A stretch of 64,000 nt of DNA from positions 320,001-384,000 of the forward strand of contig CBDAOC010000019.1 in the NCBI GenBank assembly GCA_965197925.1, in the 5' to 3' direction. The stretch is from Nitrososphaerales archaeon. Its GTDB lineage: Archaea; Thermoproteota; Nitrososphaeria; Nitrososphaerales; UBA213. Shown piece after piece: positions 1 to 64,000 of this stretch (position 1 is the first letter of the stretch; every line of letters starts with the position of its first letter). Under the pieces are notes generated by a model. The model worked only from the letters and a program-made list of their open reading frames with translations, did not search any database and had not been told where the DNA came from. Position numbers and translations under genes: made by a program.

Positions 1-543
1 ATATTGCTTGCAATGGATTTTAAATTGTATCCAATTAGTATTTATCCTATAACTGCATTGGTAGTATACCTGCTCTTTGGTCCTGCTTTTTACCTATACG
101 TTATAAAACGCCTCTGGAGACAATCTTGGCTGAACAAGGCCAAGGCTTATTTGTATCTAATATTGTTCTCAATAGGAATATCAGTAAACAACACAGTAGC
201 AGTTTTCGATGCAATGAATGGAGGCAGACCAGAATTTCTTAGAACACCGAAGTTTGGGATTACTGATAAAGGTGACAATTGGAGAGATAAGGCCTATACA
301 CTACCATTTACACAAACTACATTGTTAGAGATATTCTTTGGTGCTTATGGCATATTAGGAATATTCATATCAATATTTAGCGGAAATCCTGTTTATGCAC
401 CAATATTAGCCCTGCAGACAATGGGGTTCATTTACATATCATTTCTTAGCATTAAACATTCTATGCTTTCAACATTTAAAAATAAGGAAGGCAATGAATT
501 AAGAGAGATAGTGGGAGAGAAAAGTGGTAGCAAGACGATATAA
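1..543 (+). CDS. GT2 (cellulose synthase-like) glycosyltransferase, C-terminal membrane part, 5' truncated by window
   Basis: TM helices plus the motif NNTVAVFDA...EFLRTPKFG typical of the C-terminus of CSL-type GT2 enzymes. Confidence 0.75.
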   Translation: MLLAMDFKLYPISIYPITALVVYLLFGPAFYLYVIKRLWRQSWLNKAKAYLYLILFSIGISVNNTVAVFDAMNGGRPEFLRTPKFGITDKGDNWRDKAYTLPFTQTTLLEIFFGAYGILGIFISIFSGNPVYAPILALQTMGFIYISFLSIKHSMLSTFKNKEGNELREIVGEKSGSKTI

Positions 544-1051
544 AGCTATAATGATAATGACGCTTGGGCTCTTATTGTTTGGTGTGATTATGGCATATGT
601 TGGTTATAGCCAAACAGTTTATCCTTTGGAAAAAGCCAAAGGATATCTTCAAAGAAGCTTGTCCTCTCCGTCACCAGAAATGATGTTAGATTACCTTGCG
701 AGTGCGAAACCCTTGATTCCAAGGGAAGGAAATCCTGTATGGGCATTTCCTACTGTGACAACTGACTTTGGTTTGATGCAGAGAGATATGGACATGATGA
801 TGGACAGACTGAGAATTCTATCTACATTGCCTAGAGATGGCACGGCTTTTAACACGGGACTTGGCGATGTTCGTGGTGAACTATCCATACTTGAAACACA
901 GATCGACGCAGCGCAACCATATGTTTATGCCAGTTTCCAGAATGTTGTTCTAAGTTCCATATGGATTGCCATAATATTGATGATCTTCACAATATTGAAA
1001 AGAGGAAAGGCGAAGTTAGAGGAATATGAAAAAGTTATTGGCGGAGAATAA
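524..1051 (+). CDS. Membrane protein with N- and C-terminal TM helices, coupled to the GT2 gene
   Basis: 175-aa ORF overlapping the upstream stop; two hydrophobic segments. Confidence 0.7.
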   Translation: MVARRYKAIMIMTLGLLLFGVIMAYVGYSQTVYPLEKAKGYLQRSLSSPSPEMMLDYLASAKPLIPREGNPVWAFPTVTTDFGLMQRDMDMMMDRLRILSTLPRDGTAFNTGLGDVRGELSILETQIDAAQPYVYASFQNVVLSSIWIAIILMIFTILKRGKAKLEEYEKVIGGE

Positions 1052-1620
1052 TTAGCACCTAGCTTCTAAGATCTTAAACCATATTTCTCCAGTTATAATA
1101 ATATTTAATTGCTAATGAATATTAGATAAGGTTTACCTAGTCAAGTCTACTATAGATGTTTCTATGATTGATACTTCTACGCATTAATTTCTGCTTTGGC
1201 TTTGTTTATTCATACTTACCATACGCCCAATAGATGTCTCCCCCATTATCAGTTTAATCTGTACTCATTCTAGAATTGTGTGTCATAAGCAAGATCTACA
1301 AACTTTATTCCAATCAAAATTTACCGCCCCTTACCTAGATTGAAACTCCATTATTAATCAAATTATAATGTAGGATTATTCAAACCCATGCTTTTTCATC
1401 CCATGAGAATGTAATTATGGAATTCTCTAGAACACCTTATTTGTATAGTGTAAAATTAGAGTAAAAGGTTGGGTGATTAACAGTAAAAATTTATCATATA
1501 TCCAAAGATAATTCAGTGGGTACATAGGGAATATTATACTCATAATGAAATAATTATAAGTATTTTGTTCACGTTAAATGACATCTTCACATAAATCATT
1601 TATGAGATAAAATACCTCAA

Positions 1621-2499
1621 ATGTCTATCGATAATCTGTATAGACGAATAGAATCGTCAGGAGTAAATGGCGTACCAAAGGCACAACTTAAGAAAGAGTT
1701 CGATATCACTAGCGATCAACTCTTCGATGGGTTACTCTCTAAAGGTGTTATATTTGAGGAAAAGAAGGAGCGTAAAATAACCTACTGGTCAAAAGATAAC
1801 TACGTGCAATATCTTGTGGGTGACGACCCAAAGTTCAAGTTAATATTCGATTTGAATTCAAAAGCCAATAATACAATTTTAGATACAATTTCAAAGATAA
1901 ACAGTGAGCTAAACAATAAAGTTGCTACTGTAACAGAAGAATTGAACAATAAAGTTGCTACTGTAACAGAAGAATTGAACAATAAAGTTGCTACTGTAAC
2001 AGAAGAATTGAACAATAAAGTTGCTACTGTAACAGAAGAATTGAACAATAAAGTTGCTACTGTAACAGAAGAATTGAACAATAAGGTAAATTCAGATACA
2101 ATTTCAAAGATAAACAGTGAGCTAAACAATAAAGTTGCTACTGTAACAGAAGAATTGAACAATATAGTTAATAGAACCCTTACTGACGTAAGGAAAACAG
2201 TAGAACAAACACCTAAAACAAAGGGAAACTGGGATAATGGTAATACTAATTTAACTCTAGATAAATTCAAGATGGAGTTTGATCGGACTTTAACGGATAT
2301 TCCAACTTCAATAGGTTGGGTCGAGATGGCTATGATAAGAGAGAGGATTTGTGACAAATATACAATATCAACACAGAATTTCTATACGTTAGCTTCACAG
2401 CTTTTTGACCAATTCAACAACGGGTACGAATTATCATCTGGAGGCAACGAAGGGGTAACGGTTAGAGGTTTATTGCATGGTTTCGTGAGGTGTATATAA
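1621..2499 (+). CDS. Protein with predicted N- and C-terminal winged-helix domains and a central 11-aa repeat coiled coil
   Basis: 292-aa ORF; (NNKVATVTEEL)x6; C-terminal GWVEMAMIRERIC...YELSSGG has a wHTH-like pattern. Confidence 0.75.
   Translation: MSIDNLYRRIESSGVNGVPKAQLKKEFDITSDQLFDGLLSKGVIFEEKKERKITYWSKDNYVQYLVGDDPKFKLIFDLNSKANNTILDTISKINSELNNKVATVTEELNNKVATVTEELNNKVATVTEELNNKVATVTEELNNKVATVTEELNNKVNSDTISKINSELNNKVATVTEELNNIVNRTLTDVRKTVEQTPKTKGNWDNGNTNLTLDKFKMEFDRTLTDIPTSIGWVEMAMIRERICDKYTISTQNFYTLASQLFDQFNNGYELSSGGNEGVTVRGLLHGFVRCI
1881..2164 (+). repeat. Intragenic 33-bp tandem repeat (5 perfect copies, 1912-2076) plus a ~70-bp higher-order duplication (1881-1951 / 2094-2164)
   Basis: Unit AACAATAAAGTTGCTACTGTAACAGAAGAATTG read directly. 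Confidence 0.97.
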
Positions 2500-4112
2500 T
2501 GTACCCTTATAATTTGAAGGATAATCCTTTTCCTAGTAGTCCTACGGCTACTCTAATGGATGCAAAAGTTTTAGGAGGCCCAAGACATAAAGCTTCGAAA
2601 GAAGCTGTAGTGAATTGCATAACTGAGCTCTTTGACAAAGTCTCTAACAAAGGAAATGCTAACCAAAAGGATTTTCGCTTAATTACTGTGATACAAGATG
2701 TAGGAGCGGGCAAGACGCACCTTGCTCTACATATAAAGACAACTCAAACTAATTCCGTTTGTTCTTATGTTGACCTGAGTACAATCTCACCAAAAAATTT
2801 ATCAAGTCTTTATAGTGCGCTGATAGATGGTTTTAGTAACGAAGATATTAATCAATTAAAGGCTACTGTTGTTGATTATATTAAAAACGAGGCACTTGAT
2901 GGTGATAAAGTGGCAAAGAAGGTATTCAGACCACCTTTCTTTGGAGGGAAGAAAGTGGGGGTGTTAGCCAACGAAGTTCTGGAGGGAAAGAGGATTCCTG
3001 ATATTCGTGCGCTAAACGAATTCCTAATTGATGATTTTAGTGTTATTGAGCGTATTGTGTTGAAGCAGATAATGTTTGATGATTTCAAAAATACTTCGAA
3101 TGTAAAGAATTTGGAGGAAATGTTACTTCAATTATCAGCAATAGCGAAATTGAACTTGAAATTTCTGAATAAAGTAACTGTGTTGGAGATAGATGAATTT
3201 GATTCAAACGTAGATGCTACTGATTTTATAAAGGCCGTTATAAATGCACATCTACCTTCAACAGTATTGTTGCTTATAACTACACCATCTCTTTACGCAG
3301 ACGTGCAGAAGGTTGCACCATCGGTTTTTGACAGACTGGAGAAGGCTAACTACAAGATAGATCTTGCAGGCTCAAGTACTTTTGAAGAAGTTTCTGATAT
3401 AGTACTAGAATACATAAGGGTGAATTTGAAGGATTTGACATTTGGAATGTATGAAAATGATATAATGAACAAAACAAGGGTAATCTATGATGAATTCCAA
3501 GAATTCAGAAGTATACGCTCAATGCTTAACATATTGTATCATGCAATGGAAATTTCAGGTAGAATGAATGGAGATACGATAACGGAGGAGGCATTGGATG
3601 AAACCATAAGACAAGCCTATCCTGGTCTAAGGGTTAGAGGAAGCATAATGAACGTCCCCATATCAGAATTTATCAGGATTAGAAGAGACTGTGCTGAATC
3701 TACAATCTTGGAGACTAATGTAAAGGATGCAATAAAGAGCTTAGTTACGTTTGCACACGAACAAGGAAGAGTATCAAAACCCGAGTATCCCAATGGTAAA
3801 GGCGCAGTTCAAAATGTAGATGCTTTATACAATGTTTCTGATGGGAGCAAGGTCGCAGTAGCAGTAGTGATTGACAAGGATCACGTAAAGGGCATAGAGA
3901 GGATATCAAACACAAATAATTTAGGTGCTGATAAATTGGTGGTACTTACGAATGCTCATACCGTTAGTGCAGATGATACTACTGTAGTAAATATGGATAA
4001 ATGTAAAATGATAGACCTCATCTACTTCAACAGGAAGTACAAGGACGAAAATATAATAGAGACAGATTCAGATAGGGCATTGATGCTAGCAAAATCAATG
4101 TCACTATGTTGA
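2499..4112 (+). CDS. P-loop AAA+ type ATPase with C-terminal extension
   Basis: Walker A variant IQDVGAGKTH, Walker B VLEIDEFD, N-terminal YNLKDNPF; ATG overlaps the upstream TAA (TAATG) with GAGGTG RBS at 2487. Confidence 0.85.
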   Translation: MYPYNLKDNPFPSSPTATLMDAKVLGGPRHKASKEAVVNCITELFDKVSNKGNANQKDFRLITVIQDVGAGKTHLALHIKTTQTNSVCSYVDLSTISPKNLSSLYSALIDGFSNEDINQLKATVVDYIKNEALDGDKVAKKVFRPPFFGGKKVGVLANEVLEGKRIPDIRALNEFLIDDFSVIERIVLKQIMFDDFKNTSNVKNLEEMLLQLSAIAKLNLKFLNKVTVLEIDEFDSNVDATDFIKAVINAHLPSTVLLLITTPSLYADVQKVAPSVFDRLEKANYKIDLAGSSTFEEVSDIVLEYIRVNLKDLTFGMYENDIMNKTRVIYDEFQEFRSIRSMLNILYHAMEISGRMNGDTITEEALDETIRQAYPGLRVRGSIMNVPISEFIRIRRDCAESTILETNVKDAIKSLVTFAHEQGRVSKPEYPNGKGAVQNVDALYNVSDGSKVAVAVVIDKDHVKGIERISNTNNLGADKLVVLTNAHTVSADDTTVVNMDKCKMIDLIYFNRKYKDENIIETDSDRALMLAKSMSLC

Positions 4113-4902
4113 GATACTTTCTTTCGATCTGGATGACATCATATTCAGAAAAGATCCAGAGGATGTCTTTTGGAAAAAAATAATGGAATTGTTTACGGAG
4201 AGGTAAAAAATATCATTCAGGAGTGCTAAACTAAATGTAATGAAATAATATGAAGAATTAGGGTAGAACGATGTAAGATTGTACATTCTTGAATAACGAT
4301 TTCAATTGTTTAAGCTAGATATACCCTTGGATACCATTTTGAGTACTATAAATTATGTTAATGGTTTATCTGAAGATGTTAGTGTAGTCCATGCCCTGCC
4401 AACAAAGTTCATATCCATCATATTTACAAACAATCCTAGAAGTTCATGAGCACAAGCTGAGTATTTAATGAACCAGAGTTTATTTCACACATATTATCTT
4501 CGGTATAAAATTATGAAATGGTGAATAATAGATAATTTTTCAAAGGGATGAATTGTAAGCTGGGGAAAAAACCTGATGAAATGTTACACTCGACGATGAT
4601 CATTTTTTAGATGTATTAGAACCATGTACTGCTGGCATCTATGCGATTCTGCTTAATCATTATGATAACCTATGTTCTCTTCGCACTCTTAGATTTGAAT
4701 GAGTTAATATTGAATCACTAGTGTAATTACTGGGGTTGTATCATGATTATTACACAAAATAGAATACATTCTTACTAAATCTACTTTCGAAAATCAAGAT
4801 TTCGCGGGTTGGAACACTTGTTCCGTGTTACTTGTGATATATGGAACACTTACTTCGGGAAAGCTCTTTTGTTCTAAGACTCGTAATATCAATGAGAGCA
4901 AA

Positions 4903-5421
4903 ATGAGAGTACGGATTTCTACAATTGTCGGGGTTGCCATAGTTATATATGTAGCAGCCTTCCTGTTGAACGGAAACCTTAGCAGTAGTGATATAGCGGA
5001 GGCACAGCATGTAAAACGGTATCAGTTCGATAGTACTGGTGTTGCAGCGATTCCGTTTGGAAAGCTCGAGGGGTCGCAGGCAAGTTTTGTCTTAAGTACC
5101 AATGAGCTTAGCAGAGATGAAAACAGTACATTGATGATGGCTGTTAAAAATGGCTGGGTTTCTATCGATCATGGTGAAACAGTTACAATACATAGATTCG
5201 TTTCTGAAACTTGGCAAGGTAAATTCAATAATGATGGTAGTACATGGTCAGTCTCTGGTGTAATCAAAGATCCCTTTGGTAATTTGAATGCATTGGAATT
5301 CAATGGTAATAAGGTTCAGACCACAAACAAAGGTGATCTTTATGTAGTTACTGGAATGATGAAGAATGGCGAAAGCGAGTATAGCCTACACCATTTAGGA
5401 ACTATTGATGTCAAAGGCTGA
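4903..5421 (+). CDS. Secreted beta-rich hypothetical protein
   Basis: Signal/TM segment MRVRISTIVGVAIVIYVAAFLL; start chosen at ATG 4903. Confidence 0.7.
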   Translation: MRVRISTIVGVAIVIYVAAFLLNGNLSSSDIAEAQHVKRYQFDSTGVAAIPFGKLEGSQASFVLSTNELSRDENSTLMMAVKNGWVSIDHGETVTIHRFVSETWQGKFNNDGSTWSVSGVIKDPFGNLNALEFNGNKVQTTNKGDLYVVTGMMKNGESEYSLHHLGTIDVKG

Positions 5422-5961
5422 TGAGCCTACCTTTCTTATTTTTTAGAATTGTATAATGATTAAATTGGTAATAAAAAATATCTATATTGGAATCTGTCAT
5501 CATCACTCTATAATAAGAACCGATAAACCTTATCATTCTAAGATTTTTGATTGGGTATAGAAAAAGAGTAGATACAGATGGTTGTAGATATATGTTTTGA
5601 CAAGAATATAATATATCTAGGACCGTCAATTGTGCTCGAGTAACTTGGATTCGTTGTAGCCTCGGCATAGACCAAATACAAGGAATCATCTGAACATAAT
5701 GAGATAAATAATGGAGAAAAGTGTTCTTTAGGTTCTTATTTATAATTAGGGCCGAAGACTACATGAATTATGAAGTGATTAAATACCAAACGAGTTCACA
5801 AGTTTGATAGGTGTTATAATCAAACGGTCCTATAAAATGAGACGAAATATCCCAGTTTAACGCCTCATACAGAACGTTCTAAAGTTAGATTCAATTTAAG
5901 ATATTCGGTGGGGATCAACTCTCACAGTTTATATCGGAATAAAGAAGTAATGAAAGTGTAA

Positions 5962-6123
5962 ATGCACCCAATATCCAGGATTCCAGGTTTTGTAATTATT
6001 ATGATTATAGGTCTTGCAATTATAGGTTATGGCTTAACTCTGGACATAAATCCAAACTGGATTGTACCTATCGGTGTAATTTTTATCATTATTTCAATAT
6101 TGTCAGTTACGGTAGTGCGGTGA
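5962..6123 (+). CDS. 53-aa two-TM membrane microprotein (not in ORF track)
   Basis: MHPISRIPGFVIIMIIGLAIIGYGLTLDINPNWIVPIGVIFIIISILSVTVVR; TTTATA box about 30 bp upstream. Confidence 0.7.
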   Translation: MHPISRIPGFVIIMIIGLAIIGYGLTLDINPNWIVPIGVIFIIISILSVTVVR

Positions 6124-6554
6124 CCTACCACCTAATTGGGGTCCTTATCCATATTTTCAGTATATTCATCATCAAAAGTATAGCTTGAAGTATCGTCCAT
6201 AATATTGTCACAGGATTTATAGTATTGAAAATTGAAATATTGGATCCATCGGGTATAGATTTCTCGAAAAATAATTCTGAGCAATATTATTTTGACAGAT
6301 GCAGCAACTTTGGTGTTAATATTCACTGAATAGAATATATTCCTACCACGTATTCTTCTCCATAATAACAATTTTCTATGCAATGTGGCAAAGCATTGTA
6401 CTTTTATTCATTACCATTATTACATTGAGTTAAGTTATATGCGTTAAAAACCACAATACACAAGTAGAAATAATATGATTATTGTGAAGGGACATATTTT
6501 AGGAGGTAAGATTTTTATTGTAGTTTCTATTCTTAGCTTTTAAAGGTGATTTAT

Positions 6555-6797
6555 TTGTCACAACAACAGCCAAAAAGACCATTAACGCTACTTCAGCGAG
6601 CCATTAACAGAAAGGTATCAGTTAGGCTTAAGAGCGAATATGAATACAGAGGAAAAATGAATAATGTAGATTCATACATGAATCTAATATTGGTCGATGC
6701 AGAAGAATTTAATGGTACTAATCATCTTGCAAATTATGGAAAGGTGGTAATCAGGGGTAACAATGTTTTGTTCATAAAGCTGGAAAATGAGTTATGA
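6555..6797 (+). CDS. Sm-like (LSm/SmAP) RNA-binding protein
   Basis: Sm1 (YRGKMNNVDSYMNLIL) and Sm2 (VVIRGNNV) motifs. Confidence 0.95.
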   Translation: MSQQQPKRPLTLLQRAINRKVSVRLKSEYEYRGKMNNVDSYMNLILVDAEEFNGTNHLANYGKVVIRGNNVLFIKLENEL

Positions 6798-6842
6798 GGC
6801 GCGATAGTTATAATTTCATGTTTTTAAAAGTTGTATGTGTCT

Positions 6843-7991
6843 ATGGCTAAAAAATTATTTACATCAGAATCTGTGACTGAAGGTCATCCGGATAAGGTTT
6901 GTGATCAAATTGTAGATACCTTGTTGGATGAATATATAAAGCAAGATGTAGAATCTAGAGTAGCTGCTGAAGCTCTTGCTGCACCAGGGCTGGTGGTTGT
7001 CGTGGGTGAAGTAACATGTAGAGGAAACGTGAATGTTGAAGATGTTGTTCGTCGAACAATAAAGGAAGCTGGTTATGATAATTCTGCTTTGGGTTTTGAT
7101 TACAAGACCTGTAAGGTACTTGTTTCATTACATGAACAGAGTCCTGACATCTCAATGGGTGTGACAGCCTCAGAGAATAAGGAACAAGGTGCGGGTGACC
7201 AGGGTATTATGTTCGGATATGCGACAAATGAAACTGCTGAATTAATGCCTATGCCAATAAACTTGGCGCACAAACTTACCATGAGACTTACCGAAGTGAG
7301 GAAGAAGAAGGATCTGAGCTGGTTAAGATCTGACGGGAAATCTCAAGTTACAATTGAATATGAGGGGAGCAAACCTAAAAGGATTCATACCGTAATTGTA
7401 TCTTCACAACATGCACCAGACGTTGATAATGAAACTATTAGAAATGATCTGATAGCTAAAGTGATTGAACCGATTTGTGATGGAATGCTTGACAAAGATA
7501 CTGTATGCTACATAAATCCCACGGGCCGATTTGTCATAGGTGGCCCCGCAGGTGATTGTGGAGTAACAGGGAGAAAGTTAGTTGCAGATACCTATGGCGG
7601 GGTTGGAAGTAATGGGGGGGGAGCGTTGTCTGGTAAAGATCCAAGCAAGGTTGATAGATCAGCATCATATATGTTAAGATATATTGCAAAAAATATTGTA
7701 AATTCAGGCCTCGCAGAAAGATGCGAATTACAAGTTGCTTATGCAATAGGTGTAGCTCAACCCGTATCTTTGATGGTTGATACGTTCGGTACGAGTAATA
7801 TATCGGAAGACGAAATTGAAAATATTATTAGAAAGAATTTTGATCTTAGACCCGCATCTATAATAAAAAATCTTGATCTAAAGCGACCCATATATAGAAA
7901 GACATCAGTTTATGGTCATTTCGGTAGGAACGATCCTGATTTTACTTGGGAGAGAACTGATAAGGCTGATGTGCTGAAGCAATATAGTTAA
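6843..7991 (+). CDS. metK: S-adenosylmethionine synthetase, bacterial/eukaryotic type
   Basis: [35 protein letters not shown] motifs. Confidence 0.97.
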
Positions 7992-8022
7992 TAGAATATA
8001 AAAATAGAATATAAAAATCAAC

Positions 8023-8902
8023 CAACTCATCTCAAAACCCTACAATACATCAAAAATGATGCAAGATTAACAAATGCCAGATAGTTTTCTGCCGTTCTTT
8101 CATACCTGGTTCTTGTTCTGTGAAATCCATTCTTGAGCCATGCAAAGAATCTCTCAACTACAAATCTTGTCTTGTTGTAATGTTTGCAATCATTATTTTG
8201 CAAGATGAACTTGGAATTTATTTTGTATGGGATGCAACATGCAATATTTCTATTCCACAACCACAAATACATTCTGATGTATTTTGCATCATTTTGTCTG
8301 CATAAACTGGTTCTATCTGTTGTATTGAATCATCATCAAGATAGTCTGAAATTGATCCTGTAACATCCATGCATTTTGTACTGTCATGTTCATTTGCTGG
8401 ACTCAACAGTATGGATATTGGAAATCCGTTACCCTCTACTGCGGCATGTATTTTTGTACCTGTTATTCTCTTGAATCCATTATATCCAGTTACATTGCCC
8501 CTTTTTTATCAGGAATGGATGAAGAGTCAACTGATATTTTTTGTAGATTAATTTTGCCAGATTTATGTGCTGAGTGAATAGTACGTGATAGAATCTTTTT
8601 CCAGATTCCTTTTTGTTGCCATTTGTTTAACCTTCTGTTTGCAGTAGAATCATCACCATATCTTTTTGGCATATCGTCCCATCGGCATCCAGTAGTTAGA
8701 ACATGGATTATTCCGTTAATGATTTTTCTATCATCATCCCTAGGCCTGCCAGTTTTTGCATGTGGTGGTATGTGTGATTCCATCATACTCCACTGTTTGT
8801 CTGATAATTCTTGGAATTTCATAAAATAATTTTAGATGTCGCTATTCATGGATCTAAATGGTCGCTAAAAATTGTCTAAATGGTTAGTTTTGAGATGAGT
8901 TG
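8023..8902 (-). mobile_element. IS5-family element, family A copy 1 (two-ORF frameshift type, defective)
   Basis: TIRs CAACTCATCTCAAAAC / GTTTTGAGATGAGTTG; orfA 8490-8822 (DUF4096-like LTTGCRW); fragmented orfB (RFVVERFFAWL). Confidence 0.93.
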
Positions 8903-8943
8903 AAAGAAGTGAATTTGTAGGTAGTGTGACAAATAAAAAGGAG

Positions 8944-9471
8944 CTACCTAACTTGAAAATTCGTGACAATTGTTCTGAATGCAAGAGGTAAGGGATCTGT
9001 TATACTCTTCCAGACAAATGCCTCGAGCATATACCCTCCTGGTTCTTGGGGTACCCATGCTATCGTGGTAATATCAGATTGCTTCGGAACCAAAGTACCC
9101 ATTGACCAAGACAGTGACGATATGAAACCATTTTGATCTGTAACCTGAAGGATATACGTATACTGTTTCCTTTCGTTTAACATGTTGGTAATGTTCAGTT
9201 GCGCAAGCACTGGATCTTCAACATCAATTATAGCTGTCACCTTATTGTTCTTGTCCAAGGTTATTAAGTCAGTGATTTTCGCTACTTCTGGTATGCGTTG
9301 CATTGCGGTTTCCTCTACTTGTAATAATCTCTCTGTTTCTCTATAATTGCTAGACTCAGATGAGATGGCATATCCACTTATGTCAATTCCATTATCTATT
9401 TTAACCCTAGCAGAGAATGTCGCACTACCAAATGGCAAAATATCCCCAGGCTCAGTTATCATTTTGGTCAT
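8944..9471 (-). CDS. Hypothetical protein with thaumarchaeal Ig-like C-terminal domain, possibly 5' truncated
   Basis: YILQVTDQNG..SLSW...W.PQEPG.Y.LEAFVW..I..P.PL pattern; no signal peptide. Confidence 0.65.
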   Translation of the reverse strand: MTKMITEPGDILPFGSATFSARVKIDNGIDISGYAISSESSNYRETERLLQVEETAMQRIPEVAKITDLITLDKNNKVTAIIDVEDPVLAQLNITNMLNERKQYTYILQVTDQNGFISSLSWSMGTLVPKQSDITTIAWVPQEPGGYMLEAFVWKSITDPLPLAFRTIVTNFQVR

Positions 9472-9975
9472 TCTTTACACCTATACACAACGTTGCAAAC
9501 GTCATTAATAAACATTTTATCCTTCCTCACAAGCCAGAAAATACATAATTTTGCCCTGCAGGAATCAAGTATAATGACGAAGTCATCCCAATACTCTCCA
9601 ATACATCATAATCGACGAAATGATAACAACGGACCCGATAGTTTTGTGCATTCTTCTCATATCTGATCCTGGTTCTGTGGAACCCATTCTTCAACCAGGC
9701 AAAGAATCTCTCCACAACATAGCGCGTCTTGCCGTATAGGTATTGTTCTGTATTATACAACACACTATTTTTGTTGTTGTGTCTTACTGTTTTTTCTGTA
9801 AGGAAATAAAAATGCAGTCCAGAGATTTTTCTTTTGGTGAGGTATTTCCTGATGAATTCTGCATCATAGCGTCATTCTTTACACCTATACACAAGCAAAC
9901 TTGAAGGCTCTGCTATGGCACCGCGCAATTATTTCTGATAGATCTCTCCATCCATTTTGGTCATACATTGTGAGT
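9463..9975 (-). repeat. Scrambled partial tandem duplication of the 3' end and flank of the adjacent IS5
   Basis: 9501-9848 matches 9974-10303 with indels; 9871-9894 repeats 9467-9490. Confidence 0.85.
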
Positions 9976-10051
9976 CATTAATAAACATTTTATCCTTCCT
10001 CACAAGCCAGAAAATACATAATTTTGCCCTGCAGGAATCAAGTATAATGAC

Positions 10052-10911
10052 GAAGTCATCCCAATACTCTCCAATACATCATAATCGACGAAATGATAAC
10101 AAATACCAAATAGTTTTGTGCATTCTTCTCATATCTGATCCTGGTTCTGTGGAACCCATTCTTCAACCAGGCAAAGAATCTCTCCACAACATAGCGCGTC
10201 TTGCCGTATAGGTATTGTTCTGTATTATCATTTTGTTGTTGTGTCTTACTGTTTTTTCTGTAAGGTATGCAGTCAGAGATTTTTCTTTTGGTGAGGTATT
10301 TCCAGCCCTTGTCTGCTTGGCACCGCGCAATTTTTCTGATAGATCTCTCATCCAGATATTGTGAGATGCCATCCATCACGTCTACAAATCTTGCAGAGTC
10401 ATGCTGATTTGCAGGACATTACTACTGAGACTGGCAGTCCGTTTTGTTCCACCGCAACGTGTATTTTTGTGCCTGAAATCCTGTTGAATCCGTTGTATCC
10501 TATGACGCTTCCCCTTTTTTGGCCGGAACTGATGACGAATCGACCGTTTTTTGCAGCTGCATCTTGCCTGATCTGTGGGCTGATTTGACTGCAGCGGAGA
10601 GGATATTCTTCCATATTCCACGTCGCTGCCAGTTCTGCAGTCTGCGGTGCGCAGTTGATTTGGAGCCGTACCTTTGTGACATCCCAGTCCACCTGCATCC
10701 TGTTATCCCGACAAACAGGATTCCGTTGACTGTCTTTCTGTCGTCTGCCCTTGGCCTTCCGGTTCTGGCTGGCTTGGGGAGATGCGGTGATATCATCTTC
10801 CATTGTTCACCTGTTATCTCCTGAAATTTCATGATCTGCTACGGGCAGCATTGCAAATAGATCCAAATGATCGTCAATTATTCACTAAATGATCAGTTTT
10901 GGGATCAGTTG
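10052..10911 (-). mobile_element. IS5-family element, family B (related to A, more GC-rich)
   Basis: Imperfect TIRs GAAGTCATCCCAATAC / GTTTTGGGATCAGTTG; orfA 10500-10832, orfB parts to 10056; AAAAAAGGGG slippery site. Confidence 0.9.
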
Positions 10912-10993
10912 GAATCCAATATAGTTATTCCCTTTTGGACATCAACTGATAATATGTACAAATCATCCCTATTTAATTTTTAATAAAACTATT

Positions 10994-11161
10994 CTATCTG
11001 TTACGTAGCCCCCAGTGTTGCAAAATCTGCCTTTCGAATTCTGCAAATTGGGGTTCCGACAAAACATCTCCACAGTTTTTATGCTTTGGGACAGTCCTCA
11101 TGCCTTCCAACTTGAATTGAACCTCGTAGAAATGCACTTTAAGGCAATTACACATCGTCAT
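10994..11161 (-). CDS. 55-aa small Cys/His protein (not in ORF track)
   Basis: MTMCNCLKVHFYEVQFKLEGMRTVPKHKNCGDVLSEPQFAEFERQILQHWGLRNR; TATA box upstream. Confidence 0.7.
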   Translation of the reverse strand: MTMCNCLKVHFYEVQFKLEGMRTVPKHKNCGDVLSEPQFAEFERQILQHWGLRNR

Positions 11162-11248
11162 TTATTTAGTAATATTATATATTTACTTTAAGTCATAACA
11201 CTTATCTGCTTGTTTAGATATGAAAATTTATTGAATACATGCCTACAC

Positions 11249-11827
11249 ATGTTTGCAGGAATTCTAATAATTTTAATGTTAATCCCATTGGAATCATTCG
11301 GTGAAACACAGGAGTTCATGAAAATGATTACACAACAAGACGCAGGCGATTCTTTAGAGGGAACGCTGTCAGAAGAACAGGAAAAGACCGTAGCGCTTGA
11401 AACTATCAACGGATTGTATAAGATACTAGTATTTTGGGAACCCACTGAAATAAAGCCTAACCAGATTGTAAAATTTGATATCAAGTTCAAGGACTCTATG
11501 GCGGGTGAGCTGCTAAATAATGTTTATTACGACTTTAGGGTTACTAAAGATGGAGAACCTATAAAGGAACTTAAAAGCTCTCTAGCAATAAACGGGATTA
11601 CGACCCACACAGTGGAGTTTCCCTCATCTGGCTCATTCAACATAATGGTAAACGTACTGGGCATAGGTGAGTTTATAGAGCCCCAGAATGAGTATGTATT
11701 TTTAGAAATAAAAGTCGTACCTGAATTTCCTCTTAGTACAATAGTAGTTATGGCATCTGTCGTTGGGATAATGATAGCTCTTACTAGGTTTACAATAATG
11801 ACTAAGAAATATGGAAACATAAATTGA
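11249..11827 (+). CDS. PEFG-CTERM-type surface protein
   Basis: Signal peptide; C-terminal VVPEFP + TM helix + basic tail. Confidence 0.85.
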   Translation: MFAGILIILMLIPLESFGETQEFMKMITQQDAGDSLEGTLSEEQEKTVALETINGLYKILVFWEPTEIKPNQIVKFDIKFKDSMAGELLNNVYYDFRVTKDGEPIKELKSSLAINGITTHTVEFPSSGSFNIMVNVLGIGEFIEPQNEYVFLEIKVVPEFPLSTIVVMASVVGIMIALTRFTIMTKKYGNIN

Positions 11828-11880
11828 AAAGTCATACGTTAGATAAATTTTTATCAATGTTTTGATCACTTATCAATTCA

Positions 11881-13014
11881 ATGACCAAATATACAGCTTT
11901 TGTGCTGATATGTATATTGATAGTGGGGGGAGTTTTAGTTACAAGGTCAGCTTACGCGCAAGAGTGGTTTCCTGGAGACAATGCACAGGAAGGCCTTTTG
12001 GTAAAATACAGGATATCCAATTTCGATTTTAAAGGAGGGTCCCCGTTTGATGTAACCCTATGGTTAAATTCAAAGGACGATAGAGGTAATTGGATAACTG
12101 ATATAATAGTTGAAGACAAAGGACAGGTAGTAACCGGAAGACTCATTTTATCATCGCTTACTTTAACACCTCTGGGAGGGGACATATCCCCAGAGCTACA
12201 ACCTTACCGAGCACCCATCAAAGATTCCCTTGCTTGGTTGGATAGTTATGCATCTCAAATTGAACCTAAATCTTTGACTGGAAATAGAGTATGGGGGGTC
12301 ATTGCTGCCATTGGAGGGGGTAGTATAACAGTAAAGCCGGTAGGCGCCGAGACCATTCAGGCCGCTGGTCAATCATGGGATACTTCTATAATTGGGTTCC
12401 ATTATGGGGTTGACAGCAAAGTTTGGATTAAAGATGATTTTCCATTGCCTATAAGAGCGAGAGTATACACTATTTCTACCCAACAACCAATTCCTGTTCA
12501 GTTTGAATTTGAATTGCTAGAAACTAGAATAACTGATATACCGCCTGAACCTCCCAAATCAGAATTACAACTACCAAAACCCCCACTTAGAAGCCTCACT
12601 ACCTCTGCAATATTTTCTGTTGAATTGTACTGGGAACCGATCACTATACAAACTGACGAGTCTACGACATTCACACTAGTAATTTTTGATCAACAAGATA
12701 GAGTTCTAAAAAATGTTCGATACAACTTACTAATAGAAGATGTAAAGGGAAGTACAGTAATTGATGAAGGGTTTTTGGCGGAAGAGGGTCAAGGAAGTCA
12801 TGAAATAACTTTTGAAGAAACTGGACGTACGCACATAACCGTCACAGTACAGGGAACGCTTGGAGGTATGCCTGAAAGAATTATTGAGAAAGCAGAATTT
12901 GAAATCATTGTCGTGCCTGAATTTCCATTGAGCTCAATTATAGTTATGGGCTCAATTGTGACTATTATGGTAATGATGATTAGATTCAAGAGGGTCAAGA
13001 TGCCCGGTCTGTAA
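11881..13014 (+). CDS. PEFG-CTERM-type surface protein, two domains joined by a Pro-rich linker
   Basis: Signal peptide ..SAYAQ; VVPEFP + TM helix + RFKR. Confidence 0.88.
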   Translation: MTKYTAFVLICILIVGGVLVTRSAYAQEWFPGDNAQEGLLVKYRISNFDFKGGSPFDVTLWLNSKDDRGNWITDIIVEDKGQVVTGRLILSSLTLTPLGGDISPELQPYRAPIKDSLAWLDSYASQIEPKSLTGNRVWGVIAAIGGGSITVKPVGAETIQAAGQSWDTSIIGFHYGVDSKVWIKDDFPLPIRARVYTISTQQPIPVQFEFELLETRITDIPPEPPKSELQLPKPPLRSLTTSAIFSVELYWEPITIQTDESTTFTLVIFDQQDRVLKNVRYNLLIEDVKGSTVIDEGFLAEEGQGSHEITFEETGRTHITVTVQGTLGGMPERIIEKAEFEIIVVPEFPLSSIIVMGSIVTIMVMMIRFKRVKMPGL

Positions 13015-13061
13015 ATAGATATATTTTCAATATTCAATCACGAATAGCTAGGTGTGCTTAT

Positions 13062-13645
13062 ATGTCAAGTCTATCAAAAATACTGGGAGTTGCGGGGGGA
13101 GTGAGAATTGTGATATTAATAGGCATAATAGGATATGGAGAAATGACAAGATCATCAAGAAGTGGTTTTTTGGAAGTTCCTACTGAACATTGGAAGGTTG
13201 GATATTCATTGAAAGAGAAGACCAGAAATGGTATTTATCACTAGCAGTCGAAGATCCTTCCAAAGGCACTATTAAACAAGGATTGGTCATGTTAAGATTT
13301 TTGATAGATAATGGCACTATAAATCCAGAAATGAAGCCATGTATGGAAATAATAAATAGTTCTATACTATGGATAGTAGACTTTGCACTCGAACCGAAAT
13401 ATCTATCCAGTGGTGCAGTTTGGGGAAGTATAACACACGGTGTGCATAAAGAAGAAATTAAGATTACCTTGAGAGAGCAGGTCTTAACAGAGGCCGGGAT
13501 GTTTTCCTCTTTTGTTTTAAGTTACATGTTAGAAGACAAGGAAAGCAAGTTTTGGATAGTAAAAGATAAACCACTGCCAGTAAAGGCTCGACCCTTTGAT
13601 TCAGACGGAAAGTTGCAGTTCGAGTTTGAATTGGTGAATAATTAA
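13062..13645 (+). pseudogene. Frameshifted membrane-anchored paralogue of the N-terminal domain of 11881-13014
   Basis: ORFs 13062-13244 and 13190-13645 join; shared EPK.L...VWG.I and SK.WI.KD.PLP..A...QFEFEL motifs. Confidence 0.7.
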
Positions 13646-13649
13646 ACCG

Positions 13650-14129
13650 CTATATGGATCCTATTCTATAGCAAAAGATCAATAGCCAGTCTACAAATTT
13701 CCTAACATCATCACCTATTTGACACCATATATTTATGGAGCCTGGTAAAATATCAATCCTGCCTTTCTGCAGAAAAAGCTTTACTCCTTCCATACCTTGA
13801 TACATGAAAGCATCTTTAGATTCAATTTGTTCAAACATTTCCTCCGCCTTTTCCTTTATTCTATCTTTTGGTATAAGAAATTTCTTTCTTCTTGGATCCA
13901 GAATAATAGTCATGTTTTCAGTTCCAAAAGAATTTAAATCTGATATTTTTTTTGAGTCGGGAAAGTGTAACTGCAGGGAAACTCCATGTTTTGCACTAAC
14001 AGAATAAGCCATCTCGTTAATCTGCACAAATACCCTTCCGGGATTATTTTTACTCATTTCTGTCATCACACTTTTATTTTTCTCAAGCTGTAACTTCAAT
14101 TCATTAAGCATAATAGTGAAACTCATCAA
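13650..14129 (-). CDS. Hypothetical protein
   Basis: 159-aa ORF with normal composition; contains GRIDILPGSINIW. Confidence 0.7.
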   Translation of the reverse strand: MMSFTIMLNELKLQLEKNKSVMTEMSKNNPGRVFVQINEMAYSVSAKHGVSLQLHFPDSKKISDLNSFGTENMTIILDPRRKKFLIPKDRIKEKAEEMFEQIESKDAFMYQGMEGVKLFLQKGRIDILPGSINIWCQIGDDVRKFVDWLLIFCYRIGSI

Positions 14130-14418
14130 GAATGAGCTGTCTACTATGATATTATATGTTTATCAGATTTCATTAGTTGATACTAATATAACAATTGATT
14201 ACTCCAAATTCATAGATATTAAATGGGATAAAGGTTTTCCCATTCTTAATTTTTCTATACATTCACGATAGAAACAGGTAATACTTCAAAGATTCATTAA
14301 TGTATAAGAGAGACAATATGTTGATATCAATTTCAAATTATGGTTGTATAAGGTTACAAATATTGATAATGAAAAATCGATAAGCGATAGGCCAAAGCCA
14401 GGATAGCCCATAAATAGC

Positions 14419-15295
14419 CAACTCATCTCAAAACCCTACAATACATCAAAAATGATGCAAGATTAACAAATGCCAGATAGTTTTCTGCCGTTCTTTCATA
14501 CCTGGTTCTTGTTCTGTGAAATCCATTCTTGAGCCATGCAAAGAATCTCTCAACTACAAATCTTGTCTTGTTGTAATGTTTGCAATCATTATTTTGCAAG
14601 ATGAACTTGGAATTTATTTTGTATGGGATGCAACATGCAATATTTCTATTCCACAACCACAAATACATTCTGATGTATTTTGCATCATTTTGTCTGCATA
14701 AACTGGTTCTATCTGTTGTATTGAATCATCATCAAGATAGTCTGAAATTGATCCTGTAACATCCATGCATTTTGTACTGTCATGTTCATTTGCTGGACTC
14801 AACAGTATGGATATTGGAAATCCGTTACCCTCTACTGCGGCATGTATTTTTGTACCTGTTATTCTCTTGAATCCATTATATCCAGTTACATTGCCCCTTT
14901 TTTATCAGGAATGGATGAAGAGTCAACTGATTTTTGTAGATTAATTTTGCCAGATTTATGTGCTGAGTGAATAGTACGTGATAGAATCTTTTTCCAGATT
15001 CCTTTTTGTTGCCATTTGTTTAACCTTCTGTTTGCAGTAGAATCATCACCATATCTTTTTGGCATATCGTCCCATCGGCATCCAGTAGTTAGAACATGGA
15101 TTATTCCGTTAATGATTTTTCTATCATCATCCCTAGGCCTGCCAGTTTTTGCATGTGGTGGTATGTGTGATTCCATCATACTCCACTGTTTGTCTGATAA
15201 TTCTTGGAATTTCATAAAATAATTTTAGATGTCGCTATTCATGGATCTAAATGGTCGCTAAAAATTGTCTAAATGGTTAGTTTTGAGATGAGTTG
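14419..15295 (-). mobile_element. IS5 family A copy 2 (defective)
   Basis: Identical to 8023-8902 except a 3-bp deletion; AGC target duplication on both sides. Confidence 0.94.
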
Positions 15296-15711
15296 AGCTT
15301 ATGATTGCTCATCACACTTAACATGATACTTTGACATCTGGGAGGATTTGTTATCATTGGTGAAGATTATTTAGACAAGACCCTAGCAATGCTGGGAAAT
15401 CAGGGGACGAAATGCAATTGAGTACCAGTGTTGAATAGACAAAACCTGATGTGTCAATTATTAAGTGTAAACACAGAGCGTAATTTAGTAAGCAGGAAAA
15501 GAATTGATAAGAAGGAATTAGCTATGTACAACTCAAAGGATGAACATTTACCGTTATTGTCTTTTCTTGAACATGATTGTAGATATATTTAACGGGTTTT
15601 CTCACTATCATCTTACGAGAATTTTAGAATCAAAGAAGATAAAATGCGTTAATTCTAAAGTCAATCACAATATCACAAATCAAGCGTTGTATCTACCTTG
15701 ATGTTGATTAA

Positions 15712-16753
15712 GAGCTTATCCGAAAATTAACATCATAGCCTAATTGTTTATACCGAAACAGATCTAGATCTGTCCTCTCTAGCTAAATTTGTGAGAAAAT
15801 CAAAGAAAAAGAGCATGCCGACCATATAGAACATACCAAATGATCTATGGGTAGAGTTCAAACTAGTGTTGCCACCAGAGAAACCAGCAAGAACAGTTGG
15901 AAGGCCAGCTGTACCATTTAGAAAAGTGTTGAATGGAATACTGTACGTATTAAGAACTGGATGCCAGTGGAAGAAGGTATCTAAAGAATTTGGTTCTGGC
16001 TCAACTTGCCATGCAAGATTTCAGGAATGGATTGGGATAGGAGTATTCAAGAAGGTATGGAAGAGGCTGCTGGAAATATATGATGAATTGAAGGGTATAG
16101 GATGGGACTGGCAATCCATGGATAGCGTACCGAAGGCCCCATTAGGGGGAAAACGACCGGAGCAAACCCAACGGATAGAGGCAAGCTAGGTACCAAACGT
16201 CACATGCTTGTTGATAGAAGAGGTATTCCTCTCTCATCTGTAATTACTGAAGCAAATAAACACGATATGAAATCAGCCTTTCCTACAATAGATAGCATTG
16301 TTGTTGATAGGCCCAAAGTTAAACAGAACATATGCATGAATAGGATATGATTTCCCTGAGATAGAGTATGGAGTTAGGAAGGGGATATGTGGATCACATT
16401 CGTCATAAGGGTGAAGTGTTGAAAAAGAATTTGTACAAAGCAAAGAGATGGGTTGTAGAAAGAACCGCATCTTGGCATAACAGGTTCAGAAAGTTATTGG
16501 TAAGGTTCGAGAAGAGAGAGGAAAATTATCAGGCGCTAGTAGAATTTGCTAACTGCCTAATAGTGTATAGAGCGATATATTGGTAGTGTCATAAACACGT
16601 TAATGCAACTGTTTCTAGTATCTACTATCTACAATACTAATAAAATCAATAGTAAGAAAACTAAACCCGACAGTTTGAACTAATATTCTTGCATTCTAAA
16701 TGTTATCATTTCTACCAATCATTAACTATCAGCTAGAATTTTAGGATAGGCTC
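15712..16753 (+). mobile_element. IS5-family element, family C copy 1 (defective)
   Basis: TIRs GAGCTTATCCGAAAATT / AATTTTAGGATAGGCTC; TAA target duplication; orfA LRTGCQW, GGGGGAAAA shift site, orfB RWVVERT. Confidence 0.94.
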
Positions 16754-16878
16754 TAAGACCAGAAAGAAACAAATTGTTGCTACCTACTAATTGTAATTAT
16801 GCCCAACCTACATAGTTTTAAATTAGACAATAATCAGACCATTAACATTTAAATTAGTTTCAACTGTCTCATTTTTCG

Positions 16879-17655
16879 ATGTCTAAAAATGTGAGGATTA
16901 TTTATAATATAACACAATTACCTGAGCTTGAGGAACCATTTCTTGTTTGTGGTTTACCTGGTAGCGGGTATGTAGGGAAGTTAGCAGTGGAACATCTTAT
17001 ACAAGAAGTTAAAGCAATATTACTTGCTGACATATACTCAAACTCATTTCCACCACAAGTTATGATCAAGAGTGACGGCACCGCTGATCTAATGAAAAAT
17101 GCAGTATATTATTGGAAGAATGATGGTAACCCTGATCTGCTTTTGCTCACTGGTGATTCACAGCCATCAACTCCTGAGGCCGAGTATAGATTAGGGAACG
17201 AGATTCTTGAACTTGCTGAAAAATTTCATGCCAAGACAGTCTTCACGCTAGCAGCATATATCACTGGAGTTTTTGTCGAAAAACCAAAGGTCTATGCAAC
17301 TGCAACAAGTGTATTTCACCTTCAAGAATTCAAGACCCGAGGGATTTCTGTAATGGATGGAGGTAGTATAACAGGTATGAATGGATTACTGATCGGGCTA
17401 GCTAAACTGAAGGGAATGAATGGTATATGTCTCCTTGGAGAAACATCTGGATACGTTGTTGATGCAAAAGCATCACAAGCGGTTTTAGAGGTATTGTTGG
17501 AGAAAGTAGGCATAACCATCGATATGAAAAACTTGGAGAAGAGAGCCAAAGATACAGAATTGTTAATTCAAACTTTAGAGCGACAAATGGGAACAAGTTC
17601 TCCAACTGAACAACAAACTAGATACCAAAGTAAGGATGTTGGTTATATTAGTTAA
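16879..17655 (+). CDS. PAC2-family proteasome assembly chaperone
   Basis: GLPGSGYVGKLA, FPPQV, GDSQP, CLLGETSGYVVD. Confidence 0.92.
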   Translation: MSKNVRIIYNITQLPELEEPFLVCGLPGSGYVGKLAVEHLIQEVKAILLADIYSNSFPPQVMIKSDGTADLMKNAVYYWKNDGNPDLLLLTGDSQPSTPEAEYRLGNEILELAEKFHAKTVFTLAAYITGVFVEKPKVYATATSVFHLQEFKTRGISVMDGGSITGMNGLLIGLAKLKGMNGICLLGETSGYVVDAKASQAVLEVLLEKVGITIDMKNLEKRAKDTELLIQTLERQMGTSSPTEQQTRYQSKDVGYIS

Positions 17656-17660
17656 AATTT

Positions 17661-17951
17661 TTATTCCAGAATGTTTAACTTGCCGTATTTCCCTATACTA
17701 ACCTGATTCTCTCCCCTAAAGCTTGTAGTATATCCATTCTCTATGCCAATCTTTGTACCTGCTTTGACTAATTCTATATGATCTTCCCATAACGACAGTT
17801 TAATTTTTCCACTATCATCTTCTATCATAACATCCGCAACTTTAGCAGTTCCCCCATCTCTCTTATTCACAGTTCTTGCTTCCGAAATGCTTACCACTGA
17901 CGCTTCAATGTTGACGCTTCTCATTCCACTCCTAAGTTCTGATATCTTCAT
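17661..17951 (-). CDS. ssb: Single OB-fold ssDNA-binding protein (crenarchaeal SSB/RPA type)
   Basis: MKISEL...DDSGKIKLSLW...IENGYT..FRGE..VSIGKYG. Confidence 0.92.
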   Translation of the reverse strand: MKISELRSGMRSVNIEASVVSISEARTVNKRDGGTAKVADVMIEDDSGKIKLSLWEDHIELVKAGTKIGIENGYTTSFRGENQVSIGKYGKLNILE

Positions 17952-17997
17952 AACACGGCTATAATTAGTTCAGCATAATAAAAGTTTCCATTTTCTT

Positions 17998-18117
17998 GTT
18001 GTGTCGAATAATCAACCAGAAGTTCGTGAATATTTCATAGAATATGATTTTGATCAGTTATTATTGATATGTGTGCCTGATAGGAACTGGCAAGGGTGTA
18101 ATGAAGCACTGGTAAAG
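17998..18117 (+). mobile_element. Orphan left end of an IS903-like element with the transposase start (MPDRNWQGCNEALVK)
   Basis: 18003-18093 is the reverse complement of 22180-22270 with one mismatch. Confidence 0.85.
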
Positions 18118-18262
18118 TCTGAACGGTCACTCATCTATTTCCTGTTTAATATCCGAAGAGCATCTACCTAGTATGCTGAAATGGGTTTTTCCATCGGAGG
18201 CCATATCATTATATGAATTGAGTATTTGGCCCAGATACTCATCTCAATCTTCTTTTATCAAA

Positions 18263-18760
18263 CTAATTCTGAATTTTGCATTCGGAAGCAAGTCCTTTAA
18301 CAGTCAAATAATATGTAAATATCAAAATTCCTATAGAAATGATTCTCAAGGGAATTTCGTAGTGGGTAAGAAAGGCGGCGGCAATGGCTCCGTATACACC
18401 GAAACTTGATACTATCGCAAATCCAATCGAGCCACAACTACAGGCACCAGCACTGGCCCCAATTAGGGCTCCTAAGAAGCCTGAACTTCCCTTCCTTAGG
18501 CTTGTGCGTATTAACCTCATCCTATAAATGCTCATACAAATCACGAGTCCAGACAACGCAGAAACTACTACAATCAAGGAAAAACTCAGTATTGCTTCGT
18601 GTGGTACATAAAATACAATAAAAGGTGCTATAAAGAGATATTCTGAAACAATGCAAAGTGATACCAGCATGGCTACAAATATAGAGACGGCCAGCAGCAA
18701 GTATATTTGAATAGAAAAAATAAGCACTAAGATTTGTTTATTGCTGTACAACCAACGCAA
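18263..18760 (-). CDS. Multi-TM membrane protein with a GACSCG motif, start uncertain
   Basis: Hydrophobic helices and ASAGACSCGSIG (possible metal binding). Confidence 0.65.
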   Translation of the reverse strand: MRWLYSNKQILVLIFSIQIYLLLAVSIFVAMLVSLCIVSEYLFIAPFIVFYVPHEAILSFSLIVVVSALSGLVICMSIYRMRLIRTSLRKGSSGFLGALIGASAGACSCGSIGFAIVSSFGVYGAIAAAFLTHYEIPLRIISIGILIFTYYLTVKGLASECKIQN

Positions 18761-20028
18761 TATTTAGTCAACTGCCTTTCAGAATACAAAACATGATTGA
18801 GATTTAACAATCCTTTCCAGGTTTCCAAGAGGTCCGACTAATAAATGTTTATGGTGCTCAACTCAATTTGTGTTACTTGTAGATTTGTTATAAGCCATTC
18901 TTTCAATAAAATTTCTTGAATCTAAGAATTTGTTGGATCCTTCTATATCATGACCGACTTAATTGTTTTAATGCATTTGGCCCAGTCAATCCATTTTGTA
19001 TATTTTCCTGACTGTCGTAGAAATTTCATAATATTACCAGGCGTCTTGTATGATCATCGGCACATTAGAAAGATTGTGAAGTAGATTCCCGGTCGGTGCC
19101 CAAAAATAAAGTCCTAGAAAATATAATTTGGTTTTACCCGTTTCTGTATAGAAAGTATTTTTTTGTTGGTTTTTCGTTGAAAAATCACAGGTGGATCTTG
19201 CATATAGAAAGACTTTAAACTCTTTAATTGTAGATGTGGTATTTATTGAACTTAACCAAGGAATCTATAGATGATTCAATACCCACAGTTGACCTGTTGA
19301 CTTTCGATGTTGTTCATGACATTAGTTTCCATTGTAAAGGCCCTGCCCTTTTTTAATTCCTACATGTGAACCATAATTTGATATGGTGATAATGAAAACC
19401 CGAGGATCATGCATTTCGCTATACTCTTACTCTCTTCAAATATGATATGCTTGCATCCTAAATCCAGAGAATCCAATGTAGGTCTGTAACATACACCTTA
19501 ATCCACTAATATAATGGCTTATTTGTACAATATTGTAATATCTGTTTTAAGAATATCTGAGCTTCCAGACTACTCGTTAATGAAATCATATTCTCAGCAC
19601 TTTCTTGCTGACTACATCTCTGGCAACCTCATATGAACCCTCGTTCATTTGCCTAAATTGGTCTTTGTTTCACCAACAGCTAATTGTCTTCTATACATCT
19701 TATCTTGCACTGATGATTCCTTTCGAATTGTATTATATCATAGCCTTACTGATTCATACGAAAATCTACCAAATGATGATGTCTCCCTATATAATAATCC
19801 AGATTAGTGGATCAAGGTAACGATAATCATGATGTTTGCAAGTATCTTGGTATGGTTTAATATTTTAGCCTCCATGGCTGTTTCTACAATTACATCAATA
19901 GTAATTACATATAGGATGAGGCGATAAATATGCAAAGAGGTAAAACAAACACTATCTTAGCAAATTCCTATCTTGTGATCATCATTTTGGGTACGAGTTA
20001 TATATTCTCACTCTTTTATGTGTGCAGT

Positions 20029-20127
20029 GCAGGGGTACCAAAGCCTGGTCAACTGGGCGGGACTCAAGATCTACAATGAGTGATCCCGTCTCTTAGGAGT
20101 TCGTGGGTTCAAATCCCACCCCCTGCA
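20029..20127 (+). tRNA. tRNA-Leu(CAA) with a 14-nt intron at 37/38 (20069-20082)
   Basis: Acceptor GCAGGGG/CCCCTGC, CGGGA-CTCAAG^A-TCCCG, long variable arm, GTTCAAATC T loop. Confidence 0.93.
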
Positions 20128-20330
20128 TACCTTGTTTATTTCTCTATGCTAAGTGCTAATAACTTGAATTGTATATTTTTATTAAGATTAAGCATCTTAC
20201 ATAACATAAAGAATAAAAAATAAAGAAGCTGTTGGAAAATCAGTAATTCCTTAATAGGGTGTATCATCATATATTGTTTTGGATATCTTAATTGAATATT
20301 AAAAAGGAGTTAATAACACCCAACAAATAA

Positions 20331-20954
20331 TTATTTTATTCTGATCAAGGTACTGAGACCACGTTTTTCAATACCGAAATTGTTTGTTACCTCCTCAGCG
20401 GTTATGGTTACAGAAATAATGTCAGTTAGTATGCATGAACTCGCATCAAGTATAATAAATTCATCCAATTCTTCTTTTGACTGAAAATCTATTTGATCTG
20501 CAATAACCGGTACATCACAAGAACCAAGGAGCTGGACAAATTGTTCTTTGGTGTAGTAAGCGACCTTTATGTTTCGGTCTTTGCGAGGCTTTGCTTTAAT
20601 ATCAAGGCGGATATTACCCGCTGGAGCATTTACATATCTTGACTGGTCTCCAACGAAGATAAAAAAGTCAAATGGATAACCCGCAGTATGTTCTGCCATT
20701 TTGTTTATACCATCGTCTTTTATAATGTCGACCTTCTTTATAGTATTACCAAACTTTCCTATCCATCCATTCGTAGTTTCTACAACTTTGTCTATTGAAT
20801 TTTTTCTTAAAACATTCTCTTCTTCTTTTAAATTGTATCTATCAACCCAAGCCTTGTAATCCAAACTTATATCTTCTATGAACTGAATACATGTTAATTT
20901 ATAATCATCAATACTAGTTGCCCTTTCAGACTCGAAATCTACACCGAACGACAT
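20331..20954 (-). CDS. Hypothetical protein, possible PD-(D/E)xK nuclease
   Basis: GYPFDF...LDIKAK motif; convergent on tRNA-Leu. Confidence 0.55.
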   Translation of the reverse strand: MSFGVDFESERATSIDDYKLTCIQFIEDISLDYKAWVDRYNLKEEENVLRKNSIDKVVETTNGWIGKFGNTIKKVDIIKDDGINKMAEHTAGYPFDFFIFVGDQSRYVNAPAGNIRLDIKAKPRKDRNIKVAYYTKEQFVQLLGSCDVPVIADQIDFQSKEELDEFIILDASSCILTDIISVTITAEEVTNNFGIEKRGLSTLIRIK

Positions 20955-21282
20955 CGCAATTTAGCCCACCTCATTGCATAAAAAGCTGTAACATATTTCT
21001 TATTAGTATGCCATTGTTGAACTAGCGTTTTCTATTACACCTTAGCTAAAGTGATTAATTAATTCTCTTCAATGAGTTAGAAAAGATTAATCTAATCAAT
21101 AGGTAATGGATTGCTATAAATAGTGCTGAGACATGATTTTACCTAGAATTGTCATCACTTTGATGGGTTAGTTCCTTTTAGCAATTTATTATACCACCAA
21201 GTTATAGAATGGATCAAAGTATCGCATCAATCATCTATTATCTCATACTTCTAGGGCGTTTATTAGCACTCCATGAATATCC

Positions 21283-22275
21283 GCTATGTCGAATAATTAC
21301 CATATTATAGTAGTTATTCAAACCCTTTTGGATTGATTGCAATGAACATGTTGTATATGGATGCGTTTAGCATTAGTTTCTTTACCATATTCTTCCATCC
21401 TACTGCCTTTAAAAGCTCACCAAAAATACCTTGAATCCAGAGAAAACCGATGCTACAGCCCATCTGTGTCCATATTTATGATTCTTCTTCCATATATCAA
21501 GATTCCCCTTCTACTCTATTACTGATAGCTTACTGGGCCTTGGAACGAATCCCTTAGCTTTTAGCGATTCATTACTCCCCAACCTTTATCACTGGTTCAA
21601 CGCAGCTATTTGATAGAAACCTGAAGTTCCTTCTAGAATCATAAGCTCCATCTGCTATCACCTTGGTCACAATACTTTTCTTCAACACTTTTTAACATAG
21701 ATATCATCTTCTTGCTGTCAGGTACACGCCTAGTTACCCCCATACAACTATCTCTTTGCTTTCCTTACCCACAGCTGTATGCATCTTGATGAATCCCCTT
21801 GTATACCACTTCTTCCTTATCCATTCTCACTGTTTGCTACCTTTATACCAGAGGAATCTGCAGCAATTACAATAACATCCTCCTCTATAATTGATGGGTC
21901 TATCTTAACGTCTATCATCCCTACCTCTCATTCTATGCTTGTGAAGTCAGGTAGATTCAGTCACTTTACATGGTAACTTACTTCACCATTGTGAATCCTT
22001 CTAACTGCTTGTATGGTACCAGGTAACCAAGCATAACAGAAAGCATCGCTAGGAATGATTCTGGATACAGGAATGACGTGCCTACTTTACCTTCTTTCAT
22101 TCTCGCTAATTCGCCAGACCATGAATCTATGAAATCCATATCAAGAAGTATCTCCTCCTCGTACGAGTACAATATATCTTTGCCAGTTCCTATCAGGCAC
22201 ACATATCAATAATAACTGATCAAAATCATATTCTATGAAATACTCACGAACTTCTGGTTGATTATTCGACCCAGC
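21283..22275 (-). mobile_element. IS5-family IS903-like element with decayed transposase
   Basis: TIRs GCTATGTCGAATAAT / ATTATTCGACCCAGC; flanking (T/A)GAATATCC duplication; fragments ELARMKEGKVG..FLYPES, ADSSGIKV, KMHTAV, ADGAYDS. Confidence 0.85.
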
Positions 22276-22310
22276 AGAATATCCAATAAATACTTAATAT
22301 ATGACGTTAA

Positions 22311-22799
22311 ATGATTAATATTTTTATGGTTTTAATACGATATCTGGATAGTTGCATTTTGGACTTGAACGAAATAAATGAAATATTCAGGAAGGGTATA
22401 ATCAAAATTTACTTTGAGCCAGAATTGCAGAGATTAGGTTATAGAAAATCGGATATCAAGCACCCAACTATCAGTTTTGATGGATTGGCAGCCAATAATT
22501 TCCTGCATATATACTTCGACATTAACACTGGTAGTGACTATCCTGATGGGGATGAATGGTTTATAGTTGAATATCTTTTCCCATATAGTGTTAAGCTGCT
22601 AGATAAGTTTAAGGGTCCAGATTATTTTACCACCATAGCCTCAGAAGACGGAAAAAATTTTTGGAGGCATAGAGAACTCATACGTTATAAATACGGCAAG
22701 TCCAAAAAGTTGTGTGGGGCACTAACTTTCATAGATAAAAAGTATAAAGAACTTTGCAGTTCGCTTGAAGAATCATCGGTTACCAGTAATTTGCCATGA
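22311..22799 (+). CDS. Hypothetical protein
   Basis: 162-aa ORF; true start probably TTG near 22359. Confidence 0.7.
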   Translation: MINIFMVLIRYLDSCILDLNEINEIFRKGIIKIYFEPELQRLGYRKSDIKHPTISFDGLAANNFLHIYFDINTGSDYPDGDEWFIVEYLFPYSVKLLDKFKGPDYFTTIASEDGKNFWRHRELIRYKYGKSKKLCGALTFIDKKYKELCSSLEESSVTSNLP

Positions 22800-23547
22800 T
22801 TAATCTTTAAATTCTTATCAAAAACAGTCATATTTTTATATTGAACCGTCATGATGCGCTGCCATATTACACATCCATTTAATTTTAATCATCAAAATCA
22901 GTGCGCCTTTCAATACAGGCCAGTAGTTTTGAGTCAATCATTACCATTATCTATACATCGAATAAAATTGGTATTGGATATATCAAATTTCTGATACGCT
23001 GGAAGTGGTGTTATCCAAATTTATTGATTTAGAGTATTTAAGATAATTGGCTAGCAAAGACACGCTAATACTAAAGAAGAAATAATGTTCTACATTTTCC
23101 AGTTGAAATATTTTCAAAGTACAAAGTGACATCGTAAAAATACTCGAATTAACTAAAACTATCTTTTAATACATCATATCGATTGGAACTAGATACCATT
23201 GACTATCCTTTAGATTCTACGACAATCATACATGAATTGTCACTTGATCCATATTGGTAAATTCTCTGCTTTCACTATAATCCTTCAAACAAATTCCAAT
23301 TTTGGTTCAAGTTTTCTTCTCCTTTCTTTGTTGTTATCCGAGTACAGGAGTTAGAATAATGTACGCTCTTTAGTAGTATAGAAAACTAAGTGTGATATTA
23401 ATTTGAACTAACTGATTCATCAGCAAGGGAGCATTAGTGGATGTTATTTCTCTAAAGAATCTATAGAGTATTTCAAGTATTATCACTAGAATAGATCAAT
23501 TTTTTAATATTTAAAACAGTGATCTCTGTTAGATTGATATAGTATAC

Positions 23548-23793
23548 GTGTATGAACATGAATTGATAAATTCAGATAATTCATGGCTCTATATCCCGAT
23601 ACTGAAAGACTGGAATGGAGTGGAAGAGGACAAGAAGGTAAGAATTATAATGAATGATATCTGCGTAATAGTGCCAGTGGGGATTGCTAATGGTACGGGA
23701 GAGTTACTGGTTTTAAAATTCCTTGAATCCATGATAGAAGGTAAGTTGATTGAATATGGAGATGTGCAGAAAGCACTGGAACATCTACTTTGA
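23548..23793 (+). CDS. Small hypothetical protein
   Basis: 81-aa ORF with AT-rich promoter-like upstream sequence. Confidence 0.5.
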   Translation: MYEHELINSDNSWLYIPILKDWNGVEEDKKVRIIMNDICVIVPVGIANGTGELLVLKFLESMIEGKLIEYGDVQKALEHLL

Positions 23794-23831
23794 ACCATAA
23801 TTTATTCAATTTCATTCTCCACATAATTATT

Positions 23832-24927
23832 TGAGGCTTGGGCATAATTAAGCCGGTCGAAACGATAAGATCAGGTTCCAATTTTCATTGGTAATGTGTT
23901 TAGCTCAGACTCCATACTTCTTCGTATATTATTTTTGATTGACGTGATTCGGCCAAAACCTCTTAGGAAAAGGGGTAGACCATTCTACTATTCTCCTACA
24001 GTAATGGTGAGATGCTTCATCGTTAGAGTATGGATAAGAATACCAGGCAACAATGCTTTATATGAAACTTTTTGATAGACATGCCATACAACAGGAAGGT
24101 AATGAAGGCATGTGGTCTTGATAGGTTGCCAGACAGAAGAACATTCGACAGAAGGTCAAGGCCGTATCAATTGACATAAGATCAAGGATAGATGTTATGG
24201 GTATGCTCTTCATAAAAGATGGGTTGGTAGACCCAGCCATAGTATCCGTTGACAGTTCATTGTTGAAAGCAAAGGGACATGTATGGCATAGATCAAACAT
24301 GAAGAAGAATGAAGTGCCACGCTCCGGTATAGATACAGATGCTCGATGGGGCTACAGCAGAACCAAGGGATGGATATTAGGATACAAACTGCATCTAGCG
24401 TGTAGCACAGGTTCATTGATAGTTCCATTATCAGCTGATTTCACAACAGCTAACATTACTGATAACAAGATGTATGAAAGCATAACATCTTCATTGCCTA
24501 CAGGAATGGTAAGGTATGTTGTAGGAGATGAAGGATATGATGATCACAAGTTATGTGATTTCAGCAGGTATAGAGGGCATCCAGTATTCCCATTGGAAAG
24601 GTATAGGCATACTACAGATAATAATAGACTGGCATTGCTGCAGTTCTATAACTCTGAATATGGGCAGCATGTATATTCTCGGAGGAGCATAAGCGTTGAA
24701 CCATTGATAGAGTAGATAAAGGATGTATTTGATATAGACCCACTACCTGTTAGAGGGTTCGATAAAGCTAGGAGCATCGTTCTGATTTCTATATTGCTAT
24801 ACCAGCTGATGGTATACTACAACTACTTGACAGGAAGACCATTAAGGGCATTGAAGCACATGTTGGGAAGTTAATCAATCAGAGGCATCAAGTTATTTTT
24901 GTTATATGGAATAATGCCCATGCCTCA
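23832..24927 (+). mobile_element. IS with DDE transposase pseudogene (DDE_Tnp_1, IS982/ISNCY-like)
   Basis: TIRs TGAGGCTTGGGCATAATT / AATAATGCCCATGCCTCA; VDSS..., DTDARWG...GYKLH, GDEGYDD; frameshift near 24070 and TAG at 24713; frame ends at 24874. Confidence 0.85.
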
Positions 24928-25524
24928 GTTAAGTAAAAAACTCATTTCTTATCAAACTTTGTAAAAATATTTTCTGAGATGATTCTCCACCGATCATCTT
25001 TACCTTTACTAAAATCAAGGTATCTACAATTCTTATTTTCAAGATTATCTAAGGATTAGTCAATACTTTAAGTGATGATACATTGGATAATATAATCGAA
25101 AGTATGGACAATGTTTTCTAACTATATCACTACACTTTGTCAAGAAGGAATTCTCAAAAAAATATATAGCGCAAATCTTTATCCTCACAGATACCCACGA
25201 CCAGTGTTTGTGTGCTCATGCTACCTAATTAGGCAAGTATTATTCTAATTACCACAGTATTCTGGGTTTGTAAATCTCAGAAAATAATAATGACTTATTC
25301 CTGCGTGATTCATCAGTTTTTTTACTCAATGTATAATGGCTTTTAGATTTGCCAAAATTTTAAATTGGTTAATTTACGTTTTCATATATATTAAAAAGTA
25401 CAAAAAAGATACAGCTTACCTAACACATGTAAATGAATTTGATCAGTGAGTTTTGCAATTGGTGGTAACAAAGTTTACCGAATATTAAATATTTATAAAT
25501 AGAGTATTGATACCAATATTGTTT

Positions 25525-25758
25525 ATGAAAGCTTATGTTGAAATAAAGGTAGAACCAGGAAGCAATATACTAAGTATTTTAAGCGTTATGAGGACTGTTG
25601 AGGGTGTAAGGGATTCCTATGCTGTTACGGGCCATACAGATCTAATTGCCTCAATTGAAGCTTCTAACCTCAAAGAGATCGCTGACATTGTGACTCAGAG
25701 GATTCATCCTATCAGAGGCATTACAAATACAGAAACGATGGTTTGTGTAGAGGACTAA
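25525..25758 (+). CDS. Stand-alone Lrp/AsnC ligand-binding (RAM) domain protein
   Basis: MKAYVEIKVEPG...YAVTGHTDLIA...I..IRGITNTET. Confidence 0.9.
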   Translation: MKAYVEIKVEPGSNILSILSVMRTVEGVRDSYAVTGHTDLIASIEASNLKEIADIVTQRIHPIRGITNTETMVCVED

Positions 25759-26573
25759 ACTACACTTTTTTTGTCCGGAAATTTATCATAATAATTCTTT
25801 GATTTTCTATCTTATCTTTATTAGCCTACCTATTGGAATTAAATTAGGAATGAATTTCTATTAAAACTGATTCACCACGACTATAGTAGTATAAATACCT
25901 CTGGTTTCAAGCCAAGGTATTAAGCTAGTTGACATATTTCTAAATAAATCTACTCTCATCCATTGTTATAAGTAAGGGGCAAGAAATTGATACTTTTCAA
26001 AAAAAGTAAATCACATTTACCATCATTTTCCAAAGTATAATTAATTCTATATTATCATGAATCCGCCATAGTAATTTAGGGCTTTGCACCTGATATGCCT
26101 TTATCACAATATGTGACATAACAATTGTAAACAGCCCCAGAGAATAGATAACGGAATAGGATGTTATGATAAGAATTCATCTAATGATATGTATCAAATA
26201 AAAGAGAGGGGGGTTGGAGAATTAGAAGAAGCAATTAATGAAACCTACTGAATTGTTTTGTATTGTTATTATCTCTTATAGGTATGAATTGGTCTGTTCC
26301 AGAAATTATTCATGCAAGCCACCTGTAATCATAACGTCATTATAACTTCAGTACAGTCATTAAAACTTCATAATAACGTGATAATAACGTGATAAAAGTC
26401 ATTTTAACAGACCACAACTTAATAGACCATCTTCTTGTCCAAATTACGATCTTTTGTAATGAGTGACATAAACGAGAAGAAAAGTACCATCATTATTATG
26501 AACAACATCCTCATTCACTTGGTTGGAATCCATTGGACTTAATTGAATTGTATCAATCGCCCAGCAAGTTCTT

Positions 26574-26693
26574 AATTTATATACGGAGAGCTATTCAAAT
26601 TTATATACGGAGAGCTATTCAAATTTATATACGGAGAGCTATTCAAATTTATATACGGAGAGCTATTCAAATTTATATACGGAGAGCTATTCA
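26574..26693 (+). repeat. Five perfect 24-bp tandem repeats
   Basis: AATTTATATACGGAGAGCTATTCA x5, no spacers. Confidence 0.97.
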
Positions 26694-26747
26694 ATCTAAT
26701 AAAATATGCCATATTTATATAACATCATTAGTTGGATATGAAAATAA

Positions 26748-26855
26748 ATGACCAAAAAAATCAAAGCTAGCAAGTTCACACCGACTTCTTACAGGTCAGC
26801 CAGTAAAAAGTATGCAAAGGCAGAGCGCTTTAGAATGAAAAGAAAGAAACGTTAG
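26748..26855 (+). CDS. 35-aa highly basic peptide (not in ORF track)
   Basis: MTKKIKASKFTPTSYRSASKKYAKAERFRMKRKKR; TTTATATA box at 26714, leaderless spacing. Confidence 0.55.
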   Translation: MTKKIKASKFTPTSYRSASKKYAKAERFRMKRKKR

Positions 26856-26856
26856 C

Positions 26857-28206
26857 TTAAATATTTGAATATTCCTGCATTATCAAAGTGGCATAACTAA
26901 CACCGTCAAGCACATTCTTAATGGTAGTAAACTCATTTGGTGCATGAATGTTCGCATAAGGTGGCGAACATCCTGTCCAGACAGATTGCAGTTTCAGTAT
27001 TTTGGTAAAAACAAAGTCTGGGCCCGAACCCCACATGCTAGGAAAAACAGAAGGTTTCTTCCCATAGACCAGTTCCGCAGCTTTCGACGTAGCCTTTACG
27101 ATCTTTGCTTTGATATCAGTTTTTGAGGGTTCTACAGTTCCTAACTTGTAGATTAACATATCTGTAAATCCGCCCTTTGCCAAATATATCCTAAGCTTCT
27201 TTACAAGATCCTCAGTGCTTTGATCATACACAAGCCTGAAATCAATCTTTACAAACGCCTCATTTGGAAGAACAGTTTTTGCCCCCGTTGAAGTGTAACC
27301 GGACTGAATACCAGCTATGTTACAGGTAGGTTCAAAAAGGAGTTTTTTCAACGCCTCCTTGCCTCCAGCTCCCCCGATCAGTGATTTAACACCGTACTCT
27401 TTCTTGATCATCTTTTCATCATAATCCAATTTTTTAACTATTGCAAGGTCATCATCGCTCGGAACTTTCACATCATCATACCACCCATCGACAATTATCT
27501 TATCATCTTTGGTCATTGAATGTAACGCACTAACCAAACGCCATGCGGGATTGGGCACTAGAGGTGCCAGACCAGAATGGACGTCTATAGAAGCTGTTTT
27601 ACATCTCAATTCAATGTATAACAAGCCTTTCAAACCTGCATAAATGGATGACGTACCCGTAGGATTTAGAGAGCTATCGAAACATAAACTCGCATCGGCC
27701 TTTAACATTTGTTTATTATCCTTCACATATTGGGGTAAGTTGATAGAAGATATTTCCTCCTCACCCTCGAAAAGAAACTTGAGATGAAGCGGCGGTTCCC
27801 CTACGGTATCAAGGTAAGTTTTAGCGGCCTTTATCAGAGCTATGATATTTCCCTTAGAGTCTGAAGCTCCTCTTCCATGTATTCGATTGTCTGCGACGAC
27901 CCCAGAAAAGGGATTATACTTCCATTCATCCATTGGTTCTACCGGTTGGACATCATAATGCCCGTAAAGTAGCAATGTTTTCTTACCGCTTGACTTGACT
28001 TCACCATAAACTATTGGGTTTCCATCCTTTAGCTTGGTGATATTAGTATAAATTCCAGAATCACGCATGATTTCATTTAATGCAGAAGCACATTCCTCTA
28101 TTCCTACATTTTGTGCTGATATACTGGGGTGTTTTACTAACTTTCTTAAATCGCTAACAATATCATCTTGGTTATTTGCAACATGATCTCCTAACCTGCT
28201 TTGCAT
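26857..28206 (-). CDS. M20/M25/M40 metallopeptidase (ArgE/DapE-like)
   Basis: YGHYDVQP, GRGASDSKG, FEGEEEISS, IHAPNE. Confidence 0.93.
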   Translation of the reverse strand: MQSRLGDHVANNQDDIVSDLRKLVKHPSISAQNVGIEECASALNEIMRDSGIYTNITKLKDGNPIVYGEVKSSGKKTLLLYGHYDVQPVEPMDEWKYNPFSGVVADNRIHGRGASDSKGNIIALIKAAKTYLDTVGEPPLHLKFLFEGEEEISSINLPQYVKDNKQMLKADASLCFDSSLNPTGTSSIYAGLKGLLYIELRCKTASIDVHSGLAPLVPNPAWRLVSALHSMTKDDKIIVDGWYDDVKVPSDDDLAIVKKLDYDEKMIKKEYGVKSLIGGAGGKEALKKLLFEPTCNIAGIQSGYTSTGAKTVLPNEAFVKIDFRLVYDQSTEDLVKKLRIYLAKGGFTDMLIYKLGTVEPSKTDIKAKIVKATSKAAELVYGKKPSVFPSMWGSGPDFVFTKILKLQSVWTGCSPPYANIHAPNEFTTIKNVLDGVSYATLIMQEYSNI

Positions 28207-28309
28207 ATCAGGCTATTAGAACCCACATGAACTTAATGCTTTTGCATGGGTACATGAGATGGACAGGGTAGATATTCTATTATTGATGTAAAGTGAGGCT
28301 CTAATATTA

Positions 28310-29284
28310 TTAGATAAATGAGACATTCATCTCATCAAGTAATTTACCTATATCAGTAATAGACTTCCCACCCTTCTCAATGATCTGTTTTGCGGGGGGG
28401 TTCTTAAGGTAAGTATCCAACCTTGTATTTAGTCTCTCCTCGTAACTTGGTATATGCTGATTTTGGTAAAAAATACCAATCGGTATCTTTTCGCCCCACT
28501 CATGCGATTTTTCTACAGCTTGTACTATCTTAGCATTATTTTCAGATTCATCCTGACCATCCTTAACTTCCGGGTCATACCCATTTCCTTCCAGCTTATA
28601 CACCCTTGGCATTGCTGCACCATTGAGGTCCTTCCTGTCAATGCCGGAGAACCAATCCTTAGTATGAATATCATTGTAGGTAGGGCAGGGCTGCAACACA
28701 TCCACAAATGCAAGACCCTTATGTTGAATTGCCTTCTTCATTATACCCTTCATATGTGATATATCAAATGAATATGCTCTGGCAATGAATGTGAACCCGG
28801 ATGCCAATGCAAGCATAATTGGATTCACACCCTGATTTACATTGGGACCTGGGAGAGATTTTGTTTGCAAGTTGAATTTAAGTGTTGGAGCCGCCTGTCC
28901 TTTTGTCAAGCCATACACAGCGTTATCAAACAACAAATACATCATATCGATATTTCTTCTTCCAATATTTACAAAGTGCCCGGCACCGATACCCAAACCT
29001 CCACCATCTCCACCTACAGCTATCACTTCTAAATCAGGGTTTGCCAGCTTTGCTCCAGTAGCGTATGGCAGTACCCTTCCATGTAGCGTATGTATCCCAT
29101 TAACCTTGATGTAGTGTGGGGTCTTCCCTGAACAACCTATATCTGAAAATACTGCAACGTTATGTGGTGCCATCTGCATGTCAGCCAATGTCATCTGTAT
29201 CGCATTAAGTATTCCAAAATCTCCGCAGCCAGGACACCAGTCATTGTGTTTCCCTGATTTATAATCAGTCAATTTAAGTGCCAG
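28310..29284 (-). CDS. korB: 2-oxoacid:ferredoxin oxidoreductase beta subunit
   Basis: [39 protein letters not shown]; start is CTG 29284 or TTG 29272. Confidence 0.93.
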
Positions 29285-31202
29285 CCGTTAGCACCTCCCT
29301 TGGGTTCGCATTTCCATCAATAATTTTCTTTAATATGTGATAAACCTCACTAAGTGAAATTGCCCTTCCATTGTATTTAACTACCAAGTGATCAGGATCG
29401 CGTTTGAGGTTTTCACTAAGGAGCTTAGCAAGCTGGCCGGTGTAGTTCATTTCAACATCAATCAATAAGCGAGTTTTTGAAAGCAAAGATTCCACCAGCT
29501 TAGTAGGAAAGGGATTAAGCAGTCTCATCTGTACGAAGTTTATCCTTTTCCCCTCCTTAGCAAGTAAATCCATGGCATCCAAGATAGCGCCCTTTGTAGA
29601 TCCCCAACTAATAATGGTCACATCTGAATCTTCACCAAACTTCACTGCCTTGTCCTCATCAGCTATCCCTAGAACCAGATCCAACTTACCCATTCTCTTG
29701 TTCATCATTTTTATTCTGATGTTGGGATGTTCAGTAATGTGACCATCAGGCTCATGTTCATCACCAGTATTCCAAAATATTCCATTTTCGGTTCCAAGTT
29801 TTACGCGTGGAGATACCCCGCTTTCAGTAAACTCAAACCGCTCATACTTTTGTTGTCCATCAACCTTGTCTAAAAGCAATCCCCTCTCAATATTCACCCT
29901 TTGAGAATCGAGCCGCTTGATCGTTACTACAGTACTTCCAAGTAACTTGTCGACGATATGAATTACGGGTGTTTGATATCTCTCCGAATAATTGAAGGCC
30001 TTTATTGAATCATAGAATGATTCTTCCACATCACCTGAAGCAATCACTATCCTCGGAAATTCCCCATGACCTGCATGTATGGCAAATTGCAGATCACCTT
30101 GCTCGTGCCTAGTTGGGAGGCCTGTGGCAGGTCCTGCTCTTTGGTATAACGTTATAACTATAGGTATCTCATTTATCCCTGCCCATCCAATCGCTTCTGC
30201 CATTAAGGAAAATCCAGGACCAGATGTACATGTCGCCGACCTCGCACCAGACAGTGCTCCTCCAGTTGCCATTGTGATTGCCGCTATTTCATCTTCGGTC
30301 TGGACTATAGTAAATCCACCCTTTTGTTCGATATCAATAAGGTCCAAGGAATCGTTTGCTTCAAGGAATTCACTCTCATCAGAAGCAGGGGTTATGGGGT
30401 AGTATGTTTGGAATCTGCAACCAGCTACCATCTTTCCTAATCCAGTTGCTTGGTGGCCCTGAATAAGTATAAGGTTATTATCAACTTCTCTAGCCTGTAG
30501 TTTGTATCTAAAGTGATTGCCAAACTTTGCTTTTGTGTGGTTATATGTATAATTTGCAGCTTCGATATTCATATCAACAATTTTGGGTTTTGTCTTGAAT
30601 GTATACTTGATCCCTCCAGCAATAGTACTTTCGTCATAGTCTAGTAAAGCGAATGATGACGCCATGGCCATTACGTTTATCATCCTCATTAACTTACCCA
30701 TTGATGGCTGATTCTTCTTTTCTGCCAGGTCTCGAAGCAAATTCTTGAATTCTACCGGAAATAGACTTGCCCCATTATCTTTGGCAAGATCGAGCATATT
30801 CCCTATTGTTTCCCCTTTACCCGCTGTTTCCAATTTTTCCTTCAGTTCTTCCATTATAGGGTCTTCCATTGTTGGAACTTCATCGATGGAAATTTCAACC
30901 AAACTTGAATCGTATACAATTGCTCCTCCGCTAACTACATGCAAAGAATGTGTAAACAGTGTTTCCGCATCAAATGCAACTAGGACATCAATTTCATCAA
31001 CATGTGATCTAATGGGTTTTTCGCTTACACGTATTGTAAAATAACTATGCATGCCCTTAATATTGGAATAATATTCTCGCTTGCCATATACATGCAAGCC
31101 TCCAAGAGCACATGATTTGGCAAATATATTGGCAACGGTGTCGACACCACTGCCTTGGGCTCCACCAATTACCCATGATAAATTATTAATAATCTGTTCC
31201 AT
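29274..31202 (-). CDS. korA: 2-oxoacid:ferredoxin oxidoreductase alpha subunit (gamma-alpha fusion)
   Basis: [36 protein letters not shown]. Confidence 0.95.
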
Positions 31203-31245
31203 TATGTAATTTTTACATCATTTCATCCTATTAATGGTTTACAGC

Positions 31246-31383
31246 TTATCCCCCACCAGTTGCTGTATCAAACAAACAGCATTCACAATCATCTCTTTCT
31301 CCACAAAAGGGGCAAACGCAAACACATGACTCGACTGAAATACCACAAAAATCGCATAAAGCAATCTCCTCGGTGTCACTCAT
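31246..31383 (-). CDS. 45-aa Cys-rich micropeptide (not in ORF track)
   Basis: MSDTEEIALCDFCGISVESCVCVCPFCGERDDCECCLFDTATGGG; 9 Cys. Confidence 0.75.
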   Translation of the reverse strand: MSDTEEIALCDFCGISVESCVCVCPFCGERDDCECCLFDTATGGG

Positions 31384-31495
31384 AAACATATTTTGTACAA
31401 CATTGTATTAATAGTTTTTATGAACAAGAATTGAGGACTGGAAATCCTCTCACTAGTGCTATGATTAAAATAAAAGAATCTAATTTTAATTATGC

Positions 31496-32947
31496 ATGTA
31501 CAGATCAAGATTAAAAGGAAGATTGAATAGAGAGGTACTGAATTATTTATCGTCGATAAATGATGATCTTGTCCTCTTGCACTATGATATTGTTGGTAGT
31601 GAAGCACATTCTATAATGCTTTACGAGCAGGGATTGATCAAAAGGGCGGAATTGAAGAAAATATTAGATGCCTTGGAAAGTACAAAAGAAGACCAACTGA
31701 AAAAGCTTGCTTCTAACTATGAAGATATTCATGAAGCTGTGGAGGCATTGGTTGTAAAAAAAGCCGGTGCAAGTGCAGGTGGAAAAATGCACACCGCACG
31801 ATCAAGAAATGATCAGGTTGCGCTTGATATAAAAATGAAGGAGAGGGACGATATTAATAATATCAGTTTACAGGTAATTGAGTTAATTAAACTTCTTCTG
31901 TTAAGAGCAGAGGAGAATAAGGATTCTGTCATGCTTATGTATACACATCTGCAACATGCTCAGATAGGAACCTTTTCACATTATCTAATCTCATACACAG
32001 ACATAATATTAAGAGACCTGGAGCGGCTAAATGAATGCTATACTCGTGTCAATAAATCTCCCTTGGGTGCAGTCGCGATTGCAGGAACTTCAATAAAAAT
32101 AAATCGAAAGACGGTGGCATCTTTACTAGGATTTGATGGTATTGTAGAAAATTCCATTGATGCAACTACTTCGAGGGATGTGACAATTGAATTGTGTTTT
32201 TGTCTTGCAATGTTAATGCTCAACATGAGTAGAATAGCAGAAGACTTTATTCTTTGGTCTTCCTCAGAATTCAATTTCATCCAACTTGCAGATGAACTAA
32301 CATCGAGCTCGAGTGTGATGCCACAAAAGAAGAATCCATGTCCACTAGAACTATTGAGAGCGAAGGTAGCACATGTAGTTGGATTGTTATTCAGTGTAAT
32401 GATGACGATAAAGGCTCTCCCAACTGGGTACAGTAGGGACCTACAGGATTCAAAACAGATACTGTTTCAAGCAATAGCAATTACGAGTGAATCGGTGAAC
32501 ATTATGTGTTCTGTAATGGATACTTTGCAGGTAAATAGGAATTCAATGTTAAGATCGGCAGAGAACAGCTACGCCATTTCACTTGATGTGGCAGAAGAGC
32601 TGGTAAGGGCTGGACTGCCATTTAGGGAAGCTCATAGGATAGTTGGGGCATTAGTAAGATTAGCATCCAGTAAAGGGAAAAATCTACAAAGTTTAACGGA
32701 GGGTGAAATCAACATGGCGGCTGGACAAAAGTTAGTATCAGTGTTGAGTAATACTCTAGGGAAAATAAATGCTAAATATTCAGTTCACTCGAGGATATCT
32801 AGAGGTTCCCCTCATCCCAGAGAACAGGACCGCATGATAAAGAGCAGAAAAACAATGGTAGGGATCTATCAGCAAAAAATAGGGGAGCGTGTGGAGTATG
32901 TTAGCAGAGCTTTCAAACAATTGAGGAAAAGAGTAAAATCCTTCTAA
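31496..32947 (+). CDS. argH: Argininosuccinate lyase
   Basis: HTARSRNDQV, YTHLQHAQ, SSVMPQKKNP. Confidence 0.96.
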   Translation: MYRSRLKGRLNREVLNYLSSINDDLVLLHYDIVGSEAHSIMLYEQGLIKRAELKKILDALESTKEDQLKKLASNYEDIHEAVEALVVKKAGASAGGKMHTARSRNDQVALDIKMKERDDINNISLQVIELIKLLLLRAEENKDSVMLMYTHLQHAQIGTFSHYLISYTDIILRDLERLNECYTRVNKSPLGAVAIAGTSIKINRKTVASLLGFDGIVENSIDATTSRDVTIELCFCLAMLMLNMSRIAEDFILWSSSEFNFIQLADELTSSSSVMPQKKNPCPLELLRAKVAHVVGLLFSVMMTIKALPTGYSRDLQDSKQILFQAIAITSESVNIMCSVMDTLQVNRNSMLRSAENSYAISLDVAEELVRAGLPFREAHRIVGALVRLASSKGKNLQSLTEGEINMAAGQKLVSVLSNTLGKINAKYSVHSRISRGSPHPREQDRMIKSRKTMVGIYQQKIGERVEYVSRAFKQLRKRVKSF

Positions 32948-32975
32948 AATACCAGGGAATCAGTAGATCAATTAA

Positions 32976-33071
32976 CATGAGAGCTCTGGTAGGAGAGGCA
33001 AAATGGGGCCTCTCCACCAAACAGGGCTCATAGGTCATGGTGTGGGTCTGGTTTGGGCTTATTACACCCAT
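32976..33071 (+). ncRNA. Candidate structured RNA or long GC-rich hairpin(s) between convergent argH and tfuA
   Basis: Nested stems CATGA/TCATG, GAGCTCTG/CAGGGCTC, GGAGAGGC/GCCTCTCC; second stem GGTGT/ACACC. Confidence 0.4.
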
Positions 33072-33195
33072 TTCTATATCACTAGTGATTAATATAATTA
33101 TTTCGAATGAAAATTATGGTAAACTTGTGCTACAAATATTGACCAAGTAATTTAATAATTTGACCACAAACATCCCCGAAATTAATATTGGATTA

Positions 33196-33867
33196 TCAAC
33201 AATTGTTTTCTTTCAAAGATTCCAGGTACTGGTGTTTTACGAATTGAATTAACTTGATTGCATCCTCCTCCTTCAAGCTTTTTCTATGAGTTTTCACATA
33301 TTGCTCCATGCGTTCAAGCACTTGATCTTCTACTATTCCTTTTGCTCTATTGAACAGTTCTCCATAAGTTCGATCTGGAAAGTAGATACGTTTTGCAGTT
33401 TTCTTCAAGATCCTCTTTGTCTCCCCGTCTATTATTCCATCTTTGCAAGCATGATATAATGTATAGCGAATGTCAATCAAAGCTTCAGATTCTAATTTGT
33501 AATTTTGTATTGAAAAGGTAACTGCCACTTCATCATCTGAATCTAATATACCTTTTTTATAAAGTTCGAATATTTTTCCTATACCCTTCATTCCAAATTT
33601 TTCCAGCTCTACAGCACGCAATGCTCCTAAGCTTGCTGCTCCAATTACAAATACATCCTTCTTTTTCAATAATTTGTAAACTTCAATTGGTGTGGGAGGG
33701 TAATCTTGTAGAAAAACACCGTCTATGAATCCTATTAATTGGGCATCTGTTTTTAGAATTTCATTAAAATCCCCCTTTCTAGCTGGTGGCCTGAAATCTG
33801 CAAAAGGGAGTATTCTCTTGGCCAACTCCAGTTTCAAACTTGGACCCAAAAAAATGATAGGTAACAT
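33196..33867 (-). CDS. tfuA: TfuA-like protein (YcaO partner for thioamidation)
   Basis: IFLGPSL, PPARKGD, IDGVF, GAASLGALRAVEL..GM.GIG.IF, DDEVAV, SEALIDIR. Confidence 0.93.
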   Translation of the reverse strand: MLPIIFLGPSLKLELAKRILPFADFRPPARKGDFNEILKTDAQLIGFIDGVFLQDYPPTPIEVYKLLKKKDVFVIGAASLGALRAVELEKFGMKGIGKIFELYKKGILDSDDEVAVTFSIQNYKLESEALIDIRYTLYHACKDGIIDGETKRILKKTAKRIYFPDRTYGELFNRAKGIVEDQVLERMEQYVKTHRKSLKEEDAIKLIQFVKHQYLESLKENNC

Positions 33868-33886
33868 GATATACCTACCTACCTTC

Positions 33887-35221
33887 CTAATACCTTGGCC
33901 TACGAAAATATCGTCTGGCACGCTTTCCAATGACACCTTTCGTGACCTTAAATGTCTCCAAACCAGGTATTATTACCCTTACAACCGGGATTCCGATTTC
34001 CTCATCCGTTAAGTTAACTACAACTGCTCTGTCAACTCCAATTTCCTTAAGGTTACGGAGTAGCAGTTGTATATCATCAAGAATGTCAATATTTTCGAAT
34101 GTTCTCACCATATGAAAATTTTCCCTTTTCGAAGAAGGCATGAAAAGCCATGATTTAGTTTCTGCTGTATTACCCATTTCATAATTCATTCTACGAAGAT
34201 CATCCCGGGCTCCTTGGATATTAGCAGCCCTGGTCTGCGAAACTTCTGTTATTGCCCTTACTAATGCAATTCTTGCATCAGGATGTGTACCATGCCCTTC
34301 AGCCAAGTAGCCATAATCATGTGTAATCCATTGCACGCTTGTAGCGATAAAAGTTGGTATACCAATATCAGTTGTTATATCCTTAAGCAACAGAGGGATA
34401 TTTTCATCTAAGAACCTGCGTAATAATAATTCAATGTGGTTTGAATCTGTTCCAGAAGTATCAATGTCGGGAAAAATATTTGGATCGTCGACATATTCTT
34501 TTGATTCCAGTGGTTTTACATTGAAGCCATTATACTTGACTGAATCAATTAGGGAGCGTAAAACATGAAAATTAATTACGCTTGATCTAAGTTCGGCCAA
34601 GCTGACCGCGTCTCTCTCTATTACTTCACATAAGGCATGGCATATAGCCTCCTCCATAACATTACCAGATGCTAAACCATTGGTGTGAGAGAACTGGAAG
34701 GGATTAACGGGAATACCCCAAGGTTCATATCTTGATTGGCTAATACCTGCAGGAACAAAGACTTTCTCAGCCGTAAATAAATCCATACCTACCATGAAAT
34801 CTAGAGGGGAATCATCAACATAAGGAAACTTTAACGGCTCAAGCACATCATCTGGATGTATAACATATTTATTTCCATATTCTTTTGCCATGCTCTCATA
34901 GCTTTCAGTGATGTACCTATCGGTTTTCCTTGGTAGTGAACTATACCTCTCAACACTCTCCATTAATGCGCTTGTTTTTGCATGTGATTTAGTTGGCCCT
35001 TTACCGCTGTAAACCCAAATGTAATCCTGAGTACCAGGCAAAACTGCTGAATAATTCGGAATTCTTAGAACATCCATATGTGTAATATCAGCCAACCTTG
35101 TCACCCCAATTTTCTTACCAATTTGTTCTGCATGTGATAGCGTATCTTTTATTGGATATACTCTTGAGGAACCATCTGCCCACTTTCTTCTACTCTGAAG
35201 CTGTATAATGCCTCTTGACAT
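33887..35221 (-). CDS. ycaO: YcaO-family protein, TfuA-associated (thioamide-forming) type
   Basis: GVTRLADIT, SGKG, ALMESVERY, TNGLASGN, EVIERDA, RAITEVSQTR, VVRVIIPGLE. Confidence 0.95.
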   Translation of the reverse strand: MSRGIIQLQSRRKWADGSSRVYPIKDTLSHAEQIGKKIGVTRLADITHMDVLRIPNYSAVLPGTQDYIWVYSGKGPTKSHAKTSALMESVERYSSLPRKTDRYITESYESMAKEYGNKYVIHPDDVLEPLKFPYVDDSPLDFMVGMDLFTAEKVFVPAGISQSRYEPWGIPVNPFQFSHTNGLASGNVMEEAICHALCEVIERDAVSLAELRSSVINFHVLRSLIDSVKYNGFNVKPLESKEYVDDPNIFPDIDTSGTDSNHIELLLRRFLDENIPLLLKDITTDIGIPTFIATSVQWITHDYGYLAEGHGTHPDARIALVRAITEVSQTRAANIQGARDDLRRMNYEMGNTAETKSWLFMPSSKRENFHMVRTFENIDILDDIQLLLRNLKEIGVDRAVVVNLTDEEIGIPVVRVIIPGLETFKVTKGVIGKRARRYFRRPRY

Positions 35222-35307
35222 GAATTTTATTTTTTTGATGGTTATTAATGTCTATACAAAATACAAAATAATTAATAAGAATAAAAACCAGTTGATCAGA
35301 GATCCTT

Positions 35308-35481
35308 TTGGATAAGAATGAAACAGAGGTTCTGAATTCAATTTTTACTAAGATGGCGAAAGATCCTGAATTTAGGAACAAATTATTCAATGAACCATTG
35401 GAAGTTCTTGCAAAATTCGAAATATCTGAAAAGGCAAAAAACCTAATAGCGGATACCATCAATAATATTCTTAACCAATGA
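35308..35481 (+). CDS. 57-aa NHLP-clan (Os1348-like) peptide, divergent from ycaO (not in ORF track)
   Basis: MDKNETEVLNSIFTKMAKDPEFRNKLFNEPLEVLAKFEISEKAKNLIADTINNILNQ; hallmark DPEFRxxL..P..VL..F.IS. Confidence 0.75.
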   Translation: MDKNETEVLNSIFTKMAKDPEFRNKLFNEPLEVLAKFEISEKAKNLIADTINNILNQ

Positions 35482-35701
35482 TTGAATTAGATTTGTTTCC
35501 AGATAATTTATTTTGATTCTTATAGCGAAACCTCTCTGAAAAGTTCTACAATAAATTAAACCTGTCATGAACTTGGATTAACATCGACAATACTTTATCA
35601 ATGGAGTCGTAACTGTTTCTGGTGCTATATAGAGAAAGAAATGAACAATTTTCCTAAAATGAATTATTTTAGATTCCAGATATTTATAGAAAATTCACTT
35701 T

Positions 35702-36778
35702 TCAGGAATGACTTTCCTTGAAATAGGGAATGACTTCGTTTCCGAATAGTTCAATATGCTTATAGTAACCGCTTCCCCAAAATCTTATAATAAAATGCTT
35801 TACCCCTGCTTTTATGAATCGCTCGAATATAGGTATAATATCATCAGGTTTGCCCACTGCTATAGCTGATCGTGCGACCTCATCCGGGATGATTTGAGCT
35901 TCTTCTCTCATTTTAATCATAATATCTTTTTTTGACATTGAATACTCCGTAAAGTACTTTCGAAAATCAAATTCAGCTTTAGCTTCAATATTATGAATTT
36001 TTAGGACTTCTGGCTTGTACAAGCTAACTTTAAGGGGATTTTTCAATCTTGGCCATGCCTCTTCTGGGTCATCAGAAAAGTACACATCAATATCTAGACC
36101 AAAGTCTATCTTCTCCGGATCACGCCCAGCCTCTTTTGCAGCATTGGTAATAATCTGTGCATGATGCTCGTACAGTTCCGGTGTATACGCTATCGGTAAC
36201 CAACCATCACCAAACTTTCCTACTAATGAAAGTGTTCTAGGAGCACCGGCCGCCAAATACATAGGAGGTTTAGGATTTCTTATTGATTTGGTTTGTAGAC
36301 AGGCATTATTCAACTTGTAAAACTTTCCGTTGAAACTCACCCTGTTATCAGGAGACGAATTGAAAAGCAATGAGATTATTTGTAATTGTTCCTCAAAACG
36401 ACCTACAGGTTTATCCCACAATATACCAAAGTCATTTATGTTCTGTGCCTCACCAGCACCAATACCAAGTATTGCTCGTCCTTGAGATAATCTATCAAGG
36501 GTAATAGTCTGTAACGCCACGGTAGAGGGATGTCTTCTTACCGCATCCGTAACGCATGTTCCTAATTCAACATTTTTTGTAACCTGAGAAACTACAGAAA
36601 GAAATATCCATGCATCATTTATTATAGCCTTAGACCATTGAGGAACATTAGTATGGTCCATTATCCAGACTGAATCATAGTTCATTTTGTCAGCAAGTAT
36701 ACATGCTGTTAGCTGCTGGTCTTCATTAAGCCCTAACCTAGCAACATTCAGTCCTTGTTGAACCCCAAATTTGACCAT
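35702..36778 (-). CDS. Luciferase-like (LLM) oxidoreductase, probably F420-dependent
   Basis: SVWIMDH, LGTCVT...RRHP, GRAILGIGAGEA, GDGWLP. Confidence 0.9.
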   Translation of the reverse strand: MVKFGVQQGLNVARLGLNEDQQLTACILADKMNYDSVWIMDHTNVPQWSKAIINDAWIFLSVVSQVTKNVELGTCVTDAVRRHPSTVALQTITLDRLSQGRAILGIGAGEAQNINDFGILWDKPVGRFEEQLQIISLLFNSSPDNRVSFNGKFYKLNNACLQTKSIRNPKPPMYLAAGAPRTLSLVGKFGDGWLPIAYTPELYEHHAQIITNAAKEAGRDPEKIDFGLDIDVYFSDDPEEAWPRLKNPLKVSLYKPEVLKIHNIEAKAEFDFRKYFTEYSMSKKDIMIKMREEAQIIPDEVARSAIAVGKPDDIIPIFERFIKAGVKHFIIRFWGSGYYKHIELFGNEVIPYFKESHS

Positions 36779-36790
36779 GAGGGAGCTCCT

Positions 36791-37897
36791 CTATTTTGAT
36801 AATTGCCCACTCGGCGTTACTATTACCTTCATTCCCTTCCTACCCTTCACAACATCAATTGCTTGGTTTATTTCTTTGAGTGGGAATTGATGTGTGACCA
36901 TTTCCACAAAGGGATATTTCTCCCATTTCTTGGACATGAAGTTCACAAATTCATATTCATGTCTTGGTATTTTTGAATAGGAACCTATGATGGATATCTG
37001 TCTGCTGGTTATAAAGTAGGGATTTATCGGAGAAGGTCCATAATCTGCATAAGCACCAAGTTCAAGAACCCTGCCACCATCCCGAACCATATCTATGGCT
37101 TCCGGTAGCGCCTTTGGATTGCCAGTACAATCCATAACCACATCTGGGCCATGCCCTCCACTTGACTCCTTGATTTTTTTTACTCTTTCTTTTTGATCAC
37201 CAAGTGATTTGATATCAATAACTTCATCTGCACCCATTTTCTTTGCAAATTCCAACCTTTCTGCAGAGTCAATACCTATTACGTGCCTAGCACCTCTTTC
37301 TTTAGCCATAATTATTGCAAATGAACCTACAGGACCAGTTCCCTGTACAGCCACAACATCGTCAAAATCTATCCTAACGTTTTCAACTGCAGCTATTACC
37401 GTAGGACCGGCACAACCAACAGAGGCCAATGCTATGGTAGGCAAACTGTCAGGAAGTTTGAATGTTGTAACTTGAGGTGAGAGATAAATATATTCGGCAA
37501 AACCCCCCTCAAGATGAGGTGGTTTATCGGATGGTGTACTCAAACCTATTGCTTTTCTATTTATGCACCTTGTTCTCGTTCCTTTCATACAGTAAAAACA
37601 TCGACCACATGTTATACCCAAAGCCCAGTATATCCTATCCCCCTCTTTAATTGGATTACCAACACTGTCAGTCGTAACACCCTCACCGAGTCTTTCAACG
37701 ATGCCAACGCTTTCATGCCCCAATATTATCGGCACCGGTACCCATGGTACCTTTCCAGAAACTACATGAACATCTGTTCCGCAAATACCTGCACTAATTA
37801 TCTTTGCAAGTATAGCACCTTCTTTTGGTTCAGGTTTGGGAAATTCTTTTAATTCTAATGGCTCATCATTTTTATTGAAGACTGCCGCAAGCACCAT
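36791..37897 (-). CDS. Zinc-binding alcohol dehydrogenase (MDR family)
   Basis: GICGTD, GHESVG, CGRCFYC...C, QGTGPVG. Confidence 0.93.
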   Translation of the reverse strand: MVLAAVFNKNDEPLELKEFPKPEPKEGAILAKIISAGICGTDVHVVSGKVPWVPVPIILGHESVGIVERLGEGVTTDSVGNPIKEGDRIYWALGITCGRCFYCMKGTRTRCINRKAIGLSTPSDKPPHLEGGFAEYIYLSPQVTTFKLPDSLPTIALASVGCAGPTVIAAVENVRIDFDDVVAVQGTGPVGSFAIIMAKERGARHVIGIDSAERLEFAKKMGADEVIDIKSLGDQKERVKKIKESSGGHGPDVVMDCTGNPKALPEAIDMVRDGGRVLELGAYADYGPSPINPYFITSRQISIIGSYSKIPRHEYEFVNFMSKKWEKYPFVEMVTHQFPLKEINQAIDVVKGRKGMKVIVTPSGQLSK

Positions 37898-38002
37898 GTT
37901 ATTGCTTTTTCATTGGCGCAACTATTTAAATATTGTAAACACAACGATTTCCTTTTTTAGTTCAAGATATCTGATTCTCGAGTAAGAAGTAATTATATTT
38001 AA

Positions 38003-38677
38003 ATGGTAAAGATATTCTTGTTCATAATGCAAAGAAAAAGTGAGATTATGGTTAAACAGACCTGTCTTCAAGACATTGATGCCATAGTGGCGTTACAGAA
38101 AGAATCCTTCCCAGGCCTTAGCGAGATAGGTGTTGTCTGGAGACCAGAACATTTGCAAAGACAAATCCAAATATTCCCAGAAGGACAGCATTGTGTAATC
38201 TATAATGGGGAAACTGTAGGTTCAGCAAGCAGTTTAATTGTGGATTTAGGAGATGACCAATATAGGTACCATACTTGGAAGGAGGTCACCGGGGATAGTT
38301 TCTTTGACAATCACAATGCAAAAGGTGATAGTCTGTATAGAGCTGACATTTCTGTGCATCCAAAGTATCGAAGACTAAATATCGCTACTAGGATGTATCA
38401 AGCAAGAAAAGCGCTTGCAAAAAAACTGAACTTAAGAAGGATCATTGCAGGTGGAAAACTCTACAATTACTGTGAATACACTTCTGAAATGTCTGCTGAT
38501 GAGTATACACTCAAAGTTTTGAAAGGCGAGATCTCAGATCCTGTGTTGTGCTTCCAGTTGAAAGCCGGTTTCAAAGTGATCAAATTATTACCCAACTACT
38601 TGCGTGATCCACGGTCCTTAAATTTTGCTACATTTATAGAATGGATAAATCCGGATTATAAAATGAAAACAAGATGA
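38003..38677 (+). CDS. GNAT acetyltransferase of the type fused or paired with carbon-nitrogen hydrolases
   Basis: FPEGQ, DISVHPKYRR, IIAGG, DPVL.FQL..GF. Confidence 0.88.
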   Translation: MVKIFLFIMQRKSEIMVKQTCLQDIDAIVALQKESFPGLSEIGVVWRPEHLQRQIQIFPEGQHCVIYNGETVGSASSLIVDLGDDQYRYHTWKEVTGDSFFDNHNAKGDSLYRADISVHPKYRRLNIATRMYQARKALAKKLNLRRIIAGGKLYNYCEYTSEMSADEYTLKVLKGEISDPVLCFQLKAGFKVIKLLPNYLRDPRSLNFATFIEWINPDYKMKTR

Positions 38678-39556
38678 ATAGTAAATCAATTAGAGTTGCA
38701 TTGGTTCAGTATGGAATGCGGAAAATCAGTAATTTTGGAGAATTCTCAATCCAGGTAGAGTATTTCGTTTCAACGGCAAAAGATTACAAGGCTGATTATG
38801 TTATTTTTCCAGAGCTTTTAACTCAACAGCTTTTATCCTTTATAAGAGCAAAAGATCCTCAAGTTGCAATACGACGTGTTGCCAGTTATACAAGAGATTA
38901 TATCCAAACATTCAAAAGATTGGCGAAGGAGTACAAGTTATTCGTTATTGGAGGTTCCCACCCGACCCCAGTAAATGGGGGACCACAATACATCATATCT
39001 GTTTACGCCTTCTGGCAAATATTACAGACAAGATAAGATGCATATTACTCCTGACGAGCGGATTTGGTAGGGGTTCAAAGGAGGTAATTCCTTCAATATC
39101 TTTGATACGGGAAAGGCAAAGATCGCCATATCGATCTGTTATGATATTGAATTTCCTGAAATTGCCAGGATATTGAGCTCTAGGGGAGTTCAAGCTATAT
39201 TTGTTCCCTTTATGACCGATGAGAGAAAGGCCTATCTACGCATTAGATATTGTGCACATGCGCGAGCAATAGAAAACCAGATTTATGTCGCGATGGCTGG
39301 CACGGTCGGTAATTTACCACATTCTGAACATATGGATTTACAATATGCGCAGTCTGCAGTGGTTACCCCATCAGACTTTCCATTTGCGAGGGACGGGGTT
39401 GCCGCTGAGGCTAGCCTAAATACAGAAACGATGGTTGTTTGCGATCTTGATTTGGGACTTCTGCAAAAAGCCAGAAACAATGGTACAGTTACTCAAATGA
39501 AAGATCTCAGGCGAGATCTATACAATCTTTCAATAAATGCAATAAACTGCAATTGA
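38674..39556 (+). pseudogene. Nitrilase/carbon-nitrogen hydrolase pseudogene
   Basis: FPEL, QDKMHITP, ICYDIEFPE, ARAIENQ; frameshift near 38980 and in-frame TAG at 39068. Confidence 0.88.
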
Positions 39557-39646
39557 ACAGTTTTAAGACTAGTCAACATATCATCATACAATTATCAATT
39601 TTCGTTGAATATCTGCATAAAAAATATACATTTAAAAGGTAAAATA

Positions 39647-39859
39647 ATGTTAATCAAAGCCGATGAGGAATTTATGAAAATGGTTGATGAACTTGTCGGG
39701 TTAGCTGAGACCGACGAAGAATTGTGTGCTGGAATAAAATGGATTGATAATGAATCAAAGAAATTGGAAATCTCATTTTACGACATGTTCCTAATCGTTA
39801 TACAGAGACATATTGCCGACGAAAAGGCCAAAGAGTGGTTAAAAGGAAGACATTCATAG
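39647..39859 (+). CDS. Small hypothetical protein
   Basis: 70-aa ORF, DEELCAGIKWIDN......ISFYDM. Confidence 0.7.
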   Translation: MLIKADEEFMKMVDELVGLAETDEELCAGIKWIDNESKKLEISFYDMFLIVIQRHIADEKAKEWLKGRHS

Positions 39860-39863
39860 GAAG

Positions 39864-41033
39864 CTATGATCTTCGTTTTTGAAGAGGTAAGAACTCACAC
39901 CCTAAAGGACCACAGTATTTACCTACATATGAAGCAGTTGGTCTATACAGCATAGGTTTTGGCTGTGCTTCAGCAAACTTCTCTTCTATAACATGGGCAG
40001 TCCATCCAGCCATTCTTGCCATAGCAAATATGGATGTGTTGAGATCGAGCTCTATACCTATCATATAGTATACCGATGCAGAGTACAAATCAACATTGGC
40101 AAATATATTTACTTTCTTTCTTTTCTTCATCTCCTTTTTTGTGACATCCTCTAGTTTTTTCGAAATATCATACCATGGAGATTTCAGTTTTGTAGCAAGT
40201 TGTCTAGACATCTCCCTTAAGACCACCGCCCGTGGATCATCCGTTTTGTAAACAGCGTGACCCATTCCCATTATTCTTTTACCCTCATCAAATTTTGTCC
40301 GCACCCAGTCTTCCACATTTTCCACCTTGCCTATTTTTAGTAACGCCTTCATGACTTTGACGTTAGCACCCCCATGCAATTCTCCAGATAGGGCTCCGAT
40401 GGCAGCAGCTATTGAAGCATACATATGTGCCCTAGTTGACACTACCTCACGGGCAGCAAAAGTTGAAGCATTAAAACTATGCTCAGTATGCAGAATTAAA
40501 CATATATCAAGATTTTTTACAATTTCTTCACTAGGTTCTTTACCAGTAAGCATGTACAGAAAGTTCGCTGAATGATCAAGTTTCTTTGAAGGTTTAACTA
40601 GAGGTAAGTTTTTCCTAATTCTGGACCATGCTGCTATCATTGTGGGAAAACTGGCTAAAAGATTAATTGCCCTCTCATGGTTAGCCTCTTTTGAATCATC
40701 GGCAATGTTTTCATCATAATCAGCAAGCATTGAAACGCAGGATTGAAACACATCCATAGACAATGCCGATTTTGGCCTATCCTGCATGGATCTCACTAAT
40801 GATGATGGGAGATTCCTTTTCGAAATTAATTTAGATTTGAAATTCTCAATATCAGCCTTTGTAGGTAAGTCACCAAATAACAAGAGATACGCCGTTTCTT
40901 CAAAGTTTGTATTTCTTACTAAATCAAATATATCAAATCCACGGTAGATTAATCTACCATTCCTTGAGTCTATAGCACAGATCTTTGTATCTGCAACCTC
41001 AATATTTCTTAAGCCTATGTTCTTCGCGCTCAA
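39864..41033 (-). CDS. gltA: Citrate synthase
   Basis: LHTEHSFNASTF, GELHGGAN, MGMGHAVYK, ANVDLYS. Confidence 0.95.
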   Translation of the reverse strand: MSAKNIGLRNIEVADTKICAIDSRNGRLIYRGFDIFDLVRNTNFEETAYLLLFGDLPTKADIENFKSKLISKRNLPSSLVRSMQDRPKSALSMDVFQSCVSMLADYDENIADDSKEANHERAINLLASFPTMIAAWSRIRKNLPLVKPSKKLDHSANFLYMLTGKEPSEEIVKNLDICLILHTEHSFNASTFAAREVVSTRAHMYASIAAAIGALSGELHGGANVKVMKALLKIGKVENVEDWVRTKFDEGKRIMGMGHAVYKTDDPRAVVLREMSRQLATKLKSPWYDISKKLEDVTKKEMKKRKKVNIFANVDLYSASVYYMIGIELDLNTSIFAMARMAGWTAHVIEEKFAEAQPKPMLYRPTASYVGKYCGPLGCEFLPLQKRRS

Positions 41034-41390
41034 GATAATAGTTATAGCATTTCTTTCTATATTAAGGTGGTGTGTTTTATTAGCTATAGATTGATGAACT
41101 CATGTAACAAAATTGTTTGACCAAAAATACATATTTCCAGTATATTGAGATAATCAAAGACAGGTAGAAAGGGATTAGATCAATTTGCACAATGAATTTA
41201 GTATATAACGTTATCTACATTATCCACCAGGCTATCAATCGATGAACTTTATTAGACAGATTTATTATCTAAGGAATTAACATGCCATTGTGAAAATCGA
41301 ATTTAAGAATGTTTTCGATTAGACTTGCATTAGCCTAAACAAATGCTTGTTAAGTAATTCCCAAAATAACATATACTATGGTTCTGCTTA

Positions 41391-42396
41391 GAGCCTATCC
41401 TAAAATTCTAGCTGATAGTTAATGATTGGTAGAAATAATATCATTTAGAATGCAAGAATATTAGTTCAAACTGTCAGGTTTAGTTTTCTTACTATTGATT
41501 TTATTAGTATTGTAGATAGTAGATACTAGAAACAGTTGCATTAACGTGTTTATGACACTACCAATATATCGCTCTATACACTATTAGGCAGTTAGCAAAT
41601 TCTACTAGCGCCTGATAATTTTCCTCTCTCTTCTCGAACCTTACCAATAACTTTCTGAACCTGTTATGCCAAGATGCGGTTCTTTCTACAACCCATCTCT
41701 TTGCTTTGTACAAATTCTTTTTCAATACTTCACCCTTATGACGAATGTGATCCACATATCCCCTTCCTAACTCCATATTTCATACTCCATACTCTATCTC
41801 AGGGAAATCATATCCCTTATCTATGCATATGTTCTGTTTAACTTTGGGCCTATCAACAACAATGCTACCTAATGCAGGAAAGGCTGATTTCATATCGTGT
41901 TTATTTGCTTCAGTAACTTGGATGAGGGAGGTACTCCTCTTCTATCAACCGGCATGTGACGTTTGGTACCTAGCTTGCCCTGTCCGTTGGGTTTGCTCCG
42001 GTCGTTTTCCCCCTAATGGACCCTTCAGTAACGCTATCCATGGATTGCCAGTCCCATCCCATGCTCTTCAATTCATCACATATTTCCAGCAGCCTCTTCC
42101 ATGCCTTCCCGAATACTCCCATGCCAACCCATTCCTGAAATCTTGCATGGCAAGTTGAGCCAGAACCAAATTCTTTCGGCACCTTCTTCCACTGGCATCC
42201 GGTTCTTAATACGTACAGTATTCCATTCAACACTTTTCTAAATGGCACAGCCGGTCTTCCAACTGTTCTTGCTGGTTTCTCTGGTGGCAACACTAGTTTG
42301 AACTCTACCTATAGATCATTTGGTATATGCCATATGGTCGACATGCTCTTTTTCTTTGATTTTCTCACAAATTTAGCTAGAGAGGACAGATCTAGA
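41391..42396 (-). mobile_element. IS5 family C copy 2, lacking its left end
   Basis: Right TIR GAGCCTATCCTAAAATT at 41391; homology stops at 42396. Confidence 0.9.
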
Positions 42397-42537
42397 ATTT
42401 TCAAGAATAATGTAAAACATCATGGAATTAAATTTAATTGCCGATGTTATTGGTAATATCCCACCATGAAAATAATGATTTAAATTATATCCCCATGATG
42501 AAAAAATAATGAATAAACTAACAATACCTAGTATATT

Positions 42538-43435
42538 CAACTCATCTCAAAACCCTACAATACATCAAAAATGATGCAAGATTAACAAATGCCAGGTAGT
42601 TTTCTGCCGTTCTTTCATATCTGATTCTTGTTCTGTGAAATCCATTCTTGAGCCATGCAAGGAATCTCTCAACTACAAATCTTGTCTTGCTGTAATGTTT
42701 GCAATCATTATTTTGCAAGATGAACTTGGAATTTATTTTGTATGGGATGCAACATGCAATATTTCTATCCCACAAATACATTCTGATGTATTTTGCATCA
42801 TTTTGTCTGCATAAACTGGTTCTATCTGTTGTATTGAATCATCATCAAGATAGTCTGAAATTGATCCTGTAACATCCATGCATTTTGTACTGTCATGTTC
42901 ATTTGCTGGACTCAACAGTATGGATATTGGAAATCCGTTACCCTCTACTGCGGCATGTATTTTTGTACCTGTTATTCTCTTGAATCCATTATATCCAGTT
43001 ACATTGCCCCTTTTTTATCAGGAATGGATGAAGAGTCAACTGATATTTTTTGTAGATTAATTTTGCCAGATTTATGTGCTGAGTGAATAGTACGTGATAG
43101 AATCTTTTTCCAGATTCCTTTTTGTTGCCATTTGTTTAACCTTCTGTTTGCAGATTTGTTTAACCTTCTGTTTGCAGTAGAATCATCACCATATCTTTTT
43201 GGCATATCGTCCCATCGGCATCCAGTAGTTAGAACATGGATTATTCCGTTAATGATTTTTCTATCATCATCCCTAGGCCTGCCAGTTTTTGCATGTGGTG
43301 GTATGTGTGATTCCATCATACTCCACTGTTTGTCTGATAATTCTTGGAATTTCATAAAATAATTTTAGATGTCGCTATTCATGGATCTAAATGGTCGCTA
43401 AAAATTGTCTAAATGGTTAGTTTTGAGGTGAGTTG
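42538..43435 (-). mobile_element. IS5 family A copy 3 (defective; 24-bp internal duplication in orfA)
   Basis: Same TIRs as 8023-8902; ANRRLNK duplicated. Confidence 0.93.
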
Positions 43436-43963
43436 AACGTTAAAAATTATTCCTAAGATTCGAATGTAGTGTGAGTGTTAAGATGGAAATTCCACCATTT
43501 TTATTGTGAAATTCCTTAGTGTTTCAAGGTGTAGGTAAAGGACATTTCTCCATGTAAATAATGTATTCAATATTCAAATGTTTTGTATTGTAGCTGCTCA
43601 TTGAGTTCAAATTGAGTTCAAAGAGGAAATCATTGACTTTTAGTGTTCATGAATATCTAAGCAAATAAACTAAAGCTTCCTGATATAGACTAGGCATTTG
43701 GCTTGAAAGGACGGGAAAGATGGTTAATCTGGAAAATAAGCAATGGAATCTCTATCAGAGTTAATCTGTGGGCTTGGTATTGTAAATACATCTGTAAAGA
43801 AGAGTTGATGATCGTAAAATGCAGGGGAACCTTACCATATTAGGATTAATGGTTTACTTCCCAAGTCTCGTTTATTTTTTATTTTAACGCTAACCTAAAA
43901 CCAAAGAATATCCTGAAATGTTTAATATGAAACATTAATATAATTTCTTGAGGAATGTAAATT

Positions 43964-44182
43964 ATGTCTCTTTGGTTGTACGTTACTGTGGGACTATTGG
44001 TTTTGATAGCTATTATCGTAGTCATGAAAGCTGATTCCAATCCAATGAGAAGTTTTAAACATAAAACTGAACTGATTACCAATGTAACATACATTTGCTC
44101 CCATTGTGGTAATTCTTTCAAAGGGGCCAAATGTCCAACTTGTGGCTCTAACAATTGGCGAGGAGAGATTGGTAGCATATAA
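43964..44182 (+). CDS. Small membrane-anchored zinc-ribbon protein
   Basis: N-terminal TM; CSHCG...CPTCGS. Confidence 0.8.
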   Translation: MSLWLYVTVGLLVLIAIIVVMKADSNPMRSFKHKTELITNVTYICSHCGNSFKGAKCPTCGSNNWRGEIGSI

Positions 44183-44189
44183 AGTAACA

Positions 44190-44277
44190 AGCCTCGGGCG
44201 GGCCTTGATCCCGCGACCTAGCGCTTACAAGGCGCTCGCTTTTGGTGAAGATCTCTACCAGGCTGAGCTACCGAGGC
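44190..44277 (-). tRNA. tRNA-Thr(TGT) with a 14-nt non-canonical D-arm intron (about 44240-44253)
   Basis: GCCTCGG/CCGAGGC acceptor; AGCGC-CTTGTAA-GCGCT; D stem GCTC/GA^GC interrupted. Confidence 0.85.
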
Positions 44278-44867
44278 CTTGACCTAATTAAAATAGCAGG
44301 GAATAAAAAGGTTAATCGATTATTATTCGTGATTTTGACTAAGTTTTTTTGGATTTATTACAAGTTTGTTGGAATTTGTAAAGTCGTACGGGTCCATACT
44401 TATTCAAATTCATTACCGAGTTTATAATCAAGATAAAAACTCATTCGTTCATAATGCCCAATCTTATTACTGCTTTTTATAGTCTTGGTTTGATGGAAAA
44501 AGAATAATGCTAATGCGTCTTGCATTAACACATGCTCAGGCTACTCTTGTCCCTCTTCCTTGATGAGTCCATCTCTGCCTCCCTGCTCAGGGATGCAAGA
44601 TAGTATAACGGCATCATCTGTCAAATTTGCTATTCAAAGTAGGTGATGAGATATGGTAAGTATAAGAATGTGTTTCAATGATACTTCAATGAATGTATGC
44701 TTACATTCATTCACTTTGCATTTGTTTATTGATTACGTTTTTTGATTATAATGCCTTCACTAGATTAGATTTGTAATGACCACGCATTTATAAATGCAAA
44801 TTTTTATCTGCAAAAAATGCTCATCCACTCCAATGCCTTTAAATTGATGCCAAAGGAAGGGGGTTTC

Positions 44868-45137
44868 ATGGAGTATCTTGTGAGAGTAATTGTGAAAAAT
44901 AAACCCTACATAAATGATCCTAAAGGAGAGACTATTCTAAAGGACCTTATTGCTAAAAAGGGTTATGCGTCAGTTAAATCAGTTAGAACAGCAGAGATAC
45001 TAGATATTATGATAGAAGCCAAGGCTCGTCAGGAAGCGAAGAATACTGTACAAGAAATATGTGATGAATTACGTATTTACAATCCCGTCGTAAGTGCATG
45101 TAATGTTGAAGTTATTGACAGGGATCAGGTAAAGTAA
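44868..45137 (+). CDS. purS: Phosphoribosylformylglycinamidine synthase PurS
   Basis: NKPYINDP.GETI...LRIYNPVV; upstream of purQL. Confidence 0.9.
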   Translation: MEYLVRVIVKNKPYINDPKGETILKDLIAKKGYASVKSVRTAEILDIMIEAKARQEAKNTVQEICDELRIYNPVVSACNVEVIDRDQVK

Positions 45138-45247
45138 TGCTTCAAATTTATGGGTCGTAAAGAGTCTTAGTAGCACAACCTTCTATGCAAAATTTGACAG
45201 TTGATGCATAGGTATTTATAATAAAATCCCACCTTTTGGGATAAAGC

Positions 45248-45931
45248 ATGAAAATAGGGATAGTTGTGTTCCCTGGCAGTAATTGCGATAAAGATGTCCA
45301 TTTTGTGCTCCGCAAAGTTCTTCATACGAGTAGTGGATACATATGGCATACTTGTGATAACTTGGAGGGATATGACGCTATCATATTACCAGGTGGATTT
45401 ACCTATGGAGATAGGCTGAGGGCTGGGGTTATAGCAGCCTTTAGTCCGGTTATGAAGGAGGTAAAAAAGCTGGCACGCGAGGGGAAGCCTGTTCTGGGAA
45501 TATGTAACGGTTTTCAAGTTCTGGTAGAATCTGGGTTATTGCCAGGAGCATTGATGAAGAATGATTCGATGAAATTTGTCTGCAAGTGGACTAACGTTAC
45601 TGTTCAAAGCAACAGAACTCCATTCACATATTCATTTAAACCAGGGCAGCAGATTAGAATACCTGTAGCAAACCAAGAAGGAAGATATATTGTTGATTCT
45701 AAAATGCTGGATATCCTAGAAAATAATAATCAAGTAGTTTTCAAGTATTACAATGGCGATCCTAGTGGTTCTACTAATAGTATTGCAGGTATAAGTAATG
45801 AAGAAGGTAATGTTGTTGGCATGATGCCACATCCGGAGCGTGCAAGTATGCGCATCCTAAATCCATATGGATCTGATGATGCATTATTGATCTTCAAATC
45901 ATTACTACATTATAAGGATGAACAAAAATGA
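45248..45931 (+). CDS. purQ: FGAM synthase glutaminase subunit
   Basis: FPGSNCD, GICNGFQ, GMMPHPER. Confidence 0.96.
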   Translation: MKIGIVVFPGSNCDKDVHFVLRKVLHTSSGYIWHTCDNLEGYDAIILPGGFTYGDRLRAGVIAAFSPVMKEVKKLAREGKPVLGICNGFQVLVESGLLPGALMKNDSMKFVCKWTNVTVQSNRTPFTYSFKPGQQIRIPVANQEGRYIVDSKMLDILENNNQVVFKYYNGDPSGSTNSIAGISNEEGNVVGMMPHPERASMRILNPYGSDDALLIFKSLLHYKDEQK

Positions 45932-48096
45932 GTCTAACTCAAGAAGAACATGTTTATCTCAGGAATCAGTTAAAGAGAGAACCTAATGATGTTGAGCTTA
46001 ATTTAGTATCTGCAGAATGGTCAGAACATTGTTCTTACAAGTCTTCAAAACCCTTCCTGAAAATGTTGAGTGGGGAGGGTAAGCGTGTTATCATTGGTCC
46101 AGGATATGATGCTGGTGTTTTGGACATAGGTGATGATCTCGTTATAACTGTGCATATTGAAAGTCACAACCACCCATCGGCAGTAGAACCATATGGTGGA
46201 GCTGCTACTGGTGTAGGTGGTGTAATAAGAGATATTATTAGCATGGGTACAAGGCCTATAGCAATTTTTGATGCTCTTCGATTCGATGACATAACGAAGA
46301 GCAAGCAAGCCAGATGGCTCTTCAAAAATGTGGTTAGAGGTATTTCCGATTATGGTAATTGTTTAGGAATACCTACCGTTGCTGGAGATGTCGAATTTGA
46401 TAATTCTTTAGAGGATTATTGTTTGGTAGATGTTGCCAGCATAGGTATTGGAAAGAAGGAGAGTATTCTAACTCCGCAAGCAGACATTGAAGATTATGTT
46501 GTCCTTGCTGGTGGCTCTACTGGTAGGGATGGAATTCATGGTGCGGCCTTTGCGTCTAAAGCCTTAGAATGCGAGAACCGATCTGCTGTTCAAATACCAG
46601 ATCCTTTTTTAGAAAAATTACTTATTGAAGCAACTATGGAGGCAATAGACGCTAAATGTGTGAAAGTTATCAAAGATCTTGGTGGTGGAGGATTATCATG
46701 TTGTCTTTCAGAAACATCTGATAGAATAGGTAAAGGAATTGAAATTGACCTATCAAAGTTACATGTTAGGGAAAAGGGGATGACTCCGTCAGAATTGATG
46801 ATATCAGAATCACAAGAAAGGATTCTCTACGTTGTTGATGAGCCAAATTTGAATAATTTGGTCTCTATATTTGATAAATATGAGATCAATTATTCAATAA
46901 TAGGTAGGGTAAAAAATAATAAAAATTTGGTTATTAGATATGATAACGACGTTTTAGCTGATATTCCTGCATCCTTGGTCGCTAATGCTCCGTTGGCCAA
47001 CAGAATTTCTAGGAAACCGGCAAGTGTAGGACAACTTAAAGTAAAGAAACCTGACATACCTGCAGATTTAGGCATAGTTTTATTGGATTTATTGTCCAAT
47101 CCCACCATAGCTAGTAAACAGTGGATCTATCGACAATATGATCATGAGGTGGGGCTTAGAACTGTGGTCAAGCCGGGGTGTGGTGATGCAGCGGTATTAC
47201 GTCTTGATAATGGGAGGTTCCTTGCCTTCAAATTGGATGGTAATTCTAAACAATGCCAGATAGATCCCTACTATGGTTCGATGGGTAGTTTTGCTGAAGC
47301 TTGTAGGAACGTAATTGCTGTGGGTGGAGAACCCATTGGTATGGTAGATCATCTACAGTTTGGCAGTCCTGAAGATCCAGAAATATTCTGGGCTTTTACT
47401 GAATCAGTAAGAGGTATATCCACTTACGGTAAGGCAATGAATATTCCATGTGTAGGTGGTAAGGTGAGCTTTTACAATGAGAGTGATAGTGGTCCGATTA
47501 AACCATCCCCGGTGATCGGCGTAGTAGGTCTGATCGATAATGCAGCACAGATACGAACCTCGTGTGTAATGGAAAATGATCTCATGATGATGATTGGATT
47601 TACCAAGGATGAAATGGGCGGTTCAGAGTACCATGAATTTATTCACAACATAGTTGGTGGCAATGTACCAAAATGCGATCCATCTAATGATCATAAAATA
47701 ATGCAAACAATGCTAAACCTGATCAGAAATGATCTTATATGTTCGGTACACGACTGTTCCAAGGGTGGGTTAGCGGTTGCAGTTTGTGAAATGTGTATAT
47801 CTAGTAATACTGGCATCGAAGTAGGTTTGACCAATATCCCAAATGAATGTTCTAGGATCGATGATCTACTGTTCTCAGAATCACATTCTAGATTTTTAGT
47901 ATCAGTTCAGGACAGCAAACTTTCTAGTGTTAGAGATATCTTGGAGACCAGCAATATACAACATAGTGTGCTGGGGAAAGTGACAGGTAATTCTATACGG
48001 TTCGTGCAAGGCAGCAACAATATCTTAGATGTAAGCCTTGACAAAGCTGCAGATGTTTGGACAAGAACCATAAGGGATGTTATCGAAAATGGTTAG
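45928..48096 (+). CDS. purL: FGAM synthase subunit PurL
   Basis: WSEHCSYKSS, ESHNHPS, SESQER. Confidence 0.97.
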   Translation: MSLTQEEHVYLRNQLKREPNDVELNLVSAEWSEHCSYKSSKPFLKMLSGEGKRVIIGPGYDAGVLDIGDDLVITVHIESHNHPSAVEPYGGAATGVGGVIRDIISMGTRPIAIFDALRFDDITKSKQARWLFKNVVRGISDYGNCLGIPTVAGDVEFDNSLEDYCLVDVASIGIGKKESILTPQADIEDYVVLAGGSTGRDGIHGAAFASKALECENRSAVQIPDPFLEKLLIEATMEAIDAKCVKVIKDLGGGGLSCCLSETSDRIGKGIEIDLSKLHVREKGMTPSELMISESQERILYVVDEPNLNNLVSIFDKYEINYSIIGRVKNNKNLVIRYDNDVLADIPASLVANAPLANRISRKPASVGQLKVKKPDIPADLGIVLLDLLSNPTIASKQWIYRQYDHEVGLRTVVKPGCGDAAVLRLDNGRFLAFKLDGNSKQCQIDPYYGSMGSFAEACRNVIAVGGEPIGMVDHLQFGSPEDPEIFWAFTESVRGISTYGKAMNIPCVGGKVSFYNESDSGPIKPSPVIGVVGLIDNAAQIRTSCVMENDLMMMIGFTKDEMGGSEYHEFIHNIVGGNVPKCDPSNDHKIMQTMLNLIRNDLICSVHDCSKGGLAVAVCEMCISSNTGIEVGLTNIPNECSRIDDLLFSESHSRFLVSVQDSKLSSVRDILETSNIQHSVLGKVTGNSIRFVQGSNNILDVSLDKAADVWTRTIRDVIENG

Positions 48097-49519
48097 AGAG
48101 AATTGCGGTGTGGTTGCAATCTACTCATTGGATGACAAAAATATCATCTCTGTACTAATAGATTCATTGAGAGCGCTACAACATAGGGGTCAAGAGGCCT
48201 GGGGTATTGCAATTCCCAAAAGAATGCCATATAAAGAAATTGGTCTTGTCTCTGATGCCGCCAGTAAGTTCAACGTTCTGGAAGAAAAATATGCATCGCA
48301 AGCAGCTATAGGACATGTTAGATATTCTACCGTAGGCAAGAGTAACCTGGAAAATGCTCAGCCGCTCAGGGTTAAAGATTTATGTGTCGCTCATAACGGA
48401 ACCATCGCAAATATTGATGAGTTATCTAATATGGTTGGAGGCTGCACTTTCACTCCTCAGACTATAAATGATACTTTGGTGGCTGCAAAAAGAATTGTCT
48501 CTTTGTTATCTGATAAGGGTAACATGGGTGAGGCGTTAGGCATCTTAAAAGGTGAAATGATCGGTTCTTTCTGTTTCACATTTGTAACCGATCATGGGTA
48601 CGTCTTTGCAGCAAGGGATCCAAAAGGCTTTAGACCTATGGTGCTAGGGTACCATAAAACAACCAACTCCTATATCGTGGCATCGGAATCATGCGCATTA
48701 TCCGCTATAGGGGCTGACTTGAGAAGAGATGTGGAACCTGGAGAGCTCATAAAATTGAGTGAAAGAGGGTTGGAAAGTGAAATTTTTGCCACAGAAAAAC
48801 CGCATGCTCACTGCGCCTTTGAATACACTTACTTTTCGCATCCTACAAGCATAATGGAGGGTATTAACATTTACCTTACAAGGAAAAGAATAGGCAAGGC
48901 TCTTGCAAAGAAATTTGCGCTGTCAGACGCTGATGTAGTTATTCCTGTTCCTGACTCTGCTCGACCAGCTGCTCTTGGCTATGCAGAAGCATTAGGCATT
49001 CCCTTTGAGGAGGGATTATTAAAAGACAGATACAGTAGAAAAGGACCCTTCAGGAGCTTCATTGAGCCATACCACAGTGATAGAATAGAGATAACAAGAT
49101 GGATCACACCGATACGAGAAGTTATTCAAAATAAACATGTTGTTGTAGTAGATGATAGTATCGTGAGAGGCACAAGTTCATCTGCTATAGTTAAAGTATT
49201 GAAACTTGCGGGTGCTCATAAAGTAAGTATGGTAATTTCTTACCCTCCTATCACACATCCATGCTACGCAGGTATAGATTTTCCATCAAAGGAAGAACTA
49301 TTAGTACACAGAATTAACGCTAATGGTGACGAAAATGTTGGAAAACTAGTTGCCAAATCTATGGGCGCCGATTTCGTTGGTTATAACGACATCGATAATC
49401 TTGCTTCTGCAATAGGTTTGCCAAAAGAGGAATTATGTTTCACATGCTCTACGGGTAATTATTCCAACCTCGGCATACAACCGGTTTTCAAGACTAGGGC
49501 CCAAATGAAGGGTGAATAG
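48089..49519 (+). CDS. purF: Amidophosphoribosyltransferase
   Basis: ENCG, LQHRGQE, GHVRYST, VDDSIVRGT. Confidence 0.96.
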   Translation: MVRENCGVVAIYSLDDKNIISVLIDSLRALQHRGQEAWGIAIPKRMPYKEIGLVSDAASKFNVLEEKYASQAAIGHVRYSTVGKSNLENAQPLRVKDLCVAHNGTIANIDELSNMVGGCTFTPQTINDTLVAAKRIVSLLSDKGNMGEALGILKGEMIGSFCFTFVTDHGYVFAARDPKGFRPMVLGYHKTTNSYIVASESCALSAIGADLRRDVEPGELIKLSERGLESEIFATEKPHAHCAFEYTYFSHPTSIMEGINIYLTRKRIGKALAKKFALSDADVVIPVPDSARPAALGYAEALGIPFEEGLLKDRYSRKGPFRSFIEPYHSDRIEITRWITPIREVIQNKHVVVVDDSIVRGTSSSAIVKVLKLAGAHKVSMVISYPPITHPCYAGIDFPSKEELLVHRINANGDENVGKLVAKSMGADFVGYNDIDNLASAIGLPKEELCFTCSTGNYSNLGIQPVFKTRAQMKGE

Positions 49520-49791
49520 AAAACAATTCTCTCATTAGTTCCTTCAATCCCAACTGCAGCTAGTTAATCATCTCTGTATACTCAATAGTAGGCTATAGTA
49601 TGAAAACATTTTACTCCAGATCAACTTTTTGTTACTATATCTTTAATAATGGAATTAAATATCTCATCGTGTATTATGTATTGTTACAATGGTACTAATT
49701 TCATAGTAATATAGAAAATATTTTGCGATAGGACAATAAAATACAACATAAGTAGTCTTAAATGTAGATTTAGCCGCAAAGCTGATAATAA

Positions 49792-50391
49792 ATGTCGGTG
49801 CTATTCAATAAAGATGCAAAAATTACTCATGTTATAACCACCAGTGTTGATAAATCAAGAGGATTGGGTGATGAGGGACGTGCGGCGATCCTTGCAATCT
49901 TATCACATAAAGTATTGTCAGCTGAAAATATCGTAAAGGAACTTAAAAAGGCAGGTTTTGAGAAAGCTACAACTACAGTTAGACATCATCTTGATGTGCT
50001 GAAGGACTCTGGTCTGATTGAGATTGTAAGGATACAGGAGGTAAGAGGGGCTGTACTTAAGTATTATGCAGCGACTACGAAATTTCTTGGGTTTGAAAAT
50101 TCGTTCGATCCAGACCAGTACAATAAGGCAATTAATCAAACAGCAACAAAATTACTTAAGATTGCCGGGTTTATAGTTAACAGATATGGAACAATTATAG
50201 AGAATGCTGGAAGCTCAACATGTCCTTACTGTAGTATGCAGCATAGCAAGGAATATACCGTGATAGAGATCATGAATAGAGGTCTGGCTGAAATGAATCA
50301 GAAAAATGAATTTGTTGATTTGATGACAAAACTGAGCAAAAAGGAAAAGGTCATAAAGTCCTCAAAACAAAGACGGCTTGATTTTCATTAA
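49792..50391 (+). CDS. ArsR-family winged-helix transcription regulator
   Basis: TTVRHHLDVLKDSGLIE; CPYC motif. Confidence 0.85.
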   Translation: MSVLFNKDAKITHVITTSVDKSRGLGDEGRAAILAILSHKVLSAENIVKELKKAGFEKATTTVRHHLDVLKDSGLIEIVRIQEVRGAVLKYYAATTKFLGFENSFDPDQYNKAINQTATKLLKIAGFIVNRYGTIIENAGSSTCPYCSMQHSKEYTVIEIMNRGLAEMNQKNEFVDLMTKLSKKEKVIKSSKQRRLDFH

Positions 50392-50525
50392 TAGCAGTTA
50401 TCAGAAATAGGCAATATTTATACAAGGTTATTTTGGCGTAGAGTTTTTGCTCGTTGAGAGGGAAAAATCACAATCTAGGATCAAGTATACTTGTATTGAA
50501 ATGTTTCTTGTGGATTGGAATACCA

Positions 50526-50942
50526 CTATTCAATATTTATTCGCAAGATCGCTTTTGTATCGGGTTCCCTGAGCAGTTTAACCACAAATCTTGGTATGTC
50601 GCTGGATGCGTTATTACTCCTTATAGCCATCGTTCTGGGACAAACGAACGTACTCTTCCTTATAACAATATCCTCTCGATTGTCAAGGATAAGTGCAGAA
50701 CTACCATTTCCATTGAAATCGTAAACATATTCTCCAACAATTAAAGACATATGTACGTAGGTGAACTCATCCCTCAATCTTTGTTTGAGGGTATCCGAGA
50801 GGTCTATGCATGCCTTGCTTGCTTTCACACCTACTATGCAGTCACCTCGTAAAGTGATCTCTTTTGCTTTGGTTAACTCGATTGTCCTTTCATGTGTTGC
50901 TCTAATATTTGGATGTCCATAGAAAAATATGTCCTCCTCCAC
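50526..50942 (-). CDS. DUF371 domain protein
   Basis: GHPNIRATH.RTIE.TK...RGDCI.GV.A; IVIRKS.F. Confidence 0.9.
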   Translation of the reverse strand: MEEDIFFYGHPNIRATHERTIELTKAKEITLRGDCIVGVKASKACIDLSDTLKQRLRDEFTYVHMSLIVGEYVYDFNGNGSSALILDNREDIVIRKSTFVCPRTMAIRSNNASSDIPRFVVKLLREPDTKAILRINIE

Positions 50943-50999
50943 ACCGTCTTATCAAAATAAGAAACTTTTAAATGACACCTTAAAATGAATTATTTTGAT

Positions 51000-51725
51000 T
51001 TGTTACCAGCAGCGGCAGGTTATGATAGAGCAACGACCATGTTTTCTCCCGATGGGAGGTTATATCAGGTCGAATATGCTATTGAAACAGTAAGGAGAGG
51101 GACGTTAGCCGTAGGATTAAAGAGCAAAGATGCAGTCATTATAGCCGTTGAAGAAAAGGCAAGAAAATTACAGAGTACTGCTTTAACTCAAAAGATCTTT
51201 CAAATAGATGATCATATTGGAGTAGCAGCGGCTGGTTACATACCGGATGCTAGAATACAAGTGGACCATGCAAGATTTGCAGCTCAAAGCAATCGTTTGA
51301 TTTATGATGAGTCCATTGATGTAGAAGGTATAGCAAAAGGGCTTGCAGACCTAGCACAACAGTTTACTCAGTATGCAGGGGTAAGGCCATTTGGTGTTGC
51401 TCTCATAATTGCAGGTGTAGACAAGAGTGGATCTAATATTTACTTCACAGACCCAAGTGGAACTTATATAGGATTTGATGCGGTCGCTATAGGGGGCGGA
51501 CATGATCAAGTTACTGAATTTCTAGAGCAACATTATAACAGAGAGATTTCACTGGAAGATGCTTTTGTTTTGGCAGCTGAATCCATATATCTCGTAAGTG
51601 AAGATAAGGTAGGAACCGACCACATTAAGATAGCTGTGATAGATAGCAAGGAGAAACGAATGTTTAGGCTGACAGATGAAGAGGTAGAAAAATATGCTAA
51701 AAAGGCCCAAGAGATGAAGGAGTAA
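51000..51725 (+). CDS. psmA: Proteasome alpha subunit
   Basis: GYDRA.TMFSPDGRLYQVEYA; VRPFGVAL. Confidence 0.97.
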   Translation: MLPAAAGYDRATTMFSPDGRLYQVEYAIETVRRGTLAVGLKSKDAVIIAVEEKARKLQSTALTQKIFQIDDHIGVAAAGYIPDARIQVDHARFAAQSNRLIYDESIDVEGIAKGLADLAQQFTQYAGVRPFGVALIIAGVDKSGSNIYFTDPSGTYIGFDAVAIGGGHDQVTEFLEQHYNREISLEDAFVLAAESIYLVSEDKVGTDHIKIAVIDSKEKRMFRLTDEEVEKYAKKAQEMKE

Positions 51726-51761
51726 GATGAATTAAGCAAAGTCCAATAATTCTTTTTTTAA

Positions 51762-51785
51762 CTTTCTAAATTCGAATTTTGAAAG
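51762..51785. promoter_or_regulatory. Palindromic motif CTTTCTAAATTCGAATTTTGAAAG (recurs at 62526 and 63362)
   Basis: Direct reading of three related copies. Confidence 0.45.
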
Positions 51786-52277
51786 ATATTTTCTTTATAG
51801 TTGAAGGTAATTGCTTAACTCTTACACATACAACATTTCATTCATTTGAATCTCATCCCCTGCCAACGTACATATTGTTGACAAGTATCTATTGTAATGC
51901 TATAGGCTTAGAGTCTCCTACATTTATCTATTGATCATTAATTTCTAAGCGACACCTTGAATTCACACATTCATATTTCTTAGAATTTCTTTACAATCGT
52001 TATTGGGTTCAATTTTCATACTTTTATTCATCTATTTGTCATATTAAACTGTAAAACCAATTTCCTATACTGGTGATATAATGCCTGCTACTTCTTCCGG
52101 GTAATGATTATCATTACCTTGATTAGATATTGTTTTCCTAACTAATTTGGCCAGGAAGTAATATACTCCAGATAAAAAATATTAGTTACATGCTCCAATT
52201 TAGAATCCCTGTAACTACCAGCAGATGATGGTTCACTTGTAACAATTAATTCCCCAGTGTAGGCCATTGTGGACTAA

Positions 52278-53324
52278 GAGCCTATCCTAAAATTCTATCT
52301 GATTGTTAACGATTGGTAGAAATGATAACATTTAGAATGCAAGAATATTAGTTCATAATATCAGGTTTAGTTTTCTTACTATTGATTTTATTAGTATTGT
52401 AGATAGTAGATACTAGAAACAGTTGCATTAACGTGTTTATGACACTACCAATATATCGCTCTGTATATTATTAGGGAGTTAGCAAATTCTACTAGCGCCT
52501 GATAATTTTCCTTCTTCTTCTCGAACCTTACCAATAACTTTCTGAACCTGTTATGCCAAGATGCGGTTCTTTCTACAACCCATCTCTTTGCTTTGTACAA
52601 ATTCTTTTTCAATACTTCACCCTTATGACGAATGTGATCCACATATCCCCTTCTCCTAACTCCATACTCTATCTCAGGGAAATCGTATCCTATTCATGCA
52701 TATGTTCTGTTTAACTTTGGGCCTATCAACAACAATGCTATCTATTGTAGGAAAGGCTGATTTCATATCGTGTTTATTTGCTCCAGTAATTACAGATGAG
52801 AGAGGAATACCTCTTCTATCAACCAGCATGTGACGTTTGGTACCTAGCTTGCCTCTATCCGTTGGGTTTGCTCCGGTCGTTTTCCCCCTAATGGGGCCTT
52901 CACAGTAACGCTATCCATGGATTGCCAGTCCCATCCTATACCCTTCAATTCATCATATATTTCCAGCAGCCTCTTCCATACCTTCTTGAATACTCCTATC
53001 CCAATCCATTCCTGAAATCTTGCGTGGCAAGTTGAGCCAGAACCAAATTCTTTCGATACCTTCTTCCACTGGCATCCAGTTCTTAACACATACAGTATTC
53101 CATTCAATACTTTTCTAAATGGCACAGCCTGTCTTCCAACTGTTCTTGCTGGTTTCCCTGGCGGCAGCACTAGTTTGAACTCTACCCATAGATTGTCTGG
53201 TATATGCCATATGGTCGGCATGCTCTTTTTCTTTGATTTTCTCACAAATTTAGCTAGAGAGGACAGATCTAGATCTGTTTCGGTATAAACAATTAGGCTA
53301 TGATGTTAATTTTAGGATAAGCTC
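52278..53324 (-). mobile_element. IS5 family C copy 3
   Basis: Both TIRs, TAA target duplication, orfA 52844-53245, broken orfB. Confidence 0.94.
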
Positions 53325-53362
53325 TAACTTCAATCTTTTAATATCAATACGTTAAAAAATGA

Positions 53363-54199
53363 ATGACCTTGGATTTTTTTGCTGCCATACCAGATTCTGC
53401 ATTGTCAGACGAACAGACAATAAGGGATAAAAGCATTAAGATTGCTCAGTTTGCAAGAGCTTTTTCAATTTTCAGAATACGAAAGATTTACATCTACTGG
53501 GATAGGGCAGGCAATTATAGTAAAGATAGAAAGTTACTGAAACTTATTTTAGAATTTCTTGATACACCTCCATATCTTAGGAAGAGTCTATATCCTATGA
53601 GAGCAGAACTCCAATTTGTAGGATTGTTACACCCCTTAAAAGCACCGCATCATAAGCCACAAGTGGATCCAGTAAAGATCAGAGTGGGAGATATAAGACA
53701 GGCAATTGTAGTAAATGAGCAGGGAAGACACTTTGCTAATGCTGGTTTAAGCTGCCTAATCCCCATAGAGGGAGATATACCAAAAGACAAGCGAATTACT
53801 ATAAAATTCATATCAGAACATCCAAAATTAAGGTGCAAAGTAATCAAGTGGGCAGAAGCTGATGATTATTGGGGTTATCAAGTAAAGGAAGTAAGAAGCC
53901 TGGTAAATCTTTTGGGAGATGATTCAAAACTAGTTGTACTTGCATCAAGAGAAGGTGTACCTTTAGGACAACTAGAACGGGAACTTGGGAAGAGACTAAA
54001 GAATGCAGAAAATATGTTGGTTGTTTTTGGTTCACCAAGCCGTGGACTTGCAGAAATACTAAAAGATGGGAGAAACCAACCAAGTGAGTTTACAAAGTAT
54101 TTTCTTAACTTCTTTCCAAGACAAGCTACTGAAACTGTGAGACTAGAGGAAGCAGTTATGGGTTGTCTGGCAATTATGAATTATCTTACACATAGATGA
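53363..54199 (+). CDS. SPOUT RNA methyltransferase (DUF171/SPOUT1 family)
   Basis: TPPYLRK, YWGY, VVFGSP.RG, Q.TETVRLEEA. Confidence 0.92.
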   Translation: MTLDFFAAIPDSALSDEQTIRDKSIKIAQFARAFSIFRIRKIYIYWDRAGNYSKDRKLLKLILEFLDTPPYLRKSLYPMRAELQFVGLLHPLKAPHHKPQVDPVKIRVGDIRQAIVVNEQGRHFANAGLSCLIPIEGDIPKDKRITIKFISEHPKLRCKVIKWAEADDYWGYQVKEVRSLVNLLGDDSKLVVLASREGVPLGQLERELGKRLKNAENMLVVFGSPSRGLAEILKDGRNQPSEFTKYFLNFFPRQATETVRLEEAVMGCLAIMNYLTHR

Positions 54200-54774
54200 A
54201 TAGATCTAGATATTCATAAAAATGAGATAATCATAGATTGGAATTGATTTGGAGAATATTAACATTCTTTCTGGTTAAGAAGTCTTGATCAAATGTGAGT
54301 GAATCAGGTTATTAGATCATTATTTTCATTCTGAACGTAACCTCTTACAGATGTAGAGAGGTATATCCCAGTTTTATTATGGTAGCACATTAAGTCTTAT
54401 TGTCTACGAAATACGTTTCTAGGGATATTTTTTCAACTACACCAGATCAGGTTAGCAAGTCTTATCAGGTAGTGACAAGCTCGTTGTCAATATATAATCA
54501 AACAAGTTAAAAGATACTCCGTATTCGTATTTTTTCTCTCATAAGAACATCTGATGACAAAAATGGGGAGCGCCAATTAACAATCTCATTAATTTAAAAG
54601 TTTGGGAGTATTTTTTTTAAGATTTCATTTTTGACAACATATTTCTTTCGATGAGTTTGAATTCAACTATAAATCTATGTACAAAAATCTTATGATTGGC
54701 GTTGTTAGGAGGAACTAAATAACTACCTTATTCCAGGTTATAAATTTATAATGGGATATGTATAAACGCGTACA

Positions 54775-55773
54775 ATGGGTCATAGAAAACATAGTACGCC
54801 TAGAAGAGGTAGTTTAGCATATCTGCCGAGGGGTAGAGCTAGAAGCTTTGAATCACGCATAAGGACATGGCCTGACTATAATGGGGAAAAACCAGTTCTC
54901 TTAGGGTCTGTCGGATTCAAGGCCGCAAATATTCACGTTATTACAATTGATGATAAAGAAAAAACCCCAAACTTTGGCAAACCTCTTTTTAACTCTGCTA
55001 CAATCATTTCAACTCCACCAATTAGGGTCATTGGGTTTCGTGGTTATGAAAAAACTCCATATGGTCATAATTCCGTCTTTGATGTTTTTGCTTCAGATCT
55101 TCCTAAAGAGCTGGTTCGCAAGATACGAACCAAAAATGTTCCATTAGAAATAGCCTTGAACAAGGCTCAAGATAAAATGGCCATAACCACTGTATTGATG
55201 GCCATTGTTGCAGTGATACCAAGAAACGCAGGTTTAGCCCAAAAGAGACCGTTTGTTTTTGAGCTAGGAGTGGCTGGTGGTGACATAAAAACACAATTTG
55301 AGTATTTAAATGACTTGTTGGGAAAAGATGTTAAGTTCAAGGATTTGTTCCAAGTAGGTTCGTATGTTGATACAAGTGGGATCACAAAAGGGAAAGGTAT
55401 CGAAGGACCAGTTACGAGATGGGGTGTAAAGAAAAAACAGCATAAATCCCGAAAAAGCGTAAGAGCAGTTGCTACCCTAGGACCTATCAGTCCAGCATCT
55501 GTAATGTACACCGTCCCGCGGGCAGGGCAAAGAGGATTACATCAAAGGTTAGAGTACAACAAGAGAATATTGATAATTGGTAACACTATGGAGAAAGACC
55601 AAGAATTAGTACCTTCCGGTGGTTTTGATCACTTTGGTGATGTAAATGGCGATTACGTTGTGATCAAGGGTTCCGTGCCGGGAACGATGAAGAGAATGGT
55701 CAAGATTCGTTACCCTATCAGGGCAAGGACTTCAAAAGTTTTAGAACCAAAAATAATAGAGGTTGTTGTATGA
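54775..55773 (+). CDS. rpl3: 50S ribosomal protein L3
   Basis: PRRGSLAYLPRGRA; TKGKG..GPV.RWG. Confidence 0.97.
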   Translation: MGHRKHSTPRRGSLAYLPRGRARSFESRIRTWPDYNGEKPVLLGSVGFKAANIHVITIDDKEKTPNFGKPLFNSATIISTPPIRVIGFRGYEKTPYGHNSVFDVFASDLPKELVRKIRTKNVPLEIALNKAQDKMAITTVLMAIVAVIPRNAGLAQKRPFVFELGVAGGDIKTQFEYLNDLLGKDVKFKDLFQVGSYVDTSGITKGKGIEGPVTRWGVKKKQHKSRKSVRAVATLGPISPASVMYTVPRAGQRGLHQRLEYNKRILIIGNTMEKDQELVPSGGFDHFGDVNGDYVVIKGSVPGTMKRMVKIRYPIRARTSKVLEPKIIEVVV

Positions 55774-56582
55774 AAATCCCCATTTATTCCCTTGATGGAA
55801 ATACAGTTGATGATGTTGAACTACCAATAGTATTCTCTACTCCCTTCAGACCAGATCTGATTCGTAAAGCATTTGTAAATCTTCAATCGTTGTCATTCCA
55901 GCCACAAGGAAGAGACCCATTAGCTGGTGAAAGAACTAGTGCTATGTCAAGAAACACTGGTCTAGGAATTGCCAGGATGGCAAGAGTGAAAGGAAGTGGT
56001 TTTCCAAGGTCTGGAATGGCAGCAGGAGTAGGAGGAGTTATCAAGGGAAGGCAGGCGCATCCTCCTGTATCCAACAAAAATATTGTTAAGAGACTTAACA
56101 AGAAAGAGAAAAGATTTGCTTTGTGTAGTGCTGTTGCTGCAACTGCCTCGAATCAAATTGTCTCTTCTAGGGGACATAGAATTGGTAGAATCCAAAATCT
56201 TCCATTAGTAGTAAGTGATGATATCAGTCGTGTTAGCAAAGCAAAGGATCTACTTAATGTAATAAATTCATTGAATCTTGATGATGATTTGGAAAGGGTC
56301 AAAAAAGTATGGAAGAAAAGAACTGGAAAATCTAGGATGCGTGGAAGGGTAACCCGTGTTGGCAAGAGTGTCTTGATAGTAGTGAGAAAAGACGAAGGTA
56401 TCGGTAAAGCCACGGGCTCTTTTTTGGGCGTGGAATCTATTAACGCAAAAGACCTCAGTGTTTTGCATTTGGCACCAGGTTCTCATCCTGGAAGACTAGT
56501 TCTGTGGTCCAAAGGTGCCTTAGAACACCTCAAATTACTCAACACTCCGGTATTAACACTTCTGAGGTTGGTAGGTAGATGA
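55770..56582 (+). CDS. rpl4: 50S ribosomal protein L4
   Basis: RPDLIRKA; LAPGSHPGRL. Confidence 0.96.
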   Translation: MKIPIYSLDGNTVDDVELPIVFSTPFRPDLIRKAFVNLQSLSFQPQGRDPLAGERTSAMSRNTGLGIARMARVKGSGFPRSGMAAGVGGVIKGRQAHPPVSNKNIVKRLNKKEKRFALCSAVAATASNQIVSSRGHRIGRIQNLPLVVSDDISRVSKAKDLLNVINSLNLDDDLERVKKVWKKRTGKSRMRGRVTRVGKSVLIVVRKDEGIGKATGSFLGVESINAKDLSVLHLAPGSHPGRLVLWSKGALEHLKLLNTPVLTLLRLVGR

Positions 56583-56845
56583 ATACAGATCAAGCAAACC
56601 GATTGATAATGAATCCGTATATGACTGAAAAGACATTAGCTCTTATTGAGAAGGAGAACGTGATTGTATTCATTGTTCACGATGATGCTAATAAAACTAG
56701 CATAAAGGAGGCGATGAAATTACTTTACAATGTTGATGTTGATACTGTAAATACCGCGAGAACAATTTATGGTAAAAAAGCATTTGTTAAAATGTTAGAA
56801 GATAATGCGGCTAGAGATCTAGCCACCAAACTCGGACTGGTATAG
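56579..56845 (+). CDS. rpl23: 50S ribosomal protein L23
   Basis: PYMTEK; GKKAFV. Confidence 0.95.
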   Translation: MNTDQANRLIMNPYMTEKTLALIEKENVIVFIVHDDANKTSIKEAMKLLYNVDVDTVNTARTIYGKKAFVKMLEDNAARDLATKLGLV

Positions 56846-56893
56846 AATGAATACGTTAGATTTAATAAATGCTTCAAGGGGAAAGCTGTTTAC

Positions 56894-57283
56894 ATGGTTA
56901 AAGAATTTAGATATAGAGGAAACTCATTGGAGGAGTTACAGGCAATGTCATTAGACAAACTTCTAACTATTTTTCCAGCTAGGCAACGAAGGTCGCTTAG
57001 TCGGGGCATCACAGATGAGAAACGTAAATTGATTGAGGAGATTAAAAATATAAATGAATCCTCGAATCCAATAAAGACACATTTACGCGATCTTATAATT
57101 CTCCCTTTTATGGTACACCGTATTATTCATGTTCATAATGGAAAAGACTTTACGCCTGTTGAGATAAAACCAGAAATGGTTAGTCATTATTTGGGTGAGT
57201 ACGTAATGACTAACAAACGTGTGCAACACGGTACGCCTGGTGTAGGTTCTTCGCGTTCAAGCCTCTATGTTCCCTTGAAGTGA
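56894..57283 (+). CDS. rps19: 30S ribosomal protein S19
   Basis: KTHLRDLIILP; HYLGE; SRSSLYVPLK. Confidence 0.96.
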   Translation: MVKEFRYRGNSLEELQAMSLDKLLTIFPARQRRSLSRGITDEKRKLIEEIKNINESSNPIKTHLRDLIILPFMVHRIIHVHNGKDFTPVEIKPEMVSHYLGEYVMTNKRVQHGTPGVGSSRSSLYVPLK

Positions 57284-57288
57284 TTTCC

Positions 57289-57750
57289 TTGCCAAGACAC
57301 CTTTATTCTTTCCATAAGTTTGAAAAAAATAAGCATGTTAGAGCAAGCTTGCGAGAAGCTGATATTTCACACAAACACGCAAGGGAAGTTTCCCTTGCAA
57401 TTAAGGGTATGTATCTAAATAAGGCAAGAGAATTTCTTGAAAATGTTGTTAGTCTTAGACAGCCAGTGGCATACAGAAGATTCAAAATTCAAGTTGGTCA
57501 TAGGTCGAATCTGCAAGGCTTTCCTGCAGGAAGATTTCCAGTTAAAACTTCAAAAGAATTTTTGCATTTACTAGACAACTTGGAGGCTAACACAGAATAC
57601 AAAGGAATGGACCTTGATAGGTTGAAACTAATACATGTGTCCGCCTACCCAGGGGTCAAGATTAAGAGGTTCCAACCTAGGGCATTTGGCCGAAATAGTG
57701 CAAAATTCAATACCTTAGTACATGTAGAAGTGGTCGGGATGGAGAAGTAA
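57289..57750 (+). CDS. rpl22: 50S ribosomal protein L22
   Basis: ISHKHAREV; GRFPVK; PRAFGR. Confidence 0.95.
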   Translation: MPRHLYSFHKFEKNKHVRASLREADISHKHAREVSLAIKGMYLNKAREFLENVVSLRQPVAYRRFKIQVGHRSNLQGFPAGRFPVKTSKEFLHLLDNLEANTEYKGMDLDRLKLIHVSAYPGVKIKRFQPRAFGRNSAKFNTLVHVEVVGMEK

Positions 57751-57751
57751 T

Positions 57752-58381
57752 TTGTCTGCCATAAAGAACGTTATGAAGAATTATTACAGGAATATGGAAT
57801 TAGATGAGTTCCTTGCAAAGGAAGTCGTCGATGCTGGTTACGGAGGTGTAGACATACAGAAATCTCCTGTTGGCACAAGAATTACTTTGTACATTACAAG
57901 ACCAGGTTTGGTGATAGGCAGAAAAGGAATGGGCATCAGAGATCTTACTATGAAATTGGAAACTCAATTTGGCGTTAGTAACCCTCAGATTTCTGTACTC
58001 GAAGTTGAAATTCCTGAACTTAATCCCAGGATTATGGCCACCAGAGCGGCTTCCCAAGTAACACGAGGTATTGCATTTAGACGTGCGGCTTTCTGGACAC
58101 TGAACACGATTATGAACGGGGGAGCATTGGGAGCAGAAATTACTATCTCTGGCAAGTTAAGGAGTGAAAGATCGCATTTTGAAAAATATACAATGGGAAT
58201 AGTACCAAAGAGTGGTGACGTAGCCAAACGTGTAGTAAAGGAGGCAGTAGCTCATGTTTTGTTGAAGATGGGCATGTATGGTATAAAAGTAAAGGTAGCA
58301 TACAAGAATATGATACCGCCAGAATTTGAACCTGTTGCTACTGATATAGGTATTAAAGAAGAGGAGAATAAAGATGGGTAG
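57752..58381 (+). CDS. rps3: 30S ribosomal protein S3
   Basis: RPGLVIGRKG; GAEITISGKLRSER. Confidence 0.96.
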   Translation: MSAIKNVMKNYYRNMELDEFLAKEVVDAGYGGVDIQKSPVGTRITLYITRPGLVIGRKGMGIRDLTMKLETQFGVSNPQISVLEVEIPELNPRIMATRAASQVTRGIAFRRAAFWTLNTIMNGGALGAEITISGKLRSERSHFEKYTMGIVPKSGDVAKRVVKEAVAHVLLKMGMYGIKVKVAYKNMIPPEFEPVATDIGIKEEENKDG

Positions 58382-58583
58382 GCTGAAGCTAAAGACACTG
58401 AGGGAAATGAAAGATAACGATTTGGTTGATAAGCTTTCAGATTTGAGAGCGGAACTAGGAAAGTTGAGAGTGGAGGGCGCAAAGGGGACACTGAGAAAGG
58501 AGGGTGGAAAAGTAAGATATCGTAGAAGAGATATTGCGAGAATTTTGACCATAATTAGAGAAAGGGGTGCTAGAAAAAAATGA
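58374..58583 (+). CDS. rpl29: 50S ribosomal protein L29
   Basis: RRDIARILTI; operon position. Confidence 0.93.
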   Translation: MGRLKLKTLREMKDNDLVDKLSDLRAELGKLRVEGAKGTLRKEGGKVRYRRRDIARILTIIRERGARKK

Positions 58584-58852
58584 AAATTACTTCAGAAAAT
58601 ATAATGGCACATGAATTGATTGGAATTGACGCAGATATAGTAGAAAGTAAAAATCCGTCAATGATGAATCTAAATGGTAAACTTGTATATGAGACCAAGA
58701 ATACACTGGTCCTGAAAGTTGGTACAGAAAAAAGAATAATCCCAAAGAAAGTGACTTCATTAAGATTGAAACTCCCTGATAATGTTCAATGTTTAATCAA
58801 TGGCTCTGCACTTATCGGCAGACCCGAGGATAGGATACAGAAGTTGAAATAA
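58580..58852 (+). CDS. rnp1: RNase P protein subunit Rpp29/Pop4
   Basis: HELIG...ETKNTL...GRPEDR. Confidence 0.92.
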   Translation: MKITSENIMAHELIGIDADIVESKNPSMMNLNGKLVYETKNTLVLKVGTEKRIIPKKVTSLRLKLPDNVQCLINGSALIGRPEDRIQKLK

Positions 58853-58853
58853 T

Positions 58854-59195
58854 ATGACTAGAAATATAGGTGTTACAGTTAAACCTCCAAAGAGGGAATG
58901 TCAAGACGAATGTTGTCCTTTTCATGGAGCCCTCAGTATTAGGGGAAGGTTATTCACAGGCAATGTAGTAAGCAGCAAGGCAAAGAAGATGACAGTTGTT
59001 CAAAATGAATATCCACATTTGATTAAAAAGTATAAAAGATATGAAAGGAAACGGAGCAAGATTCATGCCTACCTGCCCCCATGTTTAGACATAAAGGAAG
59101 GTGACACTGTTAGTGTCGCAGAATGCAGGCCAATCAGTAAGACCGTAGCTTTTGTTGTCATTGGAGTGAAAGGTGGTAATGCCAGCGAAGACTAG
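58854..59195 (+). CDS. rps17: 30S ribosomal protein S17
   Basis: CPFHG.L.IRG; ECRPISKT. Confidence 0.96.
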   Translation: MTRNIGVTVKPPKRECQDECCPFHGALSIRGRLFTGNVVSSKAKKMTVVQNEYPHLIKKYKRYERKRSKIHAYLPPCLDIKEGDTVSVAECRPISKTVAFVVIGVKGGNASED

Positions 59196-59613
59196 AGCCG
59201 TATCCGCAAAAGGAGCAGAAGAGTTCAAGCCTTACATTACGAAAGCAATTCCTGTCGGTACATCGTTAGTGTGCGCAGACAATACTGGAGCAAAGATTTT
59301 ACAAGTAATACAAGTTACAAAATACAAAGGGCGGGTATCAAGAATGCCAGCAGCAGCAGTTGGTGACTTTGTGAATGTTGTGGTGAAAAAAGGTCCTTTT
59401 GAATTGAGGAAGCAGGTCCATGGTGCCGTTATCGTTAGACAGAAATATGCCATAATGAGACTAGGAGGTATGCGAGTGACATTTGAGGACAATGCTGGTG
59501 TATTGCTTACACCCGAGGGTGAGATAAAAGGTACTGACATAAAGGGCCCTGTTGCTGTAGAAGCAGCCGAGAGATGGCCAAGAATAGCAAATATAGCTGC
59601 TATGATTGTATAA
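59179..59613 (+). CDS. rpl14: 50S ribosomal protein L14
   Basis: CADNTGAK; FEDNA; KGPVA.EAAERW. Confidence 0.96.
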   Translation: MPAKTRAVSAKGAEEFKPYITKAIPVGTSLVCADNTGAKILQVIQVTKYKGRVSRMPAAAVGDFVNVVVKKGPFELRKQVHGAVIVRQKYAIMRLGGMRVTFEDNAGVLLTPEGEIKGTDIKGPVAVEAAERWPRIANIAAMIV

Positions 59614-59622
59614 GTGATAAAT

Positions 59623-59985
59623 ATGGCAAAACCCTCTAAATCTCGATTAAAACAAATATACGAGGCTCCTAAACACAGGAGGACCAAAAATTTGGCTGGT
59701 GGTTTGTCACCGGATATGCGTTCACAGTACGGTACTAGAAGTGCAAGGATTACAAAGGGCGATAGCGTAAAGGTGTTGCTTGGAGAGTACAAAGGTATGG
59801 AAGGTAAAGTCACAAAAGTGCATATTAGTGAGGGGAGGGTTGCTATAGAAGGAATTCAGAGAGAAAAGGTGAAAGGTGGAAATGTTCCTGTGTTAATACA
59901 CACCTCAAATCTTATGGTAGCAAGTCTTAATTTAAATGATAAATGGCGTAAGGCTGTGCTAGAAAGGAAGCGAAAGGGGGATTAG
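59623..59985 (+). CDS. rpl24: 50S ribosomal protein L24
   Basis: KGDSVKV..GEYKG.EGKV; IHTSN. Confidence 0.95.
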   Translation: MAKPSKSRLKQIYEAPKHRRTKNLAGGLSPDMRSQYGTRSARITKGDSVKVLLGEYKGMEGKVTKVHISEGRVAIEGIQREKVKGGNVPVLIHTSNLMVASLNLNDKWRKAVLERKRKGD

Positions 59986-59987
59986 AA

Positions 59988-60701
59988 ATGGGGAAAATGG
60001 GTAAAGACACAAGGATGAAAAGGCAGATGGCTCCTGCATTTTGGGAAGTCGGGAGAAAGCGCCATAGGTTTACCCTTGCGATTAGTCCTGGAACTCATGG
60101 TACTGCAAAATCCTATCCATTAGGCGTAGTACTTAGGGATGTACTTAAGATCGTGAATACAATGAGAGAAGCGAAGCATGTTGTAACTTCTGGTAGTATA
60201 AGGGTAGACGGTTTGATTAGGAAGAATGTAAATTTCCCTATTGGTCTCATGGATGTAATTGAAATACCAGATATGGATAAAACTTTTAGAATGGTCCCCA
60301 AGGATGGGTTGACTGTAAAACCTATAGAAATACCAAGGGAGGAAAACACGGTTAAATTATGCAAGGCGACTAGTAAACTTACTGCGAAAGGAAATAGAAC
60401 TCAATATGGATTTCATGATGGAAGAACCTTGATAAGCGAGGAGAAGATGAATGTTAATGACACGTGTTTGATTACCGTTCCAGGACAGAAAATTATTAAG
60501 AAGATAAAACTAGAAAAAGGCTCGACTGTGCTTGTAATAAGCGGTGATAATGCCGGTACAAAGGGAATAATTGATGAGATAAGAGAGGGTACTTTCATAC
60601 TTCCAAAACGAGTGTTAGTAATACTTGAAGATCGGAAAGTTGAGTTACCAATTCGTATGGTGATGGCGGTAGGCAAAGATGATCCCACGATAATTAATTA
60701 G
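59988..60701 (+). CDS. rps4e: 30S ribosomal protein S4e
   Basis: KRQMAPAFW; FPIGLMDVI; HDGRT. Confidence 0.96.
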   Translation: MGKMGKDTRMKRQMAPAFWEVGRKRHRFTLAISPGTHGTAKSYPLGVVLRDVLKIVNTMREAKHVVTSGSIRVDGLIRKNVNFPIGLMDVIEIPDMDKTFRMVPKDGLTVKPIEIPREENTVKLCKATSKLTAKGNRTQYGFHDGRTLISEEKMNVNDTCLITVPGQKIIKKIKLEKGSTVLVISGDNAGTKGIIDEIREGTFILPKRVLVILEDRKVELPIRMVMAVGKDDPTIIN

Positions 60702-60709
60702 TGATAGTC

Positions 60710-61237
60710 ATGAATCAAACACTTCAACAAGAAAATGTTATGAGAATTATAAAAGTGGGAAAAGTGGTAATCAACATTGGTGTAGGTAAATCGGGTGAGC
60801 CTATGGAGAGGGCAGCAAAAGTGTTGGAAGAGATAACTCATCAGAAAGCCAGTAATCGGATTGCGAAAAATTCTATTAGAGATTTTGGAATTCATAAGGG
60901 TGAACCTATTGGTGTTATGGTTACTCTCCGCAGGAAAATAGCAATGGAGGTGCTTAAGGTGTTAGTTGCAGCAAAGGAGAACAAGATAAAAGCATCGTCT
61001 TTTGACGATTTTGGTAACGTATCATTTGGAATAAGAGAACATATAGATATTCCTGGTGTAATCTATAAGCCTGAATTGGGGATATTCGGGATGGACGTTA
61101 CGATTGTTTTGGAAAGGCCAGGATATAGGATTGCGAGAAGACGAAAAATTCCAGCAAAAATAGGGAGAAGTCATAGAATAACTAAAGAAGAAGCGATTTC
61201 ATTTATCAAGAATAAGTTAACATTAGAGGTGGTTTGA
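60710..61237 (+). CDS. rpl5: 50S ribosomal protein L5
   Basis: KVVINIGVG.SG; GNVSFGIREHIDIPG. Confidence 0.96.
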   Translation: MNQTLQQENVMRIIKVGKVVINIGVGKSGEPMERAAKVLEEITHQKASNRIAKNSIRDFGIHKGEPIGVMVTLRRKIAMEVLKVLVAAKENKIKASSFDDFGNVSFGIREHIDIPGVIYKPELGIFGMDVTIVLERPGYRIARRRKIPAKIGRSHRITKEEAISFIKNKLTLEVV

Positions 61238-61417
61238 ATGGTAAAGATTAGAGATTATGCAGTGACGAATAGAAAACCAAGAAAATATGGCAAAGGTGCT
61301 AGATGGTGTAAAAGGTGTGGCGATTTTGATTCCCTGATTAGAAGCTATGAACTTAACTTGTGCAGACGGTGCTTCAGGGAAGTTGCGATCCAAATAGGAT
61401 TCAGAAAATACGAGTGA
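61238..61417 (+). CDS. rps14: 30S ribosomal protein S14 type Z (not in ORF track)
   Basis: [11 protein letters not shown]...[16 protein letters not shown], 59 aa. Confidence 0.95.
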
Positions 61418-61422
61418 TTGCT

Positions 61423-61815
61423 ATGCCAGCACTAAATATTATCTCAAATCTCCTTGTAACTCTATACAATAATGAGATGAGAAAGAAAAAAGAGTGTGTT
61501 ATATCACCTGCATCTAACTTTGCTAGTGAGGTTCTGAAAGTTATTAAGAATCACGGTTATATCGAAAACTACGAATATGTGGATGATGGCAGAAGTGGGA
61601 AATATAAGGTTACTCTTCTTGCGAAGATTAACAAATGCGGTGTGATTACCCCCAGGCACAGCGTCAAAAAAGATCACTATACTAGCTGGGAAAGACAATA
61701 TCTTCCTTCTTACAATCGAGGTATACTGATAGTATCTACTTCTGATGGGGTAATGTCCCATCATAATGCACAGGAAAAGCAACTTGGAGGTGTTCTAGTT
61801 GGATACGTATACTAA
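61423..61815 (+). CDS. rps8: 30S ribosomal protein S8
   Basis: DDGRSG; INKCGVI.PR; LIVSTS.GVMSH. Confidence 0.96.
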   Translation: MPALNIISNLLVTLYNNEMRKKKECVISPASNFASEVLKVIKNHGYIENYEYVDDGRSGKYKVTLLAKINKCGVITPRHSVKKDHYTSWERQYLPSYNRGILIVSTSDGVMSHHNAQEKQLGGVLVGYVY

Positions 61816-61834
61816 AGGGGATATTAAAAGCAAT

Positions 61835-62377
61835 ATGGATGAGAGTATCGTAGCTGAAATAGAAATTCCTGAAAATGTCAATGTAAAGTATGAAAATAAA
61901 TTACTTGAGGTTCTGGGACCACAAGGGAAATTGAAGAAAAATATTGAGAAAATTCCCATTATTTTGACGATTGAAGGCAATAAGAAGATAAAAGTCAAGC
62001 CTTATGGAAAGAGAAAGAAAGATTTGGCAATAACTAATACAGTAAGATCCATAATCAGAAATATGATTACTGGCGTACAGAGCGGATATACATACAAACT
62101 TAAAGTTGTATTCGCACATTTTCCGATTTCCATAAAGGTAAGTCAGGGAAAAATTACTATTGAAAATTTTTCAGGTGAGAGATCCCCTAGATTGATAGAC
62201 ATAATTGGTGATTGTAAGGTCACTGTTGAAGAAGAAGACCTAGTTATCAAAGGGCCCAGTCTTGAGGATGTATCACAAACAGCTGCCAATGTTGAATTGG
62301 CTACAAGAATCAAGAATAAGGACAAGAGGGTATTTTTGGATGGATTGTTCATTTATTCTAGAGAAAAAGGAATGTAA
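61835..62377 (+). CDS. rpl6: 50S ribosomal protein L6
   Basis: AHFPI; QTAANVE; D.RVFLDG. Confidence 0.96.
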   Translation: MDESIVAEIEIPENVNVKYENKLLEVLGPQGKLKKNIEKIPIILTIEGNKKIKVKPYGKRKKDLAITNTVRSIIRNMITGVQSGYTYKLKVVFAHFPISIKVSQGKITIENFSGERSPRLIDIIGDCKVTVEEEDLVIKGPSLEDVSQTAANVELATRIKNKDKRVFLDGLFIYSREKGM

Positions 62378-62426
62378 GTTCTGATAAGAAAAGATTAAAT
62401 CATAATATTTTATGAACAGTAATGTT

Positions 62427-62514
62427 GCCGCCGTAGCTCAGCATGGTAGAGCATCTGGCTGTTAGCTAGTTGGTAGAAACCAGTGGGTCGTCGGTTCGAG
62501 TCCGACCGGCGGCG
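62427..62514 (+). tRNA. tRNA-Asn(GTT) with a 14-nt intron at 37/38 (62465-62478)
   Basis: GCCGCCG/CGGCGGC acceptor; CTGG-CTGTTA^A-CCAG; GTTCGAGTC T loop. Confidence 0.92.
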
Positions 62515-62525
62515 CATAGAGTTTC

Positions 62526-62550
62526 TTTCAAAATTCGAATTCTGAAATAT
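62526..62550. repeat. 25-bp near-palindromic element, identical copy at 63362-63386
   Basis: TTTCAAAATTCGAATTCTGAAATAT twice. Confidence 0.85.
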
Positions 62551-63007
62551 ATGTTGATAGGATCAATTAGTTAGAAATACTATTTTTTACCCTAAAAATA
62601 GCGGGTAGGTTCTTCAATATTATTATCTAGAAATTCGTGTATAGACATGTTACCATCAAATTATTCCAGAATAAGTATTTGTGCCTAAGCTTTCTGTATT
62701 TAGGGAATAGAAGTTTTTCATATATGTAAATAAGATTCTAGGCCAGTAAGCCAAAGCATTCATAATTAAATAGGCTATGATAGGAGTATGATATAGCCCG
62801 TGAAACCCCCCTATCGTGGAAGATACTTTTGGGCTTCAAGCAGTATACTCCCAATAACTGGGGTATGTATTTTGCCAAGTATGTTTAGTAGTCATTCTGT
62901 TTGTACACCTAGGTGTGTTAATTTTGTTTGTATGCTCATGGCATACATACCCCAGTATATTAAAAAAATGCAACTATTCGTAAGCCGTGGGTATGTATGT
63001 TGTAGCC

Positions 63008-63238
63008 CTAATTAGCATTCCTAATTAAAATTTTCATGACTTTACCCTTTACAATAGTTTTATCTTGCCAGTATTGCTTTGTACCCCTAGTCTTTCTATC
63101 ACTTTCATTTTTTACCATAAGCAAGATTCTGCAATTAGGGCACTCATAGGTATAGGTCTTTTCACTATTTCTTGCAAAGGGATTGCTCATATTACGCCTA
63201 TACCACACCTTTTTTCTACAAAAGAGACAGCTCACCAT
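63008..63238 (-). CDS. Small basic zinc-finger protein
   Basis: CLFC...YECPNC. Confidence 0.55.
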   Translation of the reverse strand: MVSCLFCRKKVWYRRNMSNPFARNSEKTYTYECPNCRILLMVKNESDRKTRGTKQYWQDKTIVKGKVMKILIRNAN

Positions 63239-63416
63239 ATTGCAACAATATCAAGAGGTGCTTTAACCTCCCTTGTTAGGATAACTTTTCATAATCATGT
63301 TAAATAATTGATTAGGAGATTGCCAAATGAAAAAATATTACTTAAAATTATTTTAGCTTTATTTCAAAATTCGAATTCTGAAATATTAATAAATAAAGAT
63401 CTAAAGTTATTACTTA

Positions 63417-63767
63417 ATGATTGAGGATGAAGAATTGAATACCCTGCGTATAAGTATTAAAACACAAATGAGTGAGGGTCAGTTAAAGGAATTACAGCAA
63501 TACTTTGCATCGATGCCAATGGAAGAAATAATTCGTGGACTTCGCTTCATTTACAATCGATGGACTGCTGAAAAAGGCGGCTTTCTTATGGTAGGAAGAA
63601 AAAGCAAGATAAAACGTGAAGTTCATTTGCTTACCCCAGAGCAGGCTAGATGGAGACTTGAAAACTGGAAGATGATGATTAGAAACTTTAGGGAGCGTGG
63701 TTATAGCTATCCTACTATATCTAGAATTAAAAAATCACTACAAGAAATTGTCCGATTATCTAAGTAA
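63417..63767 (+). CDS. Hypothetical protein
   Basis: 116-aa ORF, VGRKS...T.EQA.WRL.NWKMMI...R.RGYSYPTISRIKK. Confidence 0.75.
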   Translation: MIEDEELNTLRISIKTQMSEGQLKELQQYFASMPMEEIIRGLRFIYNRWTAEKGGFLMVGRKSKIKREVHLLTPEQARWRLENWKMMIRNFRERGYSYPTISRIKKSLQEIVRLSK

Positions 63768-64000
63768 ACAATTCTTTGTCAGCTGTGTTTTCTAAGATCC
63801 TTCTTTTTTGAGTAGCCATCGGTAGATCAGGAAGTTTGTCTTTAATCTGACACTCCATAATAGAGGCTGCTTCATTCAGTATATCTTGCGCATCTGTAGT
63901 AGATGCATATTGGGCAACATCTACGGTGTTATTTGGAACTTGTCCAGATTCAATCAATATGCCACTCACAAGCTGAGAAATCTCCTGCATATTGTTATCA
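63760..64000 (-). CDS. cdvB: CdvB/ESCRT-III (Snf7-like) paralogue, C-terminal part
   Basis: DA..IL.EA...ME..IK.KLPDLP C-terminal signature; ORF runs off the window. Confidence 0.75.
   Translation of the reverse strand, partial: DNNMQEISQLVSGILIESGQVPNNTVDVAQYASTTDAQDILNEAASIMECQIKDKLPDLPMATQKRRILENTADKELFT

Follow-up and report, generated by a model that had tools for sequence, protein, structure and literature searches.

What does a YcaO–TfuA pair modify in an ammonia-oxidizing archaeon that has no mcrA, and what is the part of the small protein encoded head-to-head with it? Ammonia-oxidizing archaea drive much of nitrification, and the question arises from the 64,000-nucleotide stretch of Nitrososphaerales DNA analysed here (the window), in which the three genes lie together (Table 1). 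The ammonia-oxidizer YcaO–TfuA pair has already been published, and the YcaO has been on record since 2017 with no target assigned; our literature search turned up nothing on the small protein. Thioamidation is described for only two proteins, McrA and uL16 (PMC13063428, excerpt). The enzyme pair and its small partner point to an undescribed protein modification in ammonia oxidizers. We favor, with about even confidence, the reading that the small protein serves a three-protein thioamide synthetase as its coreless docking subunit, and that this synthetase acts on a conserved protein encoded elsewhere. This reading starts from computational observations, namely the genes, their joint distribution, an insertion in YcaO and the missing core.

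Table 1. Features of the ycaO–tfuA locus, with positions in the window.
Feature	Position	Strand	Description	Family match
ycaO	33887..35221	-	444 aa; ATP-dependent backbone-activating enzyme, kin to McrA-thioamidating YcaOs	Pfam YcaO PF02624, 242 bits (cut-off 25.7)
tfuA	33196..33867	-	223 aa from ATG; inferred sulfide-delivery partner	Pfam TfuA PF07812, 126 bits (cut-off 30)
YcaO insertion, ~35 residues	34472..34582	-	about residues 214-250; helix 216-230 and acidic loop; predicted small-protein docking site	
Spacer between divergent genes	35222..35307	.	86 bases, AT-rich	
Small gene	35308..35481	+	57-aa four-helix protein of NHLP / borosin-binding-domain / LigA type, coreless, TTG start	

All three genes are real and intact. 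As the preliminary description had stated, ycaO and tfuA are adjacent, and the small frame, whose TTG start lies 86 bases from the ycaO start, encodes the motif and C-terminal ending read from it and no Gly-Gly. Both enzymes score above their Pfam cut-offs, and the small product contains no Gly or Cys at all. A longer, GTG-started alternative frame for tfuA reaches 33936 and overlaps the end of ycaO. Contigs from four of four runs span the stretch without a difference, and this DNA may derive from any one of these runs. The host genome (98.7% complete) is amoA-positive and mcrA-negative. A putative TATA-like element, recognized from sequence only, is oriented toward the small gene at about 35272-35279, and relatives carry comparable AT-rich elements, judged by eye, ~25–35 bases upstream of the small-gene start. 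A sigma-70 promoter scan, whose consensus is unsuited to archaea, returned 8 sites against 10.3 expected by chance.

The small frame is a real gene because homologues occur in 80 of 85 tfuA-positive genomes. Across 26 aligned rows, differences at the three codon positions are 0.41/0.30/0.67, and the median dN/dS is 0.32 over the 63 unsaturated of 325 pairs, with 59 of the 63 below 0.5. A shadow-ORF origin opposite the 90-aa antisense frame at 35190-35462 was ruled out, selection acting on the sense frame; the other five frames contain stops in 10–26 of the 26 rows, which had been picked as open in the sense frame. A split-off YcaO fragment was likewise rejected (profile-comparison probability 1%). 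In RNA-seq of N. viennensis, log2 TPM values are 4.8 for NVIE_002450, the gene in the syntenic slot, assigned as the small gene by position and not by sequence, 6.2 for ycaO, 6.3 for tfuA and 14.4 for amoA (PMC13674081, excerpt); thus, small-gene transcripts do not outnumber those of the enzymes, with the reservation that short transcripts are under-counted. In the excerpted protein table of that study, YcaO is present, and the syntenic-slot small protein and TfuA are absent.

Both enzymes resemble those of the methanogen/ANME system, which acts on McrA Gly465. YcaO scores 277 bits against TIGR03266 (cut-off 365), and its closest solved structure is MJ1094 (6pe3; E 1e-33, TM 0.74). Its residues E88, E91, R92, E199, E202 and R203, which we take to be the ATP-binding Glu/Arg residues, are retained in 101 of 101 insertion-bearing rows. 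TfuA reaches 217 bits against NF033432 (cut-off 235), matches the solved TfuA 6xp8 at E 1.8e-31 and has 37 invariant columns over 16 rows. TfuA is a probable sulfide-delivery partner, a role assigned here partly on the basis of PMC13063428. The host genome also encodes three ThiS-family proteins (PF02597 matches), one with a Gly-Gly end, all unlinked to ycaO–tfuA. The two systems share adjacent ycaO–tfuA genes, the YcaO fold, the ATP-binding residues and a ThiS-family carrier. Unlike the methanogen/ANME system, ours lacks mcrA and any McrA-like motif, has sub-cut-off scores and adds both an insertion in YcaO and a third, NHLP-type protein.

The insertion of ~35 residues is new here. The segment from D204 to D281 spans 75–81 aa in 101 ammonia-oxidizer YcaO rows vs 39–47 aa in 85 other rows, and the insertion is found in all of the former and none of the latter. 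It sits directly after the helix bearing E199/E202/R203 and, in the AF2 model, contains a helix of its own. Of the 101 insertion-bearing rows, 64 have the small gene at the locus vs 0 of the 85 others, and the remaining 37 insertion-bearing loci have none in the locus DNA examined. Our tree groups ammonia-oxidizer YcaOs with the methanogen/ANME thioglycine clade, on a long stem; the same grouping is reported in the excerpt of PMC5589413. Sixteen positions are fixed in the ammonia-oxidizer clade and unlike the MCR type, a pattern consistent with a substrate that is new yet constant, an argument made as in PMC13063428 (excerpt). The ammonia-oxidizer YcaO does not form one clade with that of MCR-bearing Nitrososphaerales, and its direct descent from the latter was rejected (AU test, p 0.008) in a quick tree of 35 rows, which omitted 44 of the 79 rows of the larger tree, including long outgroups, and in which the long stem may introduce bias.

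The preliminary description had likened the small protein to the nitrile-hydratase-like leader peptides, including the Os1348 clan. The resemblance holds as weak matches and falls far below family level: 16.6 bits against TIGR03793 (NHLP, cut-off 50.9), 16.7 bits against NF038399 (Os1348, cut-off 40) and no Pfam match, close relatives also lying under the TIGR03793 cut-off. The family profile matches nitrile hydratase alpha at positions 13-36 (E 1.6e-5), the motif shared with both leader families. Among 48161 chains, only three reach Z ≥ 5 against the predicted model, all of SonA/LigA type, and their values of 5.3–5.5 are under the search tool's own bar for helical bundles. Model residues 8-50 superpose on SonA 3-45 (Z 5.4, rmsd 1.4 over 43 residues); Z is 5.3 for LigA and 4.9 for the fused domain of DesB. 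Foldseek returned nothing at E 0.001, its top rows (LigA/DesB type) standing at E 0.7 and weaker, and the ESM Atlas gave only leads under 0.9. With these sub-cut-off scores, the small protein is predicted to have the NHLP/borosin-binding/LigA-type fold.

What the fold carries in precursors is missing. In NHLP precursors, a variable core rich in Cys, Ser and Thr comes after a Gly-Gly cleavage site (PMC2887384, excerpt); among 45 homologues of the small protein, Gly-Gly occurs in none and 23 have no Gly whatsoever, and the chain extends only 4–11 residues beyond the last conserved helix position. Unlike NHLP and Os1348 proteins, the family also lacks a transporter, and it is mostly one match per genome and vertically kept. 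SonA comprises a domain (residues 1-53) and modified sites at 63 and 65 (PMC8429565, excerpt); its linker and core occupy 54-71, whereas the small protein stops at about SonA residue 52, at the end of the domain. Read-through into a hidden core is unlikely because the stop codons vary among homologues, which likewise speaks against a hidden core reached by fusion. Among 8000 candidates, a search for longer forms found three proteins, each of them over-called upstream and with an unchanged C-terminus, which is weak evidence against core-bearing forms. No further NHLP precursor was found in the host genome, the small protein being its only NHLP-clan match. LigA of LigAB and the fused domain of DesB, despite weak matches, offer a precedent for such a fold as a non-substrate enzyme cap, although they belong to dioxygenases and LigA has 132 residues vs 57 here.

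The small protein is predicted to bind the clade-specific insertion of YcaO. The preliminary description had proposed modelling this complex, and the prediction scores 0.73 vs 0.00 for the best of three controls, which were unrelated proteins and not insertion-less YcaO. Of 157 solved complexes, 116 attain the mark applied, as do 2 of 215 mismatched pairs; these counts are only approximate here because we used our own alignments. Runs share at least 90% of contacts, with a partner pLDDT of at least 86. The predicted interface comprises YcaO residues 217-248 and 439 and includes the last helix of the small protein (residues 43-55). Its most conserved contacts pair A16 (consensus), P20 and R23 (0.91–1.00) with L221, V244, D245 and D246 (0.82–1.00), and in the small protein, columns at the interface are slightly more conserved than the rest (0.54 vs 0.45). 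Catalytic residues are absent from the listed contacts, although a residue that goes unnamed there is uncertain and not excluded. The insertion had been recognized before this result. A parallel comes from the split borosin system, where the SonA domain embraces a loop that protrudes from SonM, and homologues form caps over the active sites of dioxygenases (PMC8429565, excerpt); SonM, however, is a methyltransferase, and the wrapping in our case is predicted.

Among the 251 Nitrososphaerales genomes surveyed (families labelled f1, f8, f11, f12 and f15), the three genes occur as a set in three of the four ammonia-oxidizer families. YcaO and TfuA occur in 7/7 genomes of f1, 10/10 of f8 and 64/64 of f15, giving tfuA in all 81 relatives in three ammonia-oxidizer families, and the small gene in 79 of these 81 (6/7, 9/10 and 64/64). 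Wherever the small gene occurs in the survey, tfuA is present too. In the fourth ammonia-oxidizer family, f12, none of the three genes was found in 65 genomes, all amoA-positive, apart from three partial small-gene matches (E 0.002–0.009). In five genomes (G051, G089, G081, G263 and G417), a search run without a positive control did not find the small gene. The preliminary description held that Nitrososphaeria have no MCR, which is true of the host genome and wrong in general, as mcrA is present in three of three tfuA-positive f11 genomes. These MCR-bearing Nitrososphaerales have a YcaO without the insertion, and the small gene was not found in them. The genome counts are not independent because related genomes share genes by descent.

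The proposed check of neighborhood conservation came out positive. The small gene is linked to ycaO–tfuA in 56 of 80 genomes, in all 56 divergently, with cases in all three families; in the other 24 it is unlinked and still kept, amid housekeeping genes. It is the sole gene that stays beside ycaO–tfuA across the three families. The gene maps, built mostly by sequence clustering and by eye and not by library scans, revealed no other neighbor family common to all three, nor any transporter, protease or tailoring gene that is conserved; the surroundings of P0031, P0034 and P0040, the most divergent small proteins, were uninformative. An undescribed archaeal thioamide pathway, as the preliminary description proposed, is supported as a non-MCR YcaO–TfuA module whose chemistry we infer, and a RiPP-type pathway gains no support. 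Unlike thioamitide RiPP clusters, the locus shows no core-bearing precursor and no tailoring or export genes beside ycaO–tfuA.

The target probably lies elsewhere in the genome. No PF02249 (McrA) match was found in the host or in three other genomes (G015, G022 and G092), with positive controls, and the best McrA-like 13-mer in 4186 open frames of at least 100 codons scored 30.8, within the range of shuffled bests (28.5–36.0; true sites about 68). YcaO and TfuA do not appear in seven of the ten supplementary files of Abby 2020, Table S2 (all families) lying outside these seven. By analogy with the methanogen system, YcaO would O-phosphorylate a backbone amide using ATP, and TfuA would free sulfide from a thiocarboxylated ThiS-family carrier to replace the oxygen. 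The 57-aa protein is predicted to wrap the helix-loop insertion beside the ATP-binding Glu/Arg helix, where it most likely maintains YcaO in an active or folded state or brings in the target. That target would be a conserved cellular protein, neither McrA nor a secreted peptide.

Between the two roles offered by the preliminary description, substrate or trans-acting leader/adaptor, the evidence leans to a non-substrate role, and the small protein as substrate is the main rival. It would dock by its leader-like helices, its last helix or terminus would unwind into the active site and be thioamidated, and the modified mini-protein would be the product. Its place as the only NHLP-clan match in the host and the only constant neighbor of ycaO–tfuA suits this role, and the predicted binding would fit equally. 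In SonA and proteusins this domain is the substrate leader, as in solved RiPP systems generally, and the last helix (helix 5 in SonA) can unwind into the active site (PMC8429565, excerpt). However, the protein has no core, no conserved Gly and C-terminal residues that vary between families, its last helix is predicted to lie within the interface, whose listed contacts include no catalytic residue, and neither the varying stop codons nor the over-called longer homologues suggest a hidden core; we consider a substrate role unlikely, though with an appreciable chance. A coreless leader might instead be a switch that keeps YcaO off until release. The coreless SonA domain (1-55) does inhibit SonM with a Ki of 3.9 µM (PMC8429565, excerpt), and the small gene is transcribed separately from ycaO–tfuA, divergently or at another locus. 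That effect, however, is competition with a leader-bearing substrate, of which the host has no other NHLP-clan candidate, and second YcaO paralogues carry a similar insertion; inhibition seems quite improbable.

The small protein could also have another job, the predicted complex being a false pass. The unlinked genomes, the shared descent behind the counts and the two mismatched pairs that passed calibration leave room for this, but head-to-head linkage in all three families and a predicted site that matches the independently found insertion give it only a slim chance. Amidine formation is known for other YcaOs, and the enzyme might use ammonia or an amine as nucleophile or act on a small molecule. 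The sub-cut-off scores of YcaO and TfuA, the long stem with its 16 fixed changes and a second ycaO copy without tfuA in some relatives are compatible with such chemistry; nevertheless, an intact tfuA accompanies ycaO in every genome of the three families and the host encodes ThiS-family proteins, one ending in Gly-Gly, and we rate a departure from thioamidation as very improbable.

Tentatively, and with more doubt than trust, we suggest that the ancestor of ammonia-oxidizing archaea may have rebuilt an MCR-type synthetase with a docking insertion and a coreless RiPP-type leader subunit, placing a thioamide on a core nitrifier protein, and that lineages from soil and hot springs retained the system whereas one family lost it. 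If so, protein thioamidation would gain a third kind besides those of McrA and uL16, with a natural leader in trans and a RiPP leader fold working on its own as an enzyme subunit. The target question becomes testable through the conserved partner and the defined, predicted docking surface: YcaO may simply fail in vitro without the small subunit, and the gene-lacking family is a natural negative control for a proteome-wide +15.977 Da search. The YcaO of E. coli, outside any RiPP cluster, likewise thioamidates a conserved folded protein encoded elsewhere, uL16 (PMC13063428, excerpt), but it is distant (our YcaO scores 34 bits against NF040716 vs 700), has an extra TPR domain and lacks TfuA and a small partner. 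The interpretation in the preliminary description is partly supported overall. Modification of a housekeeping protein by YcaO, which that description had set against its own proposal, is now the reading that we prefer, in which the small protein acts as a partner.

The cassette of ycaO, tfuA and the small gene is real and conserved, and constitutes a new form of YcaO-TfuA thioamidation system in which the small protein is the predicted third subunit. Among 251 genomes of the order with completeness of at least 80% (counts exclude the source genome, G000), amoA marks four families (f1, 7/7; f8, 10/10; f15, 61/64; f12, 65/65). YcaO and TfuA occur in 7/7, 10/10 and 64/64 genomes of f1, f8 and f15 and in 0/65 of f12, and the small gene in 6/7, 9/10 and 64/64; the f12 search for the latter gave three partial matches only (E 0.002–0.009), which were treated as chance. 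In the two genomes of these families where the small gene was not found (G008 and G081), ycaO is truncated by a contig end. The unpublished G255 is counted in the 65 amoA-positive f12 genomes, and the unpublished G248 in the 64 f15 genomes and the linked cases below. The f8 and f15 YcaOs cluster with records named Nitrosocaldaceae and Nitrososphaeraceae; f12 would, by elimination, be Nitrosopumilaceae.

The small gene was found in 80 of 85 tfuA-positive genomes. The expectation that it is kept beside ycaO-tfuA held for 56 of the 80, where it lies at most 3.2 kb from the tfuA match and head-to-head with ycaO in every case; in the other 24, for the most part genus g51, it lies elsewhere among housekeeping genes. 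Gene maps of linked and unlinked loci revealed no further neighbour common to f1, f8 and f15. Because related genomes are not independent, these counts represent one old association and not 80 events.

The source genome (2.9 Mb, completeness 98.7%, contamination 5.4%) carries amoA and a single match each for ycaO, tfuA and the small ORF. The preliminary description of adjacent, intact ycaO and tfuA with a 57-aa ORF on the opposite strand was borne out.

Features of the window
Feature	Position	Strand	Description
24-base tandem repeat	26574-26694		perfect, 5 copies; downstream of M20 peptidase gene
Cys-rich ORF	31246-31389	minus	47 aa; upstream of oxoacid:ferredoxin oxidoreductase-like genes
tfuA	33196-33867	minus	223 aa, intact, above Pfam cut-off
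ycaO	33887-35221	minus	444 aa, intact, above Pfam cut-off
small gene	35308-35481	plus	57-aa ORF, TTG start, 86 bases from ycaO start
GNAT acetyltransferase, then carbon-nitrogen hydrolase	38003-39556	plus	hydrolase in two ORFs (38674-39036, 39173-39556), probably one frameshifted gene
transposase-like ORFs	41558-43355		several, broken

The claim that Nitrososphaeria have no MCR fails for the class and stands for G000, G015, G022 and G092, in which mcrA had no match. The remaining three tfuA-positive genomes of the order, all in family f11, carry mcrA (3/3). A sampling of 300 further genomes from the phylum yielded tfuA in 27; the 3 of these that were tested all carry mcrA. The genomes tested fall into two groups: those that have MCR and lack the small gene, and ammonia oxidisers that lack MCR and have the small gene. 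In the f11 loci (L020, L110, L111), ycaO-tfuA is flanked by DUF2117 on one side and a radical SAM gene on the other. The ammonia-oxidiser YcaOs (31 rows) form a single clade (SH-aLRT 100; quick tree of 79 rows, midpoint root), which sits on a long stem next to the enzymes of the MCR type. Grouping them with the f11 enzymes was rejected (p-AU 0.008, 35 rows), so simple inheritance from the f11 lineage is not supported. YcaOs of many Syntrophales and related bacteria (L269–L306) nest among the MCR-type enzymes.

The small ORF is a true gene. Across 26 aligned homologues, differences at the first, second and third codon positions amount to 0.41, 0.30 and 0.67, and median dN/dS is 0.32 over the 63 of 325 pairs that are unsaturated. 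Pfam gave no match for it. Its proposed kinship with NHLP (defined in PMC2887384) and Os1348 (described in PMC7726476) survives in part: matches to both models exist, but far under the cut-offs (TIGR03793, 16.6 bits against 50.9; NF038399, 16.7 against 40). The family profile matches nitrile hydratase alpha (E 1.6e-5), and Os1348 and NHLP proteins are among its more distant matches (50 of 134 scanned). The AlphaFold2 model has four helices (mean pLDDT 88.5). Against 48161 solved chains, only three reached Z 5, namely a borosin methyltransferase segment (5.5), SonA (5.4; rmsd 1.4, 43 residues) and LigA (5.3), values that count as weak where helical bundles are concerned; next came DesB, Os1348 and a proteusin leader (4.0–4.9). 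These weak fold scores agree with the sequence evidence for NHLP-type kinship. Elsewhere, an NHLP-like 92-aa ORF with a C-terminal extension (L113, G208:C178, 3275-3553, minus strand) lies near a PF14518 iron-containing redox enzyme, a possible RiPP locus.

Complex prediction supports binding of the small protein to a YcaO insertion, in line with the partnership proposed initially. The pair (25 YcaO rows; 44 small-protein rows) scored 0.73 against 0.00 for the best control, passing a mark attained by 116/157 solved complexes and 2/215 mismatched pairs (a rough calibration, own alignments used). Runs agreed on at least 90% of contacts, with partner pLDDT of at least 86. The confident YcaO contacts, residues 217–248 and 439, correspond to the insertion, and the best-conserved contact positions of both partners lie opposite each other in the model. 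This pass could reflect memory of a similar complex; among the solved YcaOs found, identity does not exceed 26%, and the closest lacks the segment. That structure, MJ1094, aligns in two pieces with a break at residues 214–263.

The insertion, recorded before the complex prediction returned, comprises ~36 extra residues in 22/22 ammonia-oxidiser YcaOs and 0/3 f11 YcaOs (25-row alignment). Across 186 rows, in which some loci appear twice, segment D204–D281 spans 75–81 residues in 101 and 39–47 in 85, with no intermediates, and the small gene (E < 1e-8) occurs in the fetched locus of 64/101 insertion-bearing and 0/85 insertion-less rows. One insertion-less bacterial locus (L311) has a weak match (E 4e-5). 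The neighbour is missing from 37 insertion-bearing loci; among them are Nitrososphaera loci, where by the g51 pattern the gene probably sits elsewhere, loci at contig ends, and five second paralogues that lack tfuA. ATP-binding residues are retained in 101/101 insertion-bearing rows, and 16 positions are invariant in these rows with residues other than those of the MCR type. Second paralogues in some Nitrososphaeraceae (L187, L188, L189, L191, L194, L328) keep the insertion with no adjoining tfuA or small gene; the five included in the tree cluster as a single clade.

By homology, YcaO would draw on ATP to activate a backbone amide, whose oxygen would give way to sulfide (PMC7581889), the sulfide coming from TfuA and a ThiS-family carrier (PMC13063428). 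Three ThiS-family proteins were matched in G000, one with a Gly-Gly end. The small protein may dock round a protruding element of YcaO, as the SonA domain wraps that of SonM in the split borosin. The chief competing reading casts the small protein itself as the substrate, since SonA's last helix can unwind into its enzyme. Unlike SonA, however, the small protein ends ~11 residues before the position of SonA's first modified site. Its homologues (45 rows as cut, 55–69 residues) end 4–11 residues past the final conserved helix position; Gly-Gly occurs in none of them, and 23/45 have no Gly whatsoever. Since there is no core, the simplest role is that of a subunit that would stabilise or activate YcaO, or bring the target in. 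In the model the insertion begins immediately after the helix with E199, E202 and R203, which makes an allosteric link plausible.

A conserved cellular protein is suggested as the target by the near-universal retention, the single match in most genomes and the lack of export or tailoring genes. No McrA-like motif above background was found in G000. PMC13063428 describes uL16 as the second thioamidated protein. In the supplement of PMC13674081, searched by term, N. viennensis ycaO has a log2 TPM of 6.2 and tfuA one of 6.3; for the gene that occupies the small gene's syntenic slot, assigned by gene order only, the value is 4.8. The protein table lists YcaO, with TfuA and the slot gene absent.

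Ammonia-oxidiser homologues in the methanogen YcaO clade appear in PMC5589413, and the parts of PMC8120280 covered describe eight TfuA clusters in Thaumarchaeota and name no substrate. The passages and the part of one supplement covered in PMC7554672 gave nothing on ycaO, tfuA or the small gene. No account of the small protein or insertion was found in the open literature; subscription papers on YcaO/TfuA biochemistry may mention these loci.

Azole-type RiPP loci also occur in f15: an 820-aa protein fusing ThiF to YcaO, accompanied by a nitroreductase, in genus g57 (L324–L327), and an 88-aa ORF followed by ThiF, YcaO and nitroreductase genes (L329). Within the window, the broken transposase-like ORFs are, from their motifs, presumably IS5-like. 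The Cys-rich ORF, without a match in a Pfam scan, is found in related loci too.
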